From assembly GCA_965204375.1 (NCBI GenBank), contig OZ241986.1, positions 64,001 to 128,000 on the forward strand: a stretch of DNA of 64,000 bases, in the 5' to 3' direction. The DNA is from Candidatus Latescibacterota bacterium (GTDB lineage Bacteria; Latescibacterota; UBA2968). Below are positions 1 to 64,000 of the stretch, piece by piece. Position 1 is the first letter of the stretch; each line of letters opens with the position of its first letter. The notes beneath the pieces are model-generated. The model saw only the letters and a program-made list of their open reading frames with translations. It had not been told where the DNA came from and did no database searches. The position numbers were made by a program, and so were the translations under genes.

Positions 1-1402
1 CGCGGCGCACATCGCCTGCGACAAAGAGGCCGGGGATTCTGGTGGTGAACTCGCCTTCGACAGCTTTGGCATTGGAGCGTTCGTCGCGTTCGAGTTCGAG
101 TTCGTCGAGAATGGTATCTTCGGGACCGAGCCAGCCCATGGATAGGAAAACGAGATCGGCAGGCCATTCTCTTTCCGTGCCGGGCACTTCGCGGAATGGC
201 GCGCCATTTTCTGCGGGTACCCATTCCACTTGCATAGTTTTCAATGCTTTGAGTGTGCCGTTTTCATCACCGATAAATTCCGTGGTGCTGATGAGATATT
301 CGCGTGGGTCTCTGCCAAAAATGGCGGCGGCTTCCTCTTGTCCATAGTCCGTTTTAAAAATGAGCGGCATTTGAGGCCAGGGGTTGCTGTCGGTGCGCGT
401 TTTGGGCGGTTCGGGAATAATATCGAATTGGTGCAGGCTTTTGCAGCCGTGGCGCATCGCCGTGCCCACGCAGTCGGTTCCCGTATCCCCGCCGCCGAGC
501 ACGATCACGTGTTTGTCTTTGGCGTTTATATAATTGCCGTCTTCAAGATTGGAGTCGAGCAGGCTTTTGGTGTTTTTGTGCAAATACTCAATGGCCTGAT
601 GTATGCCGTTGAGTTCGCGGCCTTTGATGGGCAGGTCGCGGGGTTTGAGTGCGCCAATGCAGAGCACGACCGCGTCGTATTCATTGAGGAGATCTTTTGC
701 GGGCAGATCTGTGCCAATTTCGGTATTGGTGATAAACTCGATGCCCGATTCGATCATGAGGTCAATGCGGCGTTGGACAACTTCTTTTTTGTCGAGCTTC
801 ATGTTGGGGATACCGTACATGAGCAATCCCCCAATGCGGTCAGAGCGCTCGTACACGGTGACTTTGTGCCCGGCTTTGTTGAGTTGTGCGGCGCAAGAGA
901 GGCCTGCGGGACCTGAACCCACGACAGCCACGCGCTTGCCCGTGCGCTTGTCGGGTATATCGGGCGTGACCCAGCCTTCTTCCCAGCCTTTGTCGATGAT
1001 GGAGACTTCGATATTTTTGATGGTGACGGCAGGTTCTGTCATGCCCAGCACGCAGGACCCCTCGCAGGGGGCTGGACATACGCGACCTGTGAATTCGGGA
1101 AAGTTGTTGGTTTTGTGCAAGCGCTCGAGTGCTTCTTTCCATAGACCGCGATACACGAGATCATTCCACTCGGGAATGAGGTTGTTGATGGGACATCCAG
1201 AGGGAAAGGGCGTAGATTCGGGCAGGCGCACACCGGTATGGCAAAAGGGTATGCCGCAGTCCATACACCGCGCACCTTGCTCTTGAAGTTTTTCATCGGG
1301 GTGATGATGGTGAAATTCTTTCCAGTCTGCGATGCGCTGTGCGGGGTCTCTATCGGCCGGAAGTTCTCGCTGAAATTCCATGAATCCGGTCGGTTTTCCC
1401 AT
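1..1402 (-). CDS. gltD: Glutamate synthase small subunit (3' end runs off window)
   Basis: Manual translation from ATG at 1402: [15 protein letters not shown]...[14 protein letters not shown]...VGSGPAG. Lies directly downstream of gltB. Absent from the ORF track because it is truncated. Confidence 0.95.
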
Positions 1403-1416
1403 AAGTGCTCCTTTTC

Positions 1417-4400
1417 TCAAGCTTCAACTTCTACGCCGCGGCGGAATGCTTCAAGCCATGCATCTTCGCCTTTCAAACCCTCTTGTTGCGCGGTTTCATA
1501 AGCAGAGAGAATGCGCTTGTAGGGCTTGGGGAAGACTTTGACAAATTTGGGCAACATGTCATCCCAATGGACGAGGATGTGTTGCGCCACGCTGCTCTCG
1601 GTGTAGTCGGCGTGTTTGGTAATCATGCTTTTGAGTTCTTCAATGTCTTCGTCGTTTTGGACGGGTTCGAGATCGACGAGTTCGGGGTTGCAGCGTATGT
1701 GGAAGTCACCGTCTTCGTTGAGCACATAAGCAATACCACCGGACATGCCAGCAGCAAAGTTGCGCCCGGTTTTGCCCAAAATGACGGCCATTCCACCCGT
1801 CATATACTCGCAACCGTGATCGCCTACGCCTTCGACGACTGCGCTAACGCCCGAGTTTCTCACGCAGAAGCGTTCGCCTGCCTGACCGCGGATGAAGGCT
1901 TGCCCATTGGTTGCACCGTAGAAGGATACGTTGCCGATGATGATGTTGTCTTCGGCTTTGAAGGTGGATCCCTTGCGCGGATAGACAATCAGTTTGCTGC
2001 CGCACAGTCCCTTGCCAAAGTAGTCGTTGGCGTCGCCTTCGAGGCGGAAGGTGATACCCGGCGGCGTAAAGGCTGCAAAAGATTGTCCGGCCGATCCCTC
2101 AAAGGTGATGTCAATGGTGTCTTCGGGCAGGCCATCGGGTCCGAACCTGCGGGTGATTTCACTGCCGAGGATGGTACCGACCACGCGGTTGGTATTTTTG
2201 ATGTCGAATTTCGCGCGGACTTTGCTGCCATCTTTGAGAGCGGGTTCGCAAAGTTCGAGCAGGATCTGGTTGTCCACCGCGTTTTCGAGGCCGTGATCCT
2301 GTTCGATCTGACAATAACGACCAATTTCGGGATCGGCGTCTGGTTTTTCGAGAATGGGAGACAGGTCCAGATATTTCGCTTTCCAGTGATCGGTTTTTGC
2401 CTGGTGGAGCAGGTCGGTACGACCGATGAGTTCATCGATGGTGCGCACGCCGAGTTGTGCCATTATTTCGCGCATATCCTGTGCGATAAAACGCAAGAAG
2501 TTGACGACCTGGTCGGGGTCACCCATGAACTTTTTGCGCAGTTCGGGATGCTGTGTGGCCACACCCACAGGACAGGTGTCGAGGTGGCAAACGCGCATCA
2601 TGATGCAGCCCATGGCGACGAGTGCTGTGGTGGCAAATCCAAATTCTTCGGCGCCGAGCAGGGCTGCAATAATCACATCGCGCCCGGTTTTGAGTTGTCC
2701 GTCGGTCTCGACTACGATGCGCGATCTCAGATTGTTGAGCACCAGGGTCTGGTGGGTTTCGGCAACGCCGAATTCCCAGGGCAGGCCAGCGTGTTTGATG
2801 CTGGTTTGCGGCGATGCGCCAGTACCGCCGTCGAGGCCAGAGATGAGTACCACATCGCCGTGGCCTTTGGATACGCCCGCTGCGACGATGCCGACATTGA
2901 TTTCTGCGACGAGTTTGACGTTAATCCTGGCATGGTGGTTGGCGTTTTTGAGGTCGTGAATGAGTTGCGCCAGATCTTCGATGGAGTAAATATCGTGATG
3001 TGGCGGCGGTGAGATGAGTTCTACACCCGGTGTGGAGTGCCGAACCGTGGCAATCCACGGATACACTTTATTACCGGGCAATTCGCCGCCTTCACCAGGC
3101 TTGGCACCCTGCGCCATTTTGATCTGCAATTCTTTGGCATTGACCAGATAATTGCTGGTGACGCCAAAGCGTCCAGAAGCCACTTGTTTGATGGCGCTGT
3201 TTTTGGAATCACCATTGGGTTCGAGGGTATAACGCGCCGGGTCTTCGCCACCTTCGCCGGTGTTGCTTTTTCCTCCCAGACGATTCATCGCAATGGCGAG
3301 TGCTTCGTGCGCTTCTTTAGATATCGATCCGTAGGACATGGCGCCGGACTTAAAGCGCCTGGTGATTGCTTCGACGGGTTCAACTTCGTCGATGGATATG
3401 GGTTCGCTGGCATAGTTGAAGTCCAGGAGACCGCGCAGGGTTGCCAGATTTTTGGCCTGTTGGTCGATGAGGACGGCATATTCTTTGTACACGTCGTAAT
3501 CGTTGATGCGCGTGGCATGCTGGAGCTTGTGAATGGTAAGGGGATTAAAGAGGTGGTATTCCCCGCCTTGTCGCCACTGAAAATGCCCGCCGACGTCGAG
3601 GGTGCTGCCATTGACCGAAATTTCGGGATACGCATCGCGATGCCGCATCAGGGCTTCTCGAGCAATGACATCGAGGCCAATGCCGTCTATGCGGGAATCC
3701 GTCCAGGTAAAGTATTGGTCAATGACGTCTTTTGAAATGCCAACTGCTTCAAAAATTTGAGCGCCTCGATAGGACTTGATGGTAGAGATGCCCATTTTTG
3801 CCATGACTTTGACTACGCCTTTGGTCGCAGATTTGACATATCCTTTGACCGCATCGCGGTAGGCGATACCGGTCAATTGCTTTTCGGCGATCATATCGGC
3901 GAGACTTTCATAAGCCATATAGGGATTGATCGCCTGAGCGCCGTAGCCGATGAGCAAGCAGAAGTGATGCACTTCACGGGGTTCACCTGTTTCGAGGGCA
4001 ATCCCGACTTTGGTGCGCATACCTTCTCGGATGAGGTGGTGGTGGAGACCGCTCATGGCCAGGAGCGCTGGAATGGGGGCGTGGTCTTTGTCGATACCGC
4101 GGTCTGAAAGAATGAGAATGGTATAACCGTCTTCAATGGCTTTGTCGGCTTCTGCACACAGTTTGTGCATGGCTTTTTCGAGGCCGGCTTCTCTATCGGC
4201 CACGTCAAAGAGCATGGAAATGGTGGTGGCTTTGAGACCCGGGCGGTCAACGCCGCGCAATTGCTCGAGCTCTTCATTGGTCAAAACGGGCGTGTCGAGA
4301 TGGATTTGTCTGCAACTTTCGGGTTCGGGAATAAGTAGATTGCGCTCTGGACCAATGGTGGCGTCAGCCGAGGTGATGACCTCTTCTTTAAGGGGATCGA

Positions 4401-5985
4401 GAGGCGGATTGGTCACCTGGGCAAAGAGCTGTTTGAAGTAGTTGTAGAGCAGGTGTGGTTTGTTGGACAATACCGCCAATGGCGCGTCGTTGCCCATTGA
4501 TCCGACGGGATCGCGTCCGATTTTGGACATGGGGCCAACAAAAATTTTAAGGTCTTCGAACGTGTACCCAAAAGCCTGTTGCCGCATGAGTATTTCAGCG
4601 TGATTTGTGGGGGGTGCAATGGGCGCGACTGCGGGCAGGTTGTTGAGTGAAATGAGATGGTCGTCGAGCCATTGCTGATAGGGGTGCTCGGAGACCATTG
4701 ACTGCTTGACTTCGTCGTCGGAAATGATGCGACCCTTTTTGGTATCGACGAGAAGAATTCGACCGGGTTGCAATCGGCCTTTGTAAGCGATGCGCTCGGG
4801 TTCCAATTCGCAGACACCCGCTTCGGAACTGAGGATGAGCAGGTCGTCTTTGGTGACGTAATAACGCGAAGGACGCAAGCCATTGCGGTCGAGGCAGGCG
4901 CCCACGATTTCGCCATCGGTAAAGCCGATAGAAGCGGGACCATCCCAGGGTTCCATGAGACAGGAATGGTATTCGTAGAAGGCGCGCCTTTCGGGGATCA
5001 TGCTTTCGTGGTTTTCCCAGGGTTCGGGAATCATCATGACGGCTGCGTGCGCCATTGAGCGGCCAGATAGAGACAGAAATTCAAAGCAGTTGTCGAAAAT
5101 TGCGGAATCTGACCCGTCTTCGTAGAGGATGGGGAATATTTTTCGTATGTCGTCACCCCAAAGTTCTGAAGCCAGCATGGCCTGTCGGGTTTTCATCCAG
5201 TTTTGATTTCCGCGCAGGGTATTGATTTCGCCGTTGTGAATGAGGTAGCGATAGGGGTGCGACCGTTCCCAGGAGGGAAAGGTGTTGGTGGAAAAACGGG
5301 AATGCACGAGGACAATCGCGGCTTCCATGCGGTGATCTTGCAGCTCGGGATAAAATTCGGGCACCTGCATAGGCGTGAGCATGCCTTTGTACACTATGGT
5401 GCGCGACGACAAGCTGGGGATGTAAAAATTTTTGTCGTGTTCGGTATAGCGGATCGTGTTGGTGGCGCGCTTGCGAATGACGTAGAGTTTGCGTTCAAAT
5501 GCCGCCGGGTCGGACAAGTCGCTACCAATGAAAATTTGCCACACAACGGGTTCACAGGATCTGGAGGTGAGGCCCAGATAGAAGTTGTCTGTGGGAACTT
5601 TGCGCCAGCCGAGGACTTCCTGCCCTTCTTCCTGGACGATATTCTCAATGATTTGACGCGTTTTTTGGCGGATGGATCGGTCTTCATCATCGGTCATAAA
5701 AACCATGCCGATACCATAGTGACCGGGGTCTGGCAGATCGATGTCGATCCCCTTGCAGGCGTGTTTGAAGAAACGATGTGGAATTTGCATCAAAATACCA
5801 GCGCCATCGCCCGTGTTGTCTTCGGCACCGCGCGCGCCCCGGTGGTCGAGACAGACGAGGGATTCGAGAGCCATTTTGACGATCTGGTTGGATTTTTCGC
5901 CTTTGATATTCACGACAAAACCAATGCCACAGGCGTCGCGTTCGTATTTGGGGTTATAGAGTCCGTGCTTGCGAGGATATGCCAT
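1417..5985 (-). CDS. gltB: Glutamate synthase large subunit
   Basis: 1522 aa; ERDACGIGF amidotransferase start, [36 protein letters not shown] 3Fe-4S motif, C-terminal GXGXG domain. Confidence 0.98.
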
Positions 5986-6071
5986 AAAAAATGTTCCTTA
6001 ATCACATGGCGCGAAAATGCCAGAACCGCGATCCGGCCCTGGCATTTGAAAACCGGTTATTTTGTTAGATG

Positions 6072-6335
6072 CTATTCAAAGGCGACTGCATTGATTTCGA
6101 TGTAATCCAACCATTCGTCTGGCGTGTCTTCTTCGGCGAAGATCGCTTCAACCGGGCATTCGGGTTCACAGGCTCCACAGTCGATGCATTCTTCGGGGTG
6201 AATATAGAGCATGTTGAGACGTTCATCTTCAGGCAAATCGGTTGCGTCGGGTTCGTAGATGCAGTCCACCGGACAAACTTCTACACAGGCCTTGTCCATA
6301 ACATCAATGCATGGCTCGGCGATAATATAGGCCAT
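6072..6335 (-). CDS. Ferredoxin (FdxA-like, 7Fe/8Fe)
   Basis: MAYIIAEPC...[10 protein letters not shown]...[12 protein letters not shown]; acidic. Confidence 0.93.
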
Positions 6336-6390
6336 TTTATTTTTCCTTTCCTTTGCTATTGTTCCAACTCATCCGGCGTTGGCTTTGCCA

Positions 6391-6418
6391 AATATACTTA
6401 TTTGGTTGGCTTTGTCAA
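6391..6418 (-). promoter_or_regulatory. Sigma70-like promoter for ferredoxin/gltBD
   Basis: TTGACA-16nt-TATATT on the minus strand. Confidence 0.55.
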
Positions 6419-6472
6419 GTATTGTAAGTTAAAATTATGATTGCAGGTACTTAAAAGAAGATTTTTTTACTT

Positions 6473-7036
6473 TTAGGACAAATTTTCGAGGAGTTTTGCA
6501 ACGGACCAATCGCCCTCTGTGCGAATGTCCAGGGTGAATCGTTGCCTGGCATCTTTCCTGCGTTCGGCAATTACCGTTGACCCATCGTAAAGCTGGTGTA
6601 AAAACGCCTGAAGGTCGTCATTTATGGCGTTGTGCGTGTTTTCGGTATTGGGGGCATTGAGGCGGTCGTTGAGGATGAGTCTGAGTTCATTTCCTCGAAA
6701 AGCGACCGCTTCTTCTGCTTCAAGACGCTGGCAGATTGCGCAGGCTGCGCGAACCGCTGAGGACAATTGCTGTGCAAAATTACCTCCGTTGGGTTGCTTG
6801 CGGTTGTAGAGCAGGCCGCGTTTTGCGTCCGTGTCGTCAATGCTGATGTCGTATTCGTGACCGATGAGCAGGGTCACGGGACCATTGGGTACGTGACTGT
6901 AATCGGCTGCATCGAGTAGCACATCGGCCCCATTGTGTGCTGAAATCCAGTTGTTGAAGGTTTTGAACCAGGTCTCAGGCGCGATATTGTGCCCCTGATC
7001 GAGATAAAATTTGACACTGATTTTATGGGTTGGCAT
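6473..7036 (-). CDS. Hypothetical protein co-transcribed with the nitrite/sulfite reductase
   Basis: 187 aa ORF starting 9 nt after the reductase stop; globular-looking composition. Confidence 0.8.
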   Translation of the reverse strand: MPTHKISVKFYLDQGHNIAPETWFKTFNNWISAHNGADVLLDAADYSHVPNGPVTLLIGHEYDISIDDTDAKRGLLYNRKQPNGGNFAQQLSSAVRAACAICQRLEAEEAVAFRGNELRLILNDRLNAPNTENTHNAINDDLQAFLHQLYDGSTVIAERRKDARQRFTLDIRTEGDWSVAKLLENLS

Positions 7037-7045
7037 AATTACCTT

Positions 7046-9274
7046 TCACACCACATTCATTTGACCATAACAGGCATAGGCTTCTTCGATGAAGAGTTGG
7101 GCTTCTTCGACGGCCTGGTGGGCAATGTCCCGGGTGTATTCGGCGACTTCCTCTTCGTGAACGCGGAAGAGATAATTGGCAAATTTTGCGCCGGCAAACT
7201 GGTTGTAGAACAACTCGGTATCGCAAAAGCGCGTGCGAAATTCTTCGACGATGACATCGGCATCTTCGGGTACGTCGAGAAACTGCGTTTTGACCAGTGC
7301 TTTGGCGGCGTGCAACATGGCGCTGAAAGCCGTTTTGTACGCGGCTTCGTAGTCGCCTTCCTCCAGGTAAATCTGTGATTCAAAGGATTCGGTTTCGCAG
7401 CCGGACAGTTCAAATTGCACCAGTGAAACCACTTCGCCAGCGCATTCGCCTTTGCCCATATCGCCGATGGTAAATTCGCGCGTATCGCCCCAGTCCGTAT
7501 AGTAGGAGGGGTCTATTTCGTGCATGGGAACCTGCGTGAGGCCCTGAAGCAGATCTTTGACGTCTTTTTTTCCGATGCGCTGAATATAGGCCTGGAAGTT
7601 TTCGTCTTTTTCGCGGTTTTCAACATAATTGCCGGTGATGCGTTCGATGACGGCTGGAATATTTTTTGAGGGGATAGCACCCATGGCCAGGCCATAAGAT
7701 CCCGCATTCTCAGTCCATTGTCCGCCGAGTACGACCTGGAAGTGCGGCACGGTATAGCCATTGATTTTTCGGCTGTTGCCGTAAAAACCGAGATCGGCTA
7801 CGTGGTGTTGCCCACAGGAGTTAAAACATCCGCTGATTTTGATGCGGAAGTTTTTGATGGCGTCGTCGAGTTGGAGATTCTGTTGCGCCAATTGCGTTCG
7901 CAATTCCGCAGCGAGACCGCGCGATGAGGAGATGCCCAATTTGCAGGTGTCGGTGCCCGGGCAGGCGGTGACATCGACGATGGTGCCGGCTCCGGGTTCG
8001 GCTAATTCCAGTTCACAGAGGTCATTGTAGAGTGAAACGACATCGGATTCGCTGACCCATCGAAGGATGATGTTTTGTTCAACGGTGGCGCGAATGGTGT
8101 CTTTGACGTATTTGCGCGCAATATCGGCGAGGTTTCGCATCTGATCGGATGTGATATCCCCAAGAGGCAGACATATTGTTGCGACCACATAACCTTCTTG
8201 CCGTTGTTTGTAGATGTTGGTCTCTGCCCAGGCGTCAAATTCTTTGGGACGCGCAACCCCATTGAGGGGAGCAGCGATTTTGAGGGGTTCTTCCCCGTAG
8301 CTATCCAGGTCTTCGAGATAGGCTGTCCAGGCGGGATCTTCGGGCATGATTTTGCGTTCTTCTTCGACCAGGCGAATAAATTCTTCGATGCCGAGCTTGG
8401 CGACGAGGAATTTGATGCGGGCGCGGGCGCGGTTTGTTTTTTCGCCCAGGCGGGCAAAAACACGGCATATTGCCTGCGCTGTGGGCAAGAGTTCTTCGGG
8501 AGGCAGAAATTCCGAATAGAGTTTGGCCTGATGGGGCACGGCTCCCAAACCGCCGCCGACGTAGGTTTCAAACCCGCGTTTGCCGTCTTTGATGCGCGCG
8601 ATCATGCCCATGTCGTGCATACTGGTCAAACCGCATGCTTCCTGGGCGCATCCGGAAAAGGCGATTTTGAATTTGCGACCAAAGTCTTGGCAGTCGGGAT
8701 GTCCGAGGAGGAAGTTGGCGAGGGCATGAGAATACGGCGTGACATCGAATGTTTCGGTGTGACACACGCCGGAAAGCGGACAGGCCGTGACATTGCGGAT
8801 GGAGTTTCCGCAGGCTTCTCGGGTGGTGATGCCCACGGCGGCGAGACGGCGCATGAGGTCGGGTGTGTCTTCGATGTGTACGTAGTGAATTTGAATATCC
8901 TGGCGCGTGGTGATGTGCAAAATGCCGTCGGAATATTCTTCGGCTACGTCGGCCAACACATCCATTTGATCGGTGGTCAGGCCGCCATAAGGGATTTTGA
9001 TGCGCTGCATACCCGGTGCATCCCAGACCGTGTCTGGTCCTTTGAGGAGGTCGCCGCTGGGATAGTGAAGTGGTTTGGTTACCTGGCCGTCAAAGCGTTG
9101 TCCATTGTCGTAGCGCTGGCCGTAAACACCGCGGCGAAGACGGGTTTCTGCAAAGACGCGGTCGTCAATTTGGCCCTGTTTTTTTTGTTCGATCTGCGCT
9201 TCAAATGTATCGATTTCAGCACCTATATCTTCCGGGATCAGATCGCGCAATTCTTCTTTCCAATTTGTGGCCAT
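7046..9274 (-). CDS. Siroheme/4Fe-4S nitrite/sulfite reductase with a C-terminal helical (HEPN-like) extension
   Basis: HITTRQDIQ, EACGNSIRNV, CPGTDTC and SGCFNSCG siroheme-cluster motifs. Confidence 0.92.
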   Translation of the reverse strand: MATNWKEELRDLIPEDIGAEIDTFEAQIEQKKQGQIDDRVFAETRLRRGVYGQRYDNGQRFDGQVTKPLHYPSGDLLKGPDTVWDAPGMQRIKIPYGGLTTDQMDVLADVAEEYSDGILHITTRQDIQIHYVHIEDTPDLMRRLAAVGITTREACGNSIRNVTACPLSGVCHTETFDVTPYSHALANFLLGHPDCQDFGRKFKIAFSGCAQEACGLTSMHDMGMIARIKDGKRGFETYVGGGLGAVPHQAKLYSEFLPPEELLPTAQAICRVFARLGEKTNRARARIKFLVAKLGIEEFIRLVEEERKIMPEDPAWTAYLEDLDSYGEEPLKIAAPLNGVARPKEFDAWAETNIYKQRQEGYVVATICLPLGDITSDQMRNLADIARKYVKDTIRATVEQNIILRWVSESDVVSLYNDLCELELAEPGAGTIVDVTACPGTDTCKLGISSSRGLAAELRTQLAQQNLQLDDAIKNFRIKISGCFNSCGQHHVADLGFYGNSRKINGYTVPHFQVVLGGQWTENAGSYGLAMGAIPSKNIPAVIERITGNYVENREKDENFQAYIQRIGKKDVKDLLQGLTQVPMHEIDPSYYTDWGDTREFTIGDMGKGECAGEVVSLVQFELSGCETESFESQIYLEEGDYEAAYKTAFSAMLHAAKALVKTQFLDVPEDADVIVEEFRTRFCDTELFYNQFAGAKFANYLFRVHEEEVAEYTRDIAHQAVEEAQLFIEEAYACYGQMNVV

Positions 9275-9331
9275 GATATATCACCTGTAGTTAGGAGATT
9301 TTTGGTTGAGCATGATCAAAAATGAATTTGA

Positions 9332-9359
9332 AACTTAGTGTATTATGGGGATTTGTCAA
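9332..9359 (-). promoter_or_regulatory. Sigma70-like promoter for the reductase operon
   Basis: TTGACA-16nt-TAAGTT on the minus strand. Confidence 0.45.
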
Positions 9360-9368
9360 GGGTAAAAG

Positions 9369-9438
9369 AAGAGAAGTGAGAAGTAAGAGGTGAGAAGTGA
9401 GAAGACCACTCAACACCACCCCAGGGCGGATGCGACTT
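9369..9438. repeat. Heptamer (GTGAGAA-like) tandem array plus CACCCCAGGGC core; dispersed element copy 1
   Basis: 9390-9438 matches 42005-42053 at 40 of 49 positions (manual alignment). Confidence 0.75.
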
Positions 9439-9455
9439 CCTCCTTCACACTTCCT

Positions 9456-10466
9456 TCATCCCCCGATTTGATACATTTCGATTTTGTGCGTTGCCGGGGT
9501 GTGATCCGTGCGGATTTCGGAGTAGCGGTCCGTGCGGCGACGCCAGGTCCAGGTGATCTTGTTGCGCAGATGAGCGCTGGACGCGCCTTGTCGCAGGGCA
9601 TCGCGCAAGTCTGTTCCCTCTGAGGCGAAGAGGCAGGTGTAGAGTTTGCCGTCGGTGGATAGGCGTGCGCGCGTACAGTCGCCACAAAAGGGTTGCGTGA
9701 CAGAGGCGATGATGCCGATTTCACCGCCGCCGTCGAGATACCGATAGCGTTTTGCGACTTCGCCTGTGTAGTTGGGGTCAAGGGGCTCGAGGGGTAAGAC
9801 GGTGTGAATGCGGTCGATAATTTCTGCGGCGGGCACGACCTGATCCATGTTCCAGTTGTTGCGATTGCCCACATCCATAAACTCGATGAATCGCAGGATG
9901 TGTCCCGTGTTGTGGAAGTGTTGGGCGAGGTCGATAACGAGGTGATCGTTGATGCCTTTTTGAACGACTGCGTTGATTTTTATGGCCTGAAAGCCCGCCT
10001 TTTCAGCAGCGCGGATGCCTTCGAGTACTCGCTCGGTGCCATGGGTGCGACCACTCATGAGATTAAAGGTCTGGTCGTCAATCGCATCGAGGCTCATGGT
10101 GAGGCGGCGCAGGCCGGCGTCTTTGAGGCTCTGCGCTTTGGTGCCGAGGAGATAGCCATTGGTGGTGAGGGTGAGGTCTTGTACGCCATTGATCTGCGAC
10201 AATTTGGCGATGAGGGTTTCGAGGTCTCGGCGCAGGAGAGGTTCTCCGCCGGTGATCCGAATTTTGGTGACGCCGAGATCGACAAAAATTCTGGCGAGGC
10301 GAGTGATTTCTTCAAAGGTGAGGATTTCTGCTTTGGGAAGAAATTCGTACTTTTCGCCAAAAATCTCGGCGGGCATGCAATAGGGGCAGCGGAAATTGCA
10401 TTTGTCGGTGACCGAAATACGCAGATCGCGGATGGGGCGTTGCAATGTGTCGAGAAGGTCGGACAT
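9456..10466 (-). CDS. moaA: GTP 3',8-cyclase
   Basis: LRISVTDKCNFRCPYC radical-SAM motif, FCGDCTRARL, C-terminal IGG. Confidence 0.97.
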   Translation of the reverse strand: MSDLLDTLQRPIRDLRISVTDKCNFRCPYCMPAEIFGEKYEFLPKAEILTFEEITRLARIFVDLGVTKIRITGGEPLLRRDLETLIAKLSQINGVQDLTLTTNGYLLGTKAQSLKDAGLRRLTMSLDAIDDQTFNLMSGRTHGTERVLEGIRAAEKAGFQAIKINAVVQKGINDHLVIDLAQHFHNTGHILRFIEFMDVGNRNNWNMDQVVPAAEIIDRIHTVLPLEPLDPNYTGEVAKRYRYLDGGGEIGIIASVTQPFCGDCTRARLSTDGKLYTCLFASEGTDLRDALRQGASSAHLRNKITWTWRRRTDRYSEIRTDHTPATHKIEMYQIGG

Positions 10467-10476
10467 TGTGATACCA

Positions 10477-11493
10477 TTAGAATTTTAAGATTGTCCATAC
10501 GGGCACGTGGTCCGAAGCAAAGTCGCCGCGTGTGGTATAGATGATTTCGTCACCGGAAAAGCGGATGCGCGAGCGGGTTCCCTTCACGGCTTCGGCGTGG
10601 GTGAAAACGCCCGATGATTGGACGTGATTTTTCAGGTTTTGGGATACGAGGATTTGGTCGAAAAGGATTGCTTTGACTTTGACGTCCCGGGCAAAATTGT
10701 GTGGTTTGTCCCGCCATTTGTTGTTTTCTGCGCGCGCACCCGGAACTATGGGCTCAAAGGTATTGCTTTCGATTTTGTCGTAGAGATCGTGGTATCCATA
10801 AGAACAATAGTCCCGATCTAACAAGGCTTCGGATGTGTTGTAGAGAAATGCATCGGATACCTGGTCGATTCCGGGAAACGCGTCGGGATTGCCGGATTCG
10901 AGGATGTTGAGCGAGCGGTCGTCGGGGTTGTCGTTGAAGTCGCCGAGCAATACAATATGGTCGTATTTCACACGGCTGGTGAGATAGCGCATGGTCATGG
11001 TCGCGCTGGCTTCTCGGCGCGCATTGGTTTTGGCGCGTCCGCCCGATCGCGATTTGGCGTGGTGAACCAGAACAATCAAGCGGCGGCCATATCCTTCGAT
11101 ATAAGCCTGGAGGAGATCGCGCTTTCGGGGAAATGCCTGGTCGTGTACTTTTTCAGGAAAGACCATTTTGAGGTCGGTAATTTCATAAGGCTCGCGCACT
11201 GCTATGGCGAGTTCCTGGAGTTCTTCGGGATCATCGAGCATGCCAATGGTATAGTTGTCGGGCAAAATGCGCTCGAGCGCGGATTTTGATTGGATTTCCT
11301 GAAAGCCGATGATGTCTGCATTGAGTTTGTTTATAACTGTTTGCAGGCGTTCCTGGCGTGCATTGGAAATGCCATCGTCGAGCCAATAGATGTTGTAAGT
11401 CGCAACCTTGATCTCGGCGGGCTGTGGGCCACACGCAAAAAATAGAAGCAGAATCAAGGGGGCGAGATATGTCCTCCTTACTCGTTTTTGCAT
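10477..11493 (-). CDS. Endonuclease/exonuclease/phosphatase family lipoprotein
   Basis: Start reassigned to ATG 11493 (GGAG RBS; lipobox FFAC); ATYNI, FQEI, GDFND and SDHVPV motifs. Confidence 0.88.
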   Translation of the reverse strand: MQKRVRRTYLAPLILLLFFACGPQPAEIKVATYNIYWLDDGISNARQERLQTVINKLNADIIGFQEIQSKSALERILPDNYTIGMLDDPEELQELAIAVREPYEITDLKMVFPEKVHDQAFPRKRDLLQAYIEGYGRRLIVLVHHAKSRSGGRAKTNARREASATMTMRYLTSRVKYDHIVLLGDFNDNPDDRSLNILESGNPDAFPGIDQVSDAFLYNTSEALLDRDYCSYGYHDLYDKIESNTFEPIVPGARAENNKWRDKPHNFARDVKVKAILFDQILVSQNLKNHVQSSGVFTHAEAVKGTRSRIRFSGDEIIYTTRGDFASDHVPVWTILKF

Positions 11494-11551
11494 GTAAATC
11501 TCCAGATAGGGTACGGGTAGGGCTATCTGCCCAATAATATACACGATTGCG

Positions 11552-11590
11552 AAAAAAATAAAAGGGCGACGGTATAAACCGCCGCCCTTT
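11552..11590 (-). terminator. Intrinsic terminator after smc
   Basis: AAAGGGCGACGGT/ACCGCCGCCCTTT hairpin followed by a T-run on the minus strand. Confidence 0.8.
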
Positions 11591-11609
11591 GTGTTGCCCG
11601 AGGTTGGGA

Positions 11610-14600
11610 TCAATCGTCATCTGCGGGTTGTGCCGCGGCTTCGGTGAACGAGTCAACACTATCGACCTGATTTTCGCTGTCGCTGGATATTTTGACTGAA
11701 ACGAGCCTGGAGACGCCGGGTTCTTCCATGGTCACGCCGTGCAGGGTTTCGCCATATTCCATCGTCCCTTTGTTGTGGGTGACAACGATGAACTGCGATT
11801 GTTTGGCGAATTTTTGGATGACTTTTACAAAGCGCGCGATATTGGCATCATCAAGAGGCGCATCGACTTCGTCGAGGACGCAAAAGGGACTGGGTTTGAC
11901 CAGGTAAATTGCAAAGAGAAGGGCAATGGCCGTCAGGGCGCGTTCGCCGCCCGAAAGCAGGTTAATGCTCTGCAGGCGTTTGCCCCATGGCCGCGCTGTG
12001 ATGATGATGGGTGCCTCGAGGGGATCTTCGTCGGGGGGCATGGTCAGATCGGCTTCGCCGCCTTCAAAAAATTCCTGGAATGTGGTCTGGAAGTGTTCTC
12101 GAATGCGGCCAAAGGTATCGAGAAAGCGCTGGCGCGCCGTGCGGTCGATGCGCGTGATGGTGCGCTTGACGATTTCCTCGGCCTCCAGAAGATCGTCGCG
12201 CTGGTGCGTGAGAAATTCAAGACGTTCTTTTTGGACTTCGTACTCTTCGAGTGCCGCCAGGTTGACAGATCCCATGCGCCGCATACGCTCTTGCAATTCG
12301 TGGGTCTTTTTTTCTGCCATATCCGCGTTAAATTCGGGATCCTGAAAACGCCCCTGTTCGGCAATATCGACTTCGTAATCGCGCTTGAGGCGTTGGATAA
12401 TTCCCTCGCCGCGCTCTTTGATATGCGCCATGGCGACTTGAATTTCGCTTAAACGCTCGCGGTGTTGTGTTGTGCGGCGATTTTTTTCCCGCAGCTTTTC
12501 TTCAATGGCGCGCGCTGCCATCACGATTTCGTGTTGTCTGTGCGCTTGTGCATCGCGTTTGTGCTCAATGCGAGATTGTTGCTTGTGCAGGACTTCCAGT
12601 TCGCCCGACGCTGTTCCGATGCTTTCTTCGCGTCCTTGTTTGCGTTTTTGGCTTTCATCGGCCTCGCCGGACAATCGCTCGATTTCGCGGGCAATGGCTT
12701 CGCGCTCTCTGCCCTGGCGCACGGCTTCGTGTGCGAGGCTTTCGATGCGTTCTTTCAAAGAGGCAATTTCCACGCGCACAGCAGCGACGCCATCTTGAAG
12801 TACGCGTCTCTGGTGTTCTTTTTCGCGCAAGTCTTCATCTGCACGGCGAACGATGTCTTCGAGGGTCTCGCGTTTGGCGTCGAGCTTTGTTTGCGCCTCT
12901 TCTGCATGGGAAATCAGATGCATCAATTCGCTTTCTCGCTGTGCGAGTTGTGCAGTCTCCTGGTCGAGTTCTGTCACTGCCTGAGCCTGGCGTTTGGCTT
13001 CTGTTTCGGCGTTTTGTCGGTCTCTTTGAAGGCCCGCACGGCGGTTGTGCAAATCGGCCAATGCGTTATCGCAGGCTTCGATTTGCGCGAGGTGTTTGTC
13101 GAGTGTTTCGAGCGTGCGTGCCAATTGTGTTTCGCACTTTGAGAGTGCGGATTGGGCGGATTCTATGGCCGTCTGGAGGTCGTCGATTTGTTGCTGGCGA
13201 CCAATGAGGCCCGATTCTGAGGTTGCATCTGCACCGCCGTAAACCGTGCCGTCGGCGGAAAAAACTTCGCCGCTGAGTGTCACAATTTCAATGCCTCTGT
13301 CATGCATGGTGCCGCTGTGAACAATCGCGGTTTGTGCATCGCTTACAATCAGGGTATGGCGCAGCAGCGCAGATACGGCACCGTGTATATCGCGCTGTGG
13401 GTTTAACAGATCGCTTGCCAGGCCGACAATTCCCTCTCCTTTGGGCACTTCGCTGAGCACGCCATTGGTAGCGATGATGCGTTCGAGGGGCAAAAATGCG
13501 GCGGCTCCGTGCTCTCCTTGTCTGAGAAAATCAATGGCCCAACGCGCGTCGTCGGTATTGCTGACGATCAAACATTCCAGTGCACGCCCCAGCGCGGCTT
13601 CAATGGCGGTGACATATTCGGGTTTGACATCGACCATGTCGGCGACAACGCCCTGTATGCGATTGGAAAAAGGCGAATCCACGGCAAGGGCACGTACGCC
13701 TTTGGAATAGCCTTCAAAGCCTTCTCTCAGTTTTTGGAGGAGGGCGACCCGCGCCTGGTCGGCTTCGATATTTGCGCGCAAGCGGTTGCGTGATTCGATT
13801 TGTTCGTCTCGCTGGGCAATACAGCAATCACGGTCTGCGATCTGTTGTTGTCTTTCTTCTGTGCGTTGGGCAATTTGACTTTCAACTGAGGCGATTTGTT
13901 CTGCGGACTGATTGGCAGTTTCGTCAGCCTCCTGGCGGCGTGCAGCCACGCGCTCAATATCCTGAGTCAATCGCGCCTTTCGCTGTACAATGCCTTCGCG
14001 CTCGGCCTGCATGCGCTCGAGGGCTTTGCCCTGATCACTATTTTGGCGCAATAAGTCCATCAACTGAGATTTTTGGGCATCGACTTGTGTGCGCTGTGTG
14101 TCCAGATCCCGGATTTCTGCTTCGAGTTTGGTGGTTTCCTCTTCGAGTTTCACTTCTGCGGCTTTGAGCGCTTTAGCTGATTTTTGCCCGTCTTGCTCGG
14201 CGGCTTTTTGGCCTTTTTGGGCGTTGTCAAGACGCACCTTGAGCGATTTTTGCTGATACTCGGCGCGTTCTAAAAATGCCTGAATATTGCGCACTTCTTC
14301 GCGTGCAACGAGTATTTCGCTGTCTTTGCCGTGTACGCGCTCGACGTGTTGCGATAGCTCGATATTGGCCTCGGCCAGTGCGCGATCCTGGTCGGTTAGT
14401 TCGACGCGCATTTCTTCGAGTTGGGCCTCGAGGGTGGTCATGTCGGTTTCTGAAATTTCGATGTCTTCTTTGAGGAAGACCATTTCCTCGCGCAGCGGCC
14501 CAGATTGGTCGGCCAGATCGAAGTATTGGAATCGCGCCAGTTTGATTTCGAGGTCGCGCAATTCATCTGACAGTGTTTTATAGAGCCTTGCTTTGCGCTC

Positions 14601-15224
14601 TTGCCGCTGTAGCGATGCGACTTGGCGCTGGATTTCTCCGAGCCAATCTTCCATTCTCTGCAGGTCTTGTTGTACGGCGATGAGCCTATTCCACGCAGAT
14701 CGTCGGCGAATTTTATACCGCGTTACACCGGCGGCTTCTTCAAAGCATCGTCGGCGTTCTTCAGCGTTGTCACTGATGATCTCATCCACCATGCCCTGTT
14801 CAATAACATAGGAAGACTGCGTGCCCAACCCGGTGTCCATCAGCAAGTTTTGAATGTCTTTCAGGCGGCAAGGAATTTTATTGAGCAGGTAGTCGCTTTC
14901 TCCGGATCGGAACAATCGGCGGGTAATGGTGACTTCGGAAAATTCGGTGGGCAAAATTTTTTGTGAATTATCGAGTGTGAGCGATACTTCGGCCATACCG
15001 AGGGGTTTGCGCGAGCGCGTACCGGAAAAAATCACGTCTCCCATACTGCCGCTACGCAAAGATCGGGGACGCTGTTCGCCCAGTGCCCAGCGCAGCGCAT
15101 CGACCACATTGGACTTGCCACAACCATTTGGTCCCACAACACAGGTAATGCCTTTTTGGAGGGGCATGTCGAGCTTTTGTGCAAAGGACTTAAAACCCAG
15201 TGCTTGCAAACGAGTCAGGTGCAA
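11610..15224 (-). CDS. smc: Chromosome segregation protein SMC
   Basis: GFKSF, GPNGCGKS, coiled coils with central hinge, LSGGE, LDEVD; TTG start with GGAGG RBS. Confidence 0.97.
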   Translation of the reverse strand: MHLTRLQALGFKSFAQKLDMPLQKGITCVVGPNGCGKSNVVDALRWALGEQRPRSLRSGSMGDVIFSGTRSRKPLGMAEVSLTLDNSQKILPTEFSEVTITRRLFRSGESDYLLNKIPCRLKDIQNLLMDTGLGTQSSYVIEQGMVDEIISDNAEERRRCFEEAAGVTRYKIRRRSAWNRLIAVQQDLQRMEDWLGEIQRQVASLQRQERKARLYKTLSDELRDLEIKLARFQYFDLADQSGPLREEMVFLKEDIEISETDMTTLEAQLEEMRVELTDQDRALAEANIELSQHVERVHGKDSEILVAREEVRNIQAFLERAEYQQKSLKVRLDNAQKGQKAAEQDGQKSAKALKAAEVKLEEETTKLEAEIRDLDTQRTQVDAQKSQLMDLLRQNSDQGKALERMQAEREGIVQRKARLTQDIERVAARRQEADETANQSAEQIASVESQIAQRTEERQQQIADRDCCIAQRDEQIESRNRLRANIEADQARVALLQKLREGFEGYSKGVRALAVDSPFSNRIQGVVADMVDVKPEYVTAIEAALGRALECLIVSNTDDARWAIDFLRQGEHGAAAFLPLERIIATNGVLSEVPKGEGIVGLASDLLNPQRDIHGAVSALLRHTLIVSDAQTAIVHSGTMHDRGIEIVTLSGEVFSADGTVYGGADATSESGLIGRQQQIDDLQTAIESAQSALSKCETQLARTLETLDKHLAQIEACDNALADLHNRRAGLQRDRQNAETEAKRQAQAVTELDQETAQLAQRESELMHLISHAEEAQTKLDAKRETLEDIVRRADEDLREKEHQRRVLQDGVAAVRVEIASLKERIESLAHEAVRQGREREAIAREIERLSGEADESQKRKQGREESIGTASGELEVLHKQQSRIEHKRDAQAHRQHEIVMAARAIEEKLREKNRRTTQHRERLSEIQVAMAHIKERGEGIIQRLKRDYEVDIAEQGRFQDPEFNADMAEKKTHELQERMRRMGSVNLAALEEYEVQKERLEFLTHQRDDLLEAEEIVKRTITRIDRTARQRFLDTFGRIREHFQTTFQEFFEGGEADLTMPPDEDPLEAPIIITARPWGKRLQSINLLSGGERALTAIALLFAIYLVKPSPFCVLDEVDAPLDDANIARFVKVIQKFAKQSQFIVVTHNKGTMEYGETLHGVTMEEPGVSRLVSVKISSDSENQVDSVDSFTEAAAQPADDD

Positions 15225-15379
15225 TGAAAACCTCCTACTCGAATCTTTCTAAGAGCATAAGGTGCGAAAAAACAAGAGGATATGGTAATACAAGTCAAAA
15301 TTTGTGTACAAAATTCAATGAAAAAAATAGGGGAAGCACTTTGGACTGCATTTACACACAGCAACCCGGGGAGAGTTGG

Positions 15380-15449
15380 GGAACTACATTTTGTGGAGGG
15401 GAAGGTTATTATCCATCGCTATAATACTATATCTTGTGGCAGTCGTCAA
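15380..15449 (-). promoter_or_regulatory. Sigma70 promoter facing smc with two NrdR-box-like sites
   Basis: TTGACG (15444-15449)-17nt-TATTAT (15421-15426); boxes GGAACTACATTTTGTG at 15380-15395 and AATACTATATCTTGTG at 15423-15438. Confidence 0.6.
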
Positions 15450-15551
15450 GGGTAAAAAACGATAGAAAAATTGACTGAGTAGAGTACCTGTCTGCCTCAG
15501 CACAGGCAGGCAACTGACCGCTTCTCAGGTCAATTCATAGATGAGCCTTCC

Positions 15552-15583
15552 TCATCTGCGTTTATCTGCGTTCATCTGCGGAT
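15552..15583 (-). repeat. 10-mer tandem array (CGCAGATGAA-like x3)
   Basis: tcatctgcg tttatctgcg ttcatctgcg gat. Confidence 0.85.
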
Positions 15584-15618
15584 GTATTTTGGAGTGGTCG
15601 GGCGGGGTTCTTTGGCAA

Positions 15619-15647
15619 TTGACATTATATCAGGAGCAATCTAATTT
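15619..15647 (+). promoter_or_regulatory. Sigma70-like promoter
   Basis: TTGACA-17nt-TAATTT upstream of the enolase-family gene. Confidence 0.5.
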
Positions 15648-15697
15648 AGGCATGGCGTTTCGCACCTGTGCAACACTTTCACAGAATGGGAGTTTTT

Positions 15698-16828
15698 ATG
15701 CTGAATTTACACGGTGAAAAAATTGTTCGGATTGAAAAAGTGGTTAGAAAATTTAAGCGGCCCCGCCTGATCGGGCGCAATGCGCGGATTGGCGTTCACG
15801 GGGATATGGTGACGGACCCCGTGGTTCGCATCCACACAAATAGTGGTGCTATTGGCGTTGGATGGTCTCGGTTGGGACGGGAAGAAGCCGAGTCATTGGT
15901 GGGCAAAGGCATTGGGGATGTGTTCCAATTGCCGGGGGGATCAAACGAAGCTGGAGCGGCGATTGATTTGCCTCTATGGGATCTGGTAGCCAAATTATCG
16001 GATCAGCCGTTGTACAGACTTTTAGGTGCTCGGGGATCGCGGGCAGTCGAGTTGTACGATGGTTCGGTTTATATCGATGACCTCGATGCCTCGGACGAGG
16101 AGGCTGTGGAGATATTTCGAGACGAAGTCAAGACCGGGCACGATTACGGGTATAAAAATTTCAAAATTAAAATTGGTCGCGGTGCACGATGGATGCCTGT
16201 TATAGAGGGTACAGATCGAGATGTGCTGGTTATTCACATTGTTCGGGAAGCCGCTGGTGAAGATGCAAAGATACTCGTTGATGCGAATAATGGCACGACG
16301 CTCAATATTGCAAAAGACATTCTCACTCGCTGTGAAGATGTGGGGATTTACTGGTTTGAAGAACCGTTTCCCGAAGATGGGGCTTTTAACGAGGATTTTA
16401 AGCAATTCATCGTCGAAAAAGGGTACGATACGCTCGTCGCTGATGGGGAATCAGGTCCTCCGCCACCCAGTTATTTTGATATGGTGAAAAAGGGATGGAT
16501 CGATGTGGTGCAACACGATTTTCGCGCCAAGGGCCTTACGTGGTGGCGCGAGACTGCCGCGATGATCGAACCGTGGGGCGGCCAGTGTGCGCCTCATTGC
16601 TGGGGGAGTTTGATTGAGCGCTATGCCCACGCGCATTTTGCCGCTTCAGTTCCCCATTTTTCGCTTCAAGAAGCCGCCCCCGCAGATATGCCAGGCATTG
16701 TGCTCGATGGCTGGACGATGCAGGATGGGTGTTTGATGGTGCCAGATACGCCGGGTACGGGGTTTGACCTCGAGGCAGATGTGATTGAAGAGGGCGTAAA
16801 ACGAGAAGATGGGTTCAGGGTGGGATAA
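15698..16828 (+). CDS. Mandelate racemase/muconate lactonizing enzyme family protein
   Basis: KIKIG, VDANN, WFEEP, ADGE motifs; start moved to ATG 15698 after GGAG. Confidence 0.88.
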   Translation: MLNLHGEKIVRIEKVVRKFKRPRLIGRNARIGVHGDMVTDPVVRIHTNSGAIGVGWSRLGREEAESLVGKGIGDVFQLPGGSNEAGAAIDLPLWDLVAKLSDQPLYRLLGARGSRAVELYDGSVYIDDLDASDEEAVEIFRDEVKTGHDYGYKNFKIKIGRGARWMPVIEGTDRDVLVIHIVREAAGEDAKILVDANNGTTLNIAKDILTRCEDVGIYWFEEPFPEDGAFNEDFKQFIVEKGYDTLVADGESGPPPPSYFDMVKKGWIDVVQHDFRAKGLTWWRETAAMIEPWGGQCAPHCWGSLIERYAHAHFAASVPHFSLQEAAPADMPGIVLDGWTMQDGCLMVPDTPGTGFDLEADVIEEGVKREDGFRVG

Positions 16829-16834
16829 TGAGCT

Positions 16835-18649
16835 ATGAACAAAGAATCGAAAACGCTTGAAGAATTGCTGCATGTGCGCGTGGTTCTTGAATTGAATAAG
16901 TTGGCGCGGTTGTTGACGGGGGCAAAACTGCCCACGCGCAAGGCGGAGATTATCGCCGTTATTGTGCGCGAGATAATGGAGTACACGCGCGATTATTGGG
17001 ACTTGCTGGATGATCTGCAACAAAAAGCCGTGGCAGAAGCTCTTTACGCGCCGTGGTTTGACGAAGAGGGATTTTACGCCAAATATGGCGCAAAGCCAGA
17101 TTGGGGAAAGACGCCTTCCTGGTCCCAATATAGGCACGAGCCATCGCTGCTCAACCTGTTTATTCTTAGTGGTGATCGCTATGATTCTTCCCGTGGCCAA
17201 AAGGTCGTACCCGACGATTTGAAAGTCATCCTCAAAGAATTTGTACTCCAACCGGCACCTGCAAAATTGCGCGTTGAAACAGAACGTCCGGAACAGGTAG
17301 AAATTCCCCAGTATGATTTTTTGACGGACAAAAATAAAATCAAACAGATCCAGCTTTATCACGCGGATACCGAGCAGACAGCACAGCAAGACCTAATATC
17401 TGTATTGCAATTGATCGATGTGGGCAAGGTGCGTTTGACTGAGAAGACCAGACGCCCAACAGCAGCCAGTCTTCGCGCCCTTGGCGAGGTTCTTTGGGGC
17501 GGTGATTTTTATCCAGACCGCGAAAAGCGCAATGAATGGGACGAATTGCCGGGGCCGATTAAAGCACATGCGTGGCCGGTACTCATTCACGCGGCAAAGC
17601 TGGCACGGTTGCAAAGCGGCAAGTTGCGGTTGACGCCTGCGGGACGAAAGGCATTGACTGCGCCCCCTCACGAAACCAGTAAGACGTTGTGGCAGGCGTG
17701 GCTTAAAAATGCAAAGACAGATGAAATGCAACGGGTAAGTGCCATTCGCGGGCAAACTGGACGGGGAAAATCGGGCATGACTTCTCCGGTAAAGCGGCGT
17801 ACTGTAATTGTCAAAGCACTCCGAGCATGCCCTATCGAAAAGTGGTTTGGTTTTGACGCCTTTTGCAATTTTATGCGTGCAGCGGGCTATTGGTTAATTG
17901 TGTCGGATGAGCCGTGGGAACTTTATATCGGCGATTATCACTATGGGCATTTGTCCAACGATGACTGGGCTTTGCTGACGTCTCGCTATACGATGGTATT
18001 GCTTTTTGAATATGCCGCGACATTGGGGCTTGTAGATGTGGCCTATATTGATCCGGCGGATGCGCCCTTAGATGTAGATTCCGCGTCAGATCTTGCGTTT
18101 TTGAGTCGCTATGATGGGTTGATGTATTTGCGTATCAATGCGTTGGGAGCTTTTTGTTTAGGGCGGAAGCGATCTTATACGCCTTCGGAAGTAGAGATTG
18201 AACATGTGCTCAAAGTGCTGCCCAATTTCGATGTGGTCGCATTCAAGCCCCTGCCGTCGGGCGATCAAATTGCGCTGGAACAATTTGCAGAGAAGACTGC
18301 TGACAACGTGTGGAAGATTCGGTCCGAACAGATGCTCAAAGGTCTGGAGAGTGGACAATCGCTCGATCACATGCGGTCATTTTTGAAGCACAAAAGCGGC
18401 GAGGAGTTGCCACATCCTGTGGCTGTGCTGTTTGACGATATGGCCGATAAAGTACCGCGTTTGCGAGCGAAAGGCACAGCGCATTTGATTGAGGTGACAG
18501 ATGTTGAGACCGCACAGTTTCTCGCACATGATCGTGGTGTAAGCAAACACTGCTATCTGGCCGGTGACCGCCAACTTGTTGTGCCAGAAAAATCTTTGAC
18601 AGCATTTCGCAACGCACTGAGAAAAGTTGGATATATATTGCCGAAGTAG
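16835..18649 (+). CDS. Protein with a C-terminal helicase-associated (XPB/Ssl2 N-terminal-like, Helicase_C_3) domain
   Basis: Winged-helix-like LRLTPAGRKAL segments; C-terminal LKVLPNFDVV...GQSLDHMRSFL...ELPHPVAVLF...FRNALRKVGY pattern; no Walker A motif. Confidence 0.65.
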   Translation: MNKESKTLEELLHVRVVLELNKLARLLTGAKLPTRKAEIIAVIVREIMEYTRDYWDLLDDLQQKAVAEALYAPWFDEEGFYAKYGAKPDWGKTPSWSQYRHEPSLLNLFILSGDRYDSSRGQKVVPDDLKVILKEFVLQPAPAKLRVETERPEQVEIPQYDFLTDKNKIKQIQLYHADTEQTAQQDLISVLQLIDVGKVRLTEKTRRPTAASLRALGEVLWGGDFYPDREKRNEWDELPGPIKAHAWPVLIHAAKLARLQSGKLRLTPAGRKALTAPPHETSKTLWQAWLKNAKTDEMQRVSAIRGQTGRGKSGMTSPVKRRTVIVKALRACPIEKWFGFDAFCNFMRAAGYWLIVSDEPWELYIGDYHYGHLSNDDWALLTSRYTMVLLFEYAATLGLVDVAYIDPADAPLDVDSASDLAFLSRYDGLMYLRINALGAFCLGRKRSYTPSEVEIEHVLKVLPNFDVVAFKPLPSGDQIALEQFAEKTADNVWKIRSEQMLKGLESGQSLDHMRSFLKHKSGEELPHPVAVLFDDMADKVPRLRAKGTAHLIEVTDVETAQFLAHDRGVSKHCYLAGDRQLVVPEKSLTAFRNALRKVGYILPK

Positions 18650-18693
18650 ATACACAGGCGGCAGACTGGCGTGACCGCTGGAGTGATTGGGAT

Positions 18694-19014
18694 ATGAATA
18701 AAAAAATAAAATCTGTTCTGGAGATATTGCGCCGTCAATTTGAGATATTTTATGGTGATCGACTGGCGCACATGGTGTTATTTGGTTCGCGTGCCCGCGG
18801 CGATGCAGAATCCGATTCAGATATTGATGTGCTTATTGTATTACACGGACATGTAGATGCAGTTGAGGAAATCAGACGAACCAGTGGGATTGTATCCAAT
18901 CTTTGTTTGGAATATGAAGTAGTAATCAGTTGTGTGTTCATGGATCTTTATCGCTATAAAAACAAACAAGGACCACTACTTCGGAATATACGCAAAGAGG
19001 GCGTTGCGTTATGA
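18694..19014 (+). CDS. Minimal nucleotidyltransferase (MNT antitoxin-type)
   Basis: LFGSRARGD...SDIDVLIV; C-terminal LLRNIRKEGVAL. Confidence 0.9.
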   Translation: MNKKIKSVLEILRRQFEIFYGDRLAHMVLFGSRARGDAESDSDIDVLIVLHGHVDAVEEIRRTSGIVSNLCLEYEVVISCVFMDLYRYKNKQGPLLRNIRKEGVAL

Positions 19015-19027
19015 AGGAGGTATAAAC

Positions 19028-20068
19028 ATGACATTTCCTGGAGCAGAATGGGAGATGAGGCCGCCCAGTGATCTCGGCTTTGACGTGGAGAAACTCGCAC
19101 GGGTGCAGAGGTGGTTGCGCGAGGTGGCGGAGGATAGGCCATTTCAAGTGGGGATTGCGCGTTATGGGTATCTCGCGGCAGAGTGGCGGCAAGGTGTTGC
19201 GGCTGATTCGATGCCCTCGCAGGCGTCTGCTGCAAAGTCGTATTATTCGACGCTTCTGGGCATTGTTGTGGCGGAGGGGAAGTTGTCTTCGCCAGATGAA
19301 AGGGTTGTCGATTACTATCCAGAGATGATGGATGTGGGCGAGCAGGAAGGCCCAAAGCCCGGGCGGTATGCGTTTGAGAAGGATCGCGATATTACTTTTC
19401 GGCATTTGATATGCAATGTGTCGGGCTATATGAAACCGGGGGAGAAACCGGGGGAGGTTTTTCACTATCAGACTTATGGGATGAATATTCTGATCCACGC
19501 AATGGCTAAAATTTACGGGTGTTACGATGCAAATGATCCCGAGGGTTTGCCGGGATGTGGGAAGGTGATCGAAGAAAAATTGCGCGATCCAATTGGGGGT
19601 ATTTGGACTCATTCGCATTCCAATTTCGATCTGTGGCCCAGTGCGAGATTAAATATTTTCGGGTATTACACGCAGGTGCATACCACATTGCGCGATCAGT
19701 TGCGGGTGGGACATTTGTGGGTCAATTACGGCAATTGGAATGGGGTTCAGGTCGCGCCGGAGAATTACTTGCGCGAAGCAACGGTGACGAATGATTTTAT
19801 TCTGGAAAACGAACCCGAAGAGAACTGGAAATATGGACACGGATTCTGGTGCAATGATCGCGGGATGCAGTGGGCAGATGCGCCGAGAGATTCTTTTGCC
19901 GCATCGGGCGCAGGTGCGAAGCATATCTGGATGTGCCCGCGGTTGGGTCTGGTTATCGCGCAAAATCCAGGGCTGTGGGATCAGTTCAGGGAAGAGCAGG
20001 ATAAGATCGGGAGTCAGAATGAGGTGATTGCGCGAATTGTGGATGCGGTGAAGGAAGTTGTTTGGTGA
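19028..20068 (+). CDS. Serine hydrolase (beta-lactamase/AmpC-like family)
   Basis: SxxK motif (SAAKS), PGEVFHY, YGHGFW; ATG 19028 with AAGGAGG RBS. Confidence 0.85.
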   Translation: MTFPGAEWEMRPPSDLGFDVEKLARVQRWLREVAEDRPFQVGIARYGYLAAEWRQGVAADSMPSQASAAKSYYSTLLGIVVAEGKLSSPDERVVDYYPEMMDVGEQEGPKPGRYAFEKDRDITFRHLICNVSGYMKPGEKPGEVFHYQTYGMNILIHAMAKIYGCYDANDPEGLPGCGKVIEEKLRDPIGGIWTHSHSNFDLWPSARLNIFGYYTQVHTTLRDQLRVGHLWVNYGNWNGVQVAPENYLREATVTNDFILENEPEENWKYGHGFWCNDRGMQWADAPRDSFAASGAGAKHIWMCPRLGLVIAQNPGLWDQFREEQDKIGSQNEVIARIVDAVKEVVW

Positions 20069-20096
20069 TTTTGATTTATGCACACGCCTCAACAAA

Positions 20097-20339
20097 CTAC
20101 GATTCCGCAGAGATCGATGCGGTATCGTACACTTTCCGTTTTTCACGCAATGGAAGGAGATCTGTACTCTCACACGTTATAAGGGCATAGGTGTAGCCAT
20201 CTTGAGCTACAAATTCTACTTCATAGCCATCATCAGGATGACATTCCACGACCGTGCCTATTTCGCCACGTACCAACTTGTGTTCCAACTTATCGTTTGT
20301 TAATGCCACCACATCCAATAGGCGAATATCATTTGTCAT
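20097..20339 (-). CDS. DUF4926-like small acidic protein (putative immunity/antitoxin)
   Basis: LLDVVAL...LVRGEIGTVVE...YEVEFVAQDGYTYAL. Confidence 0.8.
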   Translation of the reverse strand: MTNDIRLLDVVALTNDKLEHKLVRGEIGTVVECHPDDGYEVEFVAQDGYTYALITCESTDLLPLREKRKVYDTASISAES

Positions 20340-20341
20340 TC

Positions 20342-20683
20342 TTACCTCTCCTTCAAAGGGTAGCATGTGACAAGACGAGGATGTTGCTCGAGGGGTCTAA
20401 TATTCCAAACACTCCGGACCAGAGCTTGATGCCCTTGCCAATTCATCATAAAATTCAGTTCATAACGCTGTCCGTGAGCATCTTTTCTCCCCAATGTTGC
20501 CTCATGTGTGCGAACGACTTCAAGCAGAATATTACACAAAACTTCTGCATTTTCTTGTGTAATCCCAAATATAGAATCAAATAAACGCGCCTTATGACGA
20601 CCAACACGGTGCTGTGTGTTAAGCGTATAATCTCTAAGTTTCCTGATATCAATGAAGGCGTGTTCTGCGTTGGGTATAATCAC
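20342..20683 (-). CDS. DUF6883-like protein (putative toxin/nuclease)
   Basis: IPNAEHAFIDIRKLRDYTLN..H..GRHKARLF...PRLVTCYP; likely GTG start at 20683; 2 nt from the DUF4926-like gene. Confidence 0.72.
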   Translation of the reverse strand: MIIPNAEHAFIDIRKLRDYTLNTQHRVGRHKARLFDSIFGITQENAEVLCNILLEVVRTHEATLGRKDAHGQRYELNFMMNWQGHQALVRSVWNIRPLEQHPRLVTCYPLKER

Positions 20684-20911
20684 TATTGGACCAAAACCGT
20701 TGAGTTTTGCAGAATCAAAAGGGATAAAAAATATACCACAATCACTATGGCTGGTCAATGTGGGACTTCATTAGAAGATGGTCTTTCGAGTTTGGATGGA
20801 CAATGGATGGGTGCTTTGAAAGGGCGATGGCTTTAAGAGATAGGTTGATAATCGAAAATGGCGTAAAGGAACAAAGGCCGCCAACTGTTCACTTTAATTG
20901 AAGGAGTCAAA

Positions 20912-22624
20912 ATGCTTCAGACTCAAAAAAGATTTTGTGATTATCTGGATAACGTAAAAACGGAATTGGGCAAAGCGAGGTCTTCGGGTTTGTTTGAGGA
21001 ACTCGAAAAAAACATCCATGCCTCGGAAGCGTTAAAACAGGATATTGCCGAGGCAGAGTTGATTGTGCCGGTGGTTGGAGCTTTTAGTGCTGGTAAAAGT
21101 ACGTTGATCAATTCTTTTTTAGGTTCTGGCCTTCTACCTGTGGACATAACTCCGGAAACAGCATTGGCAACGGAGTTGCGTTATTCCGAAAGTGAATATA
21201 TCGAGGCAATCAAGGCCGATGATGAGTCGGAACGTTACGACATCGCAGAGATTGAAGCGATCAATGAGAAGGCGAATCAATATCAATATGCAAAAGTCTT
21301 TCTCAATAGTGAACAACTCGAGGAGATTTTTCCATTGATTCTCGTGGATATGCCCGGTTTTGATTCTCCGCTGGATTTACATCACCGAGCTATTTTAACA
21401 TACCTATCCAGAGGAAGCCACTATGCGGTTCTGATCAGTGTAGAGGAAGGCACCATCACCCGCTCGGCCGAGCGGCAGTTGTCCGAGTTTTTCGAGTTTG
21501 ATAAGACGTTTTCCATCTTTCTGAGCAAGGCGAATCTGCGCTCGGATACTGAGGTTGGGGAGATTGCACAGAATATCGAGGAGCGGCTTGAGGACGATTT
21601 TGGTTTTGCCGATTCCGTTGTTCCCGTGGGCATGGATGGCGGCGATAGCCTTGACAAGATGCTCAAGACCATTGATCCAGAAGTGCTTTTCGGCAAGCTC
21701 TGGCGTCCCAATTTGGAGGCGTATTTTTTTAATCTCGATGGCAGTTTGAACACCCGGATCAGTTCTTTAAAAAAGAATCAAAAAGAAAACGAGGAGGCCA
21801 TTGAAAAACTCGCCTCGGGCCTTCAGGATTTAAAAGAAAAAAAGGAAGAGATGATTCAGGATATTCGGGATCGGTATTCCACAACCCATGTCAACGCCAT
21901 TGTAGAGGGGGTGGGCGCAGATCTGAGTGGTTCCGTAGAGGAATTGACACAAGTCGCTATTTCCAGTGGAGAAACTGCCTTGCAGCGAGAATTGTCGGAG
22001 ATTTGCCGTACCTCGCTTTTGAATAATGTGAAAGCCGAAATGGGGCGATTAAACGAACAGATTGTAGAAGACTTATCCAACAGCCTCAAAGGTATTGATC
22101 TTGTTTTCTCCTCTTACACAGATGAACACTGGTTGGAAAAAGTCGCGTCCAATGCGCCACAGCTTATTTCTAAAGGGAGCGCAATTCTTAAAAATGTTGG
22201 TCGTACTGCAAAAGGAGGACGGAATTTTTACCGAGCCATCACGACTATTGGAGCTATTACCACCAGTTTTGTGATACCCATAGTGGAACTTCTAATCGTA
22301 TTCCTTCCAGACATTTTTGGTTATTTCCAAAAACAGAGGCAAGAGGAGCAGATACGCAACCAGTTGCTGGGGACGGTTATCCCCTCCGTCAAAAGCAAAC
22401 TTCGCAGCGAACTTCCCGAATATTTCAATGAGCAAGTGAACCGTCTGATCAATGAGAACGCAGAGGCCCTTGATTTGCAAATCAAGGCCAAACAAAGCGA
22501 AATTGCCGAAGCCGAGAAGGCCAAACAGAACGAGATGCGAGATGTTGAGCAGACGATAGCCGAGCTGACTGATATTCAGGAGAACGTCCGATCACTGGCG
22601 AATCAAGGGATTTTCGCGCAATAA
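20912..22624 (+). CDS. Dynamin-like GTPase 1 with hydrophobic paddle
   Basis: G1 GAFSAGKS, G2 TPET, G3 DMPG, G4-like SKAN; helical trunk; hydrophobic AITTSFVIPIVELLIVFLPDIFG. Confidence 0.9.
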   Translation: MLQTQKRFCDYLDNVKTELGKARSSGLFEELEKNIHASEALKQDIAEAELIVPVVGAFSAGKSTLINSFLGSGLLPVDITPETALATELRYSESEYIEAIKADDESERYDIAEIEAINEKANQYQYAKVFLNSEQLEEIFPLILVDMPGFDSPLDLHHRAILTYLSRGSHYAVLISVEEGTITRSAERQLSEFFEFDKTFSIFLSKANLRSDTEVGEIAQNIEERLEDDFGFADSVVPVGMDGGDSLDKMLKTIDPEVLFGKLWRPNLEAYFFNLDGSLNTRISSLKKNQKENEEAIEKLASGLQDLKEKKEEMIQDIRDRYSTTHVNAIVEGVGADLSGSVEELTQVAISSGETALQRELSEICRTSLLNNVKAEMGRLNEQIVEDLSNSLKGIDLVFSSYTDEHWLEKVASNAPQLISKGSAILKNVGRTAKGGRNFYRAITTIGAITTSFVIPIVELLIVFLPDIFGYFQKQRQEEQIRNQLLGTVIPSVKSKLRSELPEYFNEQVNRLINENAEALDLQIKAKQSEIAEAEKAKQNEMRDVEQTIAELTDIQENVRSLANQGIFAQ

Positions 22625-22636
22625 GGAGAAGCGAAA

Positions 22637-24874
22637 ATGGAAACTACTGGAATTGTCGCATACCGGGAAAAGCTGGAGCAGGTCGTTGGAAGGTATCACG
22701 ACTTTCTCGGTGATGAAGCGGAGAGCCTCTGCCAAGAACACAGCGTTCCCACCGCAAGGGATTTACAGGCGCAGATGGCGTCCATTAAAAATGAGGAACG
22801 CTTACTGAAAATCGGCATTGTGGGGCGGGTCAAGTCGGGAAAATCCTCGTTGCTGAACGCCCTCGTCTTTGATGGGCAAAGTATTCTCCCCGAGGCGGCG
22901 ACCCCAATGACGGCGTCTTTGACGACCTTGTCTTATGGGGAACCGCTGTCGGCGGAAGTGGAATTTTTTACCCAAGAGGATTTAGCGGATATCAGGGACA
23001 AGGCCGAAGAATACGACAGGCAATTGGAGAGGCGCGTCAGAGAAATTCGGAACAAAGAAAAAAAAAGAAAAAGCCTATTTTCTCGAAGGAGTCGGCAAGA
23101 AAACAAGAGCCGATCTCGAAGAGACTCGGATGAACGGGTGCAACGCAGAGCCGAAAGAGAGATGCGCGAGAATATCGTACTCTCGTCCGCCCGCGATCAA
23201 TACAAAAAAATGATCGAGAGCGGAGTATCCCTTGAGAATTTGCCGGAAAATGTACTTCTGAAGTTTGGAAATCCTGCGGATTTACGCAGCCAGTTGAATG
23301 AATATGTCGGTGCGAAGGGTCAGTATATGCCTTTTACCAAAAGCGTCAATATTCGGTTGCCGCAGGAGAATCTCAAGGATATAGAAATTGTAGATACCCC
23401 GGGCATCAACGATCCGGTGCAGTCGCGGGAAGCGCGTACCCAAGAGCACTTGAATCAGTGCGATGTGGTGTTGGTCATCAGTCCTTCGGGGCAATTTATA
23501 AACCAGGTGGATCTGGAATTGATGGATCGCATCACCAGCAAGGAAGGCATCCATGAATTATTTGTGGTGGCTTCTCAAACGGATACCCAGCTTTTAGGCC
23601 ATTTGAAGGCCGAGAATAATGGACAGTTAGATCTCGTGTTGGATAGCCTTACCCGCGTGCTGGGGAACCAATTGGAAAAAGTGATCGCGGACCTAAAAGA
23701 GAGCTCTCCCGAAGTGGGAGATACTTATGATCAGTTGCTCGAAGGGCAAAGCAAGGTCATCCACTCTGCGGGGCTTTGCGAAAGCCTGAAGCAACGCTTC
23801 AGGCAAAAGGATGAGTGGAGCGAGGGGATGCAGCATGTTTGGGACAATTTGCAGACGGGGTATCCCGATTATTTTTCCGATACAGACGAGAATTTGTCGC
23901 GCTTCAACTTGGAAAAGCTGTCCAACATATCGACCATTCGGAATATCGTTGAGCAGGTGCGAGAGAAAAAGCAGGAAATTCTCGATAAGAGGATAGACAA
24001 CTATGTCCATGCAAAATACCAGTCCCTACATGCCTTGAGAAAGGGACTGCTCGCGTATGCCAACGAACGGCAGTCCCAAATTGAGAGCACGGATATTGCA
24101 AAATTCAAGGAACGGAGGAGAGGATTGACAAAGGCTCTCGACGATGCTTCGGAAGAGATAAAGGATGAGTACGAAGAATCGATCTATCTGATAAAAAAAT
24201 CCATGCGAGGTGAATTTAAGCGAGAATCAGAAGCACGCGAGCAGGCGTTAAAACGAAGGATCGAGAATGAGAAAGGAGAAGATAGTGAAACGTATGAAGA
24301 TGGTCTCATATTTAAGAAAACTCGCACCAGGACGTTTGCCACCATCCGCACAAATGCTGTCCATCGACGCTTATCGGAGTTTTCTGAAGAACTGAAAGAG
24401 GAGGTTGTGGATAAAACAGAGGATAAGAAGAAAGATTGGCGGAAGTATCTCAACCAGAATATGACCAAAATTTTAAGAAAACATTTTGGCGATGAGGATT
24501 TGGAAGCCTCCCTGATCAGCCGGGTAATCAGAGATACTGTTCACTCGATAAATATTCCAGCCTTTGAATACAAAAAACAAATTCCAGATTCCTTGAAATC
24601 CCAAGGTGTTTTGAAAGATGAGGAAGCGAAGAAATTTTTTGATGAATCCCGCGACTATGCTGATGATCTATGTAGAGGAACAAAAAAAGAGATAAGCGCG
24701 TACATAAAAGATCTCGCCAAAAGGATGGAGCAAGGGCATTTGTATGAGCGGTTGCTGGAACAATTCCAAAAAGAACTTGCCACACTTGAGAAATCCATTG
24801 CAAACAAGGAAATGGAGTTAAAAAGAATCAGCAATCTCAAGGGTGAGTTAGAAAAAATTGCGGAGATGAACTAA
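22637..24874 (+). CDS. Dynamin-like GTPase 2
   Basis: G1 GRVKSGKS, TPMT, DTPG, G4-like SQTD; long charged helical C-terminus; AAGGAG RBS. Confidence 0.9.
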   Translation: METTGIVAYREKLEQVVGRYHDFLGDEAESLCQEHSVPTARDLQAQMASIKNEERLLKIGIVGRVKSGKSSLLNALVFDGQSILPEAATPMTASLTTLSYGEPLSAEVEFFTQEDLADIRDKAEEYDRQLERRVREIRNKEKKRKSLFSRRSRQENKSRSRRDSDERVQRRAEREMRENIVLSSARDQYKKMIESGVSLENLPENVLLKFGNPADLRSQLNEYVGAKGQYMPFTKSVNIRLPQENLKDIEIVDTPGINDPVQSREARTQEHLNQCDVVLVISPSGQFINQVDLELMDRITSKEGIHELFVVASQTDTQLLGHLKAENNGQLDLVLDSLTRVLGNQLEKVIADLKESSPEVGDTYDQLLEGQSKVIHSAGLCESLKQRFRQKDEWSEGMQHVWDNLQTGYPDYFSDTDENLSRFNLEKLSNISTIRNIVEQVREKKQEILDKRIDNYVHAKYQSLHALRKGLLAYANERQSQIESTDIAKFKERRRGLTKALDDASEEIKDEYEESIYLIKKSMRGEFKRESEAREQALKRRIENEKGEDSETYEDGLIFKKTRTRTFATIRTNAVHRRLSEFSEELKEEVVDKTEDKKKDWRKYLNQNMTKILRKHFGDEDLEASLISRVIRDTVHSINIPAFEYKKQIPDSLKSQGVLKDEEAKKFFDESRDYADDLCRGTKKEISAYIKDLAKRMEQGHLYERLLEQFQKELATLEKSIANKEMELKRISNLKGELEKIAEMN

Positions 24875-27243
24875 TGTACCAGAAATTTATCCAGAAAGTG
24901 AACTCACTTTGGGAAACATTTGTAAGAAATCGATCAGTGTATAAAAAGCTGTTGAGTAAGGAACATGGTGAGTTGCTCTTAGAACAAGATGCCCTATCGA
25001 AAAGATATGAGCGAGTAAAAACCGAATTGGATGATACTCAAGGCAGTCTCAATAAGCTACGCGATGAACATAGTGGACTATCTCAAAAATACGCACTGGT
25101 CTCCGACCTGCTAACTGCCAAATCCAGTGAAAATGAAGCATTTGAGAAGTTTAAGGAACTTTTTGATGGGGAATTTATGGCCTTTGCCAATAAGGAGTCC
25201 TCACTGGCCGACGAAGCGGCGGCCGTGCAGCAGCTACAAACGCTGGAGAAGCGTTTAGAAAAGATTGTGGCATTCCCGCACACATTTACGAAGCGGTCCA
25301 TTGCCATCGGCGGTGGATTTAGCAGCGGCAAGTCGGCATTTGTCAATAGCTTTATCGAGCATCCCGACATTCAGCTTCCCGTGGGCATTCAGCCGGTTAC
25401 AGCCATTCCCTCGTATGTCATGGACGGTGTGGATGCTTCGATCAAGGGCTATTCCCGTACTGGGGGCACGATCGATATCCCTCCGGATTTCTACGTCCAA
25501 CTGTCCCATGATTTCATAGATACGCTTTCGTTTAATGTCAAGGACTTGATGCCTGAAATCGCCGTGGAAGTGCCGTTGCAGGCGGACTTGTTCGAGCATA
25601 TCTACCTGATCGACACGCCGGGCTACAACCCGGCTGGAGGGCAGACGAGTGAGGACGAGGCTACGTCGGCTGAATTTCTCAAGGATCGGGATGCTTTGAT
25701 CTGGATGATCGGTCTGGACGCGACGGGCACGGTGCCCGAGTCGGATTTGGATTTCATTGAAGGGTTGGAACTGAATGAGCTACCGTTTTATATGGTTTTG
25801 AACAAGGCAGACCTCAAATCCGAAAGCGACTTGACGGATATTGTAAAGGAGGTGTGGGACACGCTTGATGATGCAGGTATTGAGCCTGTGGGCATCAGTG
25901 CGTATAGCGCGACTCTGCGTAAGGAATACCTGTATAAAGGGACGGCACTGCATGATTTTTTTCGCAGCCAAAATCATTTTGTTGAAGACCAGGGGATTGA
26001 ATTAAAAAAGGAGATTGAAGACGTTTTTGAAAAGTACGAAAAGGCTATTGACGATGATGAGAAAACTGCCTATGAGCTGAGGAAAAAACTCAATACTCTC
26101 AATCTCGATATAAACGAACTGGGGGGTGATTCTGACGCTGTGGATGTCTTGCAAGAGAAAATTGACAAGATCAAAAACTCTCAAAACAAAAATTTTGTGC
26201 CGATCAAGGTAGAGATGAAAGAAATACAAACGAAGATGCTCAGAGCAGTGGATGAAATTTTTTGGTCGTTGAGTTCTCAGAGTGCCGAAGCTATGCCCCA
26301 GCCTTTGTCTACTCCAAAGCCAAACAGCAAGAAATCAACAGTGAGACGTCAAGGCTATATCAGGGGCGGAAAATACATCAAGACTGACGCCGAACAATCT
26401 GAAAAACCTGCCTTTGCAAACCCTCAGCCACACTTTGATTCATGTGATTTTGAAAAAAAGCCGAAGAAATCCAAACGAATTGGCGAGGTTGCACGCGAGT
26501 TTAATTTATCAAGTTCGACAATGCTCACGTTGCTCCGCAACCTCGGTTTTAAATCAAGAAGCCCCAGGTCTATCTGTACACAGGAAATGGTTGAGGCAGT
26601 TCAAAGAGAATTAGGTGCTGAACGCCAAAATAATAAAAAGAATACCGAAGCAACAAAACGAATTGGCGAGGTTGCACGCGAGTTTAATTTATCAAGTTCG
26701 ACAATGCTCACGTTGCTCCGCAACCTCGGTTTTAAATCAAGAAGCCCCAAGACTATCTGCACACAAGAAATGGTTGAGGCAGTTCAAAGAGAATTGGATA
26801 TTGAACGTCAAATCGCAAAGAAGAACACCGAAGCAGCATCACAAACGCAGGCATTGATCAACATCAATCAGGCAACAGCAAAAGAGCTTGAGCGTCTGCC
26901 AGGCATTGGTCCTGAAATTGCGAAGCGCATCGTGGCCTATCGCAAACAGAACGGGCTATTTCAACGTATTGACGATCTCATAAATATCCGAGGCATCAGC
27001 CTCAAAATGCTTAATGATATGATCAGCATCAATCAGGCAACAGCAAAAGAGCTTGAGCGTCTGCCAGGCATTGGTCCTGAAATTGCGAAGCGCATCGTGG
27101 CCTATCGCAAACAGAACGGGCTATTTCAACGTATTGACGATCTCATAAAAGTCCAGGGCATCAGCCTCAGAATACTTAATGATCTGCGTTCCAAATTAGA
27201 GTGGAATTTAATAGATGTTTTAAGGCAGGCGAAAAAGCAGTAG
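24874..27243 (+). CDS. Dynamin-like GTPase 3 fused to 2x IF2 N-terminal-like and 2x ComEA-type HhH domains
   Basis: N-terminal coiled coil; GGFSSGKS, PVT, DTPG, NKAD; KRIGEVAREFNLSS...LGFK twice; INQATAKELERLPGIGPEIAKRIVAYR twice; TAATG overlap with the upstream gene. Confidence 0.88.
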   Translation: MYQKFIQKVNSLWETFVRNRSVYKKLLSKEHGELLLEQDALSKRYERVKTELDDTQGSLNKLRDEHSGLSQKYALVSDLLTAKSSENEAFEKFKELFDGEFMAFANKESSLADEAAAVQQLQTLEKRLEKIVAFPHTFTKRSIAIGGGFSSGKSAFVNSFIEHPDIQLPVGIQPVTAIPSYVMDGVDASIKGYSRTGGTIDIPPDFYVQLSHDFIDTLSFNVKDLMPEIAVEVPLQADLFEHIYLIDTPGYNPAGGQTSEDEATSAEFLKDRDALIWMIGLDATGTVPESDLDFIEGLELNELPFYMVLNKADLKSESDLTDIVKEVWDTLDDAGIEPVGISAYSATLRKEYLYKGTALHDFFRSQNHFVEDQGIELKKEIEDVFEKYEKAIDDDEKTAYELRKKLNTLNLDINELGGDSDAVDVLQEKIDKIKNSQNKNFVPIKVEMKEIQTKMLRAVDEIFWSLSSQSAEAMPQPLSTPKPNSKKSTVRRQGYIRGGKYIKTDAEQSEKPAFANPQPHFDSCDFEKKPKKSKRIGEVAREFNLSSSTMLTLLRNLGFKSRSPRSICTQEMVEAVQRELGAERQNNKKNTEATKRIGEVAREFNLSSSTMLTLLRNLGFKSRSPKTICTQEMVEAVQRELDIERQIAKKNTEAASQTQALININQATAKELERLPGIGPEIAKRIVAYRKQNGLFQRIDDLINIRGISLKMLNDMISINQATAKELERLPGIGPEIAKRIVAYRKQNGLFQRIDDLIKVQGISLRILNDLRSKLEWNLIDVLRQAKKQ
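26473..26838 (+). repeat. Intragenic tandem duplication, 183-bp period (IF2_N-like, 61 aa)
   Basis: Copies start at 26473 and 26656; about the first 95 nt are identical. Confidence 0.95.
26855..27184 (+). repeat. Intragenic tandem duplication, 165-bp period (HhH, 55 aa)
   Basis: Copies start at 26855 and 27020; about 120 nt are identical. Confidence 0.95.
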
Positions 27244-27293
27244 TCGAAAGATTAGCGCGTGGTGGCATGGGAAGGCAAGACCTCCATTTAACG

Positions 27294-27345
27294 AAAATAG
27301 CCTCTCGTTAGAATAACTTGACACAAAATAACGAGGGGCTATTTT
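27294..27345. promoter_or_regulatory. 17-bp inverted repeat enclosing a TTGACA...TATTTT promoter (operator or hairpin)
   Basis: AAAATAGCCTCTCGTTA / TAACGAGGGGCTATTTT with one mismatch; TTGACA at 27318. Confidence 0.65.
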
Positions 27346-27351
27346 GCTAAT

Positions 27352-27545
27352 ATGAAAACTATGACCACATTTGATAAAGATAATGATGCGTTGCGCCGTG
27401 GCCTGGACTATCCCAACAGCCGTTCGAGGTTAAGTCACGTCCACTTCGCCTGCGGCAGGGACTGGATCCCGCCCATTTGAGCGAGATGGACGATGACCTG
27501 GAAATCGAAGAGTTCCTCTGTAAGACTGCACGATTAAATGACATT
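27352..27545 (+). pseudogene. Degenerate VapB-like (RHH) antitoxin
   Basis: MKTMTTFDKD/NDALRRGL, then in another frame QPFEVKSRPLRLRQGLDPAHLSEMDDDLEIEEFL; internal deletion plus frameshift; no toxin gene follows. Confidence 0.6.
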
Positions 27546-27618
27546 AAAAAGGTCATAAAGATGGATGCAAAACCAAAAAACCACAGGTCGTTCAGGCCGT
27601 GAAAAGGATACTTGCGTC

Positions 27619-29193
27619 ATGCGCTTTTTCAACACCGCTGGTCCAATCAAGCCCGAAAGGCACTACTGCATCCCGCCTTTGGAACGCTTAAATATGGACG
27701 AGGTGTTCGCACTCATCCGAGAAGAGAAATACTTTGTCTTGCACGCGCCGCGGCAGACGGGCAAGACTTCTGCCTTGTTGGCGTTGCGCGATTTACTCAA
27801 CGCTCAGGACACTTACCGTTGCGTTTATGTCAATGTCGAAGGTGGACAAGCCGCACGCGAAGATGTGGAACAGGTGACGCGCGCCTTTCTGGGTGAGTTG
27901 GCATCTCGGGCGCGTTCAGTGGGTGACGAATTTCTGGACGAGATCTGGTTCGACATCCTGGCGAAATACGGGGGCCATGTTGCCTTGCGCGAGGCGTTGA
28001 CGCGCTGGGCACAGGCTGCCCCAAAGCCATTGGTGCTGCTCATTGACGAGATCGATGCTCTGATCGGCGATTCTCTGCTGTCCGTGCTACGGCAGTTGCG
28101 GGCTGGCTATGACCTTCGCCCGGAGGGTTTTCCGCAGAGTGTGGTGCTGTGTGGGGTGCGCGACGTGCGCGATTACCGCATCCAATCCACTGCAGAGAAT
28201 GCGATCATCGCCGGTGGCAGTGCGTTTAATATCCGCGCCGAGTCCCTGCGTTTAGGGGATTTCTCACAGGACGAGGTATTCGATCTCATCGCACAGCACA
28301 CGGCAGAAACGGGACAGGCATTCACAGCCGAGGCCCTGGAGACGATCTGGACGCAGACCCAGGGACAACCGTGGCTGGTCAACGCATTGGCTTATGAAGC
28401 TGGCTTTAAAAACAAGACCGGGCGGGATCGCAGCCAGCCCATTACGGACAACGCAATATGTGACGCACGGGAGCAACTCATCTTGCGCCGAGAGATACAC
28501 CTCGACCAGTTGGCCGATAAGTTGCAGGAAGAACGCGTACAGCGCGTGATTGAACCGCTGCTGAGTGGGGCTGAGGAACGTCGCTTTATTGACCGCGACC
28601 TGGAGTATGTACGCGATCTCGGTCTTGTGGCTCAAGATCTGCCGTACCGCATTGCCAATCCGATCTACGCCGAAGTCGTGCCGCGCGAACTGACGTGGGT
28701 GTTACAGGGGGAGTTTGAGCAGGAAACAGCCTGGTATATCAATGCTGATGGTAGTCTGAATGTGGTCAAACTGATGACCGAGTTTCAGATCTTTTTCCGC
28801 GAACACTCAGAGCACTGGGTGAGACGATTTCAATATCAGGAAGCCGGTCCGCAGTTGTTGTTGCAGGCATTTCTCCAGCGCATTGTAAACAGCGGTGGAC
28901 GCATTGAAAGGGAGTATGGTTTGGGGCGTGGACGCACAGACCTGCTGATTGTCTGGCCGCAGGGCGATGTGACGCGCAAGATTGTGATTGAGTGCAAAAT
29001 TCTCCACAAGAGCCTGGATCAGACCATTGCCGAGGGTTTGGAACAGACGGCGGAGTACATGGATCGTTGCGATGCAGAGGCAGGTCATCTGGTGATTTTT
29101 GACCGCCGTGAAGGGAGGCGTTGGGCGGACAAAGTATTCCGCAATAGTCGGACATCAAGTAGCGGGGTCGAGATTGAGGTGTGGGGAATGTGA
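27619..29193 (+). CDS. AAA-family ATPase with C-terminal PD-(D/E)XK-like nuclease domain
   Basis: MRFFNTAGP start; HAPRQTGKT Walker A; LLIDEID Walker B; EREYGLGRGRTDLLI...VIECK. Confidence 0.85.
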   Translation: MRFFNTAGPIKPERHYCIPPLERLNMDEVFALIREEKYFVLHAPRQTGKTSALLALRDLLNAQDTYRCVYVNVEGGQAAREDVEQVTRAFLGELASRARSVGDEFLDEIWFDILAKYGGHVALREALTRWAQAAPKPLVLLIDEIDALIGDSLLSVLRQLRAGYDLRPEGFPQSVVLCGVRDVRDYRIQSTAENAIIAGGSAFNIRAESLRLGDFSQDEVFDLIAQHTAETGQAFTAEALETIWTQTQGQPWLVNALAYEAGFKNKTGRDRSQPITDNAICDAREQLILRREIHLDQLADKLQEERVQRVIEPLLSGAEERRFIDRDLEYVRDLGLVAQDLPYRIANPIYAEVVPRELTWVLQGEFEQETAWYINADGSLNVVKLMTEFQIFFREHSEHWVRRFQYQEAGPQLLLQAFLQRIVNSGGRIEREYGLGRGRTDLLIVWPQGDVTRKIVIECKILHKSLDQTIAEGLEQTAEYMDRCDAEAGHLVIFDRREGRRWADKVFRNSRTSSSGVEIEVWGM

Positions 29194-29265
29194 CGGGATT
29201 CCCGTACAGTGCCCATTTACTGATGTTACTCGGTTTATCTACAATGGGCTGTCATTAGAGAGAGG

Positions 29266-30594
29266 ATGAAAATGGATGCAAAAACCAAAAAATTGCAGGT
29301 GGATCAGGCTGTGAAATCGCAGTCGCGGCGGGCGTTTAAGCTGTCGCGAAGTATTCACGGCTGGGCTGAACGGCCGTTTCAGGAATACGAGTCGTCAAAG
29401 GCGTTGGCGGCGTATTTGGAGGAGAACGGATTTCAAATTGAATTTCCGTGGAAAAATATCCCGACGGCTTTTCGCGCCACCTGGGGTACGGGTAAACCCA
29501 CTATTGGCATGTTGGGGGAGTACGACGCATTGCCCAATTGCGGTGCCGAGGAGGGCACCTGGGGCCACGGCTGAGGTCATAATCTTTTGGGCGTTGCCCC
29601 GGCCGCAGGTGCGGTTGCTGCAAAGACGGTATTGGAAAATTTGGAATCATCCGGCCAGATTATTTATTACGGCTGTCCGGCTGAAGAAACCCTGGCGGGT
29701 AAAGTGTATATGGCCCGCGATGGCGCGTTTCGAGATTTAGATGCGGTGCTGGCATGGCATCCGGGGTCGAGTACGGGTGTTAGCAATTATGGCGGTTCAT
29801 CACTGGATTCGCTGGTGTATGAGTTTTTTGGCAAGACGTCTCACGGCGCGAGTGCTCACAATGGGCGCAGTGCATTGGATGGGGTGATGTTGATGGATGT
29901 TGCGGCGAATTATTTGCGCGAGCACGTTCCCGAAAATGTGCGTATCCACTGTGTAATTCGGGATGGTGGGGACGCGCCCAATGTGGTTCCTGCCTATGCG
30001 AAGGTGTGGTATTATGTGCGAGGGAAGGATCGTGAACAGGTCAATAAAATACGCAAGCGATTGACCAAATGCGCAAAGGGTGCGGCGATGGCCACGGAAA
30101 CGACTATGAAATGGCATCGGATTACGGCTGTGTACCCGCGTTTGCCAAATGATGTGATGTGCGAAACTGTACGTCAAAATCTCAAATTATTCGGTCCGCC
30201 GCGCGCTTCTAAAAACGATAAGGAACGCGTAAAGGAATTGGGATACAAAGGTGAATTTGACGGGAAGATCAAAAAGGGGAAGGGGTCACAGGGGCGCGGG
30301 TCTTCGGATGAAGACAATGTGTCGTGGCTGGCGCCGATGGGTCGGTTTCAGATGGTGTGTTATACCAAGGGTACGCCGGGTCATCATCGCGATATGACCG
30401 CACAGGCGATAATGCCTTATGCCGAGCGCGCGGTTTTGCAAACGGCCAAGGTGTTTGCAGGATCGGCTATTGATCTGATTTTGGACAAGAAGCTGTTACA
30501 AGCAGCGCGTGCGGAATTTGTGAAGGGAACAAAGGGGTTTGAGTACGATCCATTGATTCCAAAACGTCAGAAGGTCCCCGTGGATCCTCCGTAG
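29266..30594 (+). CDS. M20D/AbgB-like amidohydrolase, probable selenoprotein (TGA 29572-29574 read as Sec, codon 103; 442 aa)
   Basis: ORFs 29266-29574 and 29587-30594 share one frame: GEYDALP...GHG*GHNLLG...GCPAEE...WHP...GRSALD...PNVVP. The stop sits at the conserved Cys of GHGCGHN. Confidence 0.85.
29594..29623 (+). promoter_or_regulatory. Candidate bacterial SECIS element
   Basis: TTGC-CC-CGGCCGC-[AGGT]-GCGGTTG-CT-GCAA; the loop begins 32 nt after the TGA. Confidence 0.7.
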
Positions 30595-30607
30595 AAGGAG
30601 ATGAGAT

Positions 30608-31600
30608 TTGAAAGCACAAAGATTAATATGTACAGATATCCGGCGGATTGAATTGGAAGCCTTTGATCTGCCGCGTGTGCCAGACAATGGCATTTTGGTG
30701 CAAAACGATTATACCGCCGTGAGCGTTGGCACGGAAATTTACAATTATGCTTATGGTGGTGAACCGTCGCGTGCGAGGACATTTCCCCGGCCAACGGGAT
30801 ATTGCAATACGGGTGTGGTGCTCGAGGTGGGCAAAGATGTGAAGGGGGTAAAACCAGGTGACCGTATTGCCGCGCAGGGCAATCACACCAGTCACGCGGT
30901 CATAAGTGGGAATTTTTTTAGAGTGCCTGAGGGTGTTTCGCCCAGGTCGGCGGCTTTTATGGTTATGTGTGCTATTGCCATGCATGGGCATCGGGTTGGA
31001 CGTCCGGAATTGGGTGAGGTTGTTGCAATTACCGGTATGGGGATTGTGGGCCAGTTGGCCGCGACTTTTGCGCGAATGGCTGGCGCACTTCCGGTTATTG
31101 CGATTGATCTGGATGATTTTCGGTTGGGTAAAGCGAGAGATAGGGGGGCAGATGTTTGTATCAACCCCAATGCGGAAGGGGATGTCGCCGAAGTGGTGCG
31201 CGAGCATTGCGTGGGCGATGGTGTCGATCTGGTCATCGAAGCAACGGGTATTCCCGCGGTTTATCCCATGGCGTTGACTTTGCCCCGGTTGGGTGGCCGC
31301 TTGGTCGCGCTGGGGTCTCCGCGGGGGACCGTGGAAGTGAGTTTTTTGCCCGAGATTCACTTGCGCGAGATTACGATTCTGGGCGCGCATCAGCCCAAGA
31401 CGCCGGATAATGACCATATTTATTATCCCTGGAGCAAGCGCAGAGATCGCGAGCTAATTTTGCGTTTGATGGCTGAGGGCAAGTTGCCCATTGAAGATTT
31501 GATTACCCATGTCGCCAATCCCGCCGATTGCCAGACTATCTACGATATGCTCGCCGATAATCCCCAAGAAGTGTTGGGTGTGGTATTTGAGTGGGTTTGA
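30608..31600 (+). CDS. MDR-family (zinc-binding alcohol dehydrogenase-like) oxidoreductase
   Basis: VSVGTE, TGYCNTG, GMGIVG Rossmann motif, IEATG. Confidence 0.88.
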   Translation: MKAQRLICTDIRRIELEAFDLPRVPDNGILVQNDYTAVSVGTEIYNYAYGGEPSRARTFPRPTGYCNTGVVLEVGKDVKGVKPGDRIAAQGNHTSHAVISGNFFRVPEGVSPRSAAFMVMCAIAMHGHRVGRPELGEVVAITGMGIVGQLAATFARMAGALPVIAIDLDDFRLGKARDRGADVCINPNAEGDVAEVVREHCVGDGVDLVIEATGIPAVYPMALTLPRLGGRLVALGSPRGTVEVSFLPEIHLREITILGAHQPKTPDNDHIYYPWSKRRDRELILRLMAEGKLPIEDLITHVANPADCQTIYDMLADNPQEVLGVVFEWV

Positions 31601-31628
31601 TACCGCTTGCCGGTGTCTCAATTCTGGT

Positions 31629-31664
31629 AAAAAGCCCAAGAGATCACCTCTCTGGGGCTTTTTT
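31629..31664 (+). terminator. Intrinsic terminator
   Basis: AAAAGCCCAAGAGA...TCTCTGGGGCTTTTTT. Confidence 0.75.
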
Positions 31665-31746
31665 CTTTGACAAGTCGCTTTTGGGGCGCAATTATAGGGG
31701 CGTAAAAATGCAGATATACTGTCGAAAATATTTTAAGAGGTGATGA

Positions 31747-32244
31747 ATGGATTTTAAAACCACTGATTTGTGCGATGAACACGAAACCGATCCAGCACTT
31801 CAAGTTGCTGAGCCGATATTTAATGACTATGGCGGTATCACGGCATTTTGCGGTCCGATTGCCACGGTCAAGGTTCACGAAGACAATGTGCTCGTGCGCG
31901 AGATACTCGAAACCCCGGGCGAGGGGCGCGTTCTCGTCGTCGATGGCGAGGGCTCAACGTGGTGTGCGCTTTTGGGGGATATGGTCGCTGAAATCGCCAG
32001 TGACAACGGCTGGTCGGGGATTGTCATAAATGGTGGTGTGCGCGATGTTTCTGACATTGCGAAAATTGATATAGGTGTCAAGGCGCGCTTTGCCGTGCCG
32101 CGCCGTAGCCGAAAAGAAGGTAATGGCCGGCAGGATACGCCTCTTGCTTTTGCCGGTGTCACCTTTCTCCCGGGCGATTATCTCTACGCCGATGAAGATG
32201 GGATCTTGATTGCTACGAGAGATTTGTTAGACGCGCAGGATTGA
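31747..32244 (+). CDS. rraA: RraA family protein (HMG aldolase/oxaloacetate decarboxylase-like)
   Basis: TTDLCD, EDNVLV, VLVVDG, ALLGD, GGVRD, ADEDG. Confidence 0.9.
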   Translation: MDFKTTDLCDEHETDPALQVAEPIFNDYGGITAFCGPIATVKVHEDNVLVREILETPGEGRVLVVDGEGSTWCALLGDMVAEIASDNGWSGIVINGGVRDVSDIAKIDIGVKARFAVPRRSRKEGNGRQDTPLAFAGVTFLPGDYLYADEDGILIATRDLLDAQD

Positions 32245-32270
32245 CCTGCAATTACATATGGAGACAAAAT

Positions 32271-33638
32271 ATGCCGCAGACAGATCGACCCAATATCCTC
32301 TTTATTATGGACGACCAGCATCGTTTTGATTACATGGGCTGTGCAGGTGCTGATTTTGTTCGCACGCCCAATATTGACCGCCTGGCAAAGCAGGGGGTGC
32401 ATTTTACCCAATGCACGACAAATTGCCCTGTTTGCGCGCCTTCGCGCATTGCTCTGGCTTCTGGCATGCAGCCCTCGCGCCTCGGTTGCGTTGGGAACAA
32501 TTGCTTCTTGCCTCGCAGCCAACCGACTTATTATCAGCAATTGCGCGATTACAATTATTACGTGGGGTGTGTAGGCAAGCTCGATCTGGCCAAACCCGAT
32601 GGGTACAATGGGCGCGATGGCGATAGGCCCGCTACGTATATGTGGGGCTTTACCCATCCGGTCGAATGCGAGGGCAAAATGCACGCTGGGCATTCCAAAA
32701 CACCGCAGGGCCCTTATAACCACTTTTTGGAGGAAAGAGGGTTGCTCGGTGCTTTTGTCGATGATTATACCCGTCGCTCCAAAGAGGGTTATCACGCTTC
32801 CTGTCACGATTCGGTCTTACCCACCGAGGCTTTTGAGGATGTGTATATTGGACAGCGATCTGTCGAGTGGATTGAGAATATTCCCGGGGATTTTCCCTGG
32901 CATTTATTTGTGAGCTTTGTGGGGCCTCACGATCCTTTTGATCCGCCAGCCGAATATGGAGAGAAGTACCGCGATGCAGAGATGCCACCCGCTACGCCTG
33001 CAAATTTGCCGGGTAAACCCGCGTATTTAAAAGATCGCATCAAAGATATGACCCCGGAAAAAATCGCAGAGGCTCGGCGGCAATATTGCGCGGCTATTGA
33101 AGTTATTGACGATCAGATTGGCGAGATGCTCGCGGCAGTGGAACGGCGGGGGATGACCGATAATACGTATGTCATCTTTTCCAGTGATCACGGAGAAATG
33201 CTGGGCGATCACGGTTTGTACACCAAAAGCGTGCCTTACGAAGCGTCGGTACACGTTCCGCTTATTGTTGCGGGTCCCGGTATTGAAGGTGGTCGCGTAT
33301 CCGACGCGCTCGTTGAACTCATTGACATGAATCCCACGATCTGTGATCTCGCAGGCGTGCCTCCGCTTTCGGATATCGATGCGCGATCAATTGGCGCGGT
33401 GCTTCGCGGAGAGGCAGAGGAACACCGCACGGAAACCGTGAGTGGGATACAAAATTTCAGGTGTATCCGTACGCGGGAGTACAAATTGGTGGAGAACTAC
33501 AACGATGTTACGGAACTCTACGATTTGATCGCTGATCCCACGGAAGAACACAATATTGCCGAACAGGAGCCAGAGGTACGGCGCGAATTGTCTCGCCGTC
33601 TCTCAGCGCGTTATTTAGAAGGCACATGGTATCGGTAG
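32271..33638 (+). CDS. Sulfatase (formylglycine-dependent)
   Basis: PNILFIMDDQHR, CAPSR, SDHGEMLGDH; ATG 32271 after GGAG. Confidence 0.93.
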   Translation: MPQTDRPNILFIMDDQHRFDYMGCAGADFVRTPNIDRLAKQGVHFTQCTTNCPVCAPSRIALASGMQPSRLGCVGNNCFLPRSQPTYYQQLRDYNYYVGCVGKLDLAKPDGYNGRDGDRPATYMWGFTHPVECEGKMHAGHSKTPQGPYNHFLEERGLLGAFVDDYTRRSKEGYHASCHDSVLPTEAFEDVYIGQRSVEWIENIPGDFPWHLFVSFVGPHDPFDPPAEYGEKYRDAEMPPATPANLPGKPAYLKDRIKDMTPEKIAEARRQYCAAIEVIDDQIGEMLAAVERRGMTDNTYVIFSSDHGEMLGDHGLYTKSVPYEASVHVPLIVAGPGIEGGRVSDALVELIDMNPTICDLAGVPPLSDIDARSIGAVLRGEAEEHRTETVSGIQNFRCIRTREYKLVENYNDVTELYDLIADPTEEHNIAEQEPEVRRELSRRLSARYLEGTWYR

Positions 33639-33647
33639 GAGAGAATC

Positions 33648-34631
33648 GTGAAATACACCAAACTTCCCGGTACGGATATCGATGTCTCTGTTATTGCTCT
33701 GGGCTGCTGGCCTTTTGCTGGTGGTGATGTCTGGGGTGAGCAAGATGACGATGTATCTATCGCGACGGTGCATGCCGCGCTCGATGCGGGTATCACCTTT
33801 TTTGATACGGCAGAAGGCTATGGCAAGTCCGAACGCGTGCTTGGACAGGGCCTCAAAGGTCGTAGGCAAGACGCGGTGATCGCCACCAAGGTTGGCGGCG
33901 GTCATCTTTCTTCCGATGATTTGCCCAAAGCCTGCGAACAAAGCCTGAAAAGTCTGCAAACAGATTATATCGATTTGTACCAAATTCACTGGCCCAATCA
34001 CAATATTCCCATCGCAGAAACAGCAAGCGCGCTTCAGCGTCTCCGCGATCAGGGAAAAATTCGGGCTATTGGCGTTTGCAATTTTGCCTGTGGCGATTTG
34101 CGCGACTTGCTTGCTGTTGCGGATATTGTCACCAATCAGTTGTCCTTTAGCTTGCTCTGGCGCGTTATTGAACGCGAGATTCAGCCGATGTGTTTGGAGA
34201 ACAATATTGGCATTATCTGTTATAGCCCGCTGATGCAGGGGTTGCTTACCGGACGTTATGCCTCTGCGGTTGATGTGCCAGATGGTCTGGCGCGAACCCG
34301 CCTGTTTTCGGATGACCGCCCCATGGCCAGACACGGTGAAGAAGGCTGTGAGGCCGAAGTGTTTGAGGCGCTGAAAAAAATTCGCGATGTTGCCGATGAA
34401 GCAGGTGTTGCAATGGCAGAGATTGCCCTTGCCTGGGCACTGCAACAACCCGGTATTACATCGCTTCTGGTGGGTGCGAGAAATCCCGATGAAGTGCAAT
34501 GGAATCTTCCTTCGGTTGATCTCGCATTGTCAGAAGATATATTGCAACGCTTATCTGAGATCACAGAAGGTGTTAAAGACAAACTCGGCAATAATCCCGA
34601 TATGTGGATGTCGGAGTCGAGGATGAGGTGA
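33648..34631 (+). CDS. Aldo/keto reductase
   Basis: DTAEGY, IATK, DLYQIHWP, YSPL. Confidence 0.93.
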   Translation: MKYTKLPGTDIDVSVIALGCWPFAGGDVWGEQDDDVSIATVHAALDAGITFFDTAEGYGKSERVLGQGLKGRRQDAVIATKVGGGHLSSDDLPKACEQSLKSLQTDYIDLYQIHWPNHNIPIAETASALQRLRDQGKIRAIGVCNFACGDLRDLLAVADIVTNQLSFSLLWRVIEREIQPMCLENNIGIICYSPLMQGLLTGRYASAVDVPDGLARTRLFSDDRPMARHGEEGCEAEVFEALKKIRDVADEAGVAMAEIALAWALQQPGITSLLVGARNPDEVQWNLPSVDLALSEDILQRLSEITEGVKDKLGNNPDMWMSESRMR

Positions 34632-34636
34632 GAGGT

Positions 34637-34668
34637 ATCCGCAGATGGACGCAGATGGGCACAGATGA
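34637..34668 (+). repeat. 10-mer tandem array (x3) just after the AKR stop codon
   Basis: atccgcagatggacgcagatgggcacagatga. Confidence 0.85.
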
Positions 34669-34796
34669 AAGGCAAGGAGGTGAGGGGGGCATCTCACTTT
34701 TTACGTTTTACGTCTGCCCCTTTGTTTGAAACAAATTTTACTCGTATTTGTCTCATTTTTTAGATACGCTACGTTAGAAAAGATCAGGAGGCTCCC

Positions 34797-35144
34797 ATGG
34801 CTCATCTTCAGATTGACGACCCGGAAACATTTTTTCGCACCTTTGCAGATCTTTTGGCTGCTGGCGAAGACGACAAGCACATGGCCCGAAAATTGGGATG
34901 CTCGCGGGGCGAAAGCAAGCGGAGGCGGCAGGCATTTCAAAAGGGAGGCATTGTGACGGAAAAGGGCGTATCAAAAGAAAAATTGGATGCGTGGCTGTTT
35001 TCAAGTGACGGTCAGCGCGCACAACGCCAGTGGGAAGGCCATCACAGACGACAACAGGCTATGGGGGCAACGGGTACCAAACCACAAAAGGGATTTCGCA
35101 GACAACCCGAGGTCAAGCGCGGCTGGATGCGACAAAAGATTTGA
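34797..35144 (+). CDS. Small basic hypothetical protein
   Basis: AGGAGG RBS; 115 aa; R/K/Q-rich C-terminus. Confidence 0.65.
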   Translation: MAHLQIDDPETFFRTFADLLAAGEDDKHMARKLGCSRGESKRRRQAFQKGGIVTEKGVSKEKLDAWLFSSDGQRAQRQWEGHHRRQQAMGATGTKPQKGFRRQPEVKRGWMRQKI

Positions 35145-35320
35145 GGTAGTACACAATATCAATAGTTCGGACACTTTTTGCAAATTCGGCCTAATTCGAT
35201 AAACGTTATCGTTCTAAGTATTTAAAAAACAACAATTTAATCGCCTCAGCCGTCAATTCCGTAAACTCATAAAAAACAACAAGTTATAAAAACTATCCAC
35301 AGTGTTGAATATATCAGTTT

Positions 35321-35367
35321 AATAAAAAGGCCGATGGGCAATATCCATCGGCCTTTGTTATTTTTTT
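35321..35367. terminator. Bidirectional intrinsic terminator
   Basis: AAAGGCCGATGG...CCATCGGCCTTT flanked by A and T runs between convergent genes. Confidence 0.85.
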
Positions 35368-35374
35368 GGATCGC

Positions 35375-36349
35375 TCACCGCTCGTCGCGTTTTAAGTCCA
35401 GCCAATCGAGCTCTTCCCGTGTGAGTTTCAAGTTGAGGGCTTCGATATTGGCCTTGCACTCATCGGGATGGAATACGCCGATTAATGAAAAGAGATTCAA
35501 GGGCTGATTCAGGTTGAATGCCAGCGCGATTTGCGGTACGGTCAGTCCTTTTTCTTTCGCCAGTTCTCCCGCGCGGTCCAGACGTTTGAAATTTTGTTCG
35601 TAACAATAGGCTTCGACACAGGAACCCGGTAGATTTGCTTTGTAGTCTTCAAATGTGTCGCGCGTAAATCTGCCAGAGAAAAATCCCTGTGCGAGACTCG
35701 ACCAGGTAAATAGGGGCATGTTTTGTTCTGCATACCAGGCGCGATCCGCCTCGTTGTCAGGTCCACTGATGCTGATACAGCCTCTCCAGGGTTCTTTCAC
35801 CTGTTCTGCAAGGCTGTAATTGGGGCTGCTCACGGTGAATGGTTCCAGATTGTGCTTATATGCGTATTCATTGGCTTCTTGTATGCGCGGCACGGTCCAG
35901 TTTGATCCGCCAAATAGTCCGATTCGACCCGCTGCCTTGTGTTCGTTTAGTATCTCTACTATGGGGCCAACTTCGACATTGGGATCATCGCGGTGCAATA
36001 CGTAGATGTCGATAAAATTCGTTCGGCAACGTTCCAGAGAAGTGGTCAGGTCTGCAGTAATATCAGGCGGGGTGACTTTATTTTTTTTCCCAGTATGATG
36101 TGCGCCCTTTGTCAATATGACGGCTTCGTCGTGCAGGCCGCGCTCGTCGAGCCATTGGCCCAGAACGCGCTCACACTGCCCGCCACCGTAAATATATGCT
36201 CCGTCAAAGCCGTTGACGCCGAGTGCCCATACGCCGTCTAACAGGTCAAATGATTCTTGCAGGTCGTCTTCGCGCAACATCATTGTACCTTGTAAAATGC
36301 GCGAAATTTTTTTGTCCATTCCTTCAATTGTGCCGTATTCCATTGGCAT
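35375..36349 (-). CDS. Aldo/keto reductase
   Basis: DGAYIY, ILTKG, LHRDD, WSSLAQG. Confidence 0.92.
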   Translation of the reverse strand: MPMEYGTIEGMDKKISRILQGTMMLREDDLQESFDLLDGVWALGVNGFDGAYIYGGGQCERVLGQWLDERGLHDEAVILTKGAHHTGKKNKVTPPDITADLTTSLERCRTNFIDIYVLHRDDPNVEVGPIVEILNEHKAAGRIGLFGGSNWTVPRIQEANEYAYKHNLEPFTVSSPNYSLAEQVKEPWRGCISISGPDNEADRAWYAEQNMPLFTWSSLAQGFFSGRFTRDTFEDYKANLPGSCVEAYCYEQNFKRLDRAGELAKEKGLTVPQIALAFNLNQPLNLFSLIGVFHPDECKANIEALNLKLTREELDWLDLKRDER

Positions 36350-36353
36350 AATA

Positions 36354-37340
36354 TTATTCCCTTTCCATCGGATATTTCAATCCCCATTGTTCCCGAATCG
36401 CGTCCAGTGTCTGCATATTGGCAAGCGTATCGTCGTGTGACATGAGATCGCTTTCCAGCTTGCCTTCTCTTACGCAGCGGGCCACTTCGGCAGCTTCACA
36501 CTCGTATCCATTGCCAGCACATTCCAGTGTCACCTCTTCCTCTTTATCGCCGGCGGATAGGATTGCAGTGCGTCCGTCCCAAAACTTCGGTACTGTGATC
36601 ATGCCATCTGTGCCCAGGATTTTTGCCTCGTGCGGGGTCTTGATTCGCACGCCACATGAGATCAATGCGAGTTGTCCTTTGTCGTAGCCAAATACCATAG
36701 CCGCCTGTTCATCTACTCCGGTTTCGCCAATATGCGCCTGGCTCGAAATGGTGGCAGGTTGTGTGTCGAAGATCATAGACGCATAAGAGATGGGATAGAT
36801 TCCGATATCGAGCAGGCCACCGCCGCCGAGTGCGAGATCGAATAAGCGGCCTTTGGGATTGAGACGGGCGCGAAATCCAAAATCGGCGTATAACATCCGC
36901 ACTTCGCCAATCGCGCCGTCTGTGACCCACGTCTTTACGTGTTTGGTGATGGGCAAAAATCGGGTCCACATGGCTTCCATCAAAAACACGTCTTCGCTAC
37001 GGGCGACTTCGATAACTTCTCTGGCTTCGTGCTGGTTGATTGTAAATGGTTTTTCGCACAACACGGGTTTGCCCGCTTTCAGGCATAAGATACTGTTCTC
37101 TTTGTGAAAGGGGTGGGGCGTTGCCACATAAACCGCATCGACTTCTGGATCTTCGGCGAGTGCTTCATAAGAGGCGTGGCGATTGGGTACATCATACGTA
37201 TCGGCAAAGGCGTCGGCGCGATCCTGATTGCGCGATCCCACGGCGACGAGTTGTGCATCGTCGAGTGCGCGCAATCCCGTGGCGAACTTGTGTGCAATAC
37301 TGCCGGGACCGATAATGCCCCAGCGAAAAATATCACTCAT
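36354..37340 (-). CDS. Gfo/Idh/MocA oxidoreductase
   Basis: Start reassigned to MSDIFRWGIIGPGSIA; CEKP, EAMWTRF, GGGLLDIGIY. Confidence 0.93.
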   Translation of the reverse strand: MSDIFRWGIIGPGSIAHKFATGLRALDDAQLVAVGSRNQDRADAFADTYDVPNRHASYEALAEDPEVDAVYVATPHPFHKENSILCLKAGKPVLCEKPFTINQHEAREVIEVARSEDVFLMEAMWTRFLPITKHVKTWVTDGAIGEVRMLYADFGFRARLNPKGRLFDLALGGGGLLDIGIYPISYASMIFDTQPATISSQAHIGETGVDEQAAMVFGYDKGQLALISCGVRIKTPHEAKILGTDGMITVPKFWDGRTAILSAGDKEEEVTLECAGNGYECEAAEVARCVREGKLESDLMSHDDTLANMQTLDAIREQWGLKYPMERE

Positions 37341-37357
37341 TGTTGATCCTTTTCTTA

Positions 37358-38086
37358 TCAGGAGGTTGAAAATAGAACATACAAAATCATGCGTACGGCG
37401 AGCAGTGTTACCAGCCACTGCAAAAGCACGCGAAAATGGTGCTCGGGCACGCGCCCGCGAATCAGGGTTCCCAGGTAAGACCCAAGAGATGCCGAGGCGA
37501 TCATGCCAACGACCAATTTCCAATACGGTGCAAAGACAAATCCCAAAAACCCAAATGTCAAAATTTTCATCGCATGGCTCGATGCCATCTGAACCGAATG
37601 CGTGATTACCGTGCGATCTCGGGGCAGGTTTTCTCGCAGGAGAAATGGCATATTGAGCGGACCACTTACACCCAAAAACAAGGACAAAGCGGTTTGAAAA
37701 GCACCCAGAAGTGTGAATTTTGCGGGTAAATCGGGCGCGCGGGAAAATTTGGGCATCCATGTGATGATTAAAATAAAAATGCCCAAAAAGAGGGGCATGA
37801 CTTCCCATTCTAAGTCGGCAATAAAACGAGAACCCAACACGGCGCCAATCACTGTTCCGGTCGCGTATTGCCCCACAAGACGCCATTCGGTATGCTTGAG
37901 GCCAATGAGCGCGCGGCTCAAATTGCTGGCGATTTGCACCAGTCCGTGAACCGGGATAATCGCCGCAGCGGGGAGGAAACCCGGCATAATCGCAATGAGA
38001 ACAACGCCGCCGCCAACGCCTCCCACAGCCGCGATCATCGATGTTATACACGCCGCCCCGATTAAAAACCAATCTGTTATCTCCAT
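37358..38086 (-). CDS. TauE/SafE family membrane exporter
   Basis: GGVGGG near the N-terminus, about 8 hydrophobic segments, GVSGP. Confidence 0.85.
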   Translation of the reverse strand: MEITDWFLIGAACITSMIAAVGGVGGGVVLIAIMPGFLPAAAIIPVHGLVQIASNLSRALIGLKHTEWRLVGQYATGTVIGAVLGSRFIADLEWEVMPLFLGIFILIITWMPKFSRAPDLPAKFTLLGAFQTALSLFLGVSGPLNMPFLLRENLPRDRTVITHSVQMASSHAMKILTFGFLGFVFAPYWKLVVGMIASASLGSYLGTLIRGRVPEHHFRVLLQWLVTLLAVRMILYVLFSTS

Positions 38087-38093
38087 GCACTCA

Positions 38094-39527
38094 TCACCAG
38101 GTCATATAGTGCGTCACAGGCTCACCCTGTTTGGCGGTAAAGCGATCATACTTCGGATGGATGAAATCTTCGGTTGCATCCATGTGGGCGTAAAAAGCTC
38201 GCGTCATCTCTTTCCTTTTTTGCGGCTGTGTATCGTATAAGTTGTCCAGTTCATAGGGATCGTCGATTAGATTGTACAACTCGCCGTAATTTTTTGTTGG
38301 ATAGTGAATATATTTCCATTCTCGCGTGCGTATGCAGCGTTTATCGACTGCTTCGGCAAAAATTACGTCTCGTATTTTCGATTGTTCGCCGTTCATCAGC
38401 GGCGATAAATCCAGGCCCTGTACGCATTCAGGCGCGTCAAAATCCGCCAACTGCGCGATTGTGGGAAATAGATCTACGGTTTCGGTCAGGGCGTCGCAGT
38501 CGCTGCCGGCACGACCGGGCACGGCAATAAAACACGGTATATGTAACATGCAGTCGAGGAGAAATGGCGCTTTGGCCGGGATACCGTGATCGCCTAAAAA
38601 TTCACCGTGGTCCGATAGAAAGATCACGATGGTCTCATCCGCCACGCCTTTTTTTTCCAGTGTTTCAAGGATTAGCCCTACTTGATGGTCAATTTGCGAT
38701 ACCATGCCGTAATACGCCGCCTTCATCTTGCGGAATATCTCGTCGGGAGCCTGGTCAAATCCGCAGTATTTGTGGTGTCCTGCTTTGAAATACAAACCGT
38801 ATTCGGGCGGTTTTTTTGCAATATCGTCTTCTGCGCGTCGAAAGGGTGGCATCGCATTGGGATCGTACATATTTGCAAAGCGTCCTGAAGGGACATAGGG
38901 ATGGTGGGGTCCGTAGAATCCCACCCATAAGAAAAAGGGATTGCTCGTTTCCAGACTTTCGAGGTATTCAATGCTTTTCATTCCCACATAGGCATCGATG
39001 TGGCAATCTTCGGGGAGATCGGATGGCACGGCGCCGAGGTTTTTGCGAAAATTGGGCAGGGCATATCCCGTTTTATACTCGTATCCCCGATCGCGAACAT
39101 ATTGTTCAAATTGATTGGGATCGGTGACTGTATAATCCCCATCTGCGCGCTCTTTCCATCCCCGCCGTATTCCCACAGCGTCCATGTGGTCGAGTTTTTC
39201 CCGAAAACGCTGCTGTCCAATGCCGTGTTTGCCCACGCTGGCGGTTGTATAGCCCTGGTTTTTGAACGATTCTACCATTGTAATTTCATTTTCGTTGAGC
39301 TTTGACCCATTCCATTTGACGCCGTGATTTTTGGGATAACGCCCGGTCATAAATGTCGCACGCGACGGTGAACACACGGGGTTTTGCACAAAGCAGTTTG
39401 AAAATCGCGTGCTCCTCTCAGATAAGGCGTCAATCGCAGGCGTTTGTATGACGCGATCCCCTGTGTATCCCAGCGTATCATATCGCAAATGGTCTGTTGT
39501 TATAAATACAATATTGGGTCGTTTCAT
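38094..39527 (-). CDS. Sulfatase
   Basis: RPNIVFITTD, CSPSR, GKH, SDHGEFLGDH (start at 39527 or 39542). Confidence 0.93.
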   Translation of the reverse strand: MKRPNIVFITTDHLRYDTLGYTGDRVIQTPAIDALSERSTRFSNCFVQNPVCSPSRATFMTGRYPKNHGVKWNGSKLNENEITMVESFKNQGYTTASVGKHGIGQQRFREKLDHMDAVGIRRGWKERADGDYTVTDPNQFEQYVRDRGYEYKTGYALPNFRKNLGAVPSDLPEDCHIDAYVGMKSIEYLESLETSNPFFLWVGFYGPHHPYVPSGRFANMYDPNAMPPFRRAEDDIAKKPPEYGLYFKAGHHKYCGFDQAPDEIFRKMKAAYYGMVSQIDHQVGLILETLEKKGVADETIVIFLSDHGEFLGDHGIPAKAPFLLDCMLHIPCFIAVPGRAGSDCDALTETVDLFPTIAQLADFDAPECVQGLDLSPLMNGEQSKIRDVIFAEAVDKRCIRTREWKYIHYPTKNYGELYNLIDDPYELDNLYDTQPQKRKEMTRAFYAHMDATEDFIHPKYDRFTAKQGEPVTHYMTW

Positions 39528-39538
39528 TATCGCATACC

Positions 39539-40279
39539 TCATAGCAAATCATTGCTTAAAATTGTTGGGCACCAGAATTTTTCAATAAATGAGATTACCA
39601 GTTGCGTGCCCGCTTCATGGCTCACATAAGGCGGCTTTGCGGGGTTGTACATCGCATCGGTCAAATCTCGAATGAGCGCGACCTGAATGCCCCAGCGCGT
39701 CATTTGTTTGATCGCAAACGTGCGATGCAGTACACACATGTTGGTATGCACGCCCATGATGAGCATTTTGTCGATTTCCCGATGCTGCATATAGCTGTAA
39801 ATTTCGTGCCCCTGATCGGAAATAATATCCCGTTCCTGGTCAATATCTATCCCCGCGTGTTGCCGCGTCCAGACCTGCGTGTTGATTTTCTTGGGGTCTT
39901 CGCCTGTATCTGATCCGCCATCAGAATCGTCGATCGGCAGTGGGGGATCAGCGAGATCCAAATTTTCAGGGGGTTCAACTGGTGGGACATCCAATACCCG
40001 TCTCCGCGCTGGCGTATTGGCGTAAACATCAAGTGTTCCCGAGGGGGCGTGAATAATGGTCACACCTTGCTTTCGCGCGCTTTGCACAACGGCGTTCATG
40101 CGGGGAATCATCGCTTCTAATCGCTTGACCGCACCGCGACACCAGTGATTATTCCACACATCGCATAACAACAGGACTGTTTGCTCGGGAGGCCAATAGA
40201 CGCGTTCTGTTATTGTTTCCCAAACCGTATGTTCACTGTCATCCCACAATAAGGACTGATGCTGCACGGTTAGATTCAT
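39539..40279 (-). CDS. Isochorismatase/cysteine hydrolase family protein
   Basis: LLLCDVW, IIHAPS, GVHTNMCV, RDLTD; start 40279 after GGAGG. Confidence 0.85.
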   Translation of the reverse strand: MNLTVQHQSLLWDDSEHTVWETITERVYWPPEQTVLLLCDVWNNHWCRGAVKRLEAMIPRMNAVVQSARKQGVTIIHAPSGTLDVYANTPARRRVLDVPPVEPPENLDLADPPLPIDDSDGGSDTGEDPKKINTQVWTRQHAGIDIDQERDIISDQGHEIYSYMQHREIDKMLIMGVHTNMCVLHRTFAIKQMTRWGIQVALIRDLTDAMYNPAKPPYVSHEAGTQLVISFIEKFWCPTILSNDLL

Positions 40280-40299
40280 CGTGCCCTCCATATCAAAGA

Positions 40300-41121
40300 T
40301 CAGGTTTCCCACACCAACCGAGGCCCCTCGTCCATCCCGCATACCACTCCCAATTGTCTCTCGCGCTGATAGCCCAGACAATGAGAAACATACGTCACAT
40401 CCTCGATTTCTCGACACCGATTGCGATGCTGATGACCGTATATGTGAATCGATGAACCGAGTTTTCGCAATAGGCGATCTAAGGCCCTTGTGCCAGCCAC
40501 CCGACTGAAATTGAAATTCGACGCGCTCGTCAATGGACGCGGGCGAGAAGCGGAATGGGACCTGCCAAAGATCAACTCCCGTCTGGGCAAAAAGTGGCTA
40601 AAGGTAATGACTGGCCCATCGCCCTGAACAGGCGCGGTATTTTGGGCGAGCATATAGCGCGCAATGGATCGCTCACCCTCGGTCCAGCGAATCAGACGGT
40701 TGTCCGCCCACATGTGCAAGGCTGCGTCTTCTCCTTCCTGGGGCACGTACAAACTGTCGGTACTTTCTTCGGGTTTTTCATACCACGACAAAAGCGGTAC
40801 AATTTGTACACCCGGCAATTGCGCCCACGAGGTTTCTATGTCCAACACGTTGCACAAAGCCATAAGCGCGTGGAATTTCTCCAACGAGTCACATCGCTCA
40901 TTGGGCCTCACCCACAAATCGTGATTGCCCGGTACAAAAAAAACGCGTGCAAATTTTTGCTTCAGTCCGCACAGGGTATCGCGCATCGGGTCGGCGCGGT
41001 GAGTTACATCTCCGGCCACAATCACCACATCATCGGTAAAATCGCAATTGGAAAGCCGCTGCACCCACCGATGGTTTTCCTTGTAATCGATGTGCAAATC
41101 AGAAATGGCAAAAACGCGCAT
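40300..41121 (-). CDS. Calcineurin-like metallophosphoesterase
   Basis: SDLH, AGD, GNHD, SHF, GHQH. Confidence 0.92.
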   Translation of the reverse strand: MRVFAISDLHIDYKENHRWVQRLSNCDFTDDVVIVAGDVTHRADPMRDTLCGLKQKFARVFFVPGNHDLWVRPNERCDSLEKFHALMALCNVLDIETSWAQLPGVQIVPLLSWYEKPEESTDSLYVPQEGEDAALHMWADNRLIRWTEGERSIARYMLAQNTAPVQGDGPVITFSHFLPRRELIFGRSHSASRPRPLTSASNFNFSRVAGTRALDRLLRKLGSSIHIYGHQHRNRCREIEDVTYVSHCLGYQRERQLGVVCGMDEGPRLVWET

Positions 41122-41177
41122 GGGTTATCCAGTTGAAATAGCCACAGAAGGCATAAAAATCACAAAAGAAATCGCGC

Positions 41178-41972
41178 TCAATACCTCACATCGACCAGCC
41201 ACGCGCTTTTGGGATTTTTTTCCCAGTGTTGGCGCAACACCTGTTCGTTTGGGCAAAATTCACCGCGATAGGCGACCCCACCATGAGAAATATTAAAGCT
41301 CATGGCGACTTCATCTTCACCCGCATCAACCCAGTGGGGCGTTAATAACTGGTTCCACAGCAAATCGCCGGGTTGCATGTCATAGGTCAAAATATCCGCT
41401 GGTTCTATTTGGGGAATATCAATGCGCGTGACGCCCGTTCGATCTTCCACGAGTTTTTTAACAGGTTCGCGTTTTTCCGGTTCCAAAAACCCGTGAAAGT
41501 GTTTTTCCCCATAAACTTGCCACGCGAGTACATGCGAAGAATCTGCATGATAGGTCGAACTGCACCCTTTTCCAGAAATAAATATAATGGGATAACATCT
41601 TTGCCACGTAAATCCGAGCTGAGAAAGGAAGGTGCGCCAGGGAATCATCACACATTCTTGAAAGTGTTCGAGAAATTGTCCCGCGCCATAAAAATTTTGC
41701 AAATGAAAATGCGCCAGACTAATCGGCATTTCGACGGCTTTTTCTATGGGCGCAGCCTTAAACTTTTCGACCAGATTATTTTGCTCTGCATCGCTCAAGC
41801 TGTCATCTAAAAATTGAATGCGCGCCTCGGAATCGCGCCGCAAAATATCTATAACTTCTTCGATAGGACCGAGTGGCATTTCAAATTTGAACAACACAGC
41901 ATGGATAAGAAAATTTCGCTCGCCATTCCAGAACTGGCGAAAATCGTCTGCTGTCCTGGCAATCAGGTGCAT
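41178..41972 (-). CDS. JmjC/cupin-like 2OG-Fe(II) oxygenase
   Basis: YHAD...WQVYGEKHF...PGDLL...PHWV. Confidence 0.75.
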   Translation of the reverse strand: MHLIARTADDFRQFWNGERNFLIHAVLFKFEMPLGPIEEVIDILRRDSEARIQFLDDSLSDAEQNNLVEKFKAAPIEKAVEMPISLAHFHLQNFYGAGQFLEHFQECVMIPWRTFLSQLGFTWQRCYPIIFISGKGCSSTYHADSSHVLAWQVYGEKHFHGFLEPEKREPVKKLVEDRTGVTRIDIPQIEPADILTYDMQPGDLLWNQLLTPHWVDAGEDEVAMSFNISHGGVAYRGEFCPNEQVLRQHWEKNPKSAWLVDVRY

Positions 41973-41987
41973 TGTTTGCTCCTATGG

Positions 41988-42053
41988 GAAGTGAGATGTG
42001 TGAAGTGAGAGGTGAGAAGTCCACCCCACTCCACCCCAGGGCAGGTGCCTCTT
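41988..42053. repeat. Heptamer array plus CACCCCAGGGC core; dispersed element copy 2
   Basis: Homologous to 9390-9438. Confidence 0.75.
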
Positions 42054-42112
42054 TAACATACATCATCGCACAAATAGATTCAAGCAATCAAGATAGGGCG
42101 GGGTGAAGGTAC

Positions 42113-42141
42113 TTGACAGTAAATTTTCTTGCATTCATTAT
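42113..42141 (+). promoter_or_regulatory. Sigma70-like promoter
   Basis: TTGACA-17nt-CATTAT. Confidence 0.6.
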
Positions 42142-42182
42142 GTAATATCAATCCCATATATTTTTTGTTTCAGGAGGTTAAG

Positions 42183-43406
42183 ATGAAAATCACCGATATT
42201 GAAGTCATCCCGATTGCGATGCCTTTGGCAAAACGCTACGACAACCACCACGGGCGCACGCGCATGTATGACATCGATCAGCATGTGGTGGTCAAAATCC
42301 ATACGGATAACGGGCTGATTGGCTATGGCGATTACGAAGACCGCTCTGCGATTGCATCCGAGGAAATCGAGCCATTAATTGGGCGCAATCCCTTTGATTT
42401 TTTGCACAATAATTTTCATATGGCTCTTGGCATGGCGCTCTACGATGTCATGGGCAAGTACCTCGAAGTGCCTGCCTATAAGCTCCTGGGGCAAAAGGTG
42501 AGAGATGCGGTGCCTGCGGCGGCATGGACGCGGCCCTGTTCACCCGAAGTGTTTGCCGAAGAAATCCAGCGTGCTGTCGATCAGGGGTATCGCATTTTCA
42601 AAATGCATTCCGACGCACGTTATGATGTTATTGAACAAACGCGAGCCGCTGCCGAGGTCGCCCCAGAGGGCTTTAAGATCCACTGGGATTTCAACCACAA
42701 CCGCACGATGGGTGTTGTGCTTCCCATTGTTGCCGAACTCGAACGCAGTTATCCGGTGGTGGGTTTTATCGAAGACCCACTGCCCTGGGCCGATATCGAT
42801 GGCTGGCGCACACTGAGACAAAAAACGCAACTGCCGCTTATTATGCACAATCCCCAACTCGGTGGCATGCAGGAGGTCTTACACGGCACTGCTGATATTT
42901 ATATGATTGGCGGTCGCATTGGCGATACGATGCGGAAGGGATTTGCATACGGTCAGGCCAATATCCAGACGCTTCTTCAGCAATCCGGCAATACTCTGAT
43001 GAAGGCTTTTACGTTGCATCAGGCGGCGGTCCTGCCCACGGCAACCGCGCATATTATTACCCTTGATGATCAATACGAAGACGATATTACCACGTCGCAA
43101 CTGCTGCCGACCGAGGGCTTTTGCCGCGTGCCCGAAGGCGCGGGGCTTGGCGTTGAGGTCGATGAGGAAAAGCTCAAGCTGGCCGCCCAGCGCGAACATA
43201 TTCCCAAACTCGATGTCATCGGTGTGCTCCACCTGCCTTATGGACGCAAGTATTATACCCGTGGCGAACCCAATGTTCAAAATCTCACTGGTTTTGAGGA
43301 AGGCGCGTTGCGCGGTATTCATTGCGAACGCCTCGTCAGAGGCGAATCTCCCGACTTTGAGCGCGTTCACAAACGGCTCGAAGAGGAGGGACCATTTGTG
43401 GAATAA
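42183..43406 (+). CDS. Mandelate racemase/enolase superfamily protein
   Basis: MKITDIE start with AGGAGG RBS; ALYDVMGK..VPAYKLLG, DFN, EDP, GAGLGVEVD. Confidence 0.9.
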   Translation: MKITDIEVIPIAMPLAKRYDNHHGRTRMYDIDQHVVVKIHTDNGLIGYGDYEDRSAIASEEIEPLIGRNPFDFLHNNFHMALGMALYDVMGKYLEVPAYKLLGQKVRDAVPAAAWTRPCSPEVFAEEIQRAVDQGYRIFKMHSDARYDVIEQTRAAAEVAPEGFKIHWDFNHNRTMGVVLPIVAELERSYPVVGFIEDPLPWADIDGWRTLRQKTQLPLIMHNPQLGGMQEVLHGTADIYMIGGRIGDTMRKGFAYGQANIQTLLQQSGNTLMKAFTLHQAAVLPTATAHIITLDDQYEDDITTSQLLPTEGFCRVPEGAGLGVEVDEEKLKLAAQREHIPKLDVIGVLHLPYGRKYYTRGEPNVQNLTGFEEGALRGIHCERLVRGESPDFERVHKRLEEEGPFVE

Positions 43407-43476
43407 AAGGAAACAGGACATCTCTGTAGTGAAATGTCCTGTTGTGTTGCTGGTGGCGAGTGGGCACAGGGGCGTG

Positions 43477-44964
43477 CTATACCTCTAATCTTTCGCCAGC
43501 ATTTTCTTCGTGTTCCTTTTTAAAAAAACGATCTGCATCGCGAGGTGGTGTGGTGGCGAAAGATACGAGGATGAGGATGAGCGCGGAAACAGGGACGATA
43601 ATGCCGGCGGGGATTAAGCCGGTTCCACCAATGCTGTAAGCGCCTTCTGCGTTCAGGGAATCTGCATAAAAAAATAGCCATAGACCAATTACACTCAGGA
43701 TTGCCGCGGTTGCGCCCTGCTTTGTGCTGCGCTTCCAGTACAGCGCGCCGACGAATACGGGTACCAATCCCGCGAAGCCCGTGAGTGACCAGGCGCCGAG
43801 TTCAAAAATTGACCGCGTTGTAAATAGCGACGCGACAAAGGCCAATACGAGGAATGCAGCGACAAATAGGCGTCCGAACAAGACCTGCTGTTTTTCGGAT
43901 AACTGATTATCAAAACCGTAAAATCGCACAATGTCTTCGGTAAACATCGCGCCCAGGGCAAGGGTTTGAGAGTCGAGCGAAGACATAATTGCCGCAAAAA
44001 CTCCTGCTGCCAGGCACCCCGCGAGCACGCCGCCCGTATGTGCCAGTATTAATTCAATCAGTATAGGGCCACTCAGTGGTGCCGTGAAATCAATGCGACC
44101 GACCATTCCGAGGGTGACACTGGGTACCCACACGGCGGCGATACACAGGGGGTAGAATACTATGGGCGTTTGAAATGACCGCGCAGTTCGAGCGGAGAGC
44201 CAATGGCCGTAAATATGGGGAAATGCCGCGACACTGATGGGTAGCAGGAGATAAGAGAGCATTTTGAATACGGTATAAGAGCCGCTGCCAAAAACCACAA
44301 ATTCGGGGTGTGTATCGCGCAGCGTTGCCATAGCTTTACCGATCCCGCCGTAGTGATCCATGATGACGAGATAGGCAACGATGCCTACGAGAATAAATAC
44401 CGTTGTTTGAAAGGTATTTGCCCAGGCTGTACTTCGCATCCCGCCGTAGGTTACGTATAGAAATGTCACCCCACATACGAGCAAGCTGCCTGCCCAACTC
44501 GGCCACTCACCGCGCGTGATTGCCGCGAGCGCATCGCCCCCGCCTTTGACCCCTATCAGGATGTAGGGCAGCATCAACAACACCACGACGACAAATAAGA
44601 GCGTTCCCAATGCTGGGGATGTATAGCGGTCCCGGATCATCTGGATTTGGGTGACATAGGAAAATCTTTTGCCCAACCACCAGCTTTTTGTGCCGAGATA
44701 ATAAAAGAGAAATGGAATCAGAATGGACGAACTCGCGCCCATAAGACCGAAAACAATAATTCCCAGGCGATAGGCTTCCCCGGATGCCCCCAGCATTGTA
44801 AATGCCGTTAGATTGGTGCCCAGCAATGTCATCAGCAGGACCACAGGACCAATGGTGCGGCTTGCGACAAAGTAGTCTTCTGCGGTGTTGCGAAACAGCC
44901 GATGTCCCAGAGTGCCGACCACGATAACCAGCCCCAGATAAATTGCGACAACCGCAATAATCAT
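43477..44964 (-). CDS. Sodium:solute symporter family protein
   Basis: DYFVASR, GGMRSTAW, AAIMSSLDS; ATGA overlap with the upstream small gene. Confidence 0.92.
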   Translation of the reverse strand: MIIAVVAIYLGLVIVVGTLGHRLFRNTAEDYFVASRTIGPVVLLMTLLGTNLTAFTMLGASGEAYRLGIIVFGLMGASSSILIPFLFYYLGTKSWWLGKRFSYVTQIQMIRDRYTSPALGTLLFVVVVLLMLPYILIGVKGGGDALAAITRGEWPSWAGSLLVCGVTFLYVTYGGMRSTAWANTFQTTVFILVGIVAYLVIMDHYGGIGKAMATLRDTHPEFVVFGSGSYTVFKMLSYLLLPISVAAFPHIYGHWLSARTARSFQTPIVFYPLCIAAVWVPSVTLGMVGRIDFTAPLSGPILIELILAHTGGVLAGCLAAGVFAAIMSSLDSQTLALGAMFTEDIVRFYGFDNQLSEKQQVLFGRLFVAAFLVLAFVASLFTTRSIFELGAWSLTGFAGLVPVFVGALYWKRSTKQGATAAILSVIGLWLFFYADSLNAEGAYSIGGTGLIPAGIIVPVSALILILVSFATTPPRDADRFFKKEHEENAGERLEV

Positions 44965-45176
44965 TCCCGATCCTCCGCATCTAAATGATGAGGCCATGCC
45001 AGGCGTACAATCACGAGCATAGAGAGTGTGGTCAGGACGCACAGGCCGATGTGGTAAAGCAAATTGATCGGCAATCCCAGGATTAGGGCGTCGTTATCCC
45101 ACATCCAGATATTAAAAAATAGAATTAGCAGGATGAGCAAAACACTCAAGGGCCAGATTTTTGTTTTTTGCGACAT
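44961..45176 (-). CDS. Small two-helix membrane subunit (DUF3311-like) of the symporter
   Basis: 71 aa, two hydrophobic helices, ILGLP motif, coupled to the SSS gene. Confidence 0.8.
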   Translation of the reverse strand: MSQKTKIWPLSVLLILLILFFNIWMWDNDALILGLPINLLYHIGLCVLTTLSMLVIVRLAWPHHLDAEDRE

Positions 45177-45205
45177 TCATGTTCTCCTTTTTGTTTTGCT
45201 CGATA

Positions 45206-46177
45206 TTACGGCCTTTGCGCGCCTTTGGATTCGACGTACACTGAATATAAACACATCCCGCCGGTCATGAAGAGGCGGTTTTTCTTTTGTCCGCCAAAGC
45301 AGAGGTTGGAACACACTTCGGGCAGGTGAATTTTTCCAATGAGGTCGCCATTGGGCGCGAAAATTTTGACGCCGTTATCTTCGGGGTTGCCCCAGCCCGA
45401 GCTGCTCCACAGGTTGCCGTCAATGTCGCAGCGAATGCCATCGGCGAATCCGGGTGCCATGTCGGCAAAGACGCGACTGTTTTTAAGGCGGCCATTTTCG
45501 ACATCAAATGCGCGGATATGTGCAGGTCCTCCCAGTCCATGAGAGGATCCGGTATCGGTGATATAGAGAATTTTTTCATCGGGAGAGAAGCACAGTCCAT
45601 TGGGGCGCACAAAATCGTCGGCAACGACTGTGGCATTTCCCGTGGTGGGATCGAGGCGATAGACATTGGTGGGTAATTCGGCATCGGCAATGTGGCCTTC
45701 GTAGTCGAGCATAATGCCGTATCCCGGATCAGTGAACCATATACTGCCATCGGAATGCGCGGTGACGTCGTTGGGTGCGTTGAGAGGTTTGCCCTCAAAG
45801 CTGTCGATGAGTACGGTGATGGTTCCGTCGTATTCGGTGCGGGTGACGCGCCGCGTGCCGTGTTCACAGGTGATCAGGCGGCCTGCTCGGTCTCGGGTGT
45901 GTCCATTGCAATAATTGGAAGGTTGGCGATAGACGCTGAGGCTGCCATCGCTTTCGTCCCAGCGCATAATGCGATTATTGGGTATGTCGCTGAAGAGCAC
46001 ACAACGCGCGTCTCCGAACCACACCGGGCCTTCGCCCCAGCGCAGGCCCGTACAGAGGCGCTCGACCGCGGCGTTGCCAATGGCGTATTTTGCAAAGCGT
46101 GCGTCCAGGATTTCAATGGCGGGATCGGGATAGGGAACAGGGCTGCCGTCCCACGGACGGGTTTTCCAATCGGACAT
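45206..46177 (-). CDS. SMP-30/gluconolactonase family protein
   Basis: EGPVW, SDIPN, PND, FTDP, PNG, DGIRCD. Confidence 0.93.
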   Translation of the reverse strand: MSDWKTRPWDGSPVPYPDPAIEILDARFAKYAIGNAAVERLCTGLRWGEGPVWFGDARCVLFSDIPNNRIMRWDESDGSLSVYRQPSNYCNGHTRDRAGRLITCEHGTRRVTRTEYDGTITVLIDSFEGKPLNAPNDVTAHSDGSIWFTDPGYGIMLDYEGHIADAELPTNVYRLDPTTGNATVVADDFVRPNGLCFSPDEKILYITDTGSSHGLGGPAHIRAFDVENGRLKNSRVFADMAPGFADGIRCDIDGNLWSSSGWGNPEDNGVKIFAPNGDLIGKIHLPEVCSNLCFGGQKKNRLFMTGGMCLYSVYVESKGAQRP

Positions 46178-46280
46178 TTTTTCTCCTTATAGGCGGTTTA
46201 ATTCCTGCGCGTACGATGGGCTTCGACGAGTAGCGTGCTCTGAAAGGCTGTGGGTATGAGAGAAGATAGAAGGAGGAGGG

Positions 46281-47027
46281 CTAATCCAACGAAAATTCTA
46301 TTGGCATGATCATCCAGACTTTGCGGCGTTCTCCCTGGTGTTTGCCGGGGCGAAATCGAAATTGCCACGCTGCGTCTAATGCTGCTTTCCTGAACATTTC
46401 CGGGCCGTGGATAAACTGGACGTCTTCTACATTGCCTATTTTGTCAACCAGTACTTTGACCGTGACTTTGCCTTCGATGCGTTTTTTTCGCGCTTCGGCG
46501 GGATATTCAGGCGTGACAATTCGGCTGGGATGAGGTTTGTAGTCGATCTCCATATAGTCGAGCGGTTCGTCTAAGTCTGTTCCCGCTGTGCTTGCTAAAT
46601 TGGGGATAAATATCTTGTCGAGGTCCAGTTCGGTTGATTCAATTGTTACATCCTCAGGTACCTCGTCGCCTTCAACTGCCAGGGGCACTTGAGGGCGCGG
46701 AGGCGGGGGCGGACGCTTTTGTTGACTGGTTTCGGGAATATCAACTCTGAGAATTTTGGGGACGGATTGCGTCAGATGTACGGTGGGATGGTATTCGGGA
46801 TAGAGCAAAGCAACGGCGATGAAGATTATGAGATTCAACAGGCTTGCGCGCATCATATTCGGCCAGTAGGGCAACTTCAAGTCAGCATCGGGTTTTTTTG
46901 CGCGCGTTTCTATCTGGACGTCGCAGGGTTGGGCAGATAGCCTTTTTTGAAATTCGCGCTGCGCCTGGCGCGCTTGATAAATTTGACCGCTTAGCGTATT
47001 CCCAAATCTGATCTGGACGAGGTTCAT
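46281..47027 (-). CDS. TonB family energy transducer
   Basis: Transmembrane anchor, PPPPPRP, C-terminal PEYPAEARKKRIEGKV...FRPG. Confidence 0.88.
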   Translation of the reverse strand: MNLVQIRFGNTLSGQIYQARQAQREFQKRLSAQPCDVQIETRAKKPDADLKLPYWPNMMRASLLNLIIFIAVALLYPEYHPTVHLTQSVPKILRVDIPETSQQKRPPPPPRPQVPLAVEGDEVPEDVTIESTELDLDKIFIPNLASTAGTDLDEPLDYMEIDYKPHPSRIVTPEYPAEARKKRIEGKVTVKVLVDKIGNVEDVQFIHGPEMFRKAALDAAWQFRFRPGKHQGERRKVWMIMPIEFSLD

Positions 47028-47254
47028 GCGATTCCCGTTTAATGGACAGTGCCGATTATGTGGATATACTTATAATTCTCAATAAGAACGAAAGTTCCAA
47101 TTCTACTGATGCAGATGGGGGCATGGGGCAACAATTTATATGAGTCTGTGGCGTTTGTCCAGACGAATCCGTATCAAACCAGTTGTGCTTTGGGGCGATG
47201 AATTGTAATATACAGGGGATATTTGGATTGTGACAAAACTTACTGGAGGAAGAA

Positions 47255-48256
47255 ATGAATCGTCAGATTACGCTTGCTGCACGTCCTGAAGGTTTTCCCG
47301 TGCCGGAAGATTTTAAGCTCGTTGAAACGCCTGTTCCAGAGCCTGGAGAAGGCGAAGTGCTGTCGAGAACGCTGTTTATGTCTGTTGATCCGTATATGCG
47401 CGGGCGGATGAATGATCGGGCATCGTATGCAGCAAATGTGCAAATTGGCGATGTGATGGTGGGCGGCACGGTGGGGGAGGTGATCGCGTCGAATGATCCC
47501 AATTTTGAGGCTGGCGATATTGTCCAGGCGCAAATTGGGTGGCAGGCTTATGGCGTGTCTAAGGGATCAAATTTGCGCAAGGTCAATCCAGATCTCGCAC
47601 CTGTATCAACGGCTTTGGGAGTTTTGGGGATGCCCGGGCTTACGGCGTATTTTGGATTGCTGGAAGTTGGACAGCCCAGAGAAGATGAGACTGTACTGGT
47701 GACGGGTGCTGCGGGTGCTGTGGGATCAATTGTGGGACAGATTGCCAAAATCGTGGGTTGCCGCGTTGTGGGTGTGGCGGGGGCGGATCAAAAGATTGCC
47801 CATGTGGTCGATGAACTGGGTTTTGACGCTGCTTTTAATTACAAGGAAGTCGATGATTACAGTGCCGAATTGCAACGCCTGTGTCCCGATGGTATTGATG
47901 TGTTTTTTGATAATGTGGGGGGCGCGGTTTCCGATGCGGCCTTTCCCCTGATGAATGTGCGCGGTCGCATTTCCGTTTGCGGACAAATATCGCAATACAA
48001 TTTGACTGCTCCAGAACAGGGCCCGCGGATGATGTGGTACTTTATTTCTCAGAGATTGACGATGCGCGGTTTTCTGGTTTTTGACTTTGAAGATCAGCAT
48101 GCCGAAGCACTCAACCAGATGGCTATTTGGGTCAATGAAGGGCGGATTAAATATCGAGAAGATATCTGGGAGGGACTGGAGAATGCCCCCGAGGCATTTA
48201 TCGATATGATGCGGGGTGGGAATACTGGCAAGCGCGTCGTAAAGGTGGCGGATTAA
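47255..48256 (+). CDS. NADP-dependent MDR oxidoreductase (CurA/PTGR-like)
   Basis: SVDPYMRGR, GMPGLTAYFGL, AAGAVG, DNVGG, CGQISQYN. Confidence 0.93.
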   Translation: MNRQITLAARPEGFPVPEDFKLVETPVPEPGEGEVLSRTLFMSVDPYMRGRMNDRASYAANVQIGDVMVGGTVGEVIASNDPNFEAGDIVQAQIGWQAYGVSKGSNLRKVNPDLAPVSTALGVLGMPGLTAYFGLLEVGQPREDETVLVTGAAGAVGSIVGQIAKIVGCRVVGVAGADQKIAHVVDELGFDAAFNYKEVDDYSAELQRLCPDGIDVFFDNVGGAVSDAAFPLMNVRGRISVCGQISQYNLTAPEQGPRMMWYFISQRLTMRGFLVFDFEDQHAEALNQMAIWVNEGRIKYREDIWEGLENAPEAFIDMMRGGNTGKRVVKVAD

Positions 48257-48274
48257 CGGCTTACACCACTTGAG

Positions 48275-49039
48275 ATGGGTATGACAGATTATCAGGTTGA
48301 ACATTTTCATCGCAATGGATTCTTTTTTGTTTCAAATCCGCTGGACGATGATGCTATGTTCGAGATTGACCGACGCCAGCGAGCGGTTGAATCGGGGTGG
48401 TTACAGGCTGAGTGGGCAGAGGGTTTTAACCGGGGGGCTTGCCAGTTTTTTATGGTTGGCGAGCCGTTGTTGCAGGCGGTGGAGTGTCCGGAATTTGTGG
48501 GTATGGCGCAGCGCATTTTGGGGTGTGAAGATGTGCATGTGGGCGCGTGTGGGTTGGGCGATGCGTCGAAAATTGTGTCGGCAGATGGGCGTTTGCGCCA
48601 GCAGGTCCACTGGCATGCAGATGGGGGACCCGATGTACGGCAGGTGTCTATGCGTACGGCATTGGATCGACACGATCCATCCAATGCGCCGTTGCGCGTG
48701 TTGCCCGGGACCCATGTCAGATCGCGCGAGGAAGTCGAAGAAGAATTGCGACAAATCGAAATTGCCACCGGGCAGCACGATGAGATGCCCGAGTTGTTAT
48801 TTGCCTCACATCCCCGCGAGGTAGAAGTGATTCTGGATCCCCGATGGACGCTGGTGTGGACGCCGAGTTGCTGGCATGCGACAGGTGTGAAGACGGCGGC
48901 GGGGCCAAGACGTGCGATGGCGTGGAATTATTTTCCGAGTGAAGGTCGCAAGCGAGATGTGGAGGCACTGAAGTACGTGATTGAGGGGTGGGAGGATTGG
49001 TCCGATGATCGGAAGCGGTTATGGGGACTTGTGGCGTGA
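48275..49039 (+). CDS. Phytanoyl-CoA dioxygenase (PhyH) family protein
   Basis: WHAD, LRVLPGTH, WHA, RRA. Confidence 0.85.
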   Translation: MGMTDYQVEHFHRNGFFFVSNPLDDDAMFEIDRRQRAVESGWLQAEWAEGFNRGACQFFMVGEPLLQAVECPEFVGMAQRILGCEDVHVGACGLGDASKIVSADGRLRQQVHWHADGGPDVRQVSMRTALDRHDPSNAPLRVLPGTHVRSREEVEEELRQIEIATGQHDEMPELLFASHPREVEVILDPRWTLVWTPSCWHATGVKTAAGPRRAMAWNYFPSEGRKRDVEALKYVIEGWEDWSDDRKRLWGLVA

Positions 49040-49042
49040 GCG

Positions 49043-49147
49043 ATCCGCAGATGGACGCAGATGGACGCAGATGAAAAGGGATCACGGATGAAATGTATAG
49101 GTAGTGCGGGGAAATCCTGTTCATCCTTTCATCCTGAGAATCCTGAT
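49043..49147 (+). repeat. Composite element: 10-mer array (x3), spacer, 9-mer ATCCTGnnn array (x4)
   Basis: atccgcagatggacgcagatggacgcagatga ... aatcctgttcatcctttcatcctgagaatcctgat; fills the gap between two convergent stop codons. Confidence 0.85.
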
Positions 49148-49148
49148 C

Positions 49149-50294
49149 TTATTTTTGGGATGTAATTACCAGTGCGCCGATGGCATATATTCCACCGCCA
49201 ATGAGAAAAATCCAGTCCGACGGCAAATGTACCTGCTGCGTCATCCATCCGAGCATGGGACCTGTTGCAGAGCCGAAGTCAGATGCTGTTACGTATCCGG
49301 CAACTGAACGCGAACCGCGCATTCCTGCCTCGGCGTGCATTATTACCGTTGCGCCAACACCACATAAAAAAAATATCACCACGCACAAGATCAACAATCC
49401 CGTATTTGATGTGATTGACGCCGAGAATAGAGCCAACATCCCGATGCCAAAATAAATGGTCCCGCTCATCTTTCGCCCCAGCCGATCACTGATATGGCCC
49501 AGGAAGGGGGCACCGATCGCATCGGCAATCCATCGTGAAGATAGCAACAGGCCGTTTAATGTGGCTACGCCGATGACCATCCCTAACAGGTTCAGAGATG
49601 TGCCTACGGTTTCGACGAGGACCACCCCCAGGGTGGACATTAAAATGCCCGGCCCAACGCACCCAATCACAAATCCGCAAATCATTAATTTGGGTACCCA
49701 GCCCGAGTCCTCGACGCCTTCTTTATTTATATTTTTTTCGAAAACAGCGCGTCGCGCGATCCATCCCAGGGGTGTTCCCAGCAACGAGATGATGGCAAAT
49801 AAAAAGAGTGTGAGTGTAAATCCAATGATGTCGTGAGCCAGCCCGCCTAAAAAATTGCCTCCCACCGACCCGAGGCGCGATACGCCGTTGTAAAATCCCA
49901 TCCTGTGACCGATCATAGATGGCGGCGTGGTATCTACCACGGTCATCAAGCCAATCTGGCGTATAAATGACCAGGATAATCCCCAGAGCATGCGCGCAGT
50001 AAGCAAGATGGGAAAAGAGGTGGCTACGCCGTAAACGGCGGTTAATAAGGCTCCGAGAATCAGTGAACCTGTCATCAAAGCCGTCAGATTATAGCGTTGA
50101 CACAATTTTTCGGCCAGGGTGTTTGTTATCAGGCGCACCCAGCGATTTACCGAGAGGATGATGCCGACCTGATAAGGCATCAGTCCAATTTCGGCATAAT
50201 GCGTTGGCAACACGGAGTACAGCATTTGGTCGCCCAATAGCGAAAATGCCGTAGCCAGTGCAATAAATACGACCGCATGTGACGATTGCATCAT
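49149..50294 (-). CDS. MFS transporter
   Basis: About 12 hydrophobic segments; GHISDRLGRK motif A. Confidence 0.9.
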   Translation of the reverse strand: MMQSSHAVVFIALATAFSLLGDQMLYSVLPTHYAEIGLMPYQVGIILSVNRWVRLITNTLAEKLCQRYNLTALMTGSLILGALLTAVYGVATSFPILLTARMLWGLSWSFIRQIGLMTVVDTTPPSMIGHRMGFYNGVSRLGSVGGNFLGGLAHDIIGFTLTLFLFAIISLLGTPLGWIARRAVFEKNINKEGVEDSGWVPKLMICGFVIGCVGPGILMSTLGVVLVETVGTSLNLLGMVIGVATLNGLLLSSRWIADAIGAPFLGHISDRLGRKMSGTIYFGIGMLALFSASITSNTGLLILCVVIFFLCGVGATVIMHAEAGMRGSRSVAGYVTASDFGSATGPMLGWMTQQVHLPSDWIFLIGGGIYAIGALVITSQK

Positions 50295-51016
50295 GGATGA
50301 TGTTCGACATTTTCTCCGCGATGCTCGCCGTCGATAAATGCCTGCGTAAATGCCGTTACCTGTGTAACCGCATCTTCCACGAGTGCTGCACCGGCTTCTG
50401 CGGTGGCTTTTAGAGGTTCCTTATCTACTTGATCCTGCATTGCATCGTGGCGCACGTTTTCGGGCCACAGTGCCAGCGCGAATGCCGTTTCAAATTCCTG
50501 TGCGTGTCCCGGATAGCGTTTTGTTTTCAAATTTTGTTCGGCGACATCTTTTGACATGAGATCCCAGTAAGAAGTCCATTGCAGATTTACGTCGGGGCGG
50601 TCGATCTTGAAAAACAACCGCCATTGACCAAATATGCCCCGCAGGGGAGCTACATTGCCGCCGTGACCATTTAGCACAATGACATTTTTTACGCCATGAC
50701 GCACCAGGCTTTCGACTGCGTCAAATAATACGGCCAACCACGACCCGGGTTTTGCTGTCACGGTTCCTTTGTGTACCATGTGGTGTTCGGAGATGCCCAC
50801 TGCCATTGGTACATTGACAATTACCTGGGGATATAATCGTTTGGCGGCTTCTACCGCGACATGGGTTGACGAAGCGGTGTCGTGTTCCATTGCCAGGTGC
50901 TCTAAATGCTGCTCGTTGCTTCCCACCGGTATAATCGCCGTTTGAAATTCTCCGCGTTCCAGTGCTTCCCGAAACTCGCGTCGCGTCAATTTTGCCAGCA
51001 GAACTTGTTCGCTCAT
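50291..51016 (-). CDS. Creatininase family amidohydrolase
   Basis: PVGSNEQH..HL...D, NGHGGN, HAQEFET. Confidence 0.92.
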   Translation of the reverse strand: MSEQVLLAKLTRREFREALERGEFQTAIIPVGSNEQHLEHLAMEHDTASSTHVAVEAAKRLYPQVIVNVPMAVGISEHHMVHKGTVTAKPGSWLAVLFDAVESLVRHGVKNVIVLNGHGGNVAPLRGIFGQWRLFFKIDRPDVNLQWTSYWDLMSKDVAEQNLKTKRYPGHAQEFETAFALALWPENVRHDAMQDQVDKEPLKATAEAGAALVEDAVTQVTAFTQAFIDGEHRGENVEHHP

Positions 51017-51744
51017 CGCGTTTCTCCTTGTGTTGTTTGTGTATAATATTCATCGGGTTGGTCAGATGTTACCACTGCGCCATTTTGTGTCCGGATTAAC
51101 CCCTTCATCGCCCTGTACATGACGTAAATCGAAATGGCTGCCCAAACAAATGCAATTGGATATGCCAGGATCTCTATGCCGAAATACCGCGCCAAAATCC
51201 CCGCATCGGTGCGTTCTGTCTGCATCCACAAATCCGTGCGAAAATCGTACAAGCTGTACAAACACAAGACTATACCCGTCCACGTTGCCAGCACATGGGA
51301 TAAGCGACCAAATCGAATCGTTACGACAATCAGTACGAGACCGCAGGTTGCGCCAAACCAGAAATCGAGTGTCCCAAATGGCGTGTACAGTGCAGCCATT
51401 CCAATTTGCAGAATACCGATCAATCCGAGCAATATTCTTTGCGTGCCCAGCCATCGGCCCGTGTAAATCAGCAATGCACCGAGAATGGCCGATCCCACAT
51501 AACCCGCTGAACTGATGAGTGGAAATATGCCCCCTCGGCTGATCACATGCCCCGACTCATTCCACCGTACGCGCAGTTCCTCTACTTCACCACCTGTTGC
51601 AATCGCCATACTCGCATGGCCCATTTCGTGTATCCACACCACAAATACGCGAAATGGTTTTATCACGGGCGTGTCCCACAATGCCAGTGCGATAACCGCC
51701 AATAGCAGATGCAACCAGAATGTTCTTATTATGATCATTGCCAA
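51013..51744 (-). CDS. M50B-like membrane metallopeptidase
   Basis: HEMGH, AGY, TDA; hydrophobic. Confidence 0.85.
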   Translation of the reverse strand: MAMIIIRTFWLHLLLAVIALALWDTPVIKPFRVFVVWIHEMGHASMAIATGGEVEELRVRWNESGHVISRGGIFPLISSAGYVGSAILGALLIYTGRWLGTQRILLGLIGILQIGMAALYTPFGTLDFWFGATCGLVLIVVTIRFGRLSHVLATWTGIVLCLYSLYDFRTDLWMQTERTDAGILARYFGIEILAYPIAFVWAAISIYVMYRAMKGLIRTQNGAVVTSDQPDEYYTQTTQGETR

Positions 51745-51751
51745 TACAAAC

Positions 51752-52726
51752 CTATCGTCCAGATTCCAGGTTTACGGAAACGGCGTCCAATTTATCTCGC
51801 AATGCGGCGTCCAGTACCCATCCCACGCCTCCGATATTGTCCTCTAAATGCGCGATGGTGTCGCCACCTGTAATTGCCACGGTTACTTCGGGATGCGACA
51901 GGACCCATGATAGGGCGACTTGTCCCGGCGTTTTATCCAGTTCATCTGCTATATCAAACAGGGTTGTTAGCACTTTTCCCTCTGCGCCTGCCATCATGGT
52001 TTCGTATTGGTCCATTCGGCGTTTTGCCCACAGCGAACCTTCGGGCGGAGGCGCGTCGGGTTTGTAAAACCCGCTCAATAGTCCCACGGCTAATGGACTG
52101 TAAACCATTATTCCCAGACCCTCGCTTCGCACAAAGGGAAAAATTTCCCGCTCCAGTTCGCGGTGTAGGAGATTGTATGGATTTTGCATGCACATATACG
52201 GTACCAGATTCAATGCGTGTTGAATCCAGAGTGCTTTGCACGCTTGCCATGCCGAATGGTTACAACACCCGATATAGCGCACTTTGCCCTGATGCACCAG
52301 GTCGTCCAATGCGCGTGCGGTTTCTTCAATCGGTGTCGATTCATCGAAGTTATGTACGAGATACACGTCGATATGATCGGTATCCAATCGGTTCAGCGAG
52401 CGCTCCACTTCCCGCATGATGTGATAGCGGGATAGACCCTGATCATTTGGTCCCGTGCCTATGCGGCTAAATACTTTCGAGGTAATTACCACATCGTCTC
52501 GCTTGCCCTTCAAGGCTTTGCCCAACACCACTTCTGAACGCCCGATATGCGTGCGATCATCACCGGGACCATAGGTGTTGGCGCAGTCGATCAGGCTTAT
52601 GCCCAGGTCTATCGCCCGCTCAATAACCCTTTGTCCTTCTGCCTCGTCTGCCTGTCCGCGAAATCCCAGACCCAGTGCCAGCCGACTTACTTTCACACCT
52701 GCTGAACCAAAGTTGACATATTCCAT
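51752..52726 (-). CDS. Aldo/keto reductase
   Basis: DCANTY, ITSK, SLNRLDTDHID, YSPLAVG. Confidence 0.93.
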   Translation of the reverse strand: MEYVNFGSAGVKVSRLALGLGFRGQADEAEGQRVIERAIDLGISLIDCANTYGPGDDRTHIGRSEVVLGKALKGKRDDVVITSKVFSRIGTGPNDQGLSRYHIMREVERSLNRLDTDHIDVYLVHNFDESTPIEETARALDDLVHQGKVRYIGCCNHSAWQACKALWIQHALNLVPYMCMQNPYNLLHRELEREIFPFVRSEGLGIMVYSPLAVGLLSGFYKPDAPPPEGSLWAKRRMDQYETMMAGAEGKVLTTLFDIADELDKTPGQVALSWVLSHPEVTVAITGGDTIAHLEDNIGGVGWVLDAALRDKLDAVSVNLESGR

Positions 52727-52748
52727 AATATCTGCTCCCATTAATTAT

Positions 52749-54056
52749 TCATATTTTTGCCAGTAAGACCGGTGCGAGTTTGTCTCGTGTTTTGTGTGCC
52801 CAGGCTTGCAGGTGAGTTTTCAAATTTGCGACGGTTTCAGAGCTTGCCATCTCTTGCCAGCGGTTTTGCCGTTCCCCCGGGTCGCTGGGCAAGTGATACA
52901 GTTCGGGTTTCCTAACGGTTGATAAAATTAGTTTCCAATCGTCTGATACCACACACCGCTCTTCTCCTTTATCGAGTTCGGGCTGATTGGGACCTTCGCC
53001 TTTTTTATCGATAAATGGCGTATTTACTATGATGAGTGCTTCGCGTCCTGTTTTGCCACCCTGTCGGATTGAATCGCTGAGGTCTATACCATCGAGGCCC
53101 TCGGAGACTGCATATCCCAGGAGGCCGAGGATTGTCGGTATCAAATCGACCGAACTGATGAGGGTTTCGCCGATTCCACCGCTGGCAATTGCCGTGGGGA
53201 ATCGCATGAGCAGAGGGATGCGTGCGACAATATCATAACAGAGGCGTTTGCTGTGGTCATTCCACCGGTGGTCAAAGAGGTGACCGTGTTCGGAGGTAAA
53301 AACAACGAGGGTATTTTCTGCCATTCCTTTGTCATCGAGTGTTTTCAACAGGTCGCCAACTGCATCGTCAATCGCTGTACACATCGCGTAGTATTTGCGC
53401 CGTTTTTCGTCCTCGGGATAGAGTTTTTGATAAAGTGCTTCGTATTTTTCAGGGACGGAATAAGGCGGATGAGGGGGATAATAGGACACATAAGCACAGA
53501 ATGGACGCGCGTCCTCTTTGCGAATAAAGTCAATGGCGTCTTGTGCCAGCACATCCGTTTGGTACACTTTTTTTTCGTCGATGGTGTAATAATGCCCTTG
53601 TCCCCGTCCGTCGCGGGGATATGTGGGCATTGTCTCCCAGACGTCTCGTGCGGGATCTCCCAGATGCCATTTGCCAAAGTAGGCACACCGATATCCCACA
53701 GCTTTGAGGAAATCGGGAAAAAGCGGTATTTCTGGATCTATATCCCATGTGTTTTCGAGCACGCCGTGATTGTGCGGATAAAGGCCCGAGAAAATTGTGC
53801 CGCGATTTGGCGCGCAGACGGGTTGTGCGGCGTAAGCTCTGTCGAATCGCATTCCGTCCGATGCCAACCGATCCAAATTGGGTGTTATAATGCCCTTTTT
53901 TCCATAACATCCCACGCCATCCCGGCGCTGTTGGTCCGTTAAGATGAATAGCAGATTGGGTTTTGGTTCTGCGGTAGTCTTGCTCATCATCGACAATCCC
54001 ACAGCCGTGCTGCCCACAGTTCCTACGAAATCTCTCCGCGATACATTTTTTTTCAT
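52749..54056 (-). CDS. Tat-exported sulfatase
   Basis: SRRDFV twin-arginine signal; CAPNR; GKWHLG. Confidence 0.92.
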   Translation of the reverse strand: MKKNVSRRDFVGTVGSTAVGLSMMSKTTAEPKPNLLFILTDQQRRDGVGCYGKKGIITPNLDRLASDGMRFDRAYAAQPVCAPNRGTIFSGLYPHNHGVLENTWDIDPEIPLFPDFLKAVGYRCAYFGKWHLGDPARDVWETMPTYPRDGRGQGHYYTIDEKKVYQTDVLAQDAIDFIRKEDARPFCAYVSYYPPHPPYSVPEKYEALYQKLYPEDEKRRKYYAMCTAIDDAVGDLLKTLDDKGMAENTLVVFTSEHGHLFDHRWNDHSKRLCYDIVARIPLLMRFPTAIASGGIGETLISSVDLIPTILGLLGYAVSEGLDGIDLSDSIRQGGKTGREALIIVNTPFIDKKGEGPNQPELDKGEERCVVSDDWKLILSTVRKPELYHLPSDPGERQNRWQEMASSETVANLKTHLQAWAHKTRDKLAPVLLAKI

Positions 54057-54057
54057 A

Positions 54058-55071
54058 TCAATTCCCATCACATTTCACCAGTCGCTTGCCAATATTATCA
54101 CCTCGCAGCATGCCGATAAATGCACGTGGCGCGTTTTCCAATCCCTCGACAATATCTTCCCGGTAATTGAGCCGGCCTTCCTTTAACCAGACCGACATTT
54201 GCTGTAATCCTTCGGCGTGTTGATCGGCGAAATCACCCACCAAGAATCCCTGCATTCGCAACCGCTTGCCAATAAAGCCACTCATCATCCGAGGTCCCAT
54301 TTCCGGTTCGATGAGGTTGTATTGCGATATTTGCCCGCAAACGGAAATTCGACCCCACATGTTCATGAGGGAAAAAACCGCATCGGTAATGCTTCCGCCC
54401 ACGTTGTCAAAATACACATCTACGCCATTGGGGCATAAGCGTTGCAATTCGGCGCGGTAATCCGCTGTGGTTTTGTAGTTGAATGCGCCATCAAAACCCA
54501 GACCGTCAATGGCATAGTTCACTTTTTCATCGCTGCCGGCTATGCCAATGGCGCGGCAGCCTTTGATTTTTGCAATTTGCCCGACCAGCGATCCCACAGC
54601 ACCGGCTGCTGCCGAGACCACGACGGTCTCGGCAGCTTTGGGTTTGCCGACTTCTAATAAGCCAAAATAAGCTGTCAATCCCGGCATGCCGAGAATGCCG
54701 AGTGCGGTTGAAACGGGTCCCAGTGAAGGATCTATTTTTCGGAGGCTCTGTGCTGAAGAAACCGCGTAAGCCTGCCATCCGTGATCTGCCCAGACAATAT
54801 CTCCGGGCTGAAACTCAGAATGGTTGGATGCAATTACTTTGCTTACACTCCGTCCAATCATAACCGCACCAATTTCTACATTTGGCGCGTAGGATTTTCG
54901 ATCATTGATGCGCCCGCGCATGTAGGGATCAACGGAGAGGTACTGCGTTTTCAAGAGCAGTTCCCCTTCGCCGGGTTCGGGAATGGGCGATTCTTGAATT
55001 GAGAAATCGGATGTTTTGGGATATCCGACTGGACGCGCTGCCAATCGAATTTGAATATTTTTCTCTGCCAT
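54058..55071 (-). CDS. NADP-dependent MDR oxidoreductase (paralog of 47255-48256)
   Basis: SVDPYMRGR, GMPGLTAYFGL, AAGAVG, DNVGG. Confidence 0.93.
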   Translation of the reverse strand: MAEKNIQIRLAARPVGYPKTSDFSIQESPIPEPGEGELLLKTQYLSVDPYMRGRINDRKSYAPNVEIGAVMIGRSVSKVIASNHSEFQPGDIVWADHGWQAYAVSSAQSLRKIDPSLGPVSTALGILGMPGLTAYFGLLEVGKPKAAETVVVSAAAGAVGSLVGQIAKIKGCRAIGIAGSDEKVNYAIDGLGFDGAFNYKTTADYRAELQRLCPNGVDVYFDNVGGSITDAVFSLMNMWGRISVCGQISQYNLIEPEMGPRMMSGFIGKRLRMQGFLVGDFADQHAEGLQQMSVWLKEGRLNYREDIVEGLENAPRAFIGMLRGDNIGKRLVKCDGN

Positions 55072-55082
55072 ATTAACTCCAT

Positions 55083-55210
55083 ATCAAAATTTTTAGGATA
55101 AAAGAATGGGCAGGATTCCCCTCATCGCCACTGCCAGTAAACTGCTTTTGTCCATTTTTCATCTGCATTCATCTGCATTCATCTGCGTGCATCTGCGTGC
55201 ATCTGCGGAT
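55083..55210 (-). repeat. Composite element: 10-mer array (x5, 55159-55210), spacer, degenerate 9-mer array (55083-55117)
   Basis: Begins at the uxuA stop codon; same layout as 49043-49147. Confidence 0.82.
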
Positions 55211-56238
55211 CATTCTGCATAGACCGCTTCTCGCAAGCCCTTTAAATATCCGACGGCGAATAGTCGCGCGATGCCTTGCTCGTCGCCAAATTGCTCGTCT
55301 CCCATTTTGGGATAGTGGTCTGGCCGGCACACGCCATCAAATCCAGTGTCTCGATATGCGCGCAAACATTCGACGAGGTCTGTTTTTCCATCGTCGTGAA
55401 ATGTCTCTTCAAATTTATCGGGTTGGCCGACGACATCGCGGATGTGTAAGAAATGGATTTTTTTCTGTTCGCCAAAGTGCCGGATGACCGAGGGCAAATC
55501 GTCTGTCATCAGTGTAAAATTGCCTTGGCAAAGCCCAATGCCATTCATCGGACTCGGTACGAGATCAACGAGTTTTTGGTAATTTTCTACGCTGCTCATA
55601 ATGCGCGCAATGCCGCGGATGGGCGACAGCGGTGGGTCGTCGGGGTGCAGGGCCAGTTTGACGTTGGCTTCTTCGGCCACGGGTACAACGCGCTCGAGAA
55701 AATACTTCAGATTGGCCCACTGTTGTTCCTCTGTCACGGTTTCCGTGGAGATCTCTTGCTGGGCTATTGATTCGCCGTCAATATTGCGTATGGGACGCTC
55801 GGCGGGATCGCCTTGCGATCCCAGGGCATTGAGATCAAATCCACTTACATGCGCGCCGCCCCGAGATGAAATGGATCGGGATGTACGCATGACTCCCAGA
55901 ATGGGCATCCACGCATAACACCACACGGGGATTTCGAGTTTGCCCATGTTCCGAAGCAATTCACAGACCACCTCAATTTCCTCGTCTCGCCCGGATAATC
56001 CCAGTTTGATCTTTTCCATGGGCGGCCGCGATTCGATGACCTCAAGAGGTATTCCGGCCGCTTCGTAAGCGGCTTTTGCTTGTGCCAGCGATGTGTAACT
56101 CCATGGCTGTTCTTCTGGCTCTGCGTCCGGTTTTGGGCGCAGTGTTATGCCTCCAACCGCGCCTTCGACCCCACATTGTTTCATGAGTGTCCACCTCTGA
56201 CTGGCTTGTGGCGGTGCCAGGATAGCAATTCTCAGCAT
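55210..56238 (-). CDS. uxuA: Mannonate dehydratase family protein
   Basis: [32 protein letters not shown]. Confidence 0.85.
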
Positions 56239-56428
56239 GACTATTTCCTTTCGCTGTTGGTGTTTTTGCCATTTTTATCGCTGTCCAATATATGCAGACC
56301 GGATGCGACATGCCATAAAAAACCCATCGCTAGGAGCGCGATCTAAAAGGCTTTTGAGAAGCTGTGCTCTTGCATATATTGACAATGATAAAAGGCGATC
56401 ACTTCTCGGCATACAAGGAGGCTCTGCT

Positions 56429-57535
56429 ATGACCTGTTGGAAAATTCTCGCTGTCATCCTGTTGATTACACCACCTCTGTTTGCTCAGGAGCAATCTGAG
56501 AATCGCTACCAGAGCGCGGCGGAGCGTTTTTTTGCGCGCAATGACAAAAATAAAGACGGCAAATTGTCGCGGGAGGAATTTCCCGAACGACAGCGCCGTC
56601 TGTTTGAGCGAATTGACACAGATAAAGATGGCTTTGTCACACTCGAAGAAGATATTTTTTTTCGCAACAATAGACGGAGGAATACCGTGAATATTCCAGA
56701 AGGTGTAACTGTCCACCGAGATCTGATCTACGGACGGGTTGGGGAGAGAGAGCTTCCCCTCGATCTCTATCTTCCGCCCGATATATCATCCCCTGTGCCC
56801 GTGGTGATATGGGTTCACGGGGGCGGTTGGCGTGGGGGATCTAAAGGCAATGGCGGGCGGGCACTCAATATGACCACACGCGGATTTGCCGTTGTTGATG
56901 TGGAATATCGACTCAGCGGCGAAGCCCTCTTTCCAGCGCAAATAGAAGACTGCAAAACAGCCGTGCGCTGGGTGAGAGCAAATGCAAAAAAATACAATCT
57001 CGATCCCGACCGCATCGGCGCATGGGGATCGTCTGCTGGCGGTCATCTCGTAGCGATGATGGGTTTAACGCATGATGAAAATGTATTTGAGACGGATGAT
57101 CACAGACAATATTCGAGTCAGGTGCAGGTGATATGCAACTGGTTTGGTCCTACAGATTTTTTGCGTATGAATGATTTTGAAGGCCGAATTGATCACGACG
57201 CAGCCGATTCTCCCGAGTCCAGGCTCATTGGTGGTCCTATCCAGGAAAATAAGGAGAAAGTCGCTGCGGCTAATCCCATTACTTATGTCAGCAAAAACGA
57301 TCCGCCTATGCTCATCATACATGGGGAAAAAGATCTGTCGGTTCCGTATAACCAGAGTGAGTTGCTCTATGCTGCGATGCAAAAAGCGGGTTTGGATGTC
57401 GCGCTCTACAAGGTTGTCAATGCCGATCACGGCTTTCGCAATGCCACGCAAGATAGCGCGGCATCGCTCTTTGAAATGTCCGCTCAATTTTTAGAAAAGC
57501 ACCTCAAACCCCAAACGGATACCGCATCGCCATAA
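56429..57535 (+). CDS. Secreted EF-hand plus alpha/beta hydrolase (esterase)
   Basis: Signal peptide; [12 protein letters not shown] and [12 protein letters not shown]; HGGGW, GSSAG, HGEKD, H; AAGGAGG RBS. Confidence 0.9.
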
Positions 57536-57554
57536 GGGCATAATGTGAATGAAT

Positions 57555-57593
57555 AAGCCCTGGAGAATTCAATCTCCAGGGCTTTTGTTTTTT
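57555..57593 (+). terminator. Intrinsic terminator
   Basis: AAGCCCTGGAGA/TCTCCAGGGCTT followed by a T-run. Confidence 0.85.
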
Positions 57594-57621
57594 AAAGTAC
57601 AGACATTCAGACCGTAGTCAG

Positions 57622-58248
57622 TTAACGAAACTCCAAACTCGCCACAATTTGCTCATATTCGGTTAGTGGATAGCCGGCATCTCGGCTGCCATTGCCGATC
57701 ATGTAATACCCCACCCCATTGTGGATGGCTATGGCTACGAGAAATCGGGTGCCGGGATATGCCCGGTTGGAGCGTTCTATTTGAGAATAGCGGAATTGCC
57801 ACTGAATCGCCTCGCCCACCTTGAGTTGGATGCGATGTTTTTCGCCGATAACGCGATATTGATCAAATGCTGGTATCAGAAACCGGTCTTCAAACGCCTG
57901 AACGAGTTGATCCAGTGTCATTGTGTTGAATTCGGCTCGTAGTGCTTGTGGCTCCAGGCGCATTTGCGGGCGAAAGTCACCTGTAATTCCAGGGCTGAGA
58001 ATGCGTACGGTTACGGGCGATAAACCATTGATGTCTCTTTGTGATGTAATAGTTGCGACATCGATACCCCACTGTTCGCTGGGACGACTGACTCGAAATC
58101 CCCATGAGTTGTTGGTATAAACAAGCCCGTCTAAACTGGGTTCAGGCTCTGTGGGGATTGGTTTACACCCAGAAGTTACCAGCAGGCTACACAGGGCCAA
58201 AGCGCAAAATATTCGGACGTGTATCATATCGATCTCCTTTTCGATCAA
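57622..58248 (-). CDS. Hypothetical lipoprotein (possibly PsbP/Mog1-like fold)
   Basis: Lipobox TSGC; YTNNSWGFRVSRP...YEQIVASLEF pattern; start may be at the second Met. Confidence 0.7.
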   Translation of the reverse strand: MIEKEIDMIHVRIFCALALCSLLVTSGCKPIPTEPEPSLDGLVYTNNSWGFRVSRPSEQWGIDVATITSQRDINGLSPVTVRILSPGITGDFRPQMRLEPQALRAEFNTMTLDQLVQAFEDRFLIPAFDQYRVIGEKHRIQLKVGEAIQWQFRYSQIERSNRAYPGTRFLVAIAIHNGVGYYMIGNGSRDAGYPLTEYEQIVASLEFR

Positions 58249-58269
58249 TCGCGAAAGCAGACAAGTACT

Positions 58270-61173
58270 TTATTTGACGCCAGATGGCTTGGCTGTGTTC
58301 CTGTCGCGTTGGAGCAATTCCGGGTGCAGGCGATAAAATATCGCTTCTATCTGCTTCAGACCCTCTGCTTGCACCACAAAACGTCCATCAATTACTACAG
58401 TTGGCGACCTTGTCGGTATCACGCCGAGTGCTCGAGCAGTGGCGTGTATTTCTGCACTGTTGTCTGTTCCGCTGATGTCAATGCCCATCTGTTTTAAGCA
58501 GTTTGCCACAGAAGATGTGTCGGAAATAGCCTTCTGTTTGTGGCATAACAGCGCGTCAACTATCTGCTCTGGAGCGGTCTGTTGTGCCTGCCGAAATAGC
58601 GCGTTTTGTTTGTCATTGCCTACAAAATGCAGGCGTAAGCGCTCAGGTGCCTGGACTTTTTTGCCCCATTGCAAGAGTCGTTCTGCTATTTGTAATGCTG
58701 GAGACACACTAACATCCATAAACAGGTCCATACCCTCTAAATTTTGGCCTTGAAAAACTCGCGCAATGGGTGTCAATAGCACGGTTGGCACAAAATGATC
58801 GCCAACGCGCTGCATCAGGTGTGTAAACCGATTAAAATGGGCTGTTTTCTCAAATTCATTATTCAACACATAAGCTGGCACCCGATCCAGCCTATAACGC
58901 GCAATCAGGTTCTGTCCCATCTCGCTGTTCACATCTACGGTTTGGAACTCAGCTCCGGGAAAGAGCGATAGTGTGGATCGAATAAACGAATACGTATCAC
59001 ACACTGCACAGGTCGCGTCGTTGAGAATGGTCGTTTGAAAGGGAATGGGATCGCGCACTTCGCATTGCGCGCGGGGTGTTCCGCCGTTTAAGCACAGGCC
59101 AACTTTGCCCGTATGTACACAATCCCGATCGCTGAGGCACTCGGGAACATCGGCGCAAAAGGGCAAATTTTTATTATTGCGACAGATGAGCTGCGCCACC
59201 TCCTGAGAAGACGTTTTGACATCGCGCCCATTTACGCGCAATGTGGGCGATGCGTTGATCCCAAGCAGATTGGCTCTGCGAATATTTTCGGCAAATAATG
59301 CTTCACCCGCATCGCTTTCGGACAACTCGGCGATTTTGTCTGTGTCCATGTTCACCTGTGTTGCACAAACGCGCCAATCGGTTGCAATGCCCGATTTATT
59401 GCGACACAAAATGTAATCCCAGAACCGATCGGGATAAAGCGACATCACAACGGTTTGCCGAATGCCTTCGGCGATTTCTCTATCGCCGTGTAAACTGCGA
59501 AAGCGACCCGATCCCGTCGAGGTCGTCGCCTGACATCCCGGCTGTGTTGTCCGTGTCGTGCGTGCGACAGGGGGTGGCGATGCGACATCCTTGGCACTCG
59601 CTTCGTCTGCGATAAAATACAGGTGAAAGTCGATTTGATCCCTCAATTTGCGAAACAGAGGGGCAAGGGTTTGTTCTGCATGTATGCCATAGGGACAATC
59701 TGCCATCACAAATAGCTCGACGAGGGGGCGACCATTTTGGCTCTGTCCTGTTTCACCATGCCCTGTGTCCGATTTGGTTATTGCGTGCGAAGAACCGTGC
59801 CCCTTGTGATTCACTTCTGCCAGCATATCGGCAAATCGGGTGTCAAAGTCGGGCGTCTGGTTTGCATCGTGACAGCGCTGGCACAAATCGGGAGATGGCG
59901 TGCGGCGGATATTGCGGATTTCTGGACGCCGAGCGTGTTGTTCTCCCGGGCCGTGGCACACTTCGCATTGCACATTTGTAAGCCGTTTGACATCTTTGCC
60001 AATTCGAAATCCCGTGGGGTATCCAAAGCCCGTGGTATGACACGTTACGCAGTCGGGCTGATAGTGTTTTTGTTTTTGCAACAAGCGATTAAATGCATTT
60101 GCATGATGCGATTGTTCCCAGTCTGCTACCTCGGTAGCGTGGCATCCTTTACATGTTTCTACCCCGACATATCTATTGGTGCCCTGACGCACCTGATCTT
60201 CCAGTGCAAATCCCGCAAATCTCGGTCGCGCTGTCTGCTGCAACGCTGAATTTTTTTGAACCAAACTGTAGAATTCATCCACGAGCCGCTTCACGGTGCG
60301 GTCTTCGCCAATGGACTCAGAGAGCAATACAGAGGTGATTTGTTCTGCTGTCACCCGTCCATTTTCTACGTTTAAGATCGCCTGTCCAATTGCCTTGCCC
60401 TGAGGCTGGGTGCCCAGCAACAGGGTATTGCCGATCCGATGGGTTGTTTCGGTTGATCGTGCGCTGATCATCACATCTATATCGATGATATTTTGTACGA
60501 GGTCGCGTTCTGCCTCTCGATCCAAATCGCTCAATACAACTATGAGATCGGTCTTTTGACGCACAGATGTGACCGCTTCCAAGATGCCATCAAGTTTAAC
60601 ATCTACACCATCGGGCACATTTATGTGTGAGACTTCCATTGCCATACCGTGTACTTCAATGTTCCGTTCACCCGCCACACCTATGATACCTACGCGCACA
60701 TCACCCGCGTCCAGAATTCGCACGGGTGCCCCCATTTGCATGTCGTTTATCTTCAAGTTTGCACTTAGAAAAGGGGCGCCGATCGAATCGCGCATGGTTT
60801 CAAAGAACGCTTGTCCAAATCGCAATTCTCCCACACCGACATTGGCGGCGTCGTAATGGATGGCTTTCATGGCTTTCAAATGTATTTTGCAACGCAATTG
60901 GTCCAATACGGTATCGCCCGCAAATAGACTGCCGGCATCTAATAACAGGGCATTGGGATAAGATCGCTTTAAGTCATTTATCATTGTCGCACGCCGCGCA
61001 ATGCCGCCGAGCTGATTGTCCGCACAACCACACACTTCCAGGAAGCTCTGTGTGTCTCCTGTATAAAGTAATACCACCTCTGCCGCTCTACTTTGCCCGA
61101 TGAGACAAAAGACAGCTAATAGGAGACACAAAATGAGGGGAGATCTTTCACATCTGTGTTCATCTGTGTTCAT
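58270..61173 (-). CDS. Exported fusion: 5'-nucleotidase-like phosphoesterase, tetraheme c554-like cytochrome and thioredoxin-like domains
   Basis: Signal peptide; EVCGC..NQLGGIARR, LLLDAG; CKGCH, CVTCH, CEVCH, CQRCH; VELFVMADCPYG...SPTL; CAVC. Confidence 0.85.
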   Translation of the reverse strand: MNTDEHRCERSPLILCLLLAVFCLIGQSRAAEVVLLYTGDTQSFLEVCGCADNQLGGIARRATMINDLKRSYPNALLLDAGSLFAGDTVLDQLRCKIHLKAMKAIHYDAANVGVGELRFGQAFFETMRDSIGAPFLSANLKINDMQMGAPVRILDAGDVRVGIIGVAGERNIEVHGMAMEVSHINVPDGVDVKLDGILEAVTSVRQKTDLIVVLSDLDREAERDLVQNIIDIDVMISARSTETTHRIGNTLLLGTQPQGKAIGQAILNVENGRVTAEQITSVLLSESIGEDRTVKRLVDEFYSLVQKNSALQQTARPRFAGFALEDQVRQGTNRYVGVETCKGCHATEVADWEQSHHANAFNRLLQKQKHYQPDCVTCHTTGFGYPTGFRIGKDVKRLTNVQCEVCHGPGEQHARRPEIRNIRRTPSPDLCQRCHDANQTPDFDTRFADMLAEVNHKGHGSSHAITKSDTGHGETGQSQNGRPLVELFVMADCPYGIHAEQTLAPLFRKLRDQIDFHLYFIADEASAKDVASPPPVARTTRTTQPGCQATTSTGSGRFRSLHGDREIAEGIRQTVVMSLYPDRFWDYILCRNKSGIATDWRVCATQVNMDTDKIAELSESDAGEALFAENIRRANLLGINASPTLRVNGRDVKTSSQEVAQLICRNNKNLPFCADVPECLSDRDCVHTGKVGLCLNGGTPRAQCEVRDPIPFQTTILNDATCAVCDTYSFIRSTLSLFPGAEFQTVDVNSEMGQNLIARYRLDRVPAYVLNNEFEKTAHFNRFTHLMQRVGDHFVPTVLLTPIARVFQGQNLEGMDLFMDVSVSPALQIAERLLQWGKKVQAPERLRLHFVGNDKQNALFRQAQQTAPEQIVDALLCHKQKAISDTSSVANCLKQMGIDISGTDNSAEIHATARALGVIPTRSPTVVIDGRFVVQAEGLKQIEAIFYRLHPELLQRDRNTAKPSGVK

Positions 61174-61180
61174 CTGTGGT
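61151..61180 (-). repeat. 10-mer tandem array (CACAGATGAA x3) overlapping the predicted start codon
   Basis: catctgtgtt catctgtgtt catctgtggt. Confidence 0.85.
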
Positions 61181-61208
61181 AGCTTTCTGTTTTCTGAATT
61201 TTACCTGT

Positions 61209-61238
61209 AAAAAAAGGCCCGATATTTCATCGGGCCTT
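61209..61238 (-). terminator. Intrinsic terminator after lepB
   Basis: AAGGCCCGAT/ATCGGGCCTT followed by a T-run on the minus strand. Confidence 0.85.
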
Positions 61239-61259
61239 ATAAATACCATTTTTTTTCGG

Positions 61260-61925
61260 TTATTCCAACAAGCCCAATCTGCTCCAACGGATTTTTTGAA
61301 AAATATTCCACAGAGGCTTTTGGCTATCCCAGGAATAATAAATAAATAAGGGATGAGCTTTTATTTTTTCCATGGAAACCATTCCCCAAAACCGGCTGTC
61401 GTAACTGCTGTCGCGATTGTCTCCCATTACAAAAATGTGTCCCGGTGGCACTGTTTGAGGTCCGTAGTTGTCGCGTGGGCTATGCTGTTTGTGTTCTACT
61501 CTGGGATCTTCGTGCTTAACGCCTTCTGGATTCTCAAATCGCTTTCCATCTACATATACAATTTTGTTTTTGATTTCCACTGTCTGCCCTTCAACTGCAA
61601 TACACCGCTTGATAAAATCTCGCGATTCATCCCGGGGAAATTCAAAAATCACCAGATCACCCGGTTGAGGGGTTGAAAATCCCGGTACGCGAAATGAAGG
61701 CAATTTGGTGTTCAGTATGGGCACGCGGTCGGGTATTTGCGTGCCGAAGGTCAGTTTATCGCCCAACACATAATCGCCTTCTAATAGCGTATCTTCCATC
61801 GATCCCGAGGGAATGTGATACGCTTGTACAAGCGTCCCCCGGATCAAAATGGCTAAAAATATGGCGATTCCAAATTCTCGCAAGTTACTCCGTTTTCGCT
61901 TCTTTTTATTTTTTCTCTTTAGCAT
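61260..61925 (-). CDS. lepB: Signal peptidase I
   Basis: IPSGSMEDTL, FIKR, MGDNRDSSYDSRFWG. Confidence 0.96.
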   Translation of the reverse strand: MLKRKNKKKRKRSNLREFGIAIFLAILIRGTLVQAYHIPSGSMEDTLLEGDYVLGDKLTFGTQIPDRVPILNTKLPSFRVPGFSTPQPGDLVIFEFPRDESRDFIKRCIAVEGQTVEIKNKIVYVDGKRFENPEGVKHEDPRVEHKQHSPRDNYGPQTVPPGHIFVMGDNRDSSYDSRFWGMVSMEKIKAHPLFIYYSWDSQKPLWNIFQKIRWSRLGLLE

Positions 61926-61971
61926 AGTCCTTCCATTGTGGTGAGTTGTCGGTTATACTGACTGCTTTCTT

Positions 61972-62949
61972 TCAACGATTTTGTGAAAAATAAGTTCGCT
62001 CGGGGTGGCCCGTTTCGGCAGATTTGTTTGCCGCGAGCGAAATATCGAGGCTGCGCAAACCATCTTCAAAGTCAGACAAGATTCCCGATCCATCTCCCGA
62101 ACGAATTGCAGCCATAAATACTTCGTCAATATCTTCCGATTCGAGCATTTCGCCGACCTCAGCTGCACTGCCTGGAAATACAGTTACACCATTCCCATCG
62201 ACGGTCGCTCGCATATCGCGCATGATGATATCAATGCCATTTGATCCACCGCCATTGCGGAGAACGCAGGTGGAACTCAGCGTGCCCACAGCACCATTTT
62301 CAAATTGGAGCGATAGAGCATATACATCGGGGATATCGAGATTTTCGACATCGTTCAATGCGCGGGTGGCGTAATACGCGTGTACTTCTGCAACATCGCC
62401 CACGAGATAACGCAATAAATCGATCTGATGTGTGGTCTGTTCGACAATCTGCCCACCCGACTGCGCCATCACGCGCCACCACGGCGTGCCCGGCAAACCG
62501 CCCCAGCGATAGGCCAGGGCCATGGCGACGGTCTTGTCTTTCAAAAATTCACGCCCCTGTTTTGCCCAGCCCGTATATCGCTGTTGATAGCCTACGGATG
62601 TCAGCACACCTGATTTTTGAACGGCTTGTAGAATTTCCAATCCCTTTTCCATTGATGGCACTACGGGCTTTTCCAATAACATGTGTACACCTTGTTGTGC
62701 CGCCAAAATTTCTGCATCATAATGTGCAAATGTCGGTACGACGACATACATCGCGGTCAAATTTTCACTGTCCAACATCACGCGATAGTCGGTATAAGCC
62801 GTGCCACCAAATTCTGAAGTTGCGCTTTGTGCGGTTTCTTCTTTTATGTCACAAATTGCAACAATCTCGACATCTTCTATATTGGCTAACGCGCGCATAT
62901 GCGACCGCGCACGTCCTCCAGCACCCACAAAACCCACATTAATGCCCAT
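61972..62949 (-). CDS. Gfo/Idh/MocA oxidoreductase
   Basis: GFVGAG, EKP, SGGQIVEQTTHQID. Confidence 0.92.
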   Translation of the reverse strand: MGINVGFVGAGGRARSHMRALANIEDVEIVAICDIKEETAQSATSEFGGTAYTDYRVMLDSENLTAMYVVVPTFAHYDAEILAAQQGVHMLLEKPVVPSMEKGLEILQAVQKSGVLTSVGYQQRYTGWAKQGREFLKDKTVAMALAYRWGGLPGTPWWRVMAQSGGQIVEQTTHQIDLLRYLVGDVAEVHAYYATRALNDVENLDIPDVYALSLQFENGAVGTLSSTCVLRNGGGSNGIDIIMRDMRATVDGNGVTVFPGSAAEVGEMLESEDIDEVFMAAIRSGDGSGILSDFEDGLRSLDISLAANKSAETGHPERTYFSQNR

Positions 62950-63035
62950 TTATATCCTCCATTCAAAAGGTGAGAGGTAAAAGGTTAAACGTAAAAGGAC
63001 CACCTAACTCACCAGTTTCCGCCCCTCACCTTTCA

Positions 63036-63064
63036 AAAATAGACTGCATGACCAGAACTGTCAA
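63036..63064 (-). promoter_or_regulatory. Sigma70-like promoter
   Basis: TTGACA-17nt-TATTTT. Confidence 0.5.
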
Positions 63065-63093
63065 GAGGTACGCCCATTATGTGGCCCTTTGCA

Positions 63094-64000
63094 TTATTTT
63101 TTTGCCACTGGACCCTTTGGCGCCTCCTTGCTGTACAATGTACTGCCTCGCTCGTAAGACGCGACGACTGAACCGTCGGCAATTTCCAATCTGGGTACGT
63201 TCTTGTCGAACACATCGCGGTCGGGGCCGCGCATGACGGCCATCTGTTCGTCGGTCATGCCCGAGACGAGATCGCCCCACCGTTTTTCCGGGTGGGTCAA
63301 TTCTCCGCCGCTACGATTGAAGTTGCGCGATGAATATTTGTGCAAAATTCCGCGCCGGGAGATGTCGCTTTTCCACGCCAATGTGCCATGTGTGGTGCCG
63401 CCATCCATGAAGAAGAGCACATCGCCCGCTTTCACCTCTACGTGTTTTACCAATCCCATGTGGTCATCGCAGGTGCGCACGCCCGGGGGGAGTGAATAAT
63501 ACGCTTTGTGCGATCCCGGCACACACGCAAACCCACCGTCGGCTTCAGTCACATCGCGCAACTGCCAGGTTACGGTTACGGCTTCGCAATAGCTTCGTCC
63601 ATTTTGATAGATATATCCTCGCCCGGGATTGAGCGGCTCATTGGAGTCGTGCAGGGAATGGCCCGATGTGCCTTTGACCGCGCAAAATGCTGTTCCCCCA
63701 CCCGTGCGACCACCGCTGGCTCCCATCCAGTTCAACCGATGCTCAACGGCCGGGTGGGCGAGCATTCGTCGAAAGGGGTCACAATGGGGACTGGGCAACT
63801 GTGTCAGCCCACTCAACAGGGGTCTGCCCGTGCCCGCGAGGCTTTTTGACCCGCGTGCAAGTTCGTCGCCAACGACGATTCGATCCTCAAACTTGTCAAT
63901 GGCGGCATTGGCCTGTGCCAGCCATTCTTCATCCATGATTCCGCGCAGTACCAGATACCCGTTCAAATCCCAAAAGTAAAATTCTTTTTCGTCAATGCCC
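63094..64000 (-). CDS. Phytanoyl-CoA dioxygenase (PhyH) family protein (5' end off window)
   Basis: KEFYFWDLNGYLVL, LH, GGFACVPGSHK, HGTLAW. Confidence 0.87.
   Translation of the reverse strand, partial: GIDEKEFYFWDLNGYLVLRGIMDEEWLAQANAAIDKFEDRIVVGDELARGSKSLAGTGRPLLSGLTQLPSPHCDPFRRMLAHPAVEHRLNWMGASGGRTGGGTAFCAVKGTSGHSLHDSNEPLNPGRGYIYQNGRSYCEAVTVTWQLRDVTEADGGFACVPGSHKAYYSLPPGVRTCDDHMGLVKHVEVKAGDVLFFMDGGTTHGTLAWKSDISRRGILHKYSSRNFNRSGGELTHPEKRWGDLVSGMTDEQMAVMRGPDRDVFDKNVPRLEIADGSVVASYERGSTLYSKEAPKGPVAKK

Follow-up and report, generated by a model that had tools for sequence, protein, structure and literature searches.

A three-gene dynamin cassette in an accessory island

Three dynamin-like genes lie in tandem on the forward strand of the window, the 64,000-nucleotide stretch analyzed here. 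The first, dlp1 (positions 20912 to 22624), encodes a 570-aa GTPase with a Pfam Dynamin_N score of 69.8 bits, recognizable G1 and G3 motifs, and the only hydrophobic membrane segment found in the three proteins (residues 446-470, Kyte-Doolittle score of 2.2). The second, dlp2 (22637 to 24874), encodes a GTPase of 745 aa with a Dynamin_N match of 77.5 bits over residues 59-311 and a long charged insert in its G domain. The third, dlp3 (24874 to 27243), is a single open reading frame of 789 aa and is the gene of primary interest; dlp2 and dlp3 overlap by the single base 24874, where dlp2 ends and the start codon of dlp3 begins. The open reading frames and the Pfam matches bear out the first-pass annotation, in which dlp3 came last in a tandem row of three dynamin genes.

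The cassette shares a 7.5-kb accessory island (20057 to 27554) with a toxin-antitoxin-like gene pair. In two genomes of the same genus, G076 and G077, the island is precisely absent and its flanks meet with a 10-bp gap; no target-site duplication was seen at the island ends. The GC content of the island is 45.5%, as opposed to 50.8% for the genome. The pair, on the negative strand, consists of a DUF4926 gene (20097 to 20366, 89 aa, 72.5 bits in Pfam), probably one half of the toxin-antitoxin-like unit, and its partner, a DUF6883 gene (20342 to 20758, 138 aa, 101.8 bits). Both were absent from 90 other cassette loci; the DUF4926 gene accompanies the cassette in this island and shows no association with it at other loci.

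The arrangement of the three dynamin genes is highly conserved. Ten loci were found in the phylum; all eight whose stretch holds dlp1 have the order dlp1-dlp2-dlp3, and in the other two, L038 and L039, dlp2 and dlp3 were found without dlp1. Across many phyla, dlp1 and dlp2 lie upstream of dlp3 on the same strand in 61 of the 64 testable loci, defined as those with at least 4.6 kb of sequence upstream of dlp3. The cassette ranges over Latescibacterota, Pseudomonas, Neisseria, Helicobacter, Fibrobacter, Treponema, and E. coli plasmids, and its position differs from genome to genome. Among 167 further genomes of the phylum, only 7 had a true dlp3 orthologue, and within the genus 2 of 20 others had one. 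Plasmid-borne copies occur in P. aeruginosa, Calditerrivibrio, and E. coli. In the first of these, the cassette follows a WYL-domain gene; a DEAD-box helicase gene and an EH-signature gene lie next to it, and a transposase and integrases are found in the vicinity. WYL homologues were found within the 8-kb flanks of 7 of 80 loci, directly upstream of dlp1 in six of these seven. At the other loci of the phylum, the 10 neighboring genes scanned were ordinary metabolic genes and one transposase, so the case for a defense-island setting comes from a few proteobacterial loci. We conclude that dlp1-dlp2-dlp3 is a horizontally mobile three-gene system.

The dynamin core of dlp3

The AlphaFold2 model of dlp3 (mean pLDDT of 79.6) places, in order, helices at residues 2-133, a GTPase domain at residues 141-356, helices at residues 373-473, a disordered linker at residues 472-530, and four tail modules. 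The N-terminal helical region (residues 1-134) is encoded by positions 24874 to 25275, the GTPase domain by 25294 to 25941, and the C-terminal helices, which complete a short bundle in the model, by 25990 to 26292, all on the forward strand. Pfam matched Dynamin_N to residues 143-310 with 34.5 bits against a cutoff of 27. The nucleotide-binding motifs are intact (G1, GGFSSGKS; G3, DTPG; G4, NKAD), and G146, G147, G152, K153, S154, T176 (the switch-1 threonine), D247, P249, and G250 are all invariant among 63 relatives.

In the predicted structure, both flanks of the G domain contribute to a helical bundle (neck/BSE/HD1), of which the N-terminal helices are modeled as a part. The length of the N-terminal region varies widely among relatives, with the Dynamin_N match starting anywhere from residue 89 to residue 568. 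The best Foldseek matches to the model were minimal, truncated constructs of mitofusin-1 (5yew, E of 2.8e-12), IniA, Cj-DLP, and BDLP, with 6j72 and 2j69 also listed. Unlike mitofusin-1, IniA, and BDLP, the dlp3 model has no second helical bundle or trunk and no paddle, and the protein has no transmembrane segment: the highest 19-residue Kyte-Doolittle score in dlp3 is 0.94. No hydrophobic N-terminal stretch of the signal-peptide type was found in the sequence, and the protein is therefore probably cytoplasmic. By its Dynamin_N match, its motifs, and the predicted bundle, dlp3 is a member of the dynamin superfamily, a trunk-less GTPase of the mitofusin-minimal type.

A tail of two duplicated modules

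The core is followed by a basic, disordered linker (residues 476-530, positions 26299 to 26463; pI of 9.7, pLDDT below 50 over residues 472-530) that contains the short motif RRQGYIRGGKYIKTDAEQ. This motif recurs among dlp3 relatives with helix-hairpin-helix (HhH) tails, and no other copy was found in the host genome. Beyond the linker lie two IF2_N-like units (26473 to 26655 and 26656 to 26838), identified by Pfam, by their repetition, and by a tree as copies of the IF2 N1 domain, and then two ComEA-type HhH units (26855 to 27019 and 27020 to 27184), identified by Pfam, NCBIfam, and repetition. The protein ends in a conserved helix, LEWNLIDVLRQAKKQ (27185 to 27240), which is common to dlp3 relatives with IF2_N/HhH tails and is helical in AlphaFold2 models. 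The tail has a pI of 10.1 as opposed to 4.6 for the core.

Both pairs of units are tandem direct repeats. The IF2_N-like repeat (26473 to 26838) comprises two copies of 183 nt that are 91% identical, and the HhH repeat (26855 to 27184) comprises two copies of 165 nt that are 95% identical, which agrees with the unit lengths of 61 and 55 aa reported in the first reading of the sequence. Among 60 codons compared, the IF2_N-like units differ by six synonymous and six nonsynonymous changes; among 54 codons compared, the HhH units differ by six nonsynonymous and no synonymous changes.

Pfam found IF2_N in two stretches of dlp3 with 41.1 bits (cutoff of 25.3), the units taken singly scoring 25.7 and 24.3 bits in a whole-genome scan. 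HHH_3 was likewise found in two stretches with 131.1 bits (cutoff of 27), and the NCBIfam model of the ComEA HhH repeat region, TIGR00426, scored 104 bits (cutoff of 53.1). The predicted secondary structure of the IF2_N units fits a strand-helix-helix-strand order followed by a long helix, and Foldseek matched them weakly (E of 0.1 to 0.3) to T. thermophilus IF2 (residues 1-363). The ends of the N1 copies are still IF2-like, and their middle has diverged. Among solved structures, those closest in sequence to the tail are ComEA (8dss, 8dfk) and EEPD1. The domain calls made at first pass were thus correct, and Pfam, NCBIfam, and AlphaFold2 agree on an intact dynamin-type GTPase followed by a linker, two IF2_N, and two ComEA-type HhH modules.

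As a check for misassembly, we compared the tail with separately assembled short-read contigs from run X1. These bridged both junctions between first and second units (26537 to 26685 and 26955 to 27056) with no mismatches, and the contig pieces common to two copies had depths of 64.6 and 66.7, about twice the flanking depth of 32. X1 is a different assembly rather than an independent sample, because it may be the source from which the window was assembled. One X3 contig is missing a copy of both repeats and one X6 contig is missing an HhH copy, so that the number of copies is either polymorphic or difficult to assemble. Overall, the repeats show no obvious sign of misassembly.

Origin of the tail

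A tree placed all 13 tail IF2_N units in one clade (support of 100/99) nested within the IF2 N-domains of the genus, although the alignment had 52 columns and the bootstrap had not settled. The units share motifs with the N-domains of IF2 in the genus and are 43 to 52% identical to them, as opposed to 24 to 38% for IF2 of most other families and classes. The HhH units are 60 to 66% identical to the HhH domain of the host's own ComEA. They matched ComEA-sized open reading frames with 59 to 66% identity in all 20 other genomes of the genus, and with at most 57% outside the genus among the matches listed; a tree of HhH domains did not resolve nesting of the tail units inside the ComEA of the genus.

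Because the IF2_N clade nests within IF2 of the genus and the HhH units are closest to its ComEA, these comparisons support capture of the tail from the host lineage's own infB and comEA, followed by tandem duplication. The IF2_N capture looks like a single event in the genus lineage that later spread with the cassette. The original suggestion of capture from host housekeeping genes therefore holds for the host lineage but not for a fresh capture in this genome.

Tails vary among relatives

At the loci of the phylum, dlp1 and dlp2 align over their full lengths with 52 to 71% identity, and dlp3 aligns only over approximately residues 30-510. Judged from such alignments, the dlp3 tail is the only variable part of the cassette. 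Counted from the precomputed Pfam column for 120 listed homologues of dlp3, the tails comprised 62 with ankyrin, 20 with HHH_3, 4 with EF-Tu domain 2, 3 with FGE-sulfatase, and 1 each with SWIB and DUF4113. Thirty long tails from species-representative genomes included eight with ankyrin, eight with FGE-sulfatase, two with HHH_3, and one with EF-Tu domain 2. The survey of third-dynamin orthologues suggested at first pass thus did find variable C-terminal tails.

Six of the 120 homologues, all within the HHH_3 group, combine IF2_N with HHH_3, so the architecture is not unique to this protein, as had been supposed; our literature search found no paper describing it. The number of modules differs even between close relatives: with A and B denoting two versions of IF2_N and H the HhH unit, we found tails of the forms B-B-H-H, A-H-H, A-H, A-B-H, and B-H. 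A Campylobacterales relative (L121) has EF-Tu domain 2 as its tail, with 49% identity to the resident EF-Tu open reading frame (403 aa).

Comparison with known dynamin systems

The closest solved relatives of dlp1 and dlp2 are, respectively, Cj-DLP2 (5owv_C, E of 1.4e-8) and Cj-DLP1 (5owv_A, E of 1.5e-10). Cj-DLP1 and Cj-DLP2 (5owv, 5oxf) are likewise neighbors in one operon and are reported to form a lipid-binding 2:2 tetramer with membrane-binding and membrane-tethering activity (PMC6104087). However, the similarity is weak (E of 1e-8 to 1e-10) and confined mostly to the G domain, and the gene order is reversed in the window. The third gene of the C. jejuni operon is an HcpA-like beta-lactamase rather than a third dynamin, whereas the cassette described here adds dlp3 with its variable tail.

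LeoABC of enterotoxigenic E. coli and the Eleos defense system resemble the cassette in having several dynamin-like genes within one mobile operon, and Eleos has been reported as antiphage (bioRxiv 10.1101/2022.12.12.520048). In H. pylori, the dlp2 homologue is split near the G domain, like LeoC/LeoB (PMC4159319). In a Pseudomonas cassette, the dlp1-like protein matches LeoA (1e-14) and the dlp2-like protein matches LeoBC (4e-9). In the window, dlp1 gave only partial matches to the PADLOC LeoA and LeoBC models (E of 3e-8 and 7e-8), dlp2 and dlp3 gave none at E of 1 or below, and PADLOC assigned neither of these two to a defense family; the NCBIfam LeoA/HP0731 model scored 20.9 bits against a cutoff of 325. 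Eleos has two components, LeoA and LeoBC, with no variable-tailed third subunit described, whereas the cassette has three genes in an order kept at 61 of 64 loci. By these profile results and this gene order, the cassette does not fit the Eleos models, to which the comparison at first pass had pointed.

DynA of Bacillus subtilis, reportedly linked to phage defense (PMC12998192), is also a bacterial dynamin-like protein with two such units acting jointly at the membrane. Unlike the cassette, DynA is a single fusion protein with two heads; it binds membranes directly and has no nucleic-acid-binding tail. CrfC, a clamp-binding dynamin-like protein in NCBIfam, was among the weak matches.

The tail modules have counterparts of their own. 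The HhH units resemble the HhH domain of host ComEA, and solved ComEA structures are among their best sequence matches, but ComEA has a membrane anchor and a single C-terminal HhH, and dlp3 has no anchor. The full-length ComEA model TIGR01259 scored 124.8 bits, below its cutoff of 152.35; with this score and no hydrophobic segment, we rejected the identification of dlp3 as a ComEA and regard the similarity as that of a copied domain only. The IF2_N units are copies of N1, but they sit on a dynamin, occur twice, and have an altered middle. The first-pass annotation took the ribosome as their partner; the partner demonstrated for E. coli N1 is instead NusA, to which it binds directly (PMC12297416). 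Host NusA has a C-terminal HhH-type domain, and its gene lies directly upstream of infB.

Possible functions of the cassette

With moderate confidence, we read dlp3 as the targeting subunit of a mobile three-gene dynamin system, in which a swappable tail aims the machine, here at DNA. The reading follows from the lack in dlp3 of a membrane-binding element, which dlp1 carries. The membrane-binding core would be formed by dlp1, through its hydrophobic element, together with dlp2, its putative Cj-DLP1-like heterotypic partner, and the exchangeable C-terminal module of dlp3 would determine the site of assembly or the signal for it. The paired HhH units would bind double-stranded DNA with no sequence preference, and the N1 copies may bind NusA, as N1 of E. 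coli IF2 does. DNA at the membrane could then concentrate dlp3, leading to GTP-dependent assembly and membrane remodeling. The triggering DNA would most plausibly be incoming or foreign, and dlp3 probably ties the machine to DNA in defense against mobile DNA. Ankyrin and FGE-sulfatase tails suggest protein or small-ligand targets, so DNA targeting would be specific to this branch rather than to the whole family. ComEA-type HhH domains are normally periplasmic, whereas dlp3 has no signal-type segment, an observation that counts against a targeting role.

Alternatively, the tail may be an integrated decoy, as in the guard model: nonfunctional copies of host proteins (IF2 N1 and the ComEA HhH here, EF-Tu domain 2 in the Campylobacterales relative) would act as bait, and an invader protein binding to them would switch on dlp3, the activated machine then remodeling or damaging the membrane. 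The origin of the tail pieces in the host lineage's own genes, the second, independent translation-factor fragment in another phylum, and the fast turnover of tails and copy numbers on a conserved core speak for such a function, and FGE-sulfatase-type domains are described as variable binding modules of conflict systems (PMC7159879). The diverged middle of the N1 copies between IF2-like ends also fits, as do the exclusively nonsynonymous differences between the HhH repeats, although a selection test would need more than six codons. However, the commonest tails, ankyrin and FGE-sulfatase, bind generically rather than copying host targets, and the capture, which appears to have occurred once in the genus lineage and then to have been inherited, is therefore no evidence of an ongoing arms race. 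Invader factors directed at IF2 N1 or ComEA are not known to us, which also speaks against bait. We consider the decoy function unlikely.

A physiological, nonimmune role appears similarly improbable. Here, the cassette would serve the cell cycle or the envelope by tethering DNA or the nucleoid to the membrane, with tasks such as positioning of chromosomes or plasmids (compare the clamp-binding CrfC among the weak matches), membrane repair where DNA crosses, or loading of DNA or ankyrin-protein cargo into membrane vesicles, as proposed for LeoABC. Deletion of LeoAB roughly halved vesicle-associated Tat-GFP and OmpA (PMC4159319). Housekeeping genes adjoin the cassette in this phylum, and one relative carries SWIB and another, P0023, DUF4113. 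The latter domain probably comes from the C-terminus of UmuC-type polymerases. Against such a role, the cassette is patchy even within the genus (2 of 20 other genomes), variably placed, a low-GC insertion here, and plasmid-borne near transposases and integrases elsewhere, and is therefore dispensable and mobile.

Still more doubtful is a broader proposal, in which the cassette acts as an immune sensor and effector whose programmable subunit, dlp3, carries, depending on the lineage, either generic binders (ankyrin, FGE-sulfatase) or baits cut from host proteins that invaders exploit (IF2 N1 and ComEA HhH in this Latescibacterota genus, EF-Tu domain 2 in a Campylobacterales genome). An invader protein or DNA on the bait would set off GTP-driven dynamin assembly and infection-blocking remodeling. 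If true, the cassette would be to bacteria what immune receptors with integrated decoys are to plants.

Finally, a functionless tail, either neutral baggage from a recombination accident or an artefact of miscounted repeats, is very improbable: some repeat copies are missing from the X3 and X6 contigs, and a 517-aa relative (P0003, 90% identical) has no tail and ends in unrelated residues, but the reading frame stays open across the four modules, all four exceed curated cutoffs, the X1 junction-spanning contigs match the window exactly, and at least six 90%-identity clusters with cores 45 to 74% identical to dlp3 retain both the module order and the helix at the end.

Most descriptions of bacterial dynamin-like proteins concern pairs, whose roles in the cell are largely obscure. 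The dlp3 cassette is, on the literature searched, an undescribed variant among these systems, a conserved and mobile three-gene form in which one subunit carries an exchangeable recognition module. That the tail can be traced to infB and comEA of the host genus makes it a rare and clean example of housekeeping genes donating domains, and the copy on E. coli plasmids offers a laboratory-tractable system. Should the tail serve to direct the machine to DNA or act as bait, the trigger of membrane remodeling by a bacterial dynamin would become testable, with possible insight into the action of dynamins in immunity.

Domain architecture of dlp3

The dlp3 open reading frame (24874-27243, + strand) encodes 789 aa, in which Pfam places a Dynamin_N domain at residues 143 to 310 and, in the C-terminal tail, two IF2_N and two HHH_3 domains, all above curated cut-offs. 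The protein passes the cut-off of the NCBIfam model for the ComEA HhH repeat and falls below that for full-length ComEA. Both domain pairs are tandem duplications in the DNA: two units of 183 nt (26473-26838) are 91% identical, and two of 165 nt (26855-27184) are 95% identical. The GTPase boxes are intact and are invariant in 63 relatives.

In the AlphaFold2 model of dlp3 (mean pLDDT, 79.6), the G domain lies between helices spanning residues 2 to 133 and 373 to 473, which are followed by a basic, disordered linker (472 to 530) and then four small tail domains. The top fold matches of the model were truncated mitofusin-1, IniA, the Campylobacter jejuni dynamin-like proteins (DLPs), and BDLP. 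Judged by profile, motifs, and predicted fold, dlp3 is a dynamin-superfamily GTPase. It differs from canonical BDLPs in having no paddle or trunk; the model contains no second helical bundle, and hydropathy analysis of dlp3 revealed no hydrophobic segment. The isoelectric point of the tail is 10.1, as opposed to 4.6 for the core. The first-pass annotation of a dynamin GTPase carrying two IF2_N and two HhH domains was thus borne out in every particular by the Pfam profiles, the repeats, the motifs, and the model.

The linker contains the motif RRQGYIRGGKYIKTDAEQ (within 26299-26463), which is also found at cassette loci L032 and L033 and is kept in HhH-tailed relatives, including those of phylum genomes G082 and G084. 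The motif forms a small hairpin of low confidence in the model and may be a docking peptide.

Copy number of the tail repeats

The tail is not an obvious misassembly, a concern raised in the first-pass annotation: short-read contigs from sequencing run X1 cross both junctions between units 1 and 2 with zero mismatches, and contig pieces shared by the two copies of a repeat are at about twofold depth. As X1 may be the source of the window assembly, it adds a further assembly but not a further sample. In X3, a different sample, one contig has one copy fewer of each repeat, and a contig from another study (X6) has one HhH copy fewer. At 26472-26656 and 26861-27027, these contigs skip precisely one IF2_N unit (183 nt), one HhH unit (165 nt), or both, which suggests either copy-number polymorphism of the tail in related populations or repeat collapse in assembly.

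Module number also varies among the protein relatives of dlp3. With A and B denoting the two variants of the IF2_N unit (A nearer to IF2, B farther) and H the HhH unit, dlp3 of the window reads B-B-H-H, and its homologues read A-H-H (P0002), A-B-H (P0004), B-H (P0005), and A-H (P0007, P0013, P0027, and P0124). Close variants of a single helix end all of these proteins with the exception of P0007, in which the C-terminus is longer and more diverged.

Origin of the tail modules

The IF2_N units of the tail are of host-lineage origin, and the HhH units probably are too. A 64-aa IF2_N unit, compared with all 168 phylum genomes, matched the N-terminus of an IF2 ORF of about 800 aa in 150 of them; among these species representatives, IF2_N-like units outside IF2 were found in this genome only. 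Identity to IF2 was 43 to 52% within the host genus (the host's own IF2 being joint best at 52%), 41 to 50% in the remainder of the family and order, and 24 to 38% in the majority of the other families and classes; family f3 (38 to 46%) was an exception. Tail units and IF2 have in common the order-specific motif AREFNLSS and the genus-specific motif ICT.EMVEAVQ.

In a maximum-likelihood tree of 55 rows and 52 columns, all 13 tail IF2_N units, from 10 proteins, formed one clade (support 100/99) nested among the IF2 N-domains of the genus, with G091 plus G084 as sister (92/81) and G082 next (95/90). With a short alignment and a bootstrap that had yet to settle, support is good for the nesting but not for the exact sister group. 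The simplest reading of the tree is a single capture from infB of this genus, followed by divergence and tandem duplication, in line with the earlier proposal that the tail was taken from host housekeeping genes. A separate search of one IF2_N unit against longer proteins yielded 31 candidates and 5 matches, all of them dynamin tails or fragments and none IF2; as this search requires shared five-residue words, it is not a global donor test. One protein with an IF2_N and HhH tail, P0027, carries the label of a Gemmatimonadota MAG, yet its IF2_N unit nests in the Latescibacterota genus, which reflects either cross-phylum transfer or a binning error.

The HhH unit was 59 to 66% identical to ComEA-sized ORFs in 20 of the 20 other genomes of the genus and 66% identical to the host's own. 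Everything else listed reached at most 57%, and the HhH units in the dlp3 tail of the genus-mate G082 only 49 to 56%. The HhH tree contained three separate dynamin-tail clades and did not resolve their placement relative to ComEA. Given this identity pattern and this tree, capture of the HhH units from comEA of the genus is likely but not proven. Comparison of the repeats with the host's own infB and comEA, as the first-pass annotation had suggested, favours capture in both cases. Neither the linker, with its motif, nor the C-terminal helix has a second copy in the genome, and the donor search for them gave no result.

Conservation of the three-dynamin cassette

Upstream of dlp3 lie dlp1 (20912-22624, + strand, 570 aa) and dlp2 (22637-24874, + strand, 745 aa), each with a Dynamin_N domain; dlp2 and dlp3 overlap by one base, the last of dlp2 being the first of the dlp3 start codon. 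Among the three dynamins, only dlp1 has a hydrophobic stretch (residues 446 to 470). By sequence, the closest solved relative is Cj-DLP2 for dlp1 and Cj-DLP1 for dlp2; these two assemble into a 2:2 tetramer with membrane-binding and membrane-tethering activity (PMC6104087). Promoter and terminator scans of the cassette stayed at chance level.

At 10 loci of the same phylum, dlp1 and dlp2 can be aligned from end to end (52 to 71% identity), and dlp3 only over approximately residues 30 to 510; two of these loci had no dlp1 within the stretch fetched. When species-representative genomes were scanned with the pattern of A1, an alignment of dlp3 family members, 80 loci were retrieved; a single-protein query retrieved none. 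Sixty-four of the loci extended 4.6 kb or more upstream of dlp3, and in 61 of these dlp1 and dlp2 preceded dlp3 with order and strand maintained. Going by their record titles, the 80 loci span Latescibacterota, Desulfobacteraceae, Campylobacterota (including Helicobacter pylori), Pseudomonas, Neisseria, Fibrobacter, Treponema, Planctomycetota, Bacteroidales, and others. In H. pylori (L187, 3958-9455), the dlp2 homologue is broken in two: a 247-aa piece covers its N-terminus, and the rest is joined to the dlp3 homologue in one 1029-aa ORF. The split resembles that of LeoC and LeoB in ETEC.

Variability of the third dynamin

Tails are exchanged within the dlp3 family. Precomputed Pfam annotation of the 120 homologues listed assigned ankyrin repeats to 62, HHH_3 to 20 (6 of them with IF2_N), EF-Tu domain 2 to 4, FGE-sulfatase to 3, and SWIB and DUF4113, which is linked to UmuC, to 1 each. 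The survey of third-dynamin tails proposed at first pass therefore did find them variable. Across the 80 loci, 30 tails had a length of at least about 75 aa; 8 of these had ankyrin repeats, 8 FGE-sulfatase, 2 HHH_3, and 1 EF-Tu domain 2, and the remainder matched no common family. One FGE-sulfatase tail is the ankyrin-plus-FGE tail of a Latescibacterota locus, and the other seven look, by their sequence, to be from Fibrobacter-type loci.

The dlp3 orthologue of an uncultured Campylobacterales MAG (L121) ends in EF-Tu domain 2 (9270-9596), and this tail is 49% identical to a 403-aa EF-Tu ORF of the same genome. It is the second translation-factor fragment found on a dynamin of this family. A tail-only search of a representative library gave 43,030 matches, mostly HhH proteins; among the 150 matches listed, IF2_N and HhH occurred together only in P0013, P0127, and P0185. 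In a PADLOC run on 63 family members, PDC-M72A matched 7 and Ankyrin 6, equal or close in number to the 7 ankyrin-tailed members of the alignment; matches to LmuB and JetC look like coiled-coil noise and were set aside. The N-terminal coiled-coil varies between near absence and some 500 aa of heptad-like repeats (P0004, P0009, and P0010; L125, 7152-9260). Thus, both ends of dlp3 differ in length.

Mobility and genomic context

The cassette is mobile. It lies, together with a DUF4926/DUF6883 pair, on an island (20057-27554) missing in two relatives from the genus, G076 and G077, in which only 10 bp separate its flanks. The GC content of the island is 45.5%, as opposed to 50.8% for the genome. 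The toxin-antitoxin-like DUF4926/DUF6883 pair was rejected as a cassette component, being unlinked in 90 other loci. The dlp3 protein, P0001, was matched at an E value of ≤1e-20 in 11 of the 168 phylum genomes, this genome counted, and three of these matches, at 25 to 35% identity only, were taken as other dynamins. Seven other phylum genomes have a dlp3 orthologue, two among the 20 of the genus and five among the 31 of a single genus in another family; in G082 the cassette occupies a different chromosomal place.

Three adjacent "dynamin family protein" genes are also carried by plasmids of P. aeruginosa, Calditerrivibrio (beside IS200/IS605 genes), and E. coli (IncF; 5 of 5426 complete genomes). 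On an IncF plasmid (L194, 3908-11496), dlp3 is short (405 aa) and is followed by an overlapping 829-aa gene annotated "CFI-box-CTERM domain-containing," which may be a separate protein replacing the dlp3 tail. The dlp3 core had no match in the phage collection searched. On the P. aeruginosa plasmid (L192, 1-10365), a WYL-domain gene lies directly upstream of the cassette, genes for an EH-signature-domain protein and a DEAD/DEAH helicase adjoin it, and a transposase and integrases are nearby. WYL proteins include regulators of defence systems, and the EH-signature protein is a component of Zorya, whose components the EH-signature and helicase pair resembles. A WYL homologue was found at 7 of the 80 loci, immediately upstream of dlp1 in 6 of them. 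Within the phylum, the cassette neighbours are ordinary genes.

Directly downstream of the island is a gene with AAA_22 and PDDEXK_9 domains (27565-29193, + strand, 542 aa), whose family has at least seven further copies in this genome (76 to 86% nucleotide identity) and several per genome across the genus; at this site it is present in some genus members and absent in others. An ORF with an NTP_transf_2/Polbeta nucleotidyltransferase domain (18694-19014, + strand, 106 aa) overlaps the start of a beta-lactamase-like gene and may be of antitoxin type. The sequencing runs listed included no RNA datasets. Several runs with small shares of query words were labelled sponge, coral, or marine, from which we draw no habitat.

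Proposed function

Judging from their families, dlp1 and dlp2 would constitute a membrane-active pair, and dlp3, which has no membrane element, would be the adaptor joining it. The HhH pair would bind double-stranded DNA in the manner of ComEA, whose solved structures rank among the best sequence matches of the tail. The IF2_N units, as copies of IF2 N1, may retain its known partner, NusA; E. coli N1 binds NusA directly, a contact examined by pull-down or photo-crosslinking (PMC12297416). Host NusA, encoded directly upstream of infB, has an HhH-type domain at its end. A complex prediction for host NusA residues 266 to 451 with tail residues 525 to 655 scored 0.00 and has no bearing on NusA binding. 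The tail would thus recruit the dynamin machine, or switch it on, at sites where DNA, possibly under transcription, meets the membrane.

We lean towards a role of the cassette against mobile DNA because of its patchy, mobile distribution, the combination of a conserved core with a fast-changing recognition end, the FGE-sulfatase tails, the P. aeruginosa plasmid context (WYL, EH-signature, DEAD-box helicase, transposase, and integrases), and the recurrence of the WYL homologue. In conflict systems, the FGE-sulfatase module is reported to be a variable binding module (PMC7159879). Against such a role, no PADLOC model fits dlp2 or dlp3, and the ordinary neighbours of the cassette in the phylum also count against it.

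The tail pieces could instead be bait, like the integrated decoys of plant immune receptors. Their derivation from the host and the independent EF-Tu fragment would agree with this, but no invader factor is known and the commonest tails are left unexplained, and we regard bait as improbable. A physiological task, either nucleoid tethering or formation of vesicles with cargo, appears equally doubtful: it matches the DNA-related tails and the vesicle phenotype of LeoABC (PMC4159319) but is a poor fit to a dispensable, plasmid-borne island. A neutral or artefactual tail is very improbable, since the reading frame is open, module order is kept across diverged cores, and contigs span the repeat junctions.

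The cassette would work in the manner of heterotypic DLP pairs and has a distant kinship with LeoA/LeoBC. Compared with Eleos, it fails on both profile and gene number and was therefore not filed there. DO-GTPase systems were rejected as a family home, since their GTPases belong to another family and are partnered by GAP1 (PMC7159879). A literature search of incomplete coverage turned up no account of HhH or IF2_N domains on a dynamin-like protein, and none of a bacterial operon of three dynamins whose third subunit varies. The earlier statement that no dynamin of this architecture is known thus holds for descriptions in the literature searched, but not for proteins, as the homologues sharing IF2_N and HHH_3 attest. 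The functions given here for dlp3 and its cassette are inferred. The architecture of dlp3 and the origin of that architecture are solid, and the cassette is widespread and testable.

Follow-up and report, generated by a model that had tools for sequence, protein, structure and literature searches.

Amidohydrolases and dipeptidases of the M20D type carry what we take to be a set of five metal ligands, i.e. the Cys and the His of an HxCGH motif, an EE motif and two further His residues. Known selenoproteins are overwhelmingly redox enzymes, and the SECIS of Escherichia coli fdhF has GCAGGU at its tip. In CsAga, the N-acyl-glutamine aminoacylase of Corynebacterium (PDB 6SLF), the equivalent Cys bridges two Zn according to the available text of PMC11511702. 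The hydrolase activity of peach ILR1 is abolished by C137S, a change within HAC137GHD, and the study refers to earlier work that locates the equivalent Cys at the metal cofactor (both from the available text of PMC8149794). A 2026 review lists 119 prokaryotic selenoprotein families and subfamilies (PMC13188914). The bacterial SECIS (bSECIS) model given there has an apical loop of 3–9 nt with a G in the first two loop positions, an upper stem of 4–16 bp, a spacing of 16–37 nt and a minimum free energy (MFE) of ≤ −7.5 kcal/mol (PMC13188914, Fig. 2 legend).

We analysed a stretch of 64,000 nt from a Candidatus Latescibacterota genome (hereafter the window), in which an M20D-type gene has an in-frame TGA at the site of this Cys. 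Only one TGA (29572–29574, in the context GGC CAC GGC TGA GGT CAT AAT) interrupts the frame 29266–30594, which is free of further stops or frameshifts. Gene calling with table 11 returns two ORFs (29266..29574 and 29587..30594), and translation through the TGA gives 442 residues with GHG-U-GHN at residues 100–106. This is what an earlier reading of the bare sequence (hereafter the sequence-only reading) had described, i.e. a single frame split by a TGA into two otherwise intact halves. It had also predicted that annotation pipelines would miscall the gene; the GenBank versions are indeed truncated products of only 320–335 aa, named 'amidohydrolase' or 'peptidase dimerization domain-containing protein'. 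The features of the locus are as follows:

29266..30594, + strand: coding sequence of an M20D-type amidohydrolase or dipeptidase; single reading frame of 442 codons counted from the ATG at 29266, with a TAG stop at 30592–30594
29572..29574, + strand: TGA predicted to be read as Sec; residue 103 counted from the ATG at 29266, standing in for the Cys of the GHxCGH metal-binding motif
29594..29623, + strand: bacterial SECIS-type hairpin within the coding sequence, TTGC-CC-CGGCCGC-[AGGT]-GCGGTTG-CT-GCAA
29594–29597 with 29620–29623, + strand: lower stem of the hairpin, with conservation limited to its inner G-C and C-G pairs
between the lower and upper stems: internal loop CC/CU of the hairpin
29600–29606 with 29611–29617, + strand: upper stem of the hairpin, 7 bp
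29607–29610, + strand: apical loop AGGU of the hairpin, 32 nt from the A of the TGA
30608..31600, + strand: zinc-type alcohol dehydrogenase (MDR) gene (Pfam ADH_zinc_N), the directly downstream neighbour

The sequence GAGAGG (29260–29265) directly abuts the ATG at 29266 and the proteins of relatives start at residue 3, which makes the ATG at 29272 the likelier start. The true start is probably this second ATG, and the Sec would then be residue 101 of a 440-aa protein. Residue numbers below are counted from the ATG at 29266.

The window protein scores 199.2 bits against the NCBIfam model TIGR01891 'amidohydrolase' (cut-off 153.75). In Pfam, M20_dimer alone is reported for the window protein, and PF01546 is precomputed for many orthologues. 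Its best sequence matches among solved structures are HmrA of Staphylococcus aureus (3RAM, E = 2e-41) and human PM20D2, an M20D beta-alanyl-lysine/Xaa-Arg dipeptidase (7YH4, E = 1.4e-37), and AbgB (3IO1) is the weakest of eight PDB matches (E = 6.4e-5). We built an AlphaFold2 (AF2) model from a 149-row alignment headed by the window protein (pLDDT 97.5, pTM 0.94), and the two-domain M20 fold, i.e. a catalytic domain plus a dimerisation/lid domain, is present in this predicted structure. Foldseek searches with the model likewise place PM20D2 and HmrA best (E = 1e-37 to 1e-36), with TMq 0.80, TMt 0.90 and an rmsd of 2.4 Å against HmrA (3RAM_A) and TMq 0.78 against PM20D2 (7YH4); AbgB (3IO1) ranks 16th by fold with TMq 0.63.

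Both HmrA and PM20D2 share the fold with the window protein, and their GH(A/G)xGHN motif, EE motif and His ligands align with it. They differ from it in having Cys at the site of the UGA, in an overall identity of 26–27% and in lacking a seven-residue insert (CGAEEGT) that precedes the motif in the clade of the window protein. AbgB has the M20D superfamily in common, but is much more distant than either. Therefore, 'M20D, HmrA/PM20D2-like' is a better label than the 'M20 (AbgB-like) amidohydrolase' of the sequence-only reading: the M20D assignment stands, and the likeness to AbgB does not, given that HmrA and PM20D2 are far closer by both sequence and fold. No abgA- or abgT-like neighbours are present among the eight ORFs scanned around the gene. 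By analogy with HmrA and PM20D2, the substrate may be a dipeptide or an N-acyl amino acid. Several orthologues carry the JGI name 'aminobenzoyl-glutamate utilization protein B'.

We then compared the TGA codon across 168 genomes of the phylum, which are Latescibacterota by their record titles, with some labelled Gemmatimonadota or Planctomycetota. At E ≤ 1e-100, an orthologue is matched in 63 of the 168 genomes, with one TGA in 55 and no stop in eight. Within a subset of 61 related genomes, 52 contain an orthologue (E ≤ 1e-30), and exactly one TGA is present in 49 of these 52. Extraction and alignment place the TGA at the identical codon, between GHG and GHN, in all 55 stop-bearing orthologues. 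These 55 Sec-type genes represent three GTDB families and are 71–100% identical; two further metagenome contigs and other Sec-type genome loci also have the TGA at this codon. A TGA that is kept over three families and this range of identity excludes both sequencing error and recent decay, and the concern that it might be unique to one assembly is thereby removed by the 55 genomes and the two metagenome contigs.

Homologues with Cys at the UGA position are found in genomes as well as in metagenomes. The site is TGC or TGT in 34 Cys-type genome loci and 36 Cys-type metagenome loci, and in a set of 121 proteins, 84 contain GH(G/A)CGHN (76 GHGCGHN and eight GHACGHN; up to 83% identity). MAGs of Planctomycetota, Verrucomicrobiota, Kiritimatiellia and other groups also carry Cys-type orthologues (41–68% identity). 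Taken over metagenomes and the MAGs of these three groups, full-length Cys-type orthologues are 52–83% identical to the window protein and have its length and motifs; they differ in having TGC/TGT for TGA and in their hairpin codons, which are unconserved, with synonymous sites that vary freely. The sole close genome without the stop (G059; 68% identity) has TGC at the codon.

Selection acts on both halves of the frame. For pairs with unsaturated dS, dN/dS is 0.09–0.15 upstream of the TGA and 0.07–0.08 downstream, so that constraint past the 'stop' equals or exceeds that ahead of it, and the relaxation expected of a decaying 3' half is not seen. Distant pairs have pS of 0.75–0.92 and dN of 0.12–0.34, with synonymous sites saturated.

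The genome of the window (6.34 Mb, one contig) contains the complete Sec machinery for which the sequence-only reading had proposed to look. It comprises selA (580 bits) with an adjoining selB (389 bits), selD (369 bits) and tRNA-Sec (selC; 70 bits), the last lying ~100 nt downstream of selD; all four are above curated cut-offs. The selD gene has its own single in-frame TGA at the classical CGG-U-ASK site. TGA is also the ordinary and commonest stop, because it terminates 24 of the 48 open frames of at least 250 aa in the window, and it is not reassigned genome-wide. Furthermore, 54 of 55 TGA-type genomes have selA, and the one without a match is a 430-contig, 91%-complete assembly; selA was found in only one of the eight genomes whose orthologue has no stop and in neither of the two genomes (86% and 90% complete) of the genus of G059. 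These counts are a pattern and not an independent statistical test, because the genomes are related.

The SECIS-type hairpin was found as the sequence-only reading had claimed, at 29594–29623 with its loop 32 nt past the TGA. When 75 nt of the window sequence are folded alone, the MFE is −20.4 kcal/mol with z = +0.78, and 153 of 200 shuffles are at least as stable. Stability by itself is thus no above-chance signal, and significance can come only from comparison with relatives. Across 39 distinct 60-nt Sec-type sequences, 272 of the 273 cells of the upper stem CGGCCGY/GCGGUYG are paired; in the lower stem, the inner two pairs form in every sequence, and the apical loop is AGGU, GGGU or GGGC. 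An A-C mismatch occurs in the stem of one Sec-type sequence, and RNAalifold recovers the same stem. Covariation is weak: one pair alone changes on both sides (G-C, G-U, A-U and one A-C), and the covariation measures are matched by 149 to 487 of 500 shuffles. These statistics are uninformative because the stem hardly varies. Support for the hairpin rests on conservation, not on compensatory change.

The decisive evidence for the hairpin is synonymous constraint. Over 133 conserved four-fold codons in the 55 Sec-type genes, the mean third-position entropy is 1.38 bits, and zero entropy is reached at just four of these codons, +6, +8, +10 and +13, all within the hairpin; there is almost no variation at codons +7, +9 and +12. 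By contrast, 33 distinct Cys-type genes vary at the hairpin codons (e.g. Gly+6 is GGC in 14, GGT in eight, GGA in seven and GGG in four), and Cys-type genes whose peptide is likewise GVAPAVGAV encode it with synonymous codons that break the stem. Among distant Sec-type pairs, pS at codons +1 to +17 is 0.25–0.71 versus about 0.8–0.9 elsewhere. Folding energy does not discriminate between the two types (mean MFE of a 34-nt segment −14.9 kcal/mol in 45 Sec-type sequences versus −14.5 kcal/mol in Cys-type sequences), because GC-rich Ala/Gly codons fold anyway.

The hairpin also satisfies the bSECIS model, with a loop of 4 nt, a G at loop position 2 or 1, a stem of 7 bp, a spacing of 32 nt and a mean MFE of −14.9 kcal/mol. 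The proposal that it is a SECIS is therefore borne out both by the published bacterial model and by the constraint on its synonymous sites. Its spacing lies towards the top of the 16–37 nt range and is 12 nt more than that of the genome's own selD, whose hairpin has GGU in the loop and lies 20 nt after the UGA. An Rfam scan of 29540–29680 at E ≤ 10 gave chance-level matches only, far below gathering scores. In the Cys-type gene of G059, loop and 3' arm (GTGGGTGCGGTC) are retained and the 5' arm is lost, which is consistent with a decayed SECIS.

In brief, the conservation of the TGA, its pairing with Cys in homologues, the presence of the Sec machinery, the constraint on the hairpin and purifying selection all uphold the earlier view of a probable selenocysteine-containing gene and not a pseudogene. 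We consider genuine Sec decoding of UGA 29572–29574 in a full-length M20D metallo-amidohydrolase or dipeptidase to be very probable, judging from the comparative sequence evidence. We propose that (i) SelB and Sec-tRNA(Sec) would decode UGA 29572–29574 as Sec; (ii) the hairpin with its GGU-containing apical loop, 32 nt downstream within the coding sequence, would recruit SelB/Sec-tRNA(Sec); and (iii) Sec would substitute for the Cys of GH(G/A)CGH, ligating the two catalytic metals alongside His105, Glu140/141, His165 and His373.

Other explanations of the TGA have to be weighed against Sec decoding. Read-through without Sec, either by genome-wide reassignment (to Trp or Gly) or by hairpin-stimulated near-cognate insertion of Cys or Trp, would by itself account for the intact frame, and the inserted residue is indistinguishable by computation. 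However, TGA is the commonest stop in the window (24 of 48 long frames), the codon falls where homologues have a Cys codon (TGC/TGT), as in a classic Sec/Cys pair, the genome has the full Sec machinery with a selD that uses UGA at a known Sec site, the hairpin fits a SelB-type model, and a close Cys-type form exists where selA was not found; we therefore regard read-through of this kind as very unlikely. Less likely still is a split gene, in which translation would stop at the TGA and restart at TTG 29587 and the two pieces would reassemble into an enzyme. The table 11 ORF 29587..30594 exists, and databases carry products of 320–336 aa that would suit it, but the next in-frame start is unconserved among the 55 Sec-type genes (+5 TTG in 25, +11 GTG in 14, +46 ATG in 10 and others in six), and any restart loses the invariant His105. 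The break, moreover, lies exactly on the Cys codon in every genome, and a split would leave the frozen hairpin and the co-occurrence with selA unexplained. A pseudogene or assembly error, in which a TGC/TGT-to-TGA change leaves a frame that merely looks intact, would need just one TGY-to-TGA change and would agree with the splitting by gene callers and with the fragments in GenBank. It is nevertheless close to negligible in our judgement: the TGA recurs at one codon in 55 genomes, assembled independently and drawn from three families, and in two metagenome contigs, their 71–100% identity spread excludes copies of one contaminating sequence, dN/dS is 0.07–0.08 downstream with no other stops or frameshifts, and in contigs from the DNA and RNA libraries of other studies no change at 29572–29574 is among the differences listed (77 others lie outside the list).

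Under Sec decoding, Sec103 likely acts as a metal ligand. Profile alignments match its position with the Cys of HACGH in 3RAM, 7YH4, 1XMB (Arabidopsis ILL2) and 6SLF. All M20D ligand positions are present in the window protein, i.e. U103 (Cys in relatives), H105, E140/E141, H165 and H373; in an alignment of 149 diverse family members, H105, E140 and H165 never vary, and conservation is at least 90% at C103, E141 and H373. Combined with the Zn bridge of CsAga and the ILR1 C137S change, as the available texts describe them, these alignments and the ligand conservation make a Sec ligand well founded, in agreement with the sequence-only reading, which had Sec replace the metal-binding Cys of M20D enzymes. 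Sapep was also considered as an M20D example and was rejected, being PepV-like with Cys residues that are not active-site ligands in the available text of PMC2937973. Alternatively, Sec might be inserted yet serve here as a redox switch or a nucleophile. In favour of this, the insert NCGAEEGTW before the motif, which HmrA and PM20D2 lack, holds C92 and so creates a C-x10-U pair that is in principle redox-active. However, every other ligand position is conserved, the high-confidence AF2 model is predicted to superpose on HmrA (rmsd 2.4 Å) and a Cys at this position is a metal ligand wherever studied, as far as the available texts extend. A Sec that is not a ligand is thus unlikely, and with Sec at the metal-ligand Cys site, the enzyme would bind its metal through a selenolate and act as a non-redox hydrolase. 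The selective advantage might be a ligand that resists irreversible oxidation, or an altered metal preference.

We also analysed the distribution of the two types on a FastTree tree of 183 sequences, several backbone nodes of which have support of 0.23–0.37. A single clade (support 0.95) unites the 55 Sec-type sequences with 19 Cys-type sequences, and the types are interleaved within it. Parsimony on this tree needs four changes when all costs are the same and, with a penalty on gains, a single gain plus six losses; given the weak backbone nodes, the number and direction of the switches are tentative. Because the hairpin sequence is essentially one and the same in all Sec-type genes, we favour a single origin of Sec with repeated later reversion to Cys or transfer.

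The eight ORFs scanned around the gene include an AAA ATPase, the zinc-type alcohol dehydrogenase, an RraA-like protein and a sulfatase; the AAA ATPase and two dynamin-like GTPases lie upstream. Of 98 loci tested, 53 have an alcohol dehydrogenase homologue downstream of the M20D gene, possibly as its operon partner. Most sequencing runs that contain the gene come from coral and sponge metagenomes. In three metatranscriptome libraries (three studies), contigs span the TGA, with no change at the codon among the differences listed. They give a weak hint of expression, as RNA libraries can hold DNA and contigs cannot show translation.

The sequence-only reading had asked for a check against published selenoprotein lists, and the comparison reveals no M20 family in the 119-family inventory or in NCBIfam. 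No M20 or amidohydrolase family is included in Table 1 of PMC13188914, and the terms peptidase, amidohydrolase, M20, hydrolase and aminoacylase are not used in the main text of that review. Nor do they occur in the main texts of the papers on deep-Sep and BSepDB (PMC13326102 and PMC12013277). NCBIfam release 20 has no selenoprotein-specific model for the window protein, and no report of a Sec-containing M20 enzyme was found in the literature searched.

Sec for Cys at the bridging ligand of a Zn/Mn-type hydrolase would provide a natural test of the role of selenium in non-redox metal coordination, with natural Cys-type orthologues of up to 83% identity as controls. In addition, the systematic truncation of the gene in public annotation affects metabolic reconstructions of Latescibacterota, and adding the family to selenoprotein profile sets would let pipelines annotate it correctly. 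With about equal measures of belief and doubt, we put forward a broader view in which (i) this is the first selenoenzyme with Sec bridging a hydrolytic di-metal centre and a new selenoprotein family in the M20 metallopeptidases; (ii) the Sec form is ancestral to a coral/sponge Latescibacterota clade, with several reversions to Cys, including in a lineage that has lost selA; and (iii) the selenolate tunes metal preference or guards against irreversible oxidation.

Two kinds of described selenoproteins come close to this proposal. In the formate dehydrogenase alpha subunit and the [NiFeSe] hydrogenases, Sec directly ligates the catalytic metal (Mo/W and Ni, respectively; PMC13188914). Decoding in these enzymes likewise proceeds via a bacterial SECIS and SelB. 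They are, however, redox enzymes with redox-active metals, whereas the window enzyme would have a hydrolase metal centre, in which the Cys counterpart bridges two Zn in the available description of CsAga. Sec has also been predicted in hydrolase-type families, i.e. the CTP-synthase-C-terminal-related (glutamine amidotransferase) and UshA-like selenoproteins (PMC13188914, Table 1). These belong to other folds and families, and neither is an M20 or clan MH peptidase; in the amidotransferase, Sec appears from the GxUxG motif to replace a nucleophilic Cys, and not a metal ligand. Since both Sec metal ligands and Sec in hydrolase-type families have precedents, the Sec-containing M20D enzyme would represent a new family of selenoproteins and not a new kind.

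Two genes of the selenocysteine (Sec) machinery, selD and tRNA-Sec, lie outside the window in the genome from which it comes (L014 and L017):

L014:1531-1533, in-frame TGA of selD, in the context CGG-TGA-ASK
L017:1501-1594, tRNA-Sec, ∼100 nt downstream of selD

With its CGG-TGA-ASK motif, this selD is itself a selenoprotein gene. The loop of its hairpin also contains GGU, with 20 nt from the UGA to the loop.

Only one close Cys-type orthologue of the M20D gene occurs within the class (L075, G059:C130). Its hairpin retains the loop and the 3' arm but has lost the 5' arm, and selA was not found in the genus of G059 (0/2 genomes). The hairpin remnant looks like a SECIS that decayed after loss of the Sec trait.

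A Shine-Dalgarno-like GAGAGG lies directly against ATG 29266 (window 29260-29274), and the M20D proteins of relatives begin two codons after this ATG. Translation probably begins at ATG 29272 instead.

The M20D gene has the following neighbours:

22637-24874, dynamin-family GTPase, first of a tandem pair
24874-27243, dynamin-family GTPase, second of the pair
30608-31600 (+), zinc-type alcohol dehydrogenase (MDR), directly after the M20D gene
31747-33638, RraA-like aldolase, then sulfatase
33648-34631 (+) and 35375-36349 (-), aldo/keto reductases beyond these two genes

An MDR dehydrogenase homologue is found downstream of the M20D gene in 53 of the 98 related loci, adjacent to it in the window's family and ∼1.2 kb away in a sister family; the dehydrogenase may be a functional partner of the M20D enzyme. 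In the tandem GTPase genes, the stop of the first overlaps the start of the second, which encodes C-terminal helix-hairpin-helix repeats, an unusual fusion.

Ahead of the metal motif, the clade shares a short insert:

29536-29571 (residues 91-102), stretch with the insert NCGAEEGTW

Its Cys92, 11 residues N-terminal to Sec, is invariant. The nearest solved relatives, HmrA (3RAM) and PM20D2 (7YH4), lack the NCGAEEGTW insert.
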